Shown: piece after piece, positions 1-59,499 of the stretch
Layout: the number at the start of each line of letters is the position of its first letter
Position numbering within the stretch: position 1 is the first letter of the stretch
NCBI GenBank assembly: GCA_000708835.1
Contig: DF237491.1
Span: forward strand, 1-59,499
Length of the DNA stretch: 59,499 bases
Direction: 5' to 3'
Source: Klebsormidium nitens
Taxonomy: Eukaryota > Plantae > Klebsormidiophyceae
Program-made: the position numbers and the translations under genes
Notes under the pieces: generated by a model
Told to the model about the DNA's origin: nothing
Seen by the model: the letters and a program-made list of their open reading frames with translations, nothing else
Database searches by the model: none

Positions 1-1803
1 GATCTTAGTGAAGTCGACGTACCCATTGTTGAAAGGCGCCGCGCGCGGCCCCCATGGGCGGCACCAGTCACCGCGGCGCGGCCGGGCGGCCGGCATCATG
101 CACGCGGGTTCGCGGCCGCGGCTCCACCTCCACGGCCGCCGGCGCCCACCTGGCGCTTGGAGCTGGAGGCAGCTGCTAGGCCGGTGGTGGTGGCCTTCGC
201 CGTCGGTGGGAAATGAACAGCAGAAAATACAGGGCGCCAAGGTGTGCGTTGTTGCGTTGTGCATGCTGCTCTGGGGGCACCATTGTGGAAAAGCATGACA
301 AGGAATAGATGACTTCGTGCATTACCACCATGATGGCAAGAGGTGCTGCGACAGTGGGTTCCTTGAACCTGAGCAGGAATGTGACCACGAGGGCCCCAAG
401 CGCTGTTCCAGAAACTGGTTTGCCTCTGAGACTCTGCAGCGTGCCATACCCGGGAAGAGGAGGATGCTTTCACAGGGATGGGCGGATGCTGAGCAAAGCA
501 CAAGGTCCCCCTCTGGTTCGCAAACGAGCAGCGTTGCTGACGGCGGCGCAGGATCGTGATGACATCGACATTGTCAAAATCAAGCGTGAGTGCGCTCATT
601 GCAATCAGGAAGAAAGGGTTTGTGGACTAGAGTGTGAGCGTTTGAGCTGAGCTGATCGATGAAGCAATGTGCAAAGAGGCGCCTTCATCCGTCTCATGAG
701 TCCCTGCTTACTGCTCATTCCTACCACAGCTGCAAATGCAGCATGTGCTTTTAAGAGAGATGGAGGGCCTCCTATTAGCGCACAATTGGCAATTGCACAA
801 TAGCGATTTGTTGCTCACATGGTGGCATGTTCTGTACTTCGCTTCTGCACAGGGATATGTGTTCGTCAAATGACAGAGTCTCTGCTCTTTATTATTGAAT
901 GTAATGAATCTGTCCGAATTGTGTTTATGGGTCAGTTCCAAGCCTTTGGACCTTCAAATCTCTTCTGCAGCTGGTTGTCATCACAACATGACTTTTGACA
1001 TTGATGGCACCAGTATTTTTGCAGGCAGGTGTGAATTGATCTGGTCTGAGCACTTGGCTCATCTGTAGACTTTGTCCATTTGACCTTTTTAGACTTTTGG
1101 GGCTTTCCCTGCACTGACCAGCTTATCAGGGACAAGCTTGAAAACTGCTACTACTGCTAGCAGACCTAGAATCTGCTGAGTAACGGGCATAGCTCCTGTA
1201 AACCTCTACTGGGCACAAGCAATGGAGAGAAAGTTGCTCACGCAGGAAGACTGAGGAATTTTACGCCACTTGTCTGTCACTCTACCCAATCCAGCCATTG
1301 AAGAAGCAGATTGCCACCAGGGTTTGAAGGTTCTCTTTCCTGGAGAGCACAATGCTTTGTAGGTCATCTGCACACAGTTTGGTGGCACTCTGCAAAGGAC
1401 TGTCATTTCAAGCTTGGAATGTAGGTTTATACCTGAAGCTTCTCAATCAGAACGCTGTCAGCCTCTACTTCGTGAACGCCCCACATCAAGGCTGTCTTCA
1501 GACACTCAGTACTACATTGTTCAGCTCCTCGTTCGGTGGTGCCACTAAATGCTCCCTTTTGTTATTGAAGAGTAGTTCGTGTTTTGACAGCACTGCGTCA
1601 CTGCCTATCACATCGCCATACTTGCAATCTATCAGCAACCTAGTCGCGCAGAAAACATTGCTGATCTGTCACACACCCCGTTGCCTTTGGTTTCCTGTCT
1701 TTCCACCCTACCTAGTCCTCTTCTGAACGCAGACTCCCAAGCCTTCTTCATGGTCGTTCGTTGCCCACCACATTCTCACTCTCAAAGCTTTCCTTCTCTA
1801 CAG

Positions 1804-3041
1804 GCCTCTCCGATGGCTCCCAGCTCTTTACCTTCGGCCCCTACGCTCCAGAGCCGGCCCCCTCTCCCACCTTAACCCAGGGCGAGCAGTCACGACCCCA
1901 GTCGTCGAGCTTCGCAAAGCGCTCCTCGGTGCCCAAACGCCCCTCCCGAGCAAAGACCGCCGAGTCCAAACCCGTTGAGGAACCCGCCCCCGAGCCCTCT
2001 CAACCCCGCCGTCCCTCATCGACTTTCGTGCGCCGCTCCCCGATACCACACTCCTCAAATAGGACGCCAGCTTCAGAAACCCCGGTCGCTGTGTCGCCGA
2101 CAGTAACTGCTGCACAAGGGGCGAAGAGCAAGCCAAGTGCGGGGGCACCTCTGACGGGAGTGCGCGAGAGAACCGAGGCCCCGGTTCCAACCCAGGACCG
2201 GTTGCGCCCCAAATCTCAGTTCTTGCGGAGGTCGCCGGTCGCCGGGGGTCGGAAGTTGAGGGCTGCAGTCCCGAGCTCCGGCCAGAAAGCGTCCAGCGAT
2301 GACGAGCCGAAAGCGTTGAGCCGACTGCCATCGGCATTCAGCAAAAAGTCAACCATCCTCAGGAAACCTCCAAGAAAACTCGAGACTGAGAAAGCAGAGC
2401 CGGCAGTGGATACTGGAAGTCGGTCGAGCCGGCCCCCATCGTCATTCCAGAAAGCATCCCTAGTTGCCGGGCGCCCTGCCCGAAAGGTACCAGAATCTTT
2501 CTTGTCCGAGAAGGAACTTGCAAAAGGAGACGGAGCAGCCCGGCCAAAACGCGCGGCGACTGCGTTCAAGAAAGCATCGCCAGTTGCCGGGCGCCCCGCC
2601 CGGAAGACACCAGATCCTGCCTCGTCCAAGAAGGACGTTACGAGAGACGTTACGGGAGACGAGAGGGCAGCCAAGCCAAAGCGGGCGGCGACCACCTTCA
2701 AGAGAGCGTCGCCAATCACGGCAAAAGGACGGGGCGCTCGGAAGCCAGGCCCCCGGGTTATCCAGGATCTGACGGGGATTGTAACGAACGGAGTGGCAAA
2801 GGCTGCGGTGGCTGTGGAAAGAACGGTAGAGAAGTTGGTCGGGGATGTCGTTGGGAGCGGAACAGGGGCCTCGGATCTGGAAGATGAGGGGGAATGGGCG
2901 AGCGGAGAGTCGGATTTGCATAACATGAAGCTGGGAGAGCTGAGGCAGCTTGCAAAGGAGCGGAAAATTAAGGGGATGTGGACACTGAAGAAGGAGGAGC
3001 TGATAGAAGCACTCGAAGTGTCTTTCTCGGAGGATGTCTAG
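1804..3041 (+). CDS. Rho termination factor N-terminal (Rho_N) domain protein, RHON1-like; main/last coding exon
   Basis: A long ORF follows the acceptor ttctctacag (1803) and ends in a Rho_N-like motif DLHNMKLGELRQLAKERKIKGMWTLKKEELIEALE, then TAG at 3039-3041. The S/P/R/K-rich middle carries RPxSxFxRRSP-type motifs. A tentative first exon at 1352-1424 (ATG...GTAG|gtttat, phase 1) would join in frame but is unverified. Confidence 0.8.
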
Positions 3042-5266
3042 GCAAGCGTGCATCCCAATCTTGACATGCGAAAGCTTTTTGGGACGACGTATATGAGAGC
3101 TATTGTGATACAAGGAATACATCCTTCTGAAATCGACTTGACTCCTGTCTGATTTGGAAGGAAGTAAAGCAGAAAAACTATCATGCTGGCGCGACACCTT
3201 ACGACGCCGCGCAGCACCATGCCATGTCTACGAACCGGAATATTGACGATGTATGTACTCTGAGAGACTTTGCCAACCCCTTGTGCTGCACCCACAAGCT
3301 TGAATGGTTCGTGATTTTTTGATGCAAAGGTCGTTTTCTTGATTGATATTCTACTCCAGAACTACAATCGGTGATTGTGACAAAACGTAACCGGTTACAT
3401 GATCCGACCATGCAGCAAGTACATGCGTACGGTATTAATTGCTGCACACTCCGAAGCAGCAGGTGCTTGCGCTTTTTGATTCCAAATTTGAGTGCATGCA
3501 ACCATCGCCGCCTTCGAGCAGGCATAGCCATCTTCATGTGCGGAACTTCAAGTAAGATTTGACTCGCACTAAACCTCAAAAGGGCTCGACTACCAAATTT
3601 CGAAAGCCTCCTGCCTAATCCGGTGATTCCGTCACGAGTTCGGCTGCATGGGACGAGGTTTATCCTGGAAAGCACATAATACATGCTTCAACGCAGTTAG
3701 GCTTCAGCTACAAGGCCTAAGCAGTAATATGAGTCAGGACTCAGGACATCCATCAGCAATTATTATTGCAAGAGTCAGCAAGACATGCACAGAAATTTCA
3801 CGGGGGTATCCTGATTCCTGAGTCCTGACTGACATAACCCAAGGGTTTAAGGCAGATACAGCTGAGCCGAAAAGTAAAATCAAGATCGACCTGTACGGCC
3901 CTTTGACTTGTACTGACCGCAGTATTAACTACCGTACAACGTCGGAGTCCGTCGCAGATGCGCATTGCGATCAGCTGCAAAGATGACATCATTGACCATC
4001 ATTGACTGGCATCCCTTTGTTGCTAGTTTGTTGAAGGAACAATATGGGCCAATGGCGCTCAGCGCTGAGCAGCTGAGCTACTAACTTCAGAATACAAATC
4101 CCTGTCAAACTTTGGTATCCTTGATATCCTTGTCCTTTGACGTTCAATGCATTTACAGCAGATTCCCTGATTCGCATAGCGTTGGCTAGCGCGCCCCATT
4201 AGGAAAGCTCCTCTAGCTAGCAGCTGAGGTTGTGTTAAATCCGTCCAGCTACGCGGCGTCCACTGCACGGCGGGTCGTCCATAACATCCTGCAACGTTCC
4301 AAGAATGGCTGCACATCAGGAGTCCGCCCCGTCTGATGACCTCTTGAAAGGTGAGTTGGACAAAGTCCATGTCTGTCGCTTCTTTTGTCCTCCTCCTCTG
4401 ACGTGATCCTCGAGCACGTGGGCTTGGGAATCCAATCACTTTGTGCTCTTACAATGGTTTTTAAGCACCAGCCAAATGCTGGCACTAGCATCACAATGAA
4501 GCTAATTCGCTCTCTTAAAAAGTTCATATTTCAATGTGGTCGACACACAAACAAGGTGGCAAATAAAGTTGGCAAACATTGGCAGCACTTTACGGACACC
4601 ATCTTTACAACAGACTTCAAAACTGAAAGCTCGTTTGCACCATCTTCTTAAGAAGAAAGTGGTCTTCAGTGAAAAGCCCCATAATTCTGTGATCAATCCT
4701 TTTTCTTACATTCTCTCCAAGTAATAAAACGAGGCAGCTGGAAACATCCCCCTATGAACTTGTGGCAAGATGAGAATGCAGCACTCAAGCTCCGACATAA
4801 CAGCAGGACACCCTTTTGTTTCACTTCTAGCCCACACTTGATGTGCAAAGCTCCAAAGTTGGCCAGTACTCCAACAAATATTTTGACGATAGGAGCGTCG
4901 AAGATGGCTATAACATGATGCATGCCTTTTACACTGACGTTTACTTAGCACTCTGCAGCTGACAGTGGCCTTGGCCGCCAGTTGAGTCTATCAAAAGCAG
5001 AGGCAGTTTGCAGTTAAAAGGATATTTTGACTTTGTTGATATCATACTCGCAAAGTGTACAGATGTATCTTCGCAAATACTGCATGATCGAGAGTCCCTT
5101 CAGATGCATTCTGTGAGGATCAGACATGTCCACTCTTTGACCTGATAAGAAATTCTAGGGAAGTAATTGGTCGAGCAAGTTCTGAATGCGATGGCTGTCT
5201 TTGGCAGAGAGAAATGGTCTCAACATTCTTGGGGAGTGACCAATGAAGGGACACACAAGCTTTACT

Positions 5267-8200
5267 ATGGCCGATGAAGGAAACTCCTGTAAGGGCTTGT
5301 TTCAGTCTCCAAGCCTGGTGCAGGCACTATCGTAAAGGCGGGAGGACACAATCTCAATGTGGTCAACAGAGGAAAGGGCCCAGCAGTTCTCATGCTGCAT
5401 GGCTTTCCCAACTCCTCAACACTCTACAAGCATCAGGTGAGCGCACTGCTTTTCAAAGCACCACTTGAACACTTTCTTATCCAACTTTATCAAGATAGCC
5501 CTAATGCAAATCATGGTTCACAAAAGTCTGAAACATAATTTTTCTCACACTGTGCCATTGCACGAGGAAATCTCAATGTTGCTGCTGCAGGGAAATGTGC
5601 TACTCTCGCTCAGCTATGGGCTGGCCACTAACTTTGGCCTCGTTGGAGAAATGGTAGCTTTGCAGAGAGACCAAGATGATGCTCACAATAGCAATGGCTG
5701 AGCATCTCGGAAGCGTTACACCACAGTGTATCATCGTCCACATCAGACAATGTTGCCTAAATCACATCAGGTTACATACATCCGTCATGGATCATGATTG
5801 GCCCCTGACCAAGTTGCCTTGCATCGTTATGCAGATTCCCTTCTTGGTGGACCATGGTTTCCAGGTTATCGTGCCTGATCTCCTGGGCTTTGGTGGGAGT
5901 GACAAGCCTCAGGATGTGGAGCCCTACACTCTGGACAACCAAGTCACCATGCTGAAAGGTAGTGTCGAAAGCTCTCCCTTGCCTCTTTGGCACAGTCCAC
6001 CGCACCTGATTATTTTCCTAGCTCAAAATCCACTAACAACGCTGACATTCGAAAAGATCATACTGGGTGTGGCATCCTGCTCCAGGTTCGGAGACAAGGC
6101 TCCATCTCTTAAGATCCGGCTTAATCAATTTCGAGAGTTCTGCTTTGGCTTACCAAGCAGATTACGTTTTACTTTTCTCTTTCAAGCTGCAGGCTCCGTC
6201 ACATCAGCTGCTTTTGCCAGACTCTGGCAAAAGCAGCTGATGTGAATCGGCGATTCACATCAAGATTTCGTCATGGACTGAAAATTCTGGTTTACATTGC
6301 TGCAGAGGTTCTGGACCAACTAGGCGTAGACAAGGCGGTGGTCGTGGGGCATGACTGGGGCGCCGGCTTGGCGTGGCACTTTGCAGGTGGGGGCCAAACG
6401 TCACCCTTGTGAAACGTGCTTCGGTGCTTCCTATCAGGCTGGTTGCAGGATGGGACGAACAACCTGCTTGTCGAAGTACGAAACATCCATTGCTCACCGC
6501 GTTGCTTCTCCAGTACTCTCATATGAATGCAATTCTCCTTTGAGGCAGTCATCGTTTTGATGTCAGAAATGTCTTACGACTGACTCGTGAAAGCAGAATC
6601 AGGAAAGCTCTGTATATGTTTTGCGTGGCATGTTGAACCAAGTTCATTCGTCTGTGCAGCGTTGGCCCCTGAGAGGACGACCCGCCTTGTCGCACTATCC
6701 GTAGGCCATCCGGCCCAGTACTTCAATACGGGCGAGCAGCAACAGCTTTCATGGTGAGACTTGTGACCTTCATTCAAAAGAGGTGATATGTCGCTTCTGA
6801 CATCCTATCCGTTTGACCATATTTTTCTCGTCCGATTGATTCATTTATGTCTTCTGCTCAGCGACTTCCTATCAAAGGTCAGAAGAAGAGTAGTCGATTT
6901 AGAAGGCCGCTTGCAACGCCAAAGTCGTGATGCTGACCAAACAGATTGAACAATCAGATTCGAAAACTCTTACTTTCACACGAATGGACGCATCTACGCA
7001 AACACACTGCATACTCCGGTCCACTACCCGCTGCTGTCCTAGCGGCTCAACGCAGCACTTATTCGATGCTTTGCATCCGTCACCATATAAGCAACACGCT
7101 CACGCTTTTTGCGACCACACGTGGCAGCTGCAAACTTGTCAGTCCTACAGGTACATGCTTATCTTTCTGCACGAGGGGCTGGCCGAACGAGTCATTACGG
7201 ACGGCAGCGTTCTGTCCAAGGTCACCCCTGCTTCCCAGATGGTCCTTTTTGCCACGGACGAGTTCGTACAGATGTTTGCTGACCTGGCGAAGCCGGGGAA
7301 CGCCACAGCAGGCCTCAACTGGTACAGGTAGGCCCCAGTGCTGCCAGTGACGAGTGCTGGTGTATGTTTGAAATCCTCAGCTCAGCTGCCCGTTTCTTTG
7401 TGATCAAGTGCTCTTCAAAAGGCACTGGCAGTCTCCGCATACTCCTCGTAGGTTAGTCTCTGGGTATGATAGTAGAGTCCCCGGGGAGGTACAAAAGTAA
7501 AGACCCAAACCAAGAATTGAACCTGCTCCGCACCCGTACCCACCCTAACCCCCAAAGTAACCCCACCCGTTCCCCGGACCCTTTTTTTATATCGTACCTA
7601 GAACTATCCTACCTAAACTATAGGTCAATAGTATCCACTTGAGCTTCATGTTTGACAACGGCCGTAACCTTCAGCACAGACAATAAGTTGATGGTCGCAC
7701 GTGCACGGTCCCCCCGCGTGAATGTCGAAACCCAAGCCAGGAGCTGCAACCGGCAGCCAATCAGTCTACCAGGGTGAAACAGCACACAGTCGGTCAAGAA
7801 AGCCTTTCTGGACAACCATGTCGTTTCTCGACTGAACGTTGTATCGCCTCATGACGGAGTGGCGCCTGAAGCTGCGACAAAGCAGCTCTTGTGTCAACAA
7901 CGCAGGGCAAACGTCACGCCCGAGAAGATGGTGGCGGGTTACATCACGCAGACGCCCCCGGTGGAAGTAGATACGCTCATGATCTGGCCGACCGGAGACC
8001 ATTATGCCTGCTGCGAGGCCCAGGCGAAAGGCTCTGAGGCCTTTGTAAAGGGGCGCTTCAGGTTTGTCTAATGACAGCAGCATCTGTAATGCTTCTAACC
8101 ATAGAATTCATGTCCCTGATTCTGTTCCGCTCTGGTTCGTGCCTTCAGCTGCTCTTATATGTTGCTCGAGGACGTGCAAATGTAGACGAAAGTTCATCAG

Positions 8201-8462
8201 GCGAGCATCAGGATCAAAAGAAAGTTACTGAGTCATATTTTGCGAGCCGTTCAGCTTTAGATGTTCGCATCAGCTCTTCTCTGTTCTTTCACGAAGATGC
8301 AAAGCTAGGGCTTGCATGCGCAACTTAGCTACGATTCGTTCCTGAGCTGCTTTATGGATTGCGTGCAGGTACGAGCGTGTTGAGTGCGACAGCCACTTTG
8401 TCACGTGGAGTGCGCCCGACAAGGTTAATGAGCTCTTGCTAGGATTTTTGACGGAGTCCTAA
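5267..8462 (+). CDS. Alpha/beta-fold hydrolase, epoxide hydrolase-like (spliced, 7-8 exons)
   Basis: Exons 5324-5436, 5835-5958, 6306-6386, 6660-6753, 7151-7327, 7906-8061 and 8369-8462 join in frame at GT-AG sites. Motifs: HGFP, VIVPDLLGFGGSDKP, nucleophile GHDWG, lid tyrosines (WYML, LNWYR), catalytic His (DSHF). The start exon 5267-5288 is tentative. Confidence 0.9.
7522..7570 (+). repeat. Short dispersed intronic repeat, copy 1
   Basis: cctgctccgcacccgtacccaccctaacccccaaagtaaccccacccgt matches the reverse complement of 57157-57206 at 45 of 50 positions. Confidence 0.75.
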
Positions 8463-9391
8463 TCCTCATCTGAAAGCCGCGTTTGTGATGCCCTTCGTCT
8501 ACTAAATGAGCGGATACATTTTTGCCACTGAGCATTGTAAATACACTGAGAGATACATAGGGATGTTGGTTTTGAAATGATCCATCATCTTTTGTGGAAG
8601 TGAGTTGAGATTCCAACTTGAGAGTGTGTAAGAGATGTACGATTGCGCAAGCAGTTTACAGCGTACTGACTGTCTTTGTCACCATTCGGAAATAAACCGG
8701 TCTCAGACGTACACTTGACCGTTGAACATAGCAGTGAATCGACAATCAGGAGCCTTGGATCCGTAAAGTTGACTCGCGTTTTGTTAATGGCATCCTCTGT
8801 CGTGCCATTGCGCGTAGGCGCTCTGCAGTTTTCACAACGTACAGCTCCATTATATACAACGTAAATGATGCATGCATGCATGGTGCTCACTCGCAAGACT
8901 CAGAGTCTCTTGCGGCACTGCATGCTCGAAGCATTTTCTTAAAATTCCGATGCGGCATACATCAATTCGCGACACGTCCGTTAAAAAAGTTATTTGGCAG
9001 GCTTGAGACCTGGCCTCAAGCTCAAGCTTGCATGTGAGCCTGCCGCCATGACCGTCCATGTGCATATAACTCAGTGCGCTGCCAGGAAAGGCTGCGCTTG
9101 CCTTGATCGATCCTGTCGAAAGAGACACGCGGCGTGCCTTGCTTGAGAGCTGGACTATAGGCATAGACTCAGCATACGCATGCCTCCTTACGATAGGACC
9201 GTGCGTCACCTGGCACCACGCAGCAATTGAAGCCAATTAAACATGTGCACTGTGATCTACATACGGGTTTGGCAGGGCGAGCCGCCCGCGGCCATCTATT
9301 TGTACAAGTTGAGGGGTCTCGCAATCTCTGCTTGGGACGTTCTCAACGGGATACGCGACACGGCAGAATAGCGGGGCGCCGCATGCTATGA

Positions 9392-12300
9392 TCAATTGCC
9401 GGTGTACACAGGCGCTCGCTTCTCAGCGAATGCGGCCAGCCCCTCCAACCGATCGCGCGTGGACAGAGTTTCCGCATAACACTCCTGCTCGATCTGCAAC
9501 CCGTCTACGAGCTTCGCCTCGATGCCCCGGTCGATGGCCGCTTTGGCCGCTTGGATAGCGACAGGGCCCTGCAAATCGTTGCAAAACCTAGAGACTTCAC
9601 CAACATGCTCACTTTGTGTTTCGGCTCGATTTTGCTTCGTTCAGATCAATTGAGAGGCATGCTGATCCGCCTCATGTGGTTGAAGAAAGGACGCTCGATC
9701 TTTCTTTTGCATGGCCGGAGACACTGTTCGGCTTCTATCGTGCTTTGACAGCTCCAATCGGGCTTAGACGACTAGCTTCGGCGTTTTAGCACGAGCTGGC
9801 ACTAATACCATGAAAGACCTAGTGTCTCTTTCTAGTCTCCTACTCAGAACAGATGTAGGAGATGCGAACACCATGACGCAACTGATGACGGCATCGTTCC
9901 TGCGGGTCTTTAAACCTCTGCAGCCGACGTGATTTCTGAAAGTATGATTCATGAACTGGCACCGAGAACGCAGTCACAAACCTTTCGAGGCGGAAGTAAG
10001 GAGGGCATTATGAAAATAGCACCGAGCACACAGTCAGCAACGCCCTGTTGGGACAATCTTACGTCACCACAAGCGCGGAACGTGGACTCACCTTTTTCAG
10101 AATTTCGGCGGCGAGTTCCAGGGCCTTGTCGAAGGCTTCCCCGGGACCCACCAAGTGGTTGAGCACACCTGATTCCGTTACGGAGCAGGGTTCAGAGGCC
10201 GGAACTGGGACGCTCAGCCTAGCCTTCACTTTCCAGTGAATGACGCGCACGAGAAATCCCGGATTTCACTTTTTACGTCCTTTTTGACAGCTTTCTTTAG
10301 ATCTCTCGATTTGTCTCTGCAGTCGATTTGAGAGCTACCTAGATGTGCCCACACAAAAGTGGCCACGCTTTCTAACCATCTTTAGATCGCAGCGTGCGAC
10401 TCGAATGTAATCGAATCCCGCCCATGCAAAGCTGGTTGGCATGCCCCGCACACGGTGAGCATCGTTTCGTCAAGTCATTCAACCCGAAAGACAATGAAAC
10501 TGCCAGGAACAAGATAAACAATGAATTGCCATACCTATTCGGTAGGCCTCCTGCGCGTCCACAATCCGCCCCGTGAAAATGAGCTCCTTCGCCTTCGAAA
10601 CGCCCACCAGCCGGGGCAACCTTTGCGTTCCCCCAGCCCTGCACACACCCAAGAATGTAGACCGATTGCCTGCCGGTAGCTCGTTTTTCCTTTCAATCTC
10701 AAAAGTGTCGGGCCCACTCTAGTTCCTACTCCTGGAACGGTTTCCACTTGCGGGTTACAAGGTGCAGATTTTGCTATCCCGCCAATCAACAGGTCCCATC
10801 CCGGATCTCATGGCGAAAGAGAACTGCTCGGAGAGCGAGAGAGTCATACTTGATTGAATAGCGGTCCCTGACGAACTTGCATGAGTGCTGATCTTTGAAA
10901 CGAGGGGCTGACTAAGGCACTCTTCCTGGACGCAGCAACAGTCTGGAAGTCCGGCGCTCGATCCAGACAATGAGCTAAATGTCCGTGTTGTTTGGCGGTA
11001 GCCACAACGGGACGTTTGCTAAACTTGTGCTGAGGGAAAGCAGCACGGAGGGTCTTACCCTGGAATAATGGCCAGCCCTGTCTCCGGCAAACCTAGCCTG
11101 GTATTCTGACCTGTGAGGTGGCCATGCTGTGATGTCAGGATTGAGACGAAGTTTAAAACTTGGAGATAACAGCCATGATTAAGATTGTGCATCAGGATCC
11201 AGTCAGAACAACTTGCGGGAGGAATGAGGAGGCGAGTGGAAGAACGTGATAGAATCAACTTGCACGCGCCTAGAGCCATAGACGATTGCTCACACAAGGT
11301 TATGCTGCACACTGTGGCGTCACCAGTAATCCTCAATAATCAGCACGTCAACAACAAGGAAGGAACCGCCATTACAAGCCCGCAAACTCCTTTATATTGA
11401 CTGCTATTCTCACCCCCCACCCGTAGATCACATGACAGCGCCAACTCAAGCCCGCCTCCTAGAGCGTGGCCCTCCACTGCTGCAATTGTAGGAACTCGGA
11501 GGTCCTGCACAAACCTGACGCATTCGGCTCCTGCAGAAAGTGTCTCCTGACTTGTGCAGATTTGGCAAGTGCTTCGCAAGGTCCTTGAGAAACGTAGGAA
11601 CGCAGCATTTTGTAGTGGTCGAATGGGGCAGAGAGCAAGAAGCATCTGATTGTATGTGCGGAGCCCCAGTGAGGCTGACTATGAAAAGCTGACGGACATG
11701 CGCACCTCCAAAGCTTTGAACACTGCTCCGAGCTGCCGCACAAATTTCTGAACCCCATCTTGAGTCATCTCCTTCCGCTCCTGCAGGTTGGGATTTCAAA
11801 CCGTTTTGGCACGGTCCCTTCTGTAACAAGCAACTACATCACGGTGCATTCCTGAGTTCAACACTTGGGTCAAACTTAGATGTGAGCTCTCCTGTCCTCT
11901 CAAATCCAGGCAAGAGGGCTTTGTGTTGCCCTGGCGAATGTCTTCAACGAGCCTTGACAGTCCCGACCAGGGACTACAAGCATTGCTTTGATGATACATT
12001 GCACTTTCAATGTACAGTGTCACTCTGTAAAGAAGCAGCGCACAGACGACCGGCATGCCCGTAAAGCATGGAAGTTGGAGTCACCTTGAGGTCCGCCCCA
12101 GCGCAGAACACCTTCGGAACATTGCTGTGCAGTATGACAGCCCTGACTTGATCGTCCCTCTGAATACTCTCAATTGCTTCCTCGAGCTGCTCCAGAAGCG
12201 TCCGCCCGAGGGCGTTCTTTGCATGGGGGCGTTGCAATGACACCGCTACCACCCCTGCGCCACATGATATTCCATGTGTTTAAAGCTCAAATTAGAGGGG

Positions 12301-13017
12301 CAGGGGCGTGTTCCCAGTGGGGCAGCGATGCCAGTCAGCTTTGGTTCCTTGCATCTTGATTCTCTGAATATGAACCAAGCATTTCAGAGCGATGGTACTA
12401 CCACCAGAACTTTCGTAACATGTCTCATCATTGCAGCATGCATTGTTATCAACCTTGCAGCTCTTCCCATCAAGCACAAGAAAGAAATGTTGGATTTTGA
12501 AACGCTATGCCCTTAATATTCCTCTGAAGACTTGAAATTCTTGAGCAGCCTGCATTGAAAACTTGTCGGGTGGTTTTGCTTGATATTGGCCCCTCAGTGT
12601 ATGTTCTTCATGGCATATTCCTGCTCACTTACCTTTCAGGTCCCCCTCCAGACGCTCCACCGCCACTTCCTTGACAACCTCTGTTCTCAAATATCGGCGC
12701 CAGGTTAAGCTGGCACCATCGGAGCCATTTGGAACAAGAAAAGCTGTATCAAACCCTTGCCTCCATATCTTCCCTGCTGTATAAGCAGGAACTCTTTGAC
12801 TGTCTGAAATACATGAACGCTTGCAAGGATGAGCTGCTTCCTCTTTCCTTGTCGGAGCATGTATCAAAGGCAGCTCACAATTGCTGGTGGCTTCCTGACA
12901 CAAGTTGATGGACACCAGAACAGCTGGCTTCTCTTGCAAGGGAGCCACTGAAGCACAAATAGGCGTTCCTAATCTCCTGATTGCACGCAGACAAGCAATC
13001 TGCAACCTGGCCGCCAT
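9392..13017 (-). CDS. AUH: Enoyl-CoA hydratase/crotonase, methylglutaconyl-CoA hydratase (AUH)-like, probably mitochondrial (8 exons, about 376 aa)
   Basis: Minus-strand exons 13017-12633, 12254-12085, 11780-11706, 11504-11414, 11110-11059, 10638-10535, 10168-10092 and 9568-9392 join in frame. Motifs: [92 protein letters not shown]. The long N-terminal extension is consistent with a targeting peptide. Confidence 0.88.
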
Positions 13018-14111
13018 AACAGATGAGGCCACTCAATTGGAGGTACGACTTGCGAAACATGTGCTTGAAAGTCGGAGAAGGCGAGCAAGAATGGGAAAAC
13101 GAATGCACTGCGCAAGGTTTCTGGAAGCAGATTGCAGGGAGCCAATTGATTCGCTGCGAGAAGCACGTGGCAATCGCAAGCCAATCAGAGCACTCGTAAG
13201 CAACCGTCGGTTGATTCCACTTTAGACACTCGACTTTAACTTGAGTCGTGACTCTTGCGTGCTCAGTACACTGATGTCAACAGCCGCTAAATTAACAATC
13301 TCCTGGTGCCAGCAGGAGAAACTGATCAGACTGGTTGCGGGGCAAAAGGATTGCGGGCAAAAGGGGCGTAGCTAGGCGGAACCTGTTCATCAGATTAGCA
13401 TTTAGGGACTTTGAGCTGTCTTCGTGGTTGCAAACTTTGAATAGAGTGCAGAAGGCATGACGATCTGGTTGTGGCGGCGAATAGCCTTGAAACACCATTC
13501 ATGCTGCATGCAGGGTGTAAGCTCTGAGCTTTGTACTTGGTTTAAAAACTGAGGGGCCTCTGCGGAGGTGGCCATCTTGTAGCGAGGCTGCCAAATTTGC
13601 CCCACATCCTACTTCTCCTGAGGTCAGCCCATTGCCATGCGTTGTCACAAGTATTGAAAGTGATATGACTTGAAAGCTTGATCATTTCCACGTAGCAGCC
13701 CAACTCTCCCAGCTTTCTGGGATGACTGCCAGACTGCAATGCAGGAAGACAAGAATGATGTCTCTCATACTGGTGGTTGGTCGCCCTTTTACCACAGCTG
13801 AACATCGGTACCAGTGCCAAGTTCCCAGCTCGTTGACAGCAGCTTGGAAAGCTGCAAATACCAGCTTGATATAGCACATTTTCAGAAAGCTTCTGTGAAA
13901 CTTATTTGCCGCTACAAAAGCTTTCTTGCCACGTGTCAAAGGTTGGCAATACGAACAGGGGAGGCTGACCATGCCCGTTTGCACAATCGAAGTTCTGAAT
14001 CTGCTGTAAGACACCTCACTTAAAAGCTGCAGACATGATGCGTCTCTACTTTTGGATCAGCCATCTTGAGTGCTTGCAGGTTGGCTGATGTTACCCTGCG
14101 GTGCCGGAAGC

Positions 14112-17100
14112 ATGACAACCACTATGGATTCCGTTGTGGGCTCATTGCCAACAGGCAGCCCCCCCGCATCCCCGCTACTATTCTTCAAAGCGGAACAGTC
14201 ACTTTCCTCCACATTGCAAGCCACGCGCAACGCCAGAGCCTTGCACAGTGACAAACCAACTAGCAGCTCAGGAAAAGGGGAGTCAACAACAAAGTCCAGC
14301 GGAAGTGGCGTCAGATCCAAGGGCAGCACAGGAAAGAATGCAACGAGCCCCAAGAAAACGGGGAGGCAAACGGGAGCTCTGTCCAGCCAGTCGGGCTCTG
14401 GAAAGCTTGCAGGGTCGGAAGTAACTAGAGAGGGCGATGCGGCGGCTACGGAGGTGCGGGCGTTGAGCAGCTTGCAAGCGAACAAGGTTGGGGGGGAGGA
14501 GGGAACGAGAAAGATGCTAGGAGTGCAGGCGATGCTAGAGAGGAAAATGACAAGTCACGAGGCAACGTGGGCGGACTACGGGGCGGCCAGAAAGACGTGA
14601 GCGAACTTTTCCTGAGGAAGATCCGTGTGGACCGCTTTGTGCGGGTAGAAATTGGGGCGAAAGTCTCAATATCTGGGAGGATAGCTAGGCGCAGCACATG
14701 TTTGGATGCGGAAGTGGGGTCTTGAGGAATGCGAGTTGCTGTGTTGGTCAGAGTTGCAAATTGCTGTTGGTGTTGCTCTCAATCAAATTCGCATTCAAAC
14801 AACAGCTTTTTGTTCAGGCTTGAGGGACGCTGTGAGGAGGAGATCGGGCAGGCGGTTGGAAAGTTCAAGGAAGACGCGGAGACGAGCGAGCAGGAAATCT
14901 TGGAAGTCCTGGGCCCAATGATGGGGGATCAGCTGGGGGCTCTCAGCGTAAGAGTCAACCTTATCTGCGCCAATCCGATATCCGATCGTGCCTATCACAG
15001 TCAGGTTCCTGACGATGCAAAGCTTTTGCATATGCACAGAGGCAACCTAGTGAACCATTGCTCTTTGTCATTCAAAGTCGAAAAAATGTATCCAATCGCC
15101 CGCATCACCTTTCTTCTCTTCGTGACACTATGCTTTGGCGAAGCTGCCGAAACAAACGGCTTATCGCCCTTTGCTAAAATCAGGGACTAGGCATGCTCAT
15201 TTTCAGCGGCAATGAAGGATCTGGAGGTTTCACTCCGTCAAGACCTCTCGCCTGCCTTCCCTGCGTTTTCCACATATTGCTCTCCTCGTCATGCTTTCTC
15301 CGTCGACAATGTTCCTCTCACTATAGAACTCAAAGAAAACACTTATTACCTGCAGCTCGACGACATTCAGCGCATCTGGACCGTTGTCGCAGGCCGGTTC
15401 CCCGACCGCGAGGCGCTAATCGAACGCCTAGGAACTGAGCTGGAAAGCGTGGAGCAGCGGCGGGTTGCGGAGGCGCGCGGATTGCTCGAAAAGGCCACCG
15501 AAAGGCTCATGGATATTGCACACCTCACGAGGGGACCGGTGAGGAGCCGTTCCTTGGAGTCGTGGATCTGAGTTATATAAGTGCAAGAGACTCTATGGAA
15601 CCTCTTGCCAAGATAAATCTGTTTGGAGTGTGACACGCTTAGGTGGCGAGCGGAACGGTTACCTACGCACAGCCGACGCCTCATCTGATCGTAGAAGTAA
15701 GCGACGGCATTCATCCACGTCATCCATGTCACGAAACTTGTCAACAAATGTCGGTCTACAGTGGAGACTCAGGGCGAACCGAATAGGCTCTCTTGAAGGG
15801 GCTGCCGTTCCGTGGCTGGGCAGACATGTCTCTCCTCGAGCCGCTACCTTATCCGGATTACGGAATCTCAAAGTTATATACATTCGTCCCGATTTTGTCT
15901 CATTTCCGGACACTCTTTCCTTGAGACCTTCTAGCCCGGTCTCTGGTTCCTTCAAACCCTCTCATCTCCGGTCCTTCTTCCTCTCAAATCCCCTCCTCCC
16001 TGTCCCTCTTCCCTTGAAAACCTTCTCATCCCCGTCTCTTTTTCCTCGGAACCCTCTCATCCCCGGTCTCTCTTTCCTCGCTCCCAGATCGAGCGCCTGG
16101 TTGAAGAGGAGTCCCTGGCTCTGAACCAGACGGTACTCACGAACCGGCAGGCGCACGCGGACCTCCTCGCGCGGCTGAAAACGCGCGAGGTCGCACAGCA
16201 GGCCACGTGGCGCGACGGCTGGGAGGCGGACCTGGAGCGGTGGCGCCTCCTGCGCATGCGGCACACGCTCGATGCGTTCTGCGCGCGCATGGCGAGCGCG
16301 GAGTTCGCGGAATCCCCCGAGCGGAACGCGGAGCTTGGAGCGGTGAAGAAGGAAGAGGTGGGGGACTAGAGTCTTAGCGGGGGCCTGACTATTCTTTTTC
16401 GTCTAACTCTCAATCTCCAAGAAGATTAAATTTTCTGCTTCTAGATCGATCTCGTGCTTAACCAAAGTCAGCTAATCTGACTCTAAAGCATCGTACGACA
16501 ACCATTCTCGACGATTCTATACCTTAGGTCTGTTCTCCAAGCCTTGTTGAATTTTTGACTGATTCACATTTTCTCCGCGCAGGAAGAACACGTGTCAAAT
16601 TTGCAGACACTCATTGGCTCCCTGCGGACGGTGCTGCCGCCAGCGGCTTTTGGGGTGCCTGGTGTTGACACGTGGCAGAAGCGCGTGCTCGCGTCGCTGG
16701 ACAGCTGGCAGGCCAACATCGACTTCCACCAGGAGAAGCTGCGGAGAGTGGTGAGAGGCCATCTCGGCTGAAGCTAGTCGCTTGTTGCGACCAACTAATT
16801 TGGGGCGATGATACAATATACAAAGTTGGGATTCATACTTCGTACTTTGAGACTCGCGTGCTCTACCAAACAATCTTTGGTTACTGGAGAATATGGGATG
16901 GCATACTCCTTGAATGACTGGAATCTGGCAGCAAAGCATCTCATCTATCTGTCCGTTCAAAAGTGCGGACTCCGGACATAGCAATTCAAGTTCCTTGCAG
17001 CTTTGGTTCTGACAGTAAGTCCCGGTCCGTTCTGAGTGAGAGTATATGAACTGACCTCTCCATCTTGTCTCGGCAGCGAATTGGCCGCGCCTGAAGATTG

Positions 17101-20100
17101 GATCCGCTTGCTAAATGTCACTCGGCAAGAATAGCAGTTCACTTTGAGCCCAATCTTCGTCTGCCGTAACGGCTGTCAGTAGAACCATACACTTCAATCC
17201 GTTCCGGTGACCATTTTCAGGAAGAGGAGCTCGAGAAGCGAGCGGACGGAGCGTACGAGCAACTAGTGCGGGACGTAAAAGAGTACGAGGCAATGCCGGA
17301 GGCGGCCGCGGTGGAGCAGCTGGAGCGCGAAGCGAAGCCGCTCCTCGAGCAGCGGCGACAAGCCGCGGGGGTCCTCCTGCGGGGCGTCGCCGCGTTTCTG
17401 AAGACTCAAGTGAGGCTACCACGTGTCGGCCAAAAGGATTGCTGATCCAACGTACTCAGAGGCCAAGTTTCTCCGGTCAGAAGGGGAAGCATGGAAGAAT
17501 CGTAAGCAGGATCGAACGGGGAAGGGAGCGGAACCTCTGTACAGAAACAAACGAGGTTCACTTGCATTCTTGCAGAAATTTTGGGGACTGTTTTTCAGAG
17601 ATGGATTGCCTGTCAAGGGATCCCGAGCTTCAAAATCTCAAAAACGCGGGAATGCCTCTGTCCCGGAGTCCAGCTGTTACTTTCTCATATCGATGTCAAT
17701 GTTACAGCACGAACGGTACGCCCATGTAGACGCCGAAATCAGAAAAAGGAACGGTCCTTCAATATCGGTCTTTCTGATGCGATCCGTCATCTGCTTTACA
17801 GGCAACGACGAGATCCGACTCTGTGAAGGTCCTGACCGGTTACTTCACGCGAGTCGCCGCTCAGTTCGACGAGCACAAAGCACGCGTCGAGAATCTTCAG
17901 GTAGGGACTGCTCCGATCTTTTGGTCGAAACAAACCTCGATACATTCGAGATAGTTCAACATGTTTTCCCCTTACTTCTTTGTAAAAGGAGTGACTCGGT
18001 CTAGTTTCCGCTAGCTGTGGCCATGAGTGGCGGCCTCACTTTGATTCAGACCTTGACGGAAGTATTTTCCACCATTTTTCAACGCATGAAATTGCTGGAA
18101 AACTATTTCTGCAGTCTGGCATCCGCGACACCGTCTCGCGCGGCCGCGCCGCCTTCGACGACGCGAACAGCGCGCGGGAAGACGTTTTCGCGCTCTGCTG
18201 CGCGCGCATAGGGGAGGGCGCTGACGAAGCTGATTTGGACGCGAAGGTCGCGGCCGCGCTGGAGGCGCTCGCGCGCATCGAGGAAGGGTACAGGGTTTTT
18301 CACGCGGAAACCATGCGTGACGTGGAGGCGTATCCGGACGCCATGAAAAGTGCGTCCACTGCGCATCGAATTGCATTTGAGCGACTTCTAGGGGTCACGC
18401 AGAGTGAATCTGAGAGAGCGGGAAGTCTAGAGATTCTAGCGGACAAGTCGGCGGGCATAGTGATCGATAGCCAAGGCGGCGAGCACGCGGCCGCGGCCGC
18501 GGCCGCGGCTCTGTATGAGACGCTTTTTGTCAACGGGGAAAAGTCCCAAAATAGCAGCGAGCCAAGCAAAGAGGCACCGCCAGGCGAAGGCGGTGCAGTT
18601 CAGATGGAAGCGAGAGAGAGCAGCGTAGTCGCGCCGGAAAAGAAGGAGGAAGACCAACTGAAACGCGTGGCTTCGAAGAAGGAAGCCGCCAAGAAAGGCG
18701 CCGATGGCGCGAAGGCGAAAGCGGAAAAGCCGGGTGGTAAAGTTACTCCGGCACCAGTCGCCGCCCCTGCGGTAGTAGCAAGCCCGCCCGTTGCAACTAC
18801 CCCGGTACCAACCGGGGACCCAACTTCGGAGAAAAGTAAACCTGAACCGGTCGAAGACACGTGTCCAGTGGGCGTTGACGGGAAGCCCTTCTTGATCACG
18901 CTCCTGCTGTCGCGAGGTGAGGCTGATCGGTGTGTGCTGACGTACGGCCAAGATCGAGGTATCAGGACAGGGCTTTTCGCAGTCTGTCAGAACGGATGCA
19001 GGGAGAACGCGGACCTCCGGGCAACCCTCGCGAGCCCGAAACCGACGGCTAACCCTGCCGGAGAGACCTATCCGGACCGTTGATCTGGAGGGTTCTAACT
19101 GAGGGGGGTCATCGAAAGTGACCGGTCGAGAGTCCGCGTTCTCCCTCCATTCGTTCTGTCAGCGTGCAAAGCTCCCGCGAATAGGGGGGCTCAAGAATCC
19201 TGAAACTTGAGCAGAAGAGCTTGCGTGGCTGGTAGAGGATGGCCGTTCATATTTACCCGTCGGCTGTCCAGAACAGTTTCTGTCGCTTGTCATTGGAGGC
19301 TGAAAACAATTGCTGGTTTGCCTACCTCCAGAGACACCGCCGTATTGCAGGTTTCGGTTCCCAAATCTGGCCCTGTTCACAAGTTCTCCTGGCCATTCAG
19401 ATCTTTCTTTTGGCACATCTTTCAATCCATGGTTCCTCCATGCTTTTCCGCCTCTGCCCTCGCAGCCAGTCTTGTGTATCCTGCGGTCTTTCTCTCCTTC
19501 TGCTTCCCACTTCTGGAGTCAACAAAGAACAGCAAGAAAACGCCAACTTCCGTTTCCCCAGAGTTCCTGACCGGAATCCTGGCGGAACTCCAAGCGGCCC
19601 TGCTCGCTGAGATGGCGCAGTCGGAGGCCGCAATAACCACCGAGGCGGCCGCGTTCCACAAGGCGCAGTCGGAGCAGCTGACGACTGAGCTGGATGCCCG
19701 GTTGAGGAAGCACCGGCCGCGGGCGGGCCCGGTGGAAGAGGACCTTCGGAGCAAATGGTGGGTGGGGAATCAATAAATAGTTCGATGAGTGGACGAAGTT
19801 GAAGTCTCTGCTTGTATGGTACCGGGAACGGGGATATTGCCAGAGGTTCCCAAAAGGCTTCAACCTTTGCGGTCGAGTAGTTTCTGTATTGATCGAAGCT
19901 ATACAATCCAAGATTTGAAAGTTCATAGACCTGCTAAAGATCCGTCGCATGATCGTTGTAAAGATCGTTTAGTATCTTAACTATGCTTTGTCCTTTTCCG
20001 CATCCCCGTTTGGTGCCGCTCACATGCAACCCTCACATCTTGGTTCTCCAGGGGCGAAGTATCTTGCCGACCCCGGATTCATTGTCTCGCGTTTTGCGGA

Positions 20101-23100
20101 TTCATCAGGAAATAGAAGCGACATAAAGTCGAAACCACTGATTCCGCCTGCCCACGGTTCCACCCGCAGGTCAGCGGAACTCCAGAAGCAGCGGCAGGCG
20201 TTCATGCGGCACCTGCGCGCGGCCGCGCAGCTGGCGGCGGACGACCAGGCCGCGTTCGACGCGCGGCTCGACGCGGCCGCGAAGAAGATGGCGGCCGCGA
20301 CGGAAAAGCTGGGGGAGCTGGAGGAGTCGCTGGAGGACTTAACCAACCTACCGGGCGTGCAGGTGAGCGATTGCGTGTGGTTGACCAGTGGTCGGTTTGG
20401 GGACGTAGAGCGACCGGGGAGCAAGCGAGTTACGATGAATCGTTGCTGGAGGAGCCTGCATTGGCCGTGGTCGGGGGACCTGGAAAGCGTTCATGGCGGG
20501 ACTGTTCTCAGAAGTTTTGGATGCTTATAAGTCGTTGTGATGTTGAGGAGGTGGATGAATGTAATAAGAAGCATTCAGATTTGAGGAGAATTGGTCACGA
20601 AGAAGGCCCTATCTTTGGGCAGGTTGAACCCTAGGGATGTCGGAGACCTGTTACCCGGACTGGCTGGTTTCAATTCTCCGCGAGTCAGTTGGGCTTTCCA
20701 TCACAAGCCACCCTCTAGACTAGTAGGCGGCCCGATTGCGCTCACAAGTCTTGTGAAAGAAATAAATCTCTTAAAGGTGCTTTAGTTAGTCAAAGCGCCA
20801 ATGTCATGATCAAGGCGTTCCGCTTCCGTTTTCCAGGTTAAGATCCGGGAAGCGGAGCATGTCCGGAGGGTGGTCCACGGCGTGATTGACCGGACGGTCG
20901 AAGATCTCGAGTCAGCGGCTCGGAGCAGCTGCGAGGTGCGCGCGCGTCAACACTTATGGTGCTGACACCGGGTATTACGCTGCCTGTGTGGTCACTCAGA
21001 ATAAAGAGAGACAAAGGGAATTCACTCTGCTGGGATGCTGGCGTTGATCCGAAGATGCTTTCCGTACTTGCACAGCAGACCTCGAAGACTGCAGCAGGCT
21101 TGTTTGGCACTTTTGGTAGTATAAGAAGTAGAGGGCGACTTACATCCAAAGAAAACCCGATATTATGAGTGGATTCTTGGTCTTGAAAAGGGACGCGTCG
21201 CACGGATCCGGCTTGATTAGCAACTCAGGCTCGCTCTACCCAGGCTGAAGATCCGCGATAACGGTCAGTGCCTTTTCCTTACGAGTTTTTACTTTCAACT
21301 GCCTCAGGAACTGAAGGAGCTGAATCAGCAGTTCGCTTCGGAAACCTTCAAACCAATTGCCGAGGGGGGCACGTGGCTTCCGGAGGCTATCGCGGAGTGC
21401 GCGCGCCAGCTCGCGGCGGCTGACGCTTCCGCTGACGAAACGGAAGGGCGGAACTTTGACAGAGTGGCGGAAGCGCGGAAAAAGGGGGAGCAAGACCTGG
21501 CGGATGCTCACGATTCCTTCAAGGAAATGGTAAGCGCGTCAGAAGTCATCCAAGTATCGAAACAACTGTACAGTCAATGACTATCCGCGATCAAAAAAAA
21601 GATTAGTGTGGATTGTCAGAAACCCTTCGCACTGAGTGTGTGCCTTCGTGCGGTTTGGGGAGTGGAAAGTCCTGCATTCAATCAGAACATAGTCGATGCT
21701 GGGGCTTCTTGTCCATAGATGCGAACACACGGAGTTGACAGCAAGCAGAGTCTAAGAAAGGTGCTCACATGAGAACGACCCCTCTGGTTGGTCCGCTTAT
21801 CCGATGATACTCTCAGGTTTGCAAAAAGGTCTTCAATGTCAATGTCATCATACCAATCCCTTTCAGGTGGCACCCCACAAGGAAGACCTCGCATTTCTCG
21901 AGCACGCGGAAGCCGCCTTCGCCTCCACCAAATCTAAGTTCGTTGAAATCCTCGAAAGCAGCACCGTGGCCGCGCAGCAGATCCAAGACGCGCTCGCGGC
22001 GCTTTCCACTCTCCTGTCGTCGCGCGGCCCCCAAACCCCGAACCCTGCGGCCGCTGGCGCGCGTGCCGCCGCCGCCCCAGAAGATGAGGCTTCGACAAGC
22101 GGCGCGGAAGGGGTTCCTGTAGTCAGAAAGTTGCCGGAACTGTCAGTCAAAGCTATTGCGGAACTAGACAGAGTGAGAAACCTGATGGTGCCTAGAGCCC
22201 GATTCCTGAATTGTTTGAAGAGCGACGTGCCTGGGGCGCAAGTTTCGCTGGGGCTTGACGACCGCCCCGGTAGCTCGCAACAGGGGGGCCTGGCAAGCGG
22301 CCAACCGGACCCCCCCAAAAGCAAGGCGACCGGCGACGGCAAGGGCCCAGGCAAAGCGTCGCCTGAGCCGGCCAAAAAAGGGGCCACAAAAAGTGGCGGA
22401 AAGACGACGCCGGCCGGCGCTAAGAAGCGTGTGTCGACGGAAAGAGAGGCGGCAGAGGCTGAGGAGATTGACACCAGCACGTTGACGGGCCAGGTGAAGA
22501 AACTGCTGAGCGATTGCCGCACCAAAGTGGGCGAGGCGTGTAGGGAGTATTACGCGAAGCTGGAGGAGAGCGGCCGCGAGCCAACGCGCGGCGCGCGCAT
22601 TCTGGAGGACGCGTACGCGATGGCCGAGTTGCACGAGCGCACGCTCGCGCAGATTGAGTGGGAGGGGGAGGAGCACCGGGGGGCGGCGGTGACGCGGCTG
22701 CGCGCGCAGGTGAGAGAAGAAAGCTTTCGAAATTCTCATTTACGAGCGCCTGAAGAGATATAGAGGACGACCGATTCAAAAGGTACTGCCGGTTTTGACT
22801 CCAGGCTTGGTTGAGAGAAGAGGAACAATAAAAAGACATTTGTGTTGAGAAACGTTGAGGACAACAGACAATTTAGGTTGGCCTTGGTGGTACAGGCTGT
22901 CCGTTGGCAGGAGATGAGCGCAGCCATCGCCAATTTGACACGTGTCGAGCATCCAGATGCTCAATGAGATCGACAGCGTGCGTCTCTGCGGGTGGCACAG
23001 CAATTTGCCGTCGATACCTGCGTCATCAATGATTGGGTCAAGCCTTCAACAGCCGCTCAGAGTCCTTCGGTCCACAACCGTCTGGAGACTCTTGCTCCCC

Positions 23101-25468
23101 TTTCCGCCTGGTCTTCTCCTGCACAAAGGCCCAGACTCGATGCTGAAAGCCCAAAAAGTCGGAATTTTCAGAAACCTCAAACCCTCATACCGTCGAAGCT
23201 TCAAACCCTCAATTTTTCAAACCCTCAAACCCCTTAAACCCTCGCCGCAGGTCATCACTCTGACGGGCCTCCTCGCCCAGCTTCCGGCCGCCGTCTTCGA
23301 CGACCTTCATGCGACGGAGGTCGCCATCTCCGGCGACGCGCATGCGCGCGCGGACCGCGCATTCACGGCGCGGCTCGGGGAGCTGGCGGCCCAGCGCGCG
23401 GCGCACAAGTTCGCGCTGCGGCCCGGCGCCGCGCGGCCGGCCATGGCGGCCGCCTTCAGCGAGCTGAAAGAAAAGGTGATCCGAGAGGATCAGTAACGGA
23501 CCAATTTTGGATTGAGCATTTTTAAAATCTCTGGGATTTGATTGGCCACACAATTTAACTCCCTTGTCGGTGATAGAGTTTCGGCTTCCAACGTTGTAAA
23601 TTCACCGAAGGGCCAACTTCAGTTAAAGCCTCCGGTGCTGGTGCCTTGTTTCGAAGAAATATCGCAGGGAACTTAATGTCCGACTTCACTCCGCTTGCAA
23701 CAATGGGATCTAGATGATAATTACGTGCAAAGCAACTGAGCTTATACGGCCCCACTGGAAACCGCAGGAAAAAGCGCGCGCTGAGAGCGCGCTCGCCGCC
23801 ATTGGGGACGGGTCAGGCGCGGCCGCTGCCGTGCTCGATGCGGACAGCCGCGCTTTCCGGACGCGACTAACGCGGTGTACGGACGTCCTGCTCGCATTAT
23901 ATGACGGGCTGGTCCTGCCGGAGGACCTGGAACCGCCCAAATCGGGTGAGTAAAATGCACCAACTGCGCGTGCAGGTAGGAATGAGCAATTCTTCCGATC
24001 CGCAGAATTGATCGGTTGTCGTAAACGAGGGCGCTGAAAGTATTCGTTGGGCACGATGTAGACATGCGTAGCCAGCAGTTGGGTCCGCTCTAAGTTTCGG
24101 TGCTGCCTTCAAAGCCGTTGGGCTGAGCCCGGACTTCTCGGGGAGAACGAAGCCATCGGAAGGGAACAGGAAAGCAAGAGGGCGATAGGATCAAATCCAT
24201 CTTGTGTGTTTTTCCCCTTCTTGAAATTCGTCTCTCAGGCCTCTTTGTTTCGCACTGATCCAGACTTCTTCAACGAAAGTGAGTTAAAGATTGACATCCG
24301 TAAGGAAAGGGTAGCCAGTGGCAGAAGTACGTTTTCGCTATACGAAGCTACTGATCTGATGTAGCAATCTCATGGGGTATCGCTTAGAGGCGGTCTCTTG
24401 AGAGTTTCTTTCCCCTTTGCTTCTTCAGACGGCGACGAGATCATGTCGATGCAACGGAAGAGCCTCAAGCAGCTCCTGCGCGAGCAGCGCCACGTGGCTC
24501 AGAACCCCGCTGCAACGTCACCGACCCCCGTTCCTTCAGCCGAGCCCTCCGTACGTCCGTACAACAAGCGCACATGGCCGGGCGTCCAAACGGACGCTTT
24601 AGACCTGAAGCAACTAGGTTGGAAAGAAGCGAACGGAACCGGAGCGGAAGAGAAAGTTGCAGCGGAACCGTCTGGAGATGAGGCCAAGAAGCCGGTGGAA
24701 AAAGCGGCGGCGCAAAAGGAGAAAGGGCCCGCTGGGAAGGGTGGGAAGCCGCCAGCGAAGGGCGCCGCTGATGTCAGCGGAAGCAAGGTGGTGGCCGGAA
24801 GGAAGAATAGCAGCGGAACGCCGGATCCCACGGAGGGCGGAGGTGAGAGTACACACCAAACAGCTGATACCTTAAAAGGGAAGAGATGAAAGAGATTGTT
24901 GTGGCTCCTTTCATTGACTGGCAGTTCTTCGAGGAGGGTACAACTGTGAATCAGGCTGTCTTTCAGACAACCGTGTAATTCCTTTAGAGTAGTGAATTGC
25001 CTAGACAGGAGAGAAACGTGATCTTGATAAACCTGTGCCCAAACAACTCCTCGTAGTCGAACCGCGATTCGGGGCATGTCCAGCCGCTTGAACTATCAAC
25101 GTTTCAGTTGAATTTCTGGCGACCCACGCGGCAAGCAGATCGAACTTCGACGGTCAACAACACCAAATACATCTCTTTTGTCCCTGTTGTGACAATCCCG
25201 CCCAGTCCCTCGTCCTGCTGTTCCATTGACACATACCTTTCCTCCGCCCTTCACAGACGCTCTCTCCCGCCCCGTGGAGGGCCTCGACACGCCGTTCCAC
25301 CACGCCATCGTGGGCGCGCGCGACCGTGCGCTCGAGAAGTACGCCTCCTACCTCGCGCGCGCGCTCGCGCACTACTCACAGCGGCGGGACGCGCTGGCCG
25401 CCGACGAGGCGGACTGGGCCGGCTTTTGGGCGGCGCAGTGCCGGGAGTGCCAGCTGACGATGCAGTGA
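14112..25468 (+). CDS. CCDC180: Coiled-coil domain-containing protein 180 (DUF4455/DUF4456), ciliary central-apparatus family; multi-exon
   Basis: GC-rich helical exons (e.g. 14112-14596, 14818-14947, ~15356-15538, ~16089-16358, ~18114-18915, ~21867-22709, ~23251-23475, ~25256-25468). They include IAHLTRGPIERLVEEESLALNQTVLTNRQAHADLLARL...RWRLLR...F...M.S.EF (DUF4455-like), HKFALRPG...ELKE (DUF4456-like) and the C-terminal E.DW.GFW. Not every internal junction was checked, and the start codon is uncertain. Confidence 0.75.
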
Positions 25469-28400
25469 CGTCAGGATTGACGTCAGCCGCCGCCCGGAAC
25501 GGGCGGCAGATCTTATGTCCGAGGTTGCTTGTGCGTTGACCGGCCAACCAAAAACAATGCGCCACGTTCGCTTTTCCTTGGAACCAGCGACTTTCCCGTG
25601 TCTCTTTGGAACGAGGTCGCGCGACTACTGGAAATAGCATGCAGCCCAGATCATAAAGCTGTCAGTATTGGGATGAGAAAATTGTTCTGTCGGAGAACAG
25701 TCGAGCTGTGCCACTTGAGTAACCAGTAGATTGAGCGAACGGACCAATATGTAACTGCACCGACGTGGATGAGAGAGAGAGCGACTTCCTGAGGCGTTGA
25801 AAGTTCGTCAGAACGTCAAGGCGTTGCAATCAGATATGGAACCCCGCATGCGATTCAATGGTGCCGACCACGAGCCGCACAGTGCGCAAGAAGTGATCAG
25901 AGTTTTGTAGAACCAATCGCCAGGATATGGTCTCCGAAATAGTACGTCCACAAGTAAAACCAGTCGACCCTTCTCTTCAACGAGTTGCAAATGATGAGAT
26001 CAAGATCGATCGACGGCTCACTTGCAAAACGAGGGATACGCGATCTTAAAATGGGCGATCAGTCAGACCTTGTGCTCTGACAACCCTTTGAGTCTGTCTA
26101 CGTCGCCAGTCAGGAGGTCTATTTTATGGACAAATGCAGGAGAAGAGAGATCGTCCGGGCCAGGCAGTCGTCTTGAGTACCTTATTGTCAATCGGGAGCT
26201 GGTGAACCCTAAAAATGGGTGACACAAGTCGTCACACTTCTTGCAAGTGTGGTGTGTCAACGGCATGTTGGATCCTATCTTTGCGTGCGTGACATCTATA
26301 TGTACTGGGTCAAGCGGCCGTGCTTCGTCCTTGCATTTTGAGGTTGGCATTGATACAGTGGTTGTCAGTATCAGTGTACGTCAGTCACCCGGATAGTGCT
26401 ATTGGAAACAACACTAGGGCTTCAGTCGCATTTTGGCTGTGCCTCAAATTGAGTACCTGCCAAAACGCCGACCAATAATACTGGCAGGAGCATCCGTCCA
26501 TTCATCAGTACTTCCATTCAGAACGAAGGCAGTAGATTTGACGCCTGAAAAGCTCATGTGCTTGAAGTCAACTAACGGGCAGTAAACTTATGATCTATGG
26601 ATGCAGCAACTATGTTTCCTGGTAGTAAATGCGCAATCAAACGCAACAAAGCAGCTCAACCTCAAGGCAGCTAGCTAATCAACCCCGTCACGGGTATAAC
26701 TGAGGTGCACTTCTAGTCACTGCCCTCAATTACAAGGCCGCGAAATGACTTCGTGCAACCGTAAAGTAATACTTCACATTAGATATGTAAGCAGTACGGG
26801 GCTACTCCATGCAGCTTGATCAAAAAGGCTGCACAACATTGGATAAACTTGTAGAACGTCAAAACTGGTCAATGTGGCAATCTCAACTCTTGAGACGATG
26901 TTGGGCGCTCTGAAACAATCTTGGATTCCTCAACGTCGTTGGATTATCCCAACCTGCAATAATAGAACGTGACTCAACAGACCCAAAGCTGCACTCGAAT
27001 TGTACCCAAATTCTTGACGTTCAAGAGGACCACGATTCTTTTGCCAACTTTGCAGCTGCACGTGTCTTCCGTATCCGAATTCGAGATGCTGAGACAGACC
27101 TAGTATATATCTGGGACTCTCTAGAGTCAACGTTTAGCCGTTTTCCGGGACTTTTGACATTTCTATATATTGCGTAATCAACCATGCATTGATCGAATAT
27201 AACTTGTACTCGATGTAATCTTAGGTGTTGCTGCAGAAGTATGATAAAAGCAGAATCGCAAGTCGTCGTCAAAGCTACTGTCTAGGAGTGCAGAAAAGGC
27301 CTTGAACTAATACTCAGACAGAGAGTATCCCGTCCTAATTCACTACTGCAGCTGATCTTTCGATCTCCAACGCACACACACACACGAGCCCGGTATAAAT
27401 GGGTCGGTAAAGCCAACGTCCGTTTGCAGTAGTAGGACCTAGCTGTAGTATGAACTTTGATTGAAAGTGCCCGCCCGGGGGCCCCGCGCGGCGCGGTGTT
27501 CGCTTAAAAGCAATCATTGCGGATGATGATCATGATTCATGACGCTCAAGCCCTCACGTGTCTCATGCATGTCAGTTAATGCTTGCCAAAACATGGTTAA
27601 CCGAGAAGCCATATGGCGAGAGATCGGAATACCCCAACTTCAGACATACGGTATAATCACATACGGTCAGCTGCCCCGAGCATTTGTGCACACTGCAATA
27701 GGAGGAGCTGGCCGCTAGCTGCTCGCAGCTCGACACTGTAGCTGCTAGGTATATCAGTTCTAAGCGTTTCGGACCAATTACATACCGTATATGACACTTC
27801 ACAAAAAGTTGGGCTCGGGAGAACGTAACTTGAGACCTGGCAACCCAAAACCAAGGTCATATATAGCACATACCTAACCAATACTTGATGTGCCTACAAA
27901 TTTGGCAACCGCCTTATGACGCACTCGCGAAGCGGGACCGTTACGATATGGTGCTGAAGGAAAGCCCACGTGGTACTTTGGCGTCAACTTCGTGGCAGCT
28001 TGAGAACACAAACAAACACGCCGGGAAGTAACTGCGCCCCTTCCCTACCGGTTGGTTCCACTTGGCCCTTGCAAAGCCACGAACCCAAAATCTTCATCGG
28101 ACCGGTTTGCAAACCGTTTGGCGCCCCCATCGCCGCGCCACCAGCCTGGTCGTTGCAAGTCGTTCGCAACCACAGCCTCAGGCACAGATTGGAGGTTGGC
28201 AGTCTCTACATAAGAGAATCTCACCGCGACGCTTCACAGCCACAGTGGTTCTAGCTTCCAGAGCATGTCTTCTTTGGGTAGGTACCAAGTTTGGCGCCTT
28301 CTTTTGTGGTAAGAAAAGTGCTCTTGATGGCCTTCCGTGTGCAGAACTAATTCCAATCCGTGTGGAAAGTAGATAGGTGGTTGTGTGTATGTTTGCGGGG

Positions 28401-29295
28401 CTCGTGAGCATTGCGGAAGCATTGACGGCCTCTGGTGCTTTCACGAGAGCTCGCGAATGTGGAAAGATGGATCCAAGCGAACCTAGGGACTCCTTGGAGT
28501 AGAGTTTAGCGGGGGCTTCCAAAATGGTTGCGAGTTCTGCTGGTCAACCTGTGGCCAGGCGGTCAGGGTCAGACGAAGGTCGGAGGTATGGTCATGACTC
28601 TAGGTTGGACCTTCTTCTTGGACGATTGTCTCTGACAAGGTCCAATCAGGGTGCTTTTAGAATGTGAAAACGCTGCAGATGGGTTTGTGATAAGCCACTG
28701 GGCAGCTTCTGTTTTCTATGGGCAAGAAAAGTGTCGGGTGGGCCAAACTTCTCTCCCCATGACTGTGACAGAAAAGAGCTCTGCATATGTGCTTGTGGGC
28801 TGCTTGAAGCAGCTCAAGGTTTTTGGCAGCCCTTCTGATAGGCCAGTAGCATGAACAACTAGACGAATCAGAACAATCATGCTTAGCTCTTGCCACCATC
28901 TGACTTTCGGCAGGCACGCTTCACAATCTTCTAGAGATGCTATCAACATACGTGGAACTCCTGACGCGGACAGTCTGATGACGCTAGCATATAGGTCAAC
29001 AAAGCACCTCTTCAAGAATCTCTTCAAGTTGTCGCACCAAAGACTGGTAGGACCGCCCTAGTGACGTCAGCATGATTGCGAGGCCTCTTGCAACCGACCG
29101 CTGGAACCAAAGCCCGAACTTGTACAGGCACCAAACTCACTTTGCCCATAGCCAATTTCTATTTCCTCTCTACTTTTCACTTGTCCTCCCCCGGGCTTGC
29201 AATCTGAGCACACTCCCAGGCTCCCATAGAAACCCCCTCATGGCTCATTGCAAAACATATGTTGTTTTCATTCCACCAGCGAACCTGCCCCCACA

Positions 29296-32200
29296 ATGGA
29301 GGGATCCCTTTGGCAGCGGCTGTGCCGGCGGTATCACCGCCAGCTGTACCTGCGCTATCTCATGTACTTGTGGTGCGCGGTAGCGCTCGCGGGGGCGGCA
29401 GTCACTTTTGTCCTGGTAAGGGGGCCAGCTTATCAGAAAAGTTATTCCTCCCAATTTTGTCCAAAGTTGTCCAAAGTGAAAGTCGTGAATGTTGAGGTTC
29501 AACTGTTGGACCTCGCTTTGGGCAACAGCATTTTGCGGCGATTGCATACTGCGGCGATAGCGGTTATGTCCCATTGTGAGACTGCGTGTTTGCGTTGTCC
29601 CTGGGTTAGGCTGTTGTTTTGTTCTGATCCAAAGGGGGCAGATTATGCTAATGCCTCCGCTGTTGAACAACTTCGTCGTATCAGCCCAACGGGGAGGGTT
29701 TCTTTGCCGTATGTCAATGTGGGCAAGTCAAGCCCAGAGAAATTGAACTACTGCTGGGCTGACGCGACGCAGGTCTTTGAGATGGACAAGCACAACAGCT
29801 ACAGTGTACTGAAGCGGACCTGCAAGGACATAGCCACACACTTTGAGGTAAGGACAAATAGAAAAGTGGTTGCGGCCATCAAAACAAAACCCTAATCCGC
29901 CGCCTGATGGCAAGAGCATGATAGATGCAATTGGTCATCCGTCACGTTTTCTTCATTTTCTTCTTGAAGTCAACCTCCAAGTGTCTCCTTTGTATGCAGC
30001 TCGTTCACTGCTTTGTACGTGTTCAGTTTACATGCTCATCCTCACTTGTTAGCATTATGATGGATTCAGACAGAAAGCGTGTTGCACTTTGACCGGCGCC
30101 GCCCTTGTCAGCGGCCTTATCGTTGACCCAGGATCCATACAGGTTCACTTGCGACCAGAAGGATCTGGGGCTCCTTTTCCAGCTGCAGTCAATGTGCCAC
30201 TCTCATGGCCGCGCCTGCTCTCTCTTTGATTTTAGGCGAAGCAGTTAAGAATTGCAGATAACAACCCCATAACCACCACAGGATGGGAGCAGTTAGTCTG
30301 GCAATCCACAATGTCGCCCTAGGAAGTCAGTGTCTCTGCATTTCTTTTATCTTTATCCGAAGGGCATCTTCGGTTTGCAGACGTCGCTGTATCAGCAAGT
30401 GGACGCGGCGCGCATCTTCATCGGGTTCATCTGGGCGTCTCCGGGCACTGTCAACCTCACGAGCTACACCAACTTTGCGGTTGCGACCGCGTTCCAGCGC
30501 ACGGTGGTCAAGGCGATTATCTACCTGAAGTATGTGCCGGGGGCGCAGCGCAGCGAGGTGAGGGGCTCTTAGAGGCCGGATGCCAATTCACGCCGTTTGG
30601 GCGCATGGTAATCTTAGGATTTTGTTGCAGGGGCTCGTTGCAGTCGTCAGGTTTTGGGACCTTTGCTAGGAAATTTTGTCGGGGTTCCGTTGGCAGGTTT
30701 AGTCCCCAGTCAGATTGCTCTTACATAATGGTGGGAACATAGGCACATACATGTACATGCGTCTTCCTCAAGGGCTTAGCGGTCAAGCCATGGACCCGAA
30801 ACGCAAGTACAACAGGCGATGGGCTAAGGTGTTTGTCTCTAGACCACAACTAGCCCAACTGCACACAAGAAGGTTTTTACACCATTGAGCATGGCACAAA
30901 CCGGCTGCCAGAATCGTGTTAGACGTTAGAGATTAACCCATTGGTGGGTTAGCAAGCTTGAAGCCTGGTTACATGTAAATTGCATCGGGGCTGAGGTTGG
31001 GTTGCTGTGACAGACCTTGCTAGGTGTACCTCTGCAAGACATGTCCGGTGCTTCTCTGCTTTCTAATCCAGGGTTAGGAACCCAGGTTATGGTGACTGTG
31101 AAACCAGCATGCCCTGGGAAGGGGCAATGTCGGCAGCAAACGGGTCCTCAGAATAAAGTTCACAATGTTAATGTAATGTGGGCACGGCTTGAATTTGGCC
31201 TCTTTTTCACCTAGAAAATTTAAGAAGCGGAAGTGAGATTGATAGGACGTCATAACACAATCAAGATGTTGTTCCGAGCCATCTTGAGATCCATCCAGGT
31301 CAGAAAATTTGAGCGTTGAATAAATCTTCGGAACGTCGAAACCGTTTTTCCCCATCATTTTCTGTCACTGAGAATGAGGGGGATTTAGAATCTTTGTTCA
31401 TGGTGAAAAGCGGGAGAGTCTTATGCTTGCTCACGTGTTGTTTTCTGGATAGGTGGAGCAACAGTTGGGGTACAACTTCACCCAATTGGGTGCCCTCGCT
31501 GGAGTTGGGAATGTTATCCTTGAGCCGAGGAACGTCTCTGCCGAGTATGCAGTACTCCAATTTTTCAACGTGAGTACGCTGTATTTTCCCCCGGTGAATC
31601 TGTTGCAAGCTTTGCGAAATAATCGTCTCGCTTGCTGGCGATTGATGGGCCTGGTTGGAAAGTCGCAAAGTTTGAGGGTTTTTGGATATTCAAGGAGAGA
31701 TGTATTCTGCGGATAATGCTGGTTCAGAAAGCAAAAGGAATGGTGCCAGAGCCAAAGGCTTCTCTTAAAAAGTTAAGAGAAGCCTGGAACGTGCTCTTCG
31801 GGCTAGGAGCAAGATCAGAGGCTGGAGTCCTTGGTTCAGTTGCACCCTTATTTGGAATCACTTTGTCTCAGAAAAAACATTTTCTCTTCAGTGAGCCTGC
31901 TCAACGGTTCACAAGCAGATGACAAGCCCACAACGGGGCTCCAAAAGCATTGGGTGACGTGGGCACTTCCCGTGCTACGTCAGCAACTGCTCTTGCTGAC
32001 GTCATGAATGCCATCTGTTTCAGGTGCGGGAGAGACCGGCGGTTCCTGTGGGGTTTGACACCATGTCTGACATCCGCCAAACCATAGCCCTGGCCAAGTG
32101 AGCCCCCTGCCCCCTCTCGCTGTCCTTCTGCGGCCCCATTGCAGCTGTGTATGTTTCTCCCTTCGGGCCGCTGCTTCCACTCACATGTCCTTTCGAAAGC

Positions 32201-35200
32201 TACAGCAATTCTTTGTGGAAAAGATTCTGGTGGGCGCGTGGAAAGTTACTCAAGGCCGGTTTCTTGGCACTAGACCAGCCCGAAGAGGGCATAGCGTTGT
32301 ATAATTCCATGCGCATGCCAGCAGTTGTTGTGTCCATGGAAAGCGTTAGCATCCTACCTGACCAAGCAAAGATATAGATCACTGTTGAATGCAAAAGCCA
32401 ACCATCATTCTCGTTTAGACGGCGGTCCTTCATCGACCGTTGTGGATGTTGGTGAATGTCCGTCACTTTTGCTTGCATGCAGAATCCATCACCTACAACC
32501 CCGGTCCAGAAAGCAGGTCATTCATCGACAACGGCCGCCACTCTAGATCGCATTGTTTTCAAGTCGAGTCGATTTTGATCCCCATTCTTCGACACTTTAA
32601 GGATTCACAAAGGACTCTCTTCATCCTAGGCTCGGCTTGTGCTTGCAGTGCTCGGGACTGCGGGGACGTGGGCTTCACTCAGCCGCAGCGCTTTGCGAGC
32701 GGCCTTTCTGGATTCTTTGGGATGTTCCCGGACTATGGCCTTCTCGATCTCGCCATACCAGTCAACGCCACTATCGATCAGGTACAGCGGTGCGGTCATA
32801 CTTGCCGTTCAATTTGTCAAAGATTTGGCTGCGGCTGCATGACCGTAGGTCGTACTAGTACTCGTTCGAGGATCTGCAAATCCGGGTCCAAAGTTGAGAA
32901 CAAACTTCTGTGACTGTTTGAGTTGAGAAGCGGTCGTGTCCAAAGTTTGAGAACAAACTTCTGTGACTGTTTGAGTTGAGAAGCGGTCGTCAGATGCCAA
33001 CAGGCAGCGTCGGATGACAGATCCTGGGTGAGGCTGTCCGGTTGTCACGAGCTCAAGGTCAAGGAGTCCGAATTCGAAGGAAGGCTACTGGGAACAAGTA
33101 TCGGTACCGTGCTGGCGACCAACCGACTCGTGTATCTCCTTTTCAGTCGCCCAGAATGCCCGTTTGCCCCATTTTAGCTTTCCAACAGTTGCATGGGGAT
33201 GCGCCAGATTGCCACGTGGTTGAAGGCCCGCGTACAAATCCACTGTGCAGCGGCGAGCGGGTATCCAGGGGTGGGTCGGGGCGCAGTTCACGGTGAATCA
33301 GTTGGCGGACGATGTGCTTAAGCAGCTGAGGGGTCAGGGCGACGGGGACAACGTCAAGTGAGCGCCGCAAAACCCGTCCAGTCTGACATGATAGGTTGTA
33401 GTTGTAAATAGTCCTTTGGTTGACCAGAAGTATGGAAACAGTGAGGCGTTTTACATGAAAGGTGGTTTGCCGGCGGTAAGTGCTGACTTACCGCGCACTG
33501 TCACGACTAAACTTGTACCGCCTAGACTTATCGTGGGCTCGTCGCGATCGGCCTTTTACATGGTCCGAGGGTACGTCGATGGTAAGTCCCGATTGAGGGC
33601 AAATCCGCACTCATTTCGGACTTACCACGACTTACCACGGTTTACCTCATCGATTTTGATGAGTTGAATCGGGCCCTACTTTACCGTCGGTAAAGTCGAC
33701 TTACCACGGTAAGTCGCTACCATGTAAAAGGCAAGCCGTGGTAAGTTGGTAATTCGACCTACCGTCGGGGCTTTACCCTCCATGTAAAACGCCTCAGTAT
33801 TCAGTAGACTGGTATAGCACACGCCTGTCAGGAGGTTTCGAAGCTAAGCTGCTTCTTGTGGGCAGATTCGGGTGGAAAAGAAGTGGAGAAGAAAGGTTGG
33901 GAAAGAACAGCAAGGGAGCAACGGGGAAGGAGGGCAAGAGGATAGAGAGCAGATTCGTTTACGCACTTTTCACGAAGTCCGTGCACATACTCGGGTTATG
34001 TAGGGTCAGAAGCTGGAACCAAATAGTCAGGAAGGTCGGTCGGGAAGGTCAGCGTTGTCTGACCTGCTGCTAGAGTTGCCCACCGTCGGCAACCTGCACG
34101 ATTGCGCTTCTACGGATCTTTCTTGGAGACGAAGCTCCTGGTACTTGGTATTCGGCACAACGCTGAAACCCCTAACCCCCTTAGACCTTAAAATCCTTAG
34201 TCTCAGAAAACGAGCGCACTTCCGGAGATAAGTGCTGACGGATTCGAAGCAAGCTGATCTGCGCCACTTGCTTGCAGGATCTGGATCTACGACGTGTCGC
34301 CGCAGTACGGCACCGGCTTCAACGACGGCCTCCTCTTTGGCGACGCAAACCACTTGCACTTTGAGCACACCGAAGCATTTTCTGCGGGGGTCCGGGAGTA
34401 AGTGGCAAAGGCCCTTCGTTTAAAGGAAGTCTTAAGGTTCCTGGAATCTACGTCGGTTTTGATTGAGTGTGTACGTTTCCGGGGCCTTGCTACTTCGCAC
34501 AGACTCTGCTTTTAGGGGCAGTTCGAGTCTTGTTGGGAAGATGGGCTACTATTACTCGATCATGTCACTTCGGGCATTTTTGTCGCGAGTTGCACCTCTC
34601 GAAGTATAACAGCAGGGGTCATTTGTGATCGCTTCCACGATCCACCAAAATTTAGGGCGGAGCGACGTGAGGAGCGTTACTTCCTTGTGGCTTCTCGGCG
34701 TCTGCTGACCCGCAAAGCCAGCATCGTAGTCGCCGCGAAAGTGCCCACGTGGTCAAGGTCGGGGCGACCAACCAGACGCGCTCGGGGCCTTGTGATCGCC
34801 TGCATTACCGTTTCCAGTACGTTTCATTTGACCAATTCGCTGCTTGCGCGGTGCAGTTACGAGGTGCGGTGCAACCGGGGCATCAGCAACCGGGACCTGG
34901 TTCTGCACCCCTTGGGCTGGTCAGCGCTGGTGGTGGTTCTCGGTTTCCTCGCCGGGTTTATTCTTTTGCTCACAGTTAAGGTGAGGTTTCAGGCTGAAAT
35001 GTTCTCAGGCTTTCTGGAGTTTCAAATCGTTTACGTTTTCTAACACTGAGCAACTGCCCAGTGTTTGGGTGCCGGGCTGGAAAGATTTTCAGTGGTTTGA
35101 ATTGCACGCACCTTTCAGACGAGTATCAGGCTTGTCAAACGACGGCAAAGCCCCGAGCTGCGTATAGCACATGCTGCCTCAAAATGAAAATCTCGATCCC

Positions 35201-38200
35201 TTTTGGGCTGAGGGCTGAGAAGAGTTATTGTTCTCATGCAAGCGAGTCATTGAGGACGTACATGTCCACGCTTGCCAGCAAACGTTAGCTTTGGCGGAAA
35301 TTTTCACCTATGCATGGCCTTTCCTAGACGGCAGTGCCTCTTTTAGCAGCAGAAGAAATTGTGCTCGGAATATCGAACTCTTCCTCTACCAAGGCAGGCG
35401 ATTCACGTGGTGCCACGTGTCTGCTGATGCAGAGAGCGGAGGAGGCCGAAAAGAACCTGCACCGGATGGAGCGTCTGAACGGAGAGATGGGCCAAGCCAA
35501 GGCGGCCGCAGAGGCTGCTGACGTGGCCAAGACCTACTTCCTGCAGAACATGTCGCACGAGCTTCGCACGCCCATGAACGGAATGATTGGTGAGTTGCTT
35601 CGCCGTTTGGCATCAACCTCGCCCTTTCCCTCAGTTGAAAGAAAGGATTCATGAGCTATCTATCTGCCAACGGATCTGGGCTCTGGGAGCTTTGTAAGCA
35701 AATGTTTGAAGATTGAAATTGAGGCTAGCTTTGGAGCGGAGTTTTCAGCTCTGCTCGGGCTTATGGAGTCGTCTTATGCTCCTCAAACCCCCCAAAATTT
35801 ACACTCACATGATCGTCCCAGGTTGGAGGATTGTGAGTTCGGGGCATGCTGTGTGAGCCCACCCATAACGTCACCTTTGGTGTAGGCGTGACGAAGTTGC
35901 TGCTGGGCCAGGGGTGGTCGCGCAGCAGCTGACCAGTTCAGCTTGCGACGTCACGAAAGCATTGCCCCAGATCCGTCAGATGGCATCCTCATCCTTTCAA
36001 AATTTTGTGACGTCACCTTTGGTGCAGGCATGACGAACTTGCTGCTAGGCACGGAGCTGGACGCGCAGCAGCTGGACTACGTCAAGACGGCGCGCGCGAG
36101 CGGGAACGCGCTCTGTTCGCTCGTCAACGACTTTTTGGACCTGTCCAAGATCGAGGCGGGCAGGATGGAGATCGACTCGCTGCTCTTTGACGTACGGACG
36201 GAGCTGGACGATGTGCTGGGGCTGTTTGAGGAGAGGTGAGCGGAGAATCGAGAATGAGTTTTGAGGGCAGTCTGTCTCGCTTGGTTATATTCGTGTGACT
36301 CGCTCTCGGTTTTGGGATTTTTGGGGCTCCCTCTGTGAATGGTTCCCTCAATCGGGCGTGGGTTCTTTTCAGTAGCGGGTAGGTTAGGCAGGGAGAATGC
36401 ACAAGTCTGTTGCTGCGGAATGTCAGGTAGGTATCGTTGGATCCACCAGACGCTTGTATGGCTTTGGATAAGAGACAAGGTCTGCTGACCGGACGTTTGG
36501 GGGTTTGTGCCTCTCCATCATGTTGTTCTTCTTCGAAGGCCTCACAACAGGAGCGACATCCGCAACTCCCTCCTGACCGCAGAGCTGTAGCCGGATCCTT
36601 TCTTTTTTTGCATCTTAAACAGGACGCGGCAGAAGAACCTGGAGCTGGCGGGGCTGGTTCAGGAGTGCGTTCCGGAGTTGGTTCTGGGCGACCCGGGGAG
36701 GATACGACAGGTGCTGATCAATCTGGTGGGGAATGCCGTCAAGGTGAGTCGCAGGCTGGCATAAGAAACCTGTGTCCGGGGCTTTGAACCGGTCATTTGG
36801 GTCTTTGGTTCGCTCGTTGCTCGTACGTCCTTCCACCCTCGGTTACCTTGGATCCGTCTATTTTGAGGCTCGGTGGCCCGAGAGCATAGACTCTTGTTCT
36901 GCGCAAAAGGCTCGTGCCGGCTCGATCAAAGAGAGCAGACTTGCATCTTAACTGGTTGCAAGCGGTTTGAATCGGATCTCTACAGGTCCGTTGTCCACGT
37001 CTGGCATCGCTGATAGGGACACAGACAAAGTCTTCATGTTCAAATTCGCCTCTCTGCTCACTAAATTCTGCTTGCAACGTGCAGTTCACAAAGTCGGGGA
37101 GCGTGTTTGTGTACGTCCGAGTCGAGACTTTGGACGACGAGCCGGGTCCGGCGTCCGAATCGCATGCAATCACCATCGAGCCCGCCCCCGCCGATCGCCC
37201 GTCAACCGCCGCCGAATTCAGAGACGAACGGCAGCTGTGTCCGAGCAGCTCCGGGGCCAAGTGTGAGGTGCATGACATCAGCGAGGCCCGGAGTGACGTC
37301 AGCGGGCGGGCGGGTGCGAACAAGCGGAGCCGGCAGGAGACAGCGGAGGTCAGCGGGAGAGGGGAGAACGGATCGGAAGGCGGACGGGCGTCGAGGAAAA
37401 AGAGGTGTCCATGTCTAAGGCGGGGGGACGACTGGGAGGGGCCTTTGGAGGAGGAAGCTGATGAAGGAACGAAAGCGGGGGGGCAGAGTCCAGGGGGCTA
37501 CGTGCGGGAAGTGGACCCCCCCATCTCGTTGCGGCCAGGGGCGCAAAGCAACCTCGAAGCGTACAGGTGGAACCAGTAGTCCTGCGATTCCGCCTGCGAA
37601 GGCAGCGAACTCTTGGCAGGAATCTTAAAAGCGATGTTATTTGCGGTGTGACTCTCGTCCCGTTTTTGGAAAGACGTTGTGCAAGAGCTGCTTGCGATGT
37701 CTGGACGGTTTTGAGTCTGATTATGGCGGGAAGGGCTGTTTTCATTCATCTATCTGTTTCAGAGAAGAAGTCTTAAGGTGCCGTCGCGAAGGCTGCATTT
37801 GACTTCTGCCTTTTGTTAGAAAAAGTAGGATGTTCCTGAAAACGGGTTCTTGGGGCTCTTCATGCCTCCTCTGGTCAGCTAATGCTGAACGCCTGCACTG
37901 ACAGAAGCACGATGCGGTTCGGTCTGCTGCCCGGGTGTTTTTAGACAGCAGCTGACACCTGTGCATGCGTGCAGGCGGGCTGGTGACGACGACCAGATAA
38001 GGTCGCCCGTCTACCAACAGAGCAGACGGATCCGGCTTGTCGTATCCGTAGAGGACACAGGTATGTCTTCAGAGTTGCAATCCGTGTCCCTGAAAGTTTG
38101 CTTCACCTCGGATTGAAAGCAAGTGTTTGTTGAACCCTCCGTGTCCCTGAAAGCAAGTATGTCTTGAACCCTCATTCTCCCAAGCAAGCACGTATCTTTT

Positions 38201-41200
38201 TCGGTTGAGAGGATAGCGGGGGCGTTTGATTATTGTTTCCAGAAAGGGTTCCTTCGAAGTGAATGTTGTCCGTGGTATCGCGGAAGTGGCGGTTGAACCT
38301 GACCTCACTCTTCAAGGGGGCCTCACAGAATTCACGCACGCCTCTTCCCGCTGGAAAGGTTTCTGTTCCACTTCATCAGGCCGGAAGGCCCTGCGTTGCA
38401 CACGGTGCACCGTCTGCAAACGGTTTCCGTCCTTCCGTTTGCAGGCATCGGCATTCCGCTGGCGGTGCAGCGGCGGCTCTTCGAGCCGTTCTTTCAGGCG
38501 GACTCGTCCATCACGCGCGAGTTTGGCGGCACCGGCATCGGGCTCAGCCTCAGCCGCGCGCTGGTGCGTCTCATGAACGGCAGCATCGCTTTCAGCAGCA
38601 CGCCCGACGTAGGGAGCACGTTCCAGGTGGGCACGTGTGCGGGTTTTGTGTGCTTGTACGTCAGAGATTGCAGGCTTCTGGATGTGGGAAGGGCGCACTG
38701 CAGCTTTGTTTGGGAGAGCAACCCCAGGTTCATCAGCCCATTGGCCAGGCCTGATCCATCTCAGATTACTCTTTAAGTCTTTCATGGCCGGGGCTCAATG
38801 TCAACATGAGGCCGTTCTTCTGTATGGGATCGTGCCTCCTCCTCGTTCCTGCAGGAAAAGTTGGATGTTTTCGGAGCGAGGTTGCGGGGGCCTCGGGTTT
38901 GTCGGAAGCTGTCGACCGTTGAGCCATCATCGAATCAGAACGTTACGGCGCCACCCCTCACTAGATTTGCGTCGGACTTCTCTTGATCCCTCTCCAGCAC
39001 CGCTGACGTCATTCCTTTTGTCCCTGCAGTTCGACGTGGAGCTGCGTGTCTGCGAGACGGGCGCCCAACGTAGCATGCCGCTGCGGCTGCAGTCGGCGCA
39101 GTCCGCACAGCTGGCCGGGGTGCGGATACTCGTCGTCGGGAATCACGCGGCACGCCGGGAGATCGTTGCAGCGCACCTCAGGCGGTAAGACGCCGCGGGA
39201 AAGCCGTTGGCCCGGAGCCAAGCCTTGATTCGATTGAGGGCCAGGTTGGCGTGCGTTGTCTCAGGACCTAGCCCCTGGTGATCCGAGTCGAGAGAAGGTC
39301 TCAGGGACCGGTATTGTATCGTTTATGAAACTCTAGAATGGGCGCGTACGTGTAATTGGAAAGCTCGAACGCCGACATGGACTCCTTTTGGGTTGGTTGG
39401 TTCAAAGCATCTCCGTTGTTGTATTCGTTCGGAAAAACAGTTCGCTAGTCCTGCCTACATCTTAGGATGGAACGAACTGGTCGCCAAGATGAATGTTTTC
39501 CGGGTTCTTCTGCGTAGCGTAACCCTCTGTCAACATGCGTCCTTTTACCTGACTTTGCGCTCATCTGTGCAGGCTCGATATGCAGCCCGTCGTGTCAGAC
39601 TCGAGCACCGCCGCCGACACCCTTGCCGCGTGTGTCGACTCCCCCGACCGCTTCCGCCTGGCGATTGTGGACGTTGAAGCGGTTGGGGGACATGACACCG
39701 CCCGGCAGATCGGGCAGCAGCTATCCACGGACTTGCGGCTGGCGGGCCGGCTAGGCCTTGTGATGGCCACGTGTCAAACCAGCGCGCAGCTGGAGGCGAA
39801 AGCCAAGTGGGCGGGTTTTGGACAGGTGAGGGGCCCGTTGAACAAGGTTCGAGAAGGAGAGCAATTTGGGTGGTAGTTGACAACAGTAAATATTCCTCTC
39901 TTTTAAGCAAGGAAGGATGTCAGCAAAGAGTATCACTGTGCATGAGAGTAGAGAACGAGAGTTACAAGATGCTATTTGGGTCTATCAGCCAAGAGTAACG
40001 TAAGCAGAAAGTAATTATCACGCACACGAGCAGAGGAACCAGCAAAGAGAATGCAGCTTCGAGCAGGGGCCGCAGTCTTTGAATCAAGTCGAATGGGTAA
40101 TTCGTCTGGAGAACATTCCGAAAGGGTTTACCTAACTTGATTTATTCCCCAACTGCAGGTTCTCGTAAAGCCGCTGCGCATGGGCACTGTAGAGGTGTGT
40201 ATGCTTCAAGCGTTGGGCGTGGCCATGAGCCGGCAGCGTTCAGCGACGCCCGACAGTGCGGGGGGGGCGCTGCGCATGTGGCTGCGGGGCAAACGAATCA
40301 TGGTCGTGGATGACATGCTGATCAACAGGTGAGCCGGTTCTCGACCCTTCTCGGCGACACCACAGGACACTTCAGATTGTCAGGTTAAACATAAGGTCCA
40401 ACCTTCTTATAACAAGTCTTGCTTCTAACGACATAGCTTACGGTCTTAGGACAAAACTTGGGTTTGTCCTTCTCCTGACGAAGCGTTTGACTTTTCCTTC
40501 CCCCCTGGTAGGAGTTGCACATTCCATGCCCCCCTCGAGAGCGGGTATACTTTCGCACCCTTCCCCCGTACCCCACCGAGAGAGTGCCCTTTTACTTTGA
40601 TCTGAACAACGTTTGATCACCCCCTTGCAGGAAAGTGGCGAGCAGCATGCTGCAGCGGTTCGGCGCAGAAGTGACCGCGGTCGGCGGCGGAGAGGACGCC
40701 GTGGAAGCCGTGCGGAAAGCGGGCGGAACGCCGTTCCACATGATCCTCATGGACCTGCAGGTGGGTTCACAGTGTCGAGCGCAGTTTCGACGCACCGGTC
40801 GTGATAGCATCGGTCGTCATTACATATCGGTTTGACATTATATTTTAGAAAGTTGGTTTCGGTCCCTTCGGCCAGTCCAAATGATGAGCGCGCTTCGTGT
40901 CACCCGTATTTTTAGTGCCGCCTTTACTGCGCCCTTCCTGGTCTACATTCTACACGAAGCCTGCTTCACAAGACGATCCCAGTGCGGCCTTCCCTGCATA
41001 ATGTCTGGTCCTAGAATCCTACACTAGTCTGCCTCACAAACTGCGCGCCAAGCCCGTTTTTGAAGCGCAGGGTTCGGGTACATTTTGCAGTCATCTGACA
41101 TTGACACGTGCACCATTGTATTTTGCAGATGCCCGGCATGGACGGCTTCGAGGCGGCGATGGCAATGCGGAAATTGGAGGCCGAAGCTCGGGGCTTGACG

Positions 41201-41837
41201 AATGGACACGTGTCCACTGCGGACGTCCGACAAGCGGACGGGCTAACGTCTGATGTCGTCAGCGCCAAGCCTGGGGCGGGTAGCGAGGACGGGGCTCAGG
41301 GAGTGCCGATCGTGGCGCTGACAGCTGACGTCATGGTACGTTGACTGTGCAGACTTTGCACTGTTGATTCAATTTTGATTGTGAGAGCGAGTATGCGTCA
41401 TGAGAGGGCTGCTACGTTTCTGCCCTTGAATACTGTTTGTCCTTTGCTGCTTGTGGACCAGTATGGATCTCGGTGACCCCTTAATCGGTGAGGGACGTGA
41501 CGTAGTTTTCTGCGTGCCTGCGAAACACGGCTTTACTGCAGAAGAAACGGCTTTGGGACAACCAACATGAAATGAATATTCACATGTTGACACTAATAGA
41601 CGGTACTCAATCGTCTGTTTTGTGCCCCTGGTACTTCAATAGTCTTGTCAGCGTACGTCGCCTGGCCTCCGGTGCTTGTCTCATTCCTGCTTCGCGCGTT
41701 TGCAGGAGGGCGTACGGGAGAAGTGCCTGGCGGCCCAAATGACGGACTACTTGAGTAAGCCGTTGGATCAGAAGCAGCTGCGGCAGGTGCTGACGCGCTT
41801 CTTCCCATTGAAGCAAGCGGAAATCAGCAAGCCTTAG
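29296..41837 (+). CDS. CHASE-domain hybrid histidine kinase (AHK2/3/4 cytokinin-receptor family architecture): TM-CHASE-TM-HisKA-HATPase-receiver-like-receiver; 21 exons, about 1155 aa
   Basis: Exons 29296-29415, 29635-29847, 30381-30557, 31453-31569, 32024-32097, 32649-32781, 33251-33357, 34278-34397, 34857-34980, 35433-35589, 36028-36235, 36623-36743, 37085-37566, 37975-38060, 38445-38626, 39030-39184, 39573-39825, 40159-40328, 40631-40760, 41129-41335 and 41706-41837 join with consistent phases. CHASE motifs ATAFQR, ARDCG.VGFTQP, IWIYDV. H-box [11 protein letters not shown]-box [11 protein letters not shown]-boxes EDTGIGIP and FGGTGIGLS, receiver [12 protein letters not shown]...IVALTA...YLSKP. 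Confidence 0.95.
32886..32990. repeat. Tandem duplication, 2 x 52-53 bp, intronic
   Basis: gtccaaagt(t)tgagaacaaacttctgtgactgtttgagttgagaagcggtcgt occurs twice in tandem, differing by one T. Confidence 0.9.
33443..33795. mobile_element. Non-autonomous TIR element (MITE), 353 bp, 3-bp TSD, possibly PIF/Harbinger-like
   Basis: Perfect 15-bp terminal inverted repeats gaggcgttttacatg (33443-33457) and catgtaaaacgcctc (33781-33795). Both are flanked by agt (33440-33442, 33796-33798). No coding capacity. Located in intron 7 of the CHASE kinase. Confidence 0.8.
35868..35908 (+). repeat. Intronic duplicate of the acceptor site and start of kinase exon 11
   Basis: acgtcacctttggtgtag|gcgtgacgaagttgctgctgggc matches 36010-36050 acgtcacctttggtgcag|gcatgacgaacttgctgctaggc at 37 of 41 positions. 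Confidence 0.8.
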
Positions 41838-44429
41838 CCTAACTTATTTGTCAAAGACCAGCGTGAGGGTCAGCATACTGGGTCAGAAAGGATCTCGGGT
41901 TTCATTTGATTGGGGTCTGCATATACCTATGCATAATTATAACTCATGCGTTTGGGCTACTCTTGCACTGGGACCGCCTTAACGGCGGAATCGGACCTGG
42001 TGTCAGAGGATTGGCTATACGAGCTGAGCGAGATTTGTAACACTAGCCGAGCCCCAAGTTTTCAAGGGCCTCGCAACTGAGCGGCCGTCAAAACATATTA
42101 AGGAGTGATGCTCCCTGTAGCTTGTAGATGATAGGCGCACCTTGCGCGTTGCATTGCTTCGTTCATCAGCCTCTGACTCTGGTCCATAGCTTGAGAAGGA
42201 TTCATATACGAAGCGTCAAGTTGTAAAGTATAATGGGCCCAGCGCGCTGCGAGACTGAGGTTCCACAGCTTGTGTATCTAAGGTGTTCTGGTTCGCAACC
42301 GACTGTTCAACTCCGACGGTGTCACAACCGTCCCGGTCAGCTTTCTGGCATCGGCCTTGCATTTAGCAACTCGCAACCCATCGAAGGGACGGTCATTTGA
42401 GGTCAGAATTCTCGCACGGCTTGCCGCATTGACAGCTTTCTAGAGTTGTGCTCAGCCGTTCATAATGGGGGCCCCATGCATGTAGATAGATTGATCGGTC
42501 TAGCTGTGTTCGGCCGTGCTGATCGAATGTATGTTAGACATGGTTCGCCAATTCTCAACAGGCCGGAGCATTCCACATTTGAGATTGCGGTACATGTTTC
42601 AGTCACGTCGTGCTTGGAAATGGACATGATCAAAATCGCATCCAGCACTCCGGTCAAATTAGTCGGTGGCGAATCGCCGAGGCGCGCGCGGGGCTTCGTT
42701 TGCAGACGGTCAATATACCCCGGCCCAATGATGACCGTTTGGAAGCAAGAGAATTGCTGCATGGCCCACCGGTGCAGCTAGCATGAAGCAACGGTCAATC
42801 CCAATTGGCAGCTAGCTATAAACGGTAGACATGCACCAAGTGCAGGACATGCCGGGTCGGATATAGTCGGCTGCATGTGAAGTAACTTAATCAGATCAAG
42901 CTGCGACCCTTGAATTTCAGAATGCCTCATGCACTCGATCGAGGCTTCGATCGTATTTTGTACTAAGCTTTACCCTTTCATGATGATCAACCAATGACGG
43001 TATCTTTGTGGCAAATTGTTGAATTGAGCACCTCTTATCCTTGAATATAAAGTAGTCAACACCTCATATAACCCTGCCCTCCAAGATCGCCTCCGTATAC
43101 TGGAGCCGAACGGAGTCGGATTGCAAACTGGGGTCCAACATATCGCTTTCATGCAGTGCGGACATGCCCAGTCGAGGACGGCCCTTCTACAAAAGGAGTT
43201 GGAGTGCGCCGAATGAAGCGGCTGATGTTCTGAGGCTGATTATCGAAGCCGACTTTCATTCTCCCCCCTCCCTGTATTTGCCAGAAGCCTCCAGAGTTAA
43301 GGGACCCGTCTGCTCGCGACGTCCTACTGCTTTGGTTCTATTGACCTGCCTTAGCCAGCGTTTATTGGCCAAGCCCCGTCTAGTTGCTCAAGAGACCTGA
43401 GCAAGAGCCTTGCAGAGACGAAGACGTGATCTTGGGCATTATCTGAGCACCGTGATAAGCATCCTGAGACACGGAACCCTGGCACACTAGTACCGAGTTC
43501 AGGTCTGGCCCTCAAGTCTACAACCGCTCATGATGCCTCCCGCGCGCGCTGCAAATGATTGCAATTCTCATCAACTTGAAGCTCAATGCACACTCGCTCT
43601 TCACGAGAAGCTCTCGCACTTGCGGCGCTGTCATTTGAACGGTCAAATGTTGTCACTTCGCCTCTGAAACTAACCGATAGATCTGATAGATAGCCAGCGT
43701 AATATACAGGTGCTTCCAAATAGCGCTGAAGCGTATTATGCATCGCTTCAACCTGATACCGGCAGTGCTAAGCCGCTTCATATCTGTGTTCTGCCCGACA
43801 GGCACCTGATTGTCCAATCGTTTTGAAGCAGTGTGCCGGCTGACCAGTAAGTACGACAGTAGTAAGTACGACGTTACTGGTGGGACTGTATGATTATGAG
43901 TGGATGTATTAGCATCAGAAAATTGAAGGAACCTGCAACGTCGTACTTCTTGTTTGCATCTCGAGGGCAGCTGTACGAGTGTAAGACTTAGCTCCTTGGA
44001 CCTTTGCTGGACCTTCCTATAATGTTCTGAAGCGAGATGCCGCGTGCGGGCATGAAATCTCCGTCTAGCGCGGCCGCCCTGCGCGGCGGCCGCCAGGTGC
44101 CGGCCGGCCGGCGCGCGCGTTATGCGCAAGTTGCTGGTCGATGGAGACGGCGACCGAGCGTGGTAAACACAGGTGAAATAGTCGCCCCTACCTGGGCGAC
44201 TAGAAGTGATCGGACCTCGGCGTTTACTTATTAAAACGGAAGCGGTGTCGCCAGGTTTCTTGGCGACCATGACATCCATCATCCAAGCTTTGCGCTCGCC
44301 AGTTCACTCATGTATGATCAGAGGGCTCAACAGAATCTCTGCAGCTTGTAATAATTGTAGGGGCGGGGCGGAAAGGTCTTGCTGCATGGGAGTTCAAGAC
44401 CTTTTGTGACACTTCAGCGCTGATCAAGC

Positions 44430-47400
44430 ATGGCGAAGAAGAAAGGTGGCGGACGTGGAGACGATGACGACGAGCACGACGAGGTTGAGGCGGCGGCTGC
44501 AGGGCAGCCTGCAGGTGGTAAAGGCAAGAAGAAGGGGAAGCGGGGGAAGGGGAGGGACGACTTTGATGACGATTTCAAAGTTGAGCCAGAGGAAGGGCAG
44601 GAAGGTCACGTAGCCGACGAGGGCGATGCTAATGAGAGTGTTGAAGGGAGTGCAAAGGGCGCAGTCCCTGCAAAGTCAGCTGCCGGTGGGAAGAAGAAGA
44701 AGGGCAAGAAGGGGCGCGGAAATGATGACTCTGATGACGACTTTGCTGTGCAACCAGAGGAGGAGGAGACCGAGCCTGCAGGTGCGAAGCAGGGGAAGAA
44801 AGGGAAGAAGGGGAAGAAGGGCCGAGGAGACGATGACTTTGATGAGGACTTCAAGGTGGATATTGAGGACGATGCATCTGAGGTTGCTTCTGAGGCCCCC
44901 TCTGCAGGGGGCGCAGTTCCCAAAGGGAGGGGCAAGAAGAAGGATAAGAAGAAGGGGCGCCGGGCGGGGGACTGGAGCGACGAAGATGAAGAGGAGGTGG
45001 CGCCAGCTAAGAAAGAGGCACCTCCTGCCAAGGCCAAAGCTGGCGCAAAGAAGGCGGCGTCTACTTTTGCGCTGTTGAACATTGATGACGAGGATGAGGA
45101 GGATGAGGAGGAAGAGGAAATTCAGAAGCCAGCGGCAAATGGGAAGGCAAAGGGTGGGGCTGGGAAAAAGGCGGTGTCGTTTGCTGCACTTCAGGACGAA
45201 GAGAGCGATGAGGAGGAAGAGGTAAGGCGGCGACCATTTATGCTCGCATAAACCCTTACTTATTGAACCCTCACTCTGAGCAACTTTCGGAGTGGTGCAC
45301 ATTTTGTGAGCTTTGGATTCGTTTGGCAATGTTGTGGATACTCAGTGTTACTGCATAGATTATCTGCCTCTACGAGCAGCATCTGCAGAACTTCTTGGCA
45401 TTTTGGTAATGGTTTGCTTGCACGAAAGATCAATCTGGACATTAGATGCTGAGCAGGGTTCAGCATTTCAAGGGTTTCTGAGAGTTTTTAGACATGATCT
45501 GGTGGCGAATGGCAATCTCTAAGAGATCTCTTTGAACCTGGTCCTCATCCTCTATGACGGACCCCTGCATGGATCAGACTGGAGCGCGCATTAGTGCTTT
45601 TCCTCCTTGTGAGGTCCCACCATTGGATATGTTTTTTGTGCTTTGAAAGCGGCCTTTGAAGCACCAATCCCCTGTTGCAGCCCCGCTTCAAGCAGAGACA
45701 TGGACATTGAATTCTCCAGCTTATGGAGGAACTTTCCGCAATTGCGCATTGGAGCTCTTTAGTGACCTTCGAGATCAGAGCCTGTTGTGTTGGTTTCTGC
45801 TTTTCCTATCAAACCCTTCGCAAGCCTTCCCTTTAGATGGGGAAGTATCTGATTGCTCGTTTATTGCGTTCTTTCAGGAAGCTCCGAAACCCTCCAAGAA
45901 ACTGAACGGTTTCGCCGGTTTATCGCTGGAGGATACAGAGGATGACGCAGAACCGTGCCTAGTGGTCGGCGAAATTGAGTCCGTTGAGAAGATCAAGAAG
46001 GCAGACAAGTTGCGGCTGTGCCATGTCAACGTCGGCTCGGACGAACCCCTACAGATTGTGTGCGGAGGGAAGAATGTGAGGGAGGGGTTGAAAGTGATTG
46101 TGGCGCGGGTTGGGAGCAGAATACCGTCAAGCGGGATGCTGATTCAGAAAACCACGATCAAGGGGGTGGAGAGCTACGGGATGATCTGTGGGGCGGCTGA
46201 GATGGGGTGGGAAGGCCCTGCTGACGAGGCGATCGAACTGGGGGATGAGGCGGCAGTAGGGGAGAAGGCGTCGCCGACAAGGCCTCTTCGTGAAGAAGAG
46301 GACGAGGAAGCGGTTTCGTTTTCAGGGTTGAAGAAGAAGGTTGCGCCGAAGGTGGGTGAGATGGAGCAGGGCTCGCATGAAGAGCTGGTGTTTGCAGGGA
46401 AGAAGAAGAAGAAGGGGGGAAAGCCTGCGCCTGTTGTGGAAGACGAGGAGAGCGAAGAAGAAGCGCCGGTGTTTGCGGGGAAGAAAAAGAAGGGAAAGAA
46501 GGAGGCCCCTAAGCCGGTGGCGGATGAAAAAAACGGGGAGGATGAAGAGGAGAGTGCAGTCTTTGCCGGGAAGAAGAAGAAGAAGGGAAAGAAGGCGCCC
46601 TCGGACGATTTTGACAAGGACTTTGAGGTCGAGCCGGAGGTACCCGCTGAAGAGGAGGAGGACGAGGGGGTTGTTTTTGCGGGGAAGAAGAAAAAGAAGG
46701 GGAAGAAAGCACAACACGACTTTGACAAGGACTTTGAGGCCGATGCGGTCGAGCCTGCGGAGGAAGAGGACAGCGAGGCGGTGGTGTTTGCGGGGAAGAA
46801 GAAGAAGAAGGGGAAGAAAGCTGCCCAAGACGATTTTGATAAGGACTTTGAGATGGAAGACAGTGCGGGAGCGCCCGAACCTGCGCCGGTCGCAGCGCCG
46901 GAACCGATGGTTGTGGAGAAGAAGGGGAAGAAGGGCAAGGACAAGAAGGAGGACGAGGACATTGAGGCGCTTCTGGCCCAGTTGGAGGCGCCTAAGAAGG
47001 AGGACGTGAGTAACTTTGGATTGGACCGAATCTGGAAGGAGCGCTTTCCTCCGTCTTGAGATTGCACATTTCTGGCTTGCTGGGGCTTTGCGAGCATCCT
47101 AAGTCACAAAGCCCGTTGAACTTCGTTTTGCCCTTTAGGCTCCTTTTCAGAGGCCAATGCTGTCTGATTTCATATCGGAGCGCTCACTTTTCATTTTCAT
47201 TCAAAAAGTGTGGTTTGAAGGAGCAGAGTGTGTGCACAAACCGTTTGTGTAATAGTTGGTGACAAGTGAAGCAGAACGCACGGGATTGATCGAGCCTGCT
47301 AGCTGACCACGAGCAGGTGAATGCTGCATCGAACGTTGTTGTCTCACTTGATTGTTGGTCACCGCAGGAGGAAGGCGCCGGGTCGAAGAAGAAAAAGAAG

Positions 47401-50400
47401 AAGGGCAAGAAAGGCAAGGACGAAAAGGAAGAGGAAGACATCGACGCCATTCTGGCGGAGCTTGAGGGGCCCAAGAAGGAAGAAGCGCAGCCAGCGCCAG
47501 GTGTTGCGCCTGCTCCTGCCGTTGAGGAGACTGGGCCTTCGAAAGCGGAAGAGGCTGAGCTGTCTGCGGCGGCGGCCGGAGAAGGGGAGGAGAAGGAAGG
47601 GGATGAGGGGCTGTCTGCGGCGGCAAAGAAGAAGAAGAAGAAGAAAGAGAAGGAGAAAGAGAAGAAGTCGGCCGACAAGGTCAGTGGCAGACAGGCTGTG
47701 CGCAACGGAGGCCATTTCGCAAGCTCTAGCCAACCGAAAGTAGTGCTCTGGTGGTGCTGTGACCACCGATTGTTGCCTGTAGTTTTAAGTTCTGTACTAT
47801 CACCTTTCCTGTCTGCTGTTAGGACCTCTCTGCTTCGGTTCTGGAAACGGCAAGCGCGTCACATCTGGTAAGGCTCAAAATGGAGCAGGGACACCAGCCT
47901 GCATGCTGCATTGTTGAATACAGAAACTGCTTGGGGATGCCTCGTCTGATGCCGTGACCTTTTCTCACAGGCTGCCGTGGTTGAGGACGAGGGCGCCAAA
48001 GAGGAGGAGGCGAAGAAAAAGAAGGCTGCCGCGGATAAGAAGCTGCCGCTGCACGTGCGGCAGATGCAGGAGCGGTTGGCCAAGCTTCAAGCGGAGGAGG
48101 AGCGCAAGAAGAAAGAGGAGGAGGAGCGGCGGCGCAAAGAGGAGGAGGTGAGGGGCTATGCGATACCACTTTAGGGTGTTCTAGAGTGCTGTGGCCTGAA
48201 GCCTGAAGATAGGACATGTAGATTCTTAGGTTTTGTTGTTGAGAAGCAATGAGGTCTCCTGGAGAAATACCCTCACCTCAGAGGCGTTTTAGGCTTGGAG
48301 GGTCCGGAAACGAACGGCTTTCGGAGGCCAGAGCTTGATTGTGAGTCCAGATGCAGCGCGTGCCGTTGCTGCAGACATTCGCTTATGTCTGTGACGAACT
48401 GTCAAGCAGTATGTGTGGCTGTATGTGTAGAGTGAGAAAGGTTCCTCGACACAGGTTTATGAGAGTGGCATGCAGTTTGTGTTGGGCCCGTCAATCTTGC
48501 GCTGGTCTGGTGGGTTGTGCGACTGGTTGATTGGCGTTTGTCTGTTCCCTACAGGAAGCTGCCCGGCTGGCTGAGTTGGAACGGCAGAAAGAGGAGGCCA
48601 AGTTGCGAAAAAAGCAGAAAGAAAAGGTGCGTGAGATTGCTTCCAAGCTTGCCTCAGTTAGGTGTTCACGGTTTAGCTGCGTTTGGCTTATCTTAGTTTG
48701 ACACATCGTTTGCGCGCCTGTTGCTCAAATCAAGATTACTCCTCTTTCGTCTCCGCTTCAGTAGAGTTGTCAGTCCCAACCCTGCTTCTGTAGTTTCAGC
48801 CTACTCCCTCTTCTGTAGCCCACGGTGTCCATGTCTTTACGATTGTACGAAAGTCCTCGTTTGCCGTTCGTTCTGCACAAGTCGGTGTGCCACTTGCCTA
48901 TCCCGTCTATTCACCACATGTCTCGTTGGCCATTCCGCAGGAGAAGCGCGAGCAGCTGAAGAAGGAGGGCAAGCTGCTGACGGGCAAGCAGAAGGAGGAG
49001 GCCAAGCGGCTCGCAGCGGTGCGCGAGCAGATGCTCAAGCAGGCAGGGGTGAAGCTCGACGGGGACGAGGCCGCGCCCAAGAAACAGAAGGTAAGCGGGA
49101 TGATACAGAGCATCGGCGGGTTGCATCTTCTTCCTGTGAAACCCGAGACAGTCGTAAATCACTGTATAGTACCCTTTTGGTGATCAGGCAGTGTAGAGCT
49201 GCGTGGCTGTCGGTGCGGCATTGTGGCGTCTGAGCTTTGTCTCACGGACTAAAGCTGTTTCTGTGCGCTGTTGATGCACGGGGTCCAATCGTGATTGTCG
49301 ACCCAAATTGCGTTCACTCCAACCAATAATCCTTTGAGTGAACGGTGTGTTTCGTTTGGTGTGGTATGCCAGTGTACCTTTTTTTGTAAGATCCGCCCGG
49401 AGTTTTAAGATCTGAACCCGATTTCGCCGCACAGGTGGTGTACGGCACCAAGAAGTCTCGGCAACCGTCCAAGCAAGCTGCGGAAGCAGCGCCCAAGGAG
49501 GTCTCCCCGGAACCGGTGCCGGCCCCCGAGCCAGAGCCAATGGAAGAGGAGGCGCCGGTAAGCTGAAGTTTCTTTACATTCACAACCCTTTGCTACAGTT
49601 GTGGGCTGCAAGATTCGGGGCGTCTGTTGCAAGTTGCTGTGAACAGAAGCTCCAAAACCTGTTTGCTCTTGCTCTGCAGTGCTTGTCATTTGTTGCAATT
49701 GTGTGATGATAGGTTTGCACTATAGAAAGCAGCCTCGAACGGGCTTACTAGTCAAGACCGCTCTGTTTGCATTCTCAGTCTCATGTGCATCTTCAGCAAC
49801 CCCTTTGCCCGCCGTTGTACTTCCCCGCTTTCGTCCAGCCCTTCCGCTATTTGAGGACTCTGTGCTGATCCTTCTTCCACGTGCATTAAGCCTGGGATAA
49901 GTAACAGTCTTGCAGGGCCCGGTGAATTTGCTGCACGTAAACAAAATGGGCAGGAATAGTTGGTCAATGGGCGCTCAATCTGCGTCGTGTCGACATGCAG
50001 GAGCCTGTCCAGGAGGAGGTTCCGGCGGAGAAGGTCCCCGAACCCCCGGCAGAGGAGGAAGAGTCGGAAGAGGAGGACTGGGATGCCAAGAGCTGGGACG
50101 AGGCAGAGGTTGACAAGACGCTCAAGAAGACGGGGGCGTTCAGGGACGAGGTGAGGGGCGTGCAGTGGCCGGCAATCAATCAGGATCTGCGCGGTTCAAC
50201 TTAAAGAGGGACGCCGGACTACGTTGCTGTGGATTATGCTGGCAATATTCTGCAGAAAGGGAAGACTTCGGGTTTGATTGTATCCCGAGAGAAGCTGGGT
50301 GGTAGCAGCTGCTTCTGCTTTGGACGGATGTCTGGTCTCAGCAAGTGCAAGTAGCCTGTTCTTCTCCTTTACTGCTTGCCTTTGAGGGTCCAACCTTTGA

Positions 50401-53400
50401 CACTCTGTGCACCCCAAGACATCAAGTTGCACATTTGTGTACGTTGTGAAGATCGTCCCCCTTGCTTCAAGGAAAACGGGGTGCAGTTGTACCCCTCTGT
50501 TATGCCTAGAAGTCCTCATAACACCTGGTGCCCTATGCTGCGCAGGAAGAGCACGACACCCCCGCACGCGTCGCTTCTCCAAAGCCCGCCAAAAAAGAAG
50601 AAGCCAAACCGGCGAAAAAAGACGAGCCCGCCAAGCCCGCCGCCAGCCGGCCGGCGATCCTCCACAAAGCAGGGCCCCGGAAGCAGCCGGCCGAAGAATC
50701 TTCCTCTGACGAAGAAGACAGCGAGACCGAGTCGGAGGAGGAGTCGAGTGAGGACGAAGTAGACGAGAGGAGGAGGGCCGAGGCGCGCAAGCGGCGGGAG
50801 GCGCGGATGAAGGAGGCGATGGCGAAGCGGGACGAGAACGACCTGCGGTCGCCCATCTGCTGCATCTTGGGCCACGTGGACACGGGCAAGACGAAGCTGC
50901 TGGACCGCATCCGAAATACCAACGTGCAGGTAACGAGGCGATTGTATGGTTTCAGGTTGCTAGTATGCTCCGATGAGACTAGTGTGCTGCAAAGCGAGGG
51001 ACGGACTTGGTTAATGTGAGAACGGGAAGGTTGTGGTGCGCATCAGGACGATTGGCTGGTTCCGCATCTCAAATGAGGAGCTTCACGGGCTTTCGCTTCT
51101 ACTTCCCTTCTGGTTCGGCACCTGTCCAGCCGGTTTACGATTCTTACTTTCCCTGGGCCTCTTTACCCGCGAGGAAAGTGAAGGCTCCTCCTTTGTCTTT
51201 GTCTTACTCACGGTATGCTATTTTGCTCTGGTCGTACTCACGGTATCTCATGTTGCTCTTGTACAGGAAGGCGAGGCTGGGGGTATCACCCAGCAGATCG
51301 GCGCCACCTTCTTCCCGATGGACGCCATCAAGGAGCGGACCAAGGAGCTCAAGTCGGATGCAACCCTCAAGGTACGTGTCGATTTCTGGGTCATAATGAG
51401 CAGTGCAATTTGCCTCTTTTCGGTCCTGTTGGCTTGCGTGGATGCAATGCTACTTCCTTTGACGACTGAGGCCGAAGTTCCGTCTCTGTCTATTATGTAG
51501 GTCACTGACGAACGGGTAATTATGGTCTTCGGGTGCTCGAGATTTTTCGTCATTGTTTAGCCTCACGACTTTTCGTCTGCTCGTCTGTCTCCCTAGATCT
51601 GTTATTAGGCAACCGAAGCCAATCTGCTTCTTTGAAAGCGTTCACTCCTTCCTTCCCACGTAGTTGTGCTTCCAGCTGGCAGGGAGTTCCTTCAGCATCC
51701 CTCGGTGCACACTTCTCTGTATAACAGTCCTAGCCGTCACTCTCTGACAGGTTCCCGGGCTGCTCATTATCGACACGCCCGGTCACGAGTCGTTCACGAA
51801 TCTGCGGTCGCGCGGGTCCGGCCTGTGCGACATCGCCATCTTAGTTGTGGACATCATGCACGGCCTGGAGCCGCAGACCGTTGAGTCGATCAACCTGCTG
51901 AAGATGCGCAAGACGCCCTTCATCATTGCGCTCAATAAGGTACGTTAGTCGCTGGATGCAAGGGAGTCGCGTTTGAGTTCTTGTGACAAGTATTGATGCT
52001 TATCAAGCTGACTGATAGTGGAAGGAGGAGTCAGAGGTCGCTAGTGTCTGCTCACTGAGCTGTTCGTTTTCAACTGAGAAAGTTTTTGGAGCTTGCCAGT
52101 CTCTGCCATACACACCCTGTGAAACAGCATGTGAATGCAACTTCTCAAACATCAAGCATGATTGCAGGCTTGGTCCTGCACATCTCGGAAACAAGTACAG
52201 TAATAAAAGCTTGCAAGCTGCTGTAGATTGAGCGCCTTCCCGGTTTGGTCTCGCGCTCCCCTCGCTGTTATCCGTATGATACCCAGTTGCTCAAGCGTGT
52301 TTGTGGCCGTTGCCAGGTGGACCGTCTGTACGACTGGAAGGTGCAGTCCAACGCGCCCATCCGGAACGCGCTCAAAATCCAGCCCGAGCACGTGCGCAAG
52401 GAGTTCGACCAACGAGCAGCCGAGGTGAGGGCAATACCCTCTGAGTTGAAGAGGAACTTTGACATGGGTCACAATAGTCCGTTTTGGCTCACGTTGTAAT
52501 GCTTTCGAGTGGTTTAAGGAGGCCTCTGAACATGCACTACGTGAAGGCTTTGCCACTCTTTGAGTCACTGTAGTATGCACAATCCGTCTACCTTTTGGCG
52601 GACTCTGTCATTGAATCAGTAAAAGCGTCGACGTGGGCTAGGATGGAGCGAAACTTACGAACGCGCACCTTTGATCCTTGTTGATCAGCTCAATCCAGAA
52701 TGAGACAACTTGCCTGAGACAAGTGGGGTCAGTAGGGTGGGTTAGGTGGGACATGGGTGTGGAGCAGGTAAAATCTTCGGCTCTATTATTTTGTGTGTCA
52801 GCTTTTCTACTATCATAACTTGAGCTTATCTTGACTGATTTAGAGGATTGTCTTTCTTTTCCCCGTAGGCGATTGGGATGCTCCAGGAGCAGGGCCTGAA
52901 CAGCGCGCTGTACTGGAAGAACAACGACCCGCGGCGCGTGATCAGCATCGTGCCGACGAGCGCCATCAGCGGGGAGGGCATCCCGGACATGCTGCTGCTG
53001 CTGGTGCAGATGACGCAGAAGATGATGAGCGAGAAGCTCATGTTCCTCTCCGAGACGCAGGTCAGTCACCCAGTTTAGCGTAACCTGGGTTTAGCATGTT
53101 TGGGTAGAATTGCGGGGTGGCAATGGTTGCAACTGACAAGGCTTTTGTTTCTTTTGAAAGTTGATTCAGCACGAGCCTTGGGGACCGTTTCAAAACGCAG
53201 GTCAGGCGCCCTGCTTGTCATAGATGGTCGGGGGGCACTTCTTTTGGCACATGGCTACTTCTCGTGTAAAACTTTCAGACGTGCAATCAAAGCAATATCT
53301 CTGAGAATACTCCCTCTTGAGATTGTTCGAGCTCGGTCAATTTGTGGGGGAGCGAAGTTCCTACGCCAACTGCCTGTTGGGATGCTGTGCTCAAGGCGAC

Positions 53401-56400
53401 GCTGCCCTTTGCTTAAAATCAGTGACCTTCGCGCAGATAACTTTGCAGCTTGCCGACGTTAAATGAAACTCTACTTTTTCTTTCGCCGCATGACTGAACC
53501 ATTGGCTCTGGCAGCCCGTCACGACAGCATCGTCTCAGTTCCCAGCGTTCTTTCTTCACTTTGCAAGACACGGTGTTGAGGGGGAAAGTGATCAGGGGCC
53601 CGGGCAGTGCGACTCTTGGCAAGAGCCTTTGGAACTTACCGTTCACTCGAAGAGTCGCATGCATGAAGCTCGTGTATGTTTCTTTTGCTGTCCACAGTGA
53701 TTGAGGGGAAGACGGTCGAGGATCCGAGCAGTCCGATCCTTCTACAGAAGTTTTCCAAGACATTTGCCATTTCAACTTTAAAATAGTCTCAGTAGCGGAA
53801 TCCCGCGTGTTTCTCCGGCAGTGCACGGTATGGAAGGTAAAGGTAATCGAGGGCCTGGGCAGGTCGGAACCTTTCGAACACCACTACCTTGATCTAAAAA
53901 GATCTCACCAAAGGGTCTCACAATTTCCCATCCCGCAGTGCACGGTGCTGGAGGTGAAGGCCGTTGATGCCTCTGGCAGGTCGACTTTCGCACAAAAAGC
54001 TTCTGAAGCCTCCTCCTTTTTGGAAAATATAGCCCACAGGTCGTTGATTGTTTCTTCCCTCGCACAGTGCACGGTGCTGGAGGTGAAGGTGATCGAGGGC
54101 CTGGGCACGACGATCGACGTGGTGCTCGTCGACAGCAAATTTCAAGGCGTTTGCAACTTTCAAATTGAGGACCGTCCAGTGTTGACATCCCGCGAGTTTC
54201 TTCTGCAGTGCACGGTGCTGGAGGTGAAGGTGATCGAGGGCCTGGGCACGACGATCGACGTGGTGCTGGTCAACGGCAAATTTCTCACACACTTTTGCAA
54301 CTTCCAGTTTTAAGTCAGTCTCAGTACTGACATCCCGCGAGTTTCTTCTGCAGTGCATGGTGCTGGAGTTGAAGGTGATCGAGGGCCTGGGCATTACGAT
54401 CGACGTGGTGCTGGTCAACGGCAAAATTCTCACACACTTTTGCAACTTCGAATATTAAGACAGTCTCAGTACCAACCTCCCGCGTGTTTGTTCTGCAGTT
54501 ACACGGTGCTGGAGGTGAAGGTGATCAAGGACCTGGGCTGTTTGTATGCTCTCAAACATCATCAACGGAACTCCGTGTTTTTCCTCCTGTGCAGTGCACG
54601 GTGCTGGAGGTGAAGGTGATCGAGGGCCTGGGCACGACGATCGACGTGGTCCTGGTCAACGGCGTGCTCCACGAGGGCGACACGATCGTGGTGTGCGGCC
54701 TGCAGGGGCCCATCAAGACGTCCATCCGAGCGCTGCTCACGCCGCACCCCATGAAGGAGCTCCGGGTCAAGGTGAGCGCGGTAGACCTCGTGCTTCTGTT
54801 GTATGCTCGTTCAGGGTTCGGCTGGGGCTCTAGAACCCTACCCGTAAATCAGTTTTTGCGCACTGTCTGAGCTCTTTACGACATTGGTCGATGGCGCCAA
54901 AACCCGCTTCTTCCACCTAGGTCGCTTGGATTTTGCCTGAGGTTGTCAAGTACCCGACATAAAACCCTCGCATCTCTTGATTGACCTTGCTGTCCTGATT
55001 GAACCGAGGCCGAATCTTGCATTCAAGAAGGTATCCCGGAACTTGCATTTCGGCTGGACCCAGTATCACAGAAAGCGGCTGCAAAGTAGAAGAGCCCTCC
55101 ATTCTTTGAGCACTTTCCTTGTTGCAGGGGTCGTACGTGCACCACAAGGAGCTGAAGGCCGCCCAGGGGATCAAGATCACGGCGCAGGGCCTCGAGTCCG
55201 CGGTTGCGGGCACACAGCTCTACGTGGTCGGACCCGATGACGACGTGGATGACGTCATGGACGAGGCGATGCAGGACATGAACAGCATCCTGTCGCGGGT
55301 GGACAAGAGCGGCGAGGGCGTCTGTGTGCAGGTAAGCGCCCGGCAAAAAGTTTGGCGCCATTATTGTAAACCCACCCATCTGGGACGAGCGGGCACCAAA
55401 TCGCGGAGTCTCGGATCGAGAAGGTTATGTTATTATGAGTTCAAGTGGGCCACGCGCTAAAAGTTTACATGTTCGTGACCCTGCCTTCGGCATGCTAGAT
55501 CCTCTGTATTTCCAAGAGCGTTTGGACCTTTAAGTTGCCACGTACAACGGGGCTGTTGGAGAGCCCTTGATTCGGACGCCGCTTTCCAAAGCTTCGCCAC
55601 CCAGTTTCGTACAACGGCTCTCTTTTTGGAGCCTGTGGAACTGACCGAAAGCTCCCGACCGCAACATCTCAGTAAAGTGGTCGAATCGAAGGCTTGCTAC
55701 GACCCTCCTGTTCCGTCTACGTCATAAATGGCCCCCGAAAGGCACTGCTGGCTTTCTATTGCTCTAGATTCAGCCGACTCTTTTTACACACATCATTGAG
55801 CTGTTCTTTAAGCCTTTGTTCGGGCGTCCACTTGGGTCAGTTGGGTTGGCTTAGGAAGCTCAAGAAACGGGGTGCCAACACTCATTCAGCGGAGCCAACT
55901 CTGAATCTGGTCAGTTCCTTTCTACTCTTGACCACGCCTAAGCTCCCCTCTTTCTTCAATCCCCAGGCGTCCACGCTGGGGTCCCTGGAACGGCTGCTGG
56001 AGTTCCCCAAGCTCACAAGATTGAACCCCGAATCTCCGCCGTTGATTCTATCAGCGGCTAACTTTAACTTCTTTCTTCAATCCCCAGGCGTCCACGCTGG
56101 GGTCCCTGGAAGCGCTGCTGGAGTTCCTCAAGCCCACAGAAACGAACCCCGATTTCCCCTGTTGATTCTTTACAGCGGCTAACTTCCGATTTCTTTCTCT
56201 TTACCCCGTATTAGGCATCCACGCTGGGGTCCCTGGAGGCGCTGCTGGAGTTCCTCAAGAGCCCGGACGTGAACATCCCGGTGAGCGGCATCAACATCGG
56301 GCCCGTGCACAAGAAGGACGTGATGCGCGCGAGCGTCATGCTGGAGCGCAAGCGCAAGGAGTTCGCGTGCATCCTCGCGTTCGACGTGAAGGTCACGCCC

Positions 56401-58717
56401 GAGGCGCGCGACATGGCTGAGGAGCTGGGGGTCAAAGTGTTCACTGCGGACATCATTTACCACCTGTTCGACCAGGTGAGCGGGCGGTGCAACACAGCGG
56501 AAGTTTCAATTGGCAATGGATCATCCGGCAACGTGTTTCCTTTCTTAGGGGGTGTTGCAAGTCAGGGTATGCTTGAAGGGTATGGTAGGTGAGTGGCCAA
56601 TAGGGGATGTTGCAAGTCAGGGTGTACTTGAAGGGTATGCTAGGTGAGTGGCCAATAGGGGATGTTGCAAGTCAGGGTGTACTTGAAGGGTATGCTAGGT
56701 GAGTGGCCAAGAGAATCTGCGTCGCACATCTGAAAGTTTTGTTCGCTGAGCCGTGTGCCGGAATTGTGGATCACAGTGTGGGTTACAGTCTTCTGTTACG
56801 TGCTTCCGGGACGAATATCTGAGGCTGGTTCGTGCTGCACACTTGCGGCATTCAGTATCGGGTCCGCAAGCAGCCAGCACTCGTGCATTTACTGTTCTCT
56901 CGGGTCTCACTAGGGCTCCCCCTTCAAAGGGGCAGTCTTCCGTCTAAACCGTTCTCGGCTTAATATCCCGCTTTTTGGCCAACAACCCCCGACCACGTAA
57001 CCCGGCGCAATGTACAGTATTCCCACTCTCCAGACCGTCCCAAAGCGTCAGAACCACCCAAGCCGTTCGTAGCTCGTCCGAAACCCACCTGGAAACTACA
57101 GGACTTCGCAAACTAGCAACAATAACTTTTAGCAATGGTTAGTAAACCAGGCTGCGACGGGTGAGGTTAATCTGGGGGTTTAGGGTGGGTACGAGTGCGG
57201 AGCAGGCGGATTTATGGGGTCAGCTTTTGGCGTTAGTGGAGAAGCTTACAGCTTACTGATGGTAAATCGAAGACACATGGAAACCCTTTGGTTTGCAGTT
57301 CACGGCGTACATGGGCAACATCAAGGCGGAGAAGCGCGCGGAGGCGGCGGAGGACGCGGTGTTCCCGTGCATCCTCAAGATCCTGCCGCAGTTCGTCTTC
57401 ATGAAAAAGGACCCCATCATCCTCGGCTGCGACGTCGTGGCCGGTATCGCCAAGGTGAGCGAACAACTTATAGTAAATGTCCTTTGTTTCATCGTTTGCA
57501 CGTTGGACTCTGGACATCCGGGACATCTGCATGCTTGTTCTGCCCCCTTCTTTTTGGTTGGACAACTGCTGGAAATGCGCGTTCTTGCAAGGCAAGGGAT
57601 TTGGGGGGGCCGCGCTTGTTAGTCTGCTCTTTACTCAACACCCTTTCTATCGAATGGTCCGGTTTCGTGTTGAAAATGTTTAGGATTCTGACCTTACTCG
57701 CTCTCGCAGGTCGGCACGCCCATTTGCGTCCCCTCGAAGGGCACTATCGACATCGGCAAAATTGCGTCCATAGAAATGAACCACAAAGCGGTGGATACAG
57801 CCAAGAAGGGCCAGAGCATAGCGCTCAAGGTATGCAAACGACACTGCTTGGAAAGTTTGAAGCAAAAGATTGAGCTGTAGCTCACTCCGGGGCTCGGTGC
57901 ACGCGTAGGTTACAAACGGAGGGTACGAAAAAGTGATTACAGTGGCTATCCCAGCGCTTTTCTTTTGCCAGGCGGCCTCTGTGATAGATATCTATCGTTT
58001 TGCTTTTTTGGCCCAATTGCCAGCTTTTGGTGGACTTTTCGACAGAATGTCTCAGCAAGTCTATGTCTGGTTGCTGGCATCGAATTAGATGGTTCAGCAA
58101 CTTGCTTTCTAACTTCCTCTGCCGGCTCGATAAGTCGCTGGTGATTCGTCCTTTGCTGTTGTCCCAGTTGCCCCCTCAGACTGGACATTGTACCGTATAC
58201 TCACCTTGACCGTCGCCGAGAGCCTTCGAAATTGATTTTTCTCGATCACGGGGCGTCCCCAGAATTGTCTGCTTTCATCCCCGCAGATTCAGAGCACGAA
58301 CGCGGAAGAGGCGCAGAAGATGTACGGGCGGCACTTTGACAAGGACGACGAACTCGTGAGCCACATCTCGAGAAAGAGCATCGACCTCCTTAAGGAGAAT
58401 TATCGGGTAAGTAAAAGCTGTCCGGATTTTGCCCTTTGCATGTTGGGAGCTTCTGTTTGAGACGATCTGTTGCTGGATGGTTGCGGAGTGCAAGTCTTTT
58501 TGATGGTTATCTTTTTGCCCTTGGCGCGCTTGTTCATGATTGGCGAATCAAGTTCTTGCACGTTACCAGTCCAGACAGCATATAAATTGGGAGCAAAGAA
58601 TGTCGTTGGCATAGCATACCGTAGGCTGTGACGATTATCTGCATTTTGCAGGACGACCTTACTAGGGACGACTGGATGCTCGTGGTGAAGTTGAAGAAAA
58701 TGTTCGAGATCCAATAG
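44430..58717 (+). CDS. EIF5B: Eukaryotic translation initiation factor 5B (IF2 family GTPase), 20 exons, about 1661 aa, with an extra tRNA-binding OB fold in the N-terminal region
   Basis: Exons 44430-45221, 45878-47005, 47368-47679, 47971-48147, 48555-48626, 48941-49090, 49435-49557, 50001-50150, 50546-50929, 51267-51371, 51751-51939, 52317-52424, 52869-53060, 54595-54771, 55128-55331, 56215-56475, 57299-57454, 57710-57829, 58287-58406 and 58652-58717. Motifs: [111 protein letters not shown]-terminal [15 protein letters not shown]. Confidence 0.97.
45956..46250 (+). other. tRNA-binding OB-fold domain (bacterial PheRS beta B2 / YtpR / Trbp111-like) encoded within eIF5B exon 2
   Basis: [84 protein letters not shown] matches the recalled PheT-B2 pattern VVG.V......ADKL....V.VG.....IVCG..N...G..V.VA..G..LP....I....LRG..S.GMLCS..ELG. 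Confidence 0.88.
53569..54540 (+). repeat. Tandem array of duplicated intron-end plus exon-14-start units in eIF5B intron 13
   Basis: Copies of cag|tgcacggtgctggaggtgaaggtgatcgagggcctgggca... start at about 53822, 53939, 54068, 54209, 54354 and 54499. Degenerate copies lie near 53569 and 53694. The functional exon starts at 54595. Confidence 0.92.
55940..56214 (+). repeat. Two duplicated intron-end plus exon-16-start units in eIF5B intron 15
   Basis: ctttcttcaatccccag|gcgtccacgctggggtccctggaa..gctgctggagttcc has exon-like parts starting at 55967 and 56088. The functional exon (tag|gcatccacgctggggtccctggaggcgctgctggagttcc) starts at 56215. Confidence 0.9.
56546..56710. repeat. Tandem repeat, 3 x 55 bp, in eIF5B intron 16
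   Basis: The unit taggggatgttgcaagtcagggtgtacttgaagggtatgctaggtgagtggccaa occurs three times; copy 1 is slightly diverged. Confidence 0.92.
57157..57206 (-). repeat. Short dispersed intronic repeat, copy 2
   Basis: Its reverse complement matches 7522-7570 at 45 of 50 positions. Confidence 0.75.
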
Positions 58718-59499
58718 CATTAGCTTCAAAGTTCAGGGGTCATAGTTGACCATGAGTTTGGAACGCCAGCTCGTCTTTCGTAGATGCAGAAGTAGGCATT
58801 TCTTTTGGTCCTATCAAACTTTTGCGTGTTCGTCATTACGAAATCATTTTGCCTGGTCGTGACACGATGAGAAGTTCACAAGCCTCGTAGTGGTCGAAGC
58901 CATTCTTGAATGTTTATGCATCCTGCGTTTCTTCTCATCATGTGATGTGGGTCCTGATTGTGCTATAGCACAATTTTGAGGTTGAAGCTTTCGACTTTCT
59001 GTTGTCGTAGATACAAGTATTAAGAGGAGCGCACACACCAGTCGAATTTCGGTTACTGAATGTGGTTATGTACGATCCCATCATTCATTTGGCCTCCATT
59101 CATTGCATAACACATGGTCTCCATCATATCAGTTCTTGCCGCAGGCAAGTATATAGGCCAAAGCTTTTCATATAAACCCAAGATCATGATGACCAATGAG
59201 ATATTTTCAGATTTGATTTTGCATAGCCTTCAGAATGTCGATCATCAAATGACGTGTTGCCAAGAGGGTATGGATGCATGGAACGCTTTCACTCGTCTCT
59301 TCGAAGATTACGAATGGAAATGAAGAATAGTGGCTTGTACATGTGTCCTTAGTTTTCCGGTTCAGCCAAATCATTCCTACCGTACTGCTGAGTTTCTAGA
59401 CAATTTTATTTCTTGGGCCCCGAGAAAGCCATATGTCACGTGACTCACGTGTTATGCATATTCTAGCTGGGCCAGTCGCCGCATCCCGCCCCAGTTACT

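Follow-up and report, generated by a model that had tools for sequence, protein, structure and literature searches.

What is a domain of the tRNA_bind superfamily doing in the gene for the translation initiation factor eIF5B of the alga Klebsormidium nitens, and how did it come to lie there? The N-terminal region of eIF5B is usually regarded as a disordered, dispensable tail; in yeast it is indeed dispensable, and it is domain IV of the factor that holds the acceptor end of Met-tRNAi. We analysed a window of 59,499 nucleotides, the whole stretch of K. nitens contig DF237491.1, which contains an eIF5B gene with an OB-fold domain encoded by its second exon. Our overall reading, to which we give a probability of about 0.6, is that this domain lies within one 20-exon eIF5B gene, that the architecture is inherited, and that the domain is a tethered, putative binder of RNA or tRNA ends.

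The gene model runs from 44430 to 58717 on the plus strand and encodes 1661 amino acids in 20 exons with no internal stop codon; its introns all have GT-AG borders (19/19) and all lie in phase 0 (19/19). The features are as follows.

44430..45221, plus strand: exon 1, with the start codon (first in-frame ATG after a stop) and a charged N-terminal region of 264 amino acids

45878..47005, plus strand: exon 2 (1128 nt, 376 amino acids, phase 0/0; AG at 45876-7, GT at 47006-7), encoding the OB domain and then K/E/D-rich repeats

45959..46264, plus strand: tRNA_bind (TRBD) OB-fold domain of the PheRS-beta B2/YtpR subtype (Pfam, NCBIfam, AlphaFold, Foldseek, dN/dS)

46562..46852, plus strand: tandem coding repeats within exon 2, period 111 nt, 2.6 copies, with DDFDKDFE units (TRF)

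47368..50150, plus strand: exons 3-8 (47368-47679, 47971-48147, 48555-48626, 48941-49090, 49435-49557 and 50001-50150), all phase 0, encoding the charged linker in the N-terminal part of eIF5B (GT-AG borders, alignment with the related genome L001)

50546..50929, plus strand: exon 9, the end of the charged region and the start of the G domain with GHVDTGKT (translation, spliced RNA-type contig)

51267..58717, plus strand: exons 10-20, running to the stop codon and encoding the eIF5B core (G domain, domain II, IF-2 domain, domain IV; similarity to Closterium)

Exons 1-8 together with most of exon 9 provide about 1070 amino acids of K/E/D-rich sequence, and the G1 motif GHVDTGKT follows at the end of exon 9. 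The exon 1 product carries F-A-[AL]-L motifs and then acidic runs, and its N-terminus resembles that of the Closterium eIF5B P0155. The core (exons 9-20) is 78% identical over 604 amino acids to Closterium eIF5B, which has the Pfam architecture GTP_EFTU, D2, IF-2, D4. Canonical eIF5B of yeast, animals and land plants has the core of G domain and domains II, III and IV in common with the algal protein; the plant cores are 76-82% identical to it, and the canonical N-terminal region is also long and rich in lysine and glutamate. The canonical N-terminal regions are, however, without a folded tRNA_bind domain, which for the land plants was seen by profile search among the matches listed. In the algal model, the OB domain occupies residues about 283-395, within the N-terminal region of cytosolic eIF5B, which is long, charged and presumably disordered.

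The earlier note had read a tRNA-binding OB fold, in frame, in the 1128-nt exon 2 between charged repeats, and the profile scans bear this out. PF01588 (tRNA_bind) matches residues 28-129 of the exon 2 translation, which corresponds to 45959-46264, with an E-value of 1.9e-19 and a score of 69.9 bits, above the gathering cut-off of 27, and the match covers profile positions 1-95 of 96; the exon ends are phase 0 and K/E/D repeats flank the domain. Among the NCBIfam models, YtpR ranks first (3.1e-33) and bacterial pheT second (6e-32), while the models of the MetRS C-terminus are far weaker. The YtpR model NF045760 scores 115.2 bits and so exceeds its cut-off of 100, with only positions 75-184 of 185 matched and the N-terminal YtpR half missing. 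The model TIGR00472 (pheT_bact) reaches 110.8 bits and stays below its threshold of 402.65, only positions 29-151 of 798 being matched. A PDB sequence search returned chains of bacterial PheRS beta, a single YtpR-like protein and a weakly matching hypothetical protein; none of Arc1p, AIMP1, EMAPII, the MetRS and TyrRS C-termini or Trbp111 matched in this search at E 0.01. Additionally, a length-restricted word-index protein search with a 171-aa piece as the query gave a bacterial PheT fragment as its sole return.

The fold was predicted with AlphaFold from 28 homologues (pLDDT 89.9, pTM 0.81) and consists mainly of beta strands, predicted to form a five-stranded OB barrel. Foldseek compares this predicted barrel with YtpR, PheRS B2, Trbp111, Arc1p and EMAPII at a probability of 1.0 each, and places YtpR and PheRS beta B2 first (TM 0.80-0.84, rmsd 1.3-2.1 Å), followed at lower rank by Arc1p, EMAPII, Trbp111, MetRS-C and CsaA with TM 0.63-0.68. 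Together with the PDB sequence matches, this agrees with the subtype named at the outset, PheRS-beta B2/YtpR, with Arc1p, EMAPII and Trbp111 as more distant relatives. From the profiles and the structure prediction we conclude that exon 2 encodes a predicted folded OB domain of the tRNA_bind superfamily, whose closest kin are PheRS beta B2 and YtpR.

The likeness to the known systems has its limits in each case. The EMAP II-like B2 domain of bacterial PheRS beta (PheT) is 42-50% identical to the algal domain, superposes with TM 0.80-0.82 and rmsd 1.3-1.6 Å, is equal in length and has the A-D-K-L and G-V-x-S-x-G-M motifs in common with it. The algal protein, in contrast, contains this single domain only, its host is an initiation GTPase and not a synthetase, and the copies in eukaryotes group apart, marked by a GW signature. 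The free-standing bacterial YtpR (PDB 3bu2, 9a77_B) is the top fold match (TM 0.84), but only its C-terminal OB half finds a counterpart, the N-terminal YtpR domain being absent in the alga. Arc1p, AIMP1/EMAPII, the MetRS and TyrRS C-termini and Trbp111 share the superfamily PF01588 and the OB fold; they are distant in structure, the algal host is a GTPase initiation factor, and, judged from motif spacing, Trbp111 position 75 differs. The logic may nevertheless be similar, since the appended tRNA_bind domains of Arc1p and others act as cis-tethered tRNA binders of low specificity on a translation enzyme (PMC11286949).

For the possible function, the 2024 structure of Trbp111 with tRNA is the most direct guide. 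Here the OB domain grips the single-stranded 3′-terminal CA in a pocket, using S82 and M85; the pocket residues are K33, R75, I77, F78, S82 and M85, and loss of R75 harms tRNA binding most (PMC11286949). Arc1p binds the tRNA 3′ CA likewise, with an arginine at the F78 place and a valine at the R75 place (PMC11286949). In our alignment, the motif G-x-x-S-x-G-M is invariant in 28/28 OB copies, and A-D-K-L also belongs to the most conserved positions in all of them. Judged from the motif spacing, the F78 place is K or R in most of the 28 rows, as in Arc1p, and glycine in the dinoflagellate-labelled group. The R75 place, assigned by motif spacing and without superposition, is a threonine in the Klebsormidium domain and is not conserved.

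By analogy, the OB domain would bind single-stranded RNA ends, above all the 3′ CCA of tRNA, with modest affinity and low specificity. Held on a flexible tether, it could enrich tRNA, or ribosomal complexes loaded with tRNA, near the eIF5B core; fusion of such domains to enzymes is described to raise the local tRNA concentration (PMC11286949). The core itself grips the acceptor end of Met-tRNAi through domain IV, and the OB domain would help the factor to meet tRNA-loaded complexes. We put forward only tentatively that the domain works through binding of the tRNA 3′ end, an idea modelled on its relatives and somewhat more doubtful than the reading as a whole.

Not far behind, if rather unlikely, is the idea that the domain belongs to eIF5B and has lost tRNA binding, so that it would now be a module for a protein or another RNA (rRNA, mRNA, a partner) or a folded spacer. 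YtpR, the closest free-standing relative, is reported in complex with a protein partner, GatB; the position of Trbp111 R75, the strongest determinant of tRNA binding, is not conserved, and the eukaryote-specific tryptophan in E[ML]GW may mark a surface that the bacterial copies lack. PheRS B2 is not known to touch the tRNA in the Thermus complex. The PheRS anticodon is read by B8 and not by B2, which is merely called EMAP II-like (PMC3275996). On the other hand, the S-x-G-M pocket motif and A-D-K-L are still among the most conserved positions in every copy, and tRNA binding was found in all well-studied superfamily members that were tested (PMC11286949).

The next question is whether the fusion is confined to Klebsormidium; the earlier note had described a graft onto the factor. 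We combined precomputed Pfam lists, cluster look-ups and our own scans with a profile search that was led by a long protein row, so that long candidates were admitted. In the precomputed lists, 13 protein clusters combine PF01588 with core families of eIF5B, 12 of the 13 with IF-2; for a Trebouxia model of 1573 amino acids, only GTP_EFTU and domain 2 are listed as core families beside PF01588. Full-length algal proteins combine PF01588 with PF00009, PF11987 and PF14578 in these Pfam lists. OB-eIF5B fusions were found in the following organisms and transcriptomes.

Ostreococcus tauri: XP_022838602.1 (RefSeq), OB at 133-227 with 60.7 bits, fused to eIF5B

Mantoniella antarctica: UniProt A0A7S0SPN1 and an MMETSP transcript

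Chloropicon roscoffensis: WZN61363.1

Trebouxia spp.

Closterium sp. NIES-53 and NIES-54: CAI7893108.1 (Closterium)

A desmid-like Logan transcript: 1751 amino acids on a 5413-nt contig

Several marine picoalgae

A Scrippsiella-labelled group (MMETSP0270, a dinoflagellate-labelled transcriptome) and a EukProt transcript

The database proteins (XP_022838602.1, A0A7S0SPN1, WZN61363.1, CAI7893108.1 and those of Trebouxia) have the architecture of the Klebsormidium protein and are its orthologues from other lineages. The OB domain lies 13-380 residues from the N-terminus and is separated from the G1 motif by about 450-1000 residues, mostly 500-800; it is 37-55% identical to the Klebsormidium domain. 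Several of the fusions are encoded as complete open reading frames by poly(A)-type transcripts, or by contigs whose length hardly exceeds that of the reading frame, so that in those species the OB domain and the GTPase are carried by one mRNA. A tree of the eIF5B core reproduces the species tree: Klebsormidium branches among the streptophytes as the sister of Zygnematophyceae and land plants together, a place that suits a klebsormidiophyte, the chlorophytes fall together, and the Scrippsiella-labelled group forms a separate, long branch.

The presence of one architecture in full-length eIF5Bs of Chlorophyta, of streptophyte algae and of a dinoflagellate-labelled transcriptome speaks against a graft local to this alga. 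Since the fusion occurs in both Chlorophyta and streptophyte algae, it predates their split, and we regard it as very probably ancestral to the green algae. The note had also allowed that the architecture might already be widespread and described. Widespread it is, in many algae and in public databases; a description, in contrast, did not come up, as a keyword search of about 8.4 million papers and preprints found no paper or preprint describing an eIF5B-OB fusion, and none of the algal OB-eIF5Bs in the databases has a name or a paper mentioning the OB domain. In a 2026 preprint on extensions of IF2/eIF5B, for which 12 eIF5Bs were sampled, only helical termini are described. The Klebsormidium gene is therefore no peculiarity of this alga, but a further member of an undescribed, database-visible eIF5B variant, to which it adds the Klebsormidium branch.

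Land plants differ. The earlier note's view that their eIF5B lacks such a domain agrees with the profile search: among the matches listed, which include liverworts, mosses, lycophytes, ferns, gymnosperms and angiosperms, no land-plant eIF5B matched an HMM of the eukaryotic OB domains at E ≤10. The same result (no match to this HMM at E ≤10) was obtained for one gene model with the tag SM000001, which clusters with the Zygnematophyceae. Among the best 120 eIF5Bs nearest to the Closterium core, PF01588 is listed only for Closterium and for the desmid-like transcript. On these sequence comparisons, the most economical interpretation is that the green ancestor possessed the domain and that it was lost before or at the origin of land plants.

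The selection that acts on the domain can be estimated from a related alga, L001. An open reading frame on a 73-kb metagenome contig of this alga encodes the closest protein (P0001, 81% identity), which is the only close match among 1.8 billion representative proteins. At the nucleotide level, the similarity is restricted to the predicted exons and mostly ends within a few bases of their borders, while the introns are unalignable; each exon and its splice sites are preserved in L001. It starts at 44429, next to the ATG of exon 1. For exon 2, the splice sites CAG|GAAGCT ... GAG|GTGAGG are kept in L001 and the similarity ends at the borders. Compared with L001, the OB domain has a dN/dS of 0.10 at a dS of 1.16; the N-terminal exons apart from the OB domain range from 0.007 to 0.30, with 0.09 in exon 1 and 0.03 in exon 3. 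By these codon comparisons, purifying selection acts on the OB domain and on every N-terminal exon. A recent horizontal transfer, or contamination, was considered as a source of the domain and rejected: the exon belongs to an intron-rich gene with spliced introns, and its conservation extends to a second genome and across algal classes.

The tail of eIF5B here holds a predicted folded domain of tRNA-binding type that purifying selection has kept across green algae and that land plants appear to have lost. This retention suggests that translation initiation has a lineage-specific layer, absent from the picture drawn for yeast and mammals. The finding also carries the known habit of appending tRNA_bind domains beyond the synthetases, to a translational GTPase and perhaps to an ABCF factor as well. 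Ostreococcus tauri, which is genetically tractable and carries the same architecture, offers a directly testable handle. A bolder reading would have the eIF5B of green algae and some protists hold the 3′ end of a tRNA, initiator or deacylated, either for an IF2-like recruitment or as a sensor of charging; land plants would have given this up, and the same OB clade would have entered an ABCF translation ATPase independently. We consider this proposal improbable as a whole.

Where the module came from was addressed with a tree of the OB domains. Locus scans of metagenomes and genomes with the OB alignment were dominated, among the matches listed, by bacterial pheT. The earlier note had thought of a bacterial or endosymbiont-derived origin. 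The bacterial rows were PheT and YtpR of cyanobacteria, proteobacteria, Bacillota and Bacteroidota, an outgroup sample taken from the genome-scan matches listed; the tree is a quick and unrooted one, computed from 117 columns with few bacteria sampled. The 20 eukaryotic copies, joined by a single long-branch bacterium, are set apart from 85 bacterial copies by a split with SH-aLRT 98. When the eukaryotes were constrained to group, the likelihood improved, and the grouping was not rejected in the AU test (p-AU 0.745). The eukaryotic copies also have the tryptophan in E[ML]GW in common, where bacteria have ELG[LI]. The sequences hence fit a single eukaryotic clade and a single acquisition. A cyanobacterial (plastid) origin, to which Synechococcus as the top genome match among those listed had pointed, found no support in this tree, in which the eukaryotes are not nested in cyanobacteria. 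As to the bacterial or endosymbiont source, a candidate only, the eukaryotic OB domains lie on one side of a split from all but one of the sampled bacteria, and nesting in cyanobacteria or alphaproteobacteria was not found among them.

That the OB domain is part of eIF5B seems to us nearly certain. The model is collinear with the full-length algal eIF5Bs. Exon 3 is without an ATG and intron 2 is only 362 nt long, so that translation of exon 3 needs an upstream start, and the ATG of exon 1 is the only upstream start with conserved context. Among contigs of four runs placed on 44960-50950, the one informative splice is the exon 8-9 joint, where an RNA-type contig (run X3) is spliced 50148/50150 to 50544/50546 with GT..AG ends; the other pieces are nearly all 20-nt low-complexity matches from other transcripts.

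Two alternatives concern the connection of the exons. Regulated skipping of exon 2 would make the OB domain an optional cassette and give eIF5B isoforms with and without it. The earlier note had pointed out that exon 2 is symmetric and could be skipped in frame, and its skipping indeed keeps the frame. Such symmetry is common to 20/20 exons and thus not special to exon 2, so that it carries no weight as a sign of a skippable module; the sparse contigs placed on these exons showed no skipping joint, and the domain is constitutive in the reference protein of the intron-poor Ostreococcus; we regard a regulated cassette as very improbable. Least probable of all is that a small charged OB protein has a gene of its own in exons 1-2, head-to-tail upstream of eIF5B, and that the fusion exists in gene models only: the RNA contigs seen here bridge the exon 8-9 joint and none crosses exons 1-2-3, and with every exon in phase 0 an in-frame join is also expected by chance and frame conservation alone is no proof of connectivity, but the reading frame of exon 2 stays open up to the conserved donor and its read-through tails differ between the two genomes, the short intron 2 is not conserved in sequence, exon 3 is under strong purifying selection although it has no ATG, and poly(A)-type transcripts (Mantoniella, Scrippsiella-labelled, EukProt) as well as Logan contigs of 4.2-5.4 kb carry OB domain and GTPase in one reading frame.

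Exon 2 was also looked for in RNA-like runs by its k-mers. In 23 transcriptome-sized runs from 8 studies, a share of 0.41-0.51 of the sampled 31-mers of 44400-51100 is present. The expected share is 0.45 with all nine exons and no intron, and at most 0.29 without exon 2, and exon 2 is therefore present, intron-free, in those assemblies.

In the gene model of the eIF5B gene (window 44430-58717, + strand), all introns (19/19) lie in phase 0 and each exon length is divisible by three. The probability of such a pattern arising by chance is well below 1e-5, a figure that rests on the assumption that about half of introns are generally in phase 0. The exon borders are identical in L001, the 73-kb metagenome contig of a related alga that carries the eIF5B counterpart, wherever the alignment reaches an exon end.

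Two introns of this gene contain tandem units that include the start of the following exon:

Window 54065-54538, + strand: tandem array in intron 13, about 3.3 units of 145 bp.
Window 55949-56259, + strand: tandem array in intron 15, a 121-bp unit present 2.5 times and including the exon 16 start.

Every 145-bp unit contains the acceptor again, together with the initial ~70 nt of exon 14 (23 protein letters, not shown); degenerate copies are also present from about 53700. L001 has the exon 14 piece as a single copy, compared to the ~3.3 tandem units in the window. The units in both introns represent decoy acceptors or partially duplicated exons.

Low-depth contigs lie in intron 2 at window 47121-47391, and in two runs they extend over the boundary with exon 3. 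Their depth is 2.5-2.7, versus about 196 for the sole exon-spanning contig of run X3, and they derive either from pre-mRNA that was not yet spliced or from trace amounts of DNA.

The N-terminal regions of eIF5B in the window alga and in chlorophytes share short motifs, located as follows:

Window 45030-45200 and 45905-45930, + strand: N-terminal short motifs.
L004:2683-2990: N-terminal short motifs.
P0160, N-terminus: N-terminal short motifs.

The motif [ST]-x-F-A-[AGL]-L, with an acidic stretch directly after it, is repeated in both groups; a unit of 12 protein letters (not shown) with its variants and the motif D-E-D-I-E-A-L-L-A-x-L-[ED] also recur. These motifs may be linear motifs for partners.

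The OB domain gave no match in P0220 (EukProt, SM000001S04473), a 1726-aa eIF5B gene model. This protein clusters with Zygnematophyceae, yet differs from the eIF5Bs of Closterium and the desmid-like transcript, both of which carry the domain; either a second loss or a gap in the gene model accounts for its absence.

Finally, the transcript-like L003:3-4212 (JGI sample 3300017250, contig Ga0186120_100187) codes for an ABCF-type ATPase (two ABC_tran and one ABC_tran_Xtn), followed by K/E/S-rich repeats and three tandem OB domains (P0002), which belong to the eukaryotic clade of eIF5B-linked OB domains. Between the ABCF and OB parts lies a stretch of N at which the reading frame changes, so the join is provisional; if it is real, this ABCF protein would be a second translation factor to have recruited the eIF5B-type OB domain.
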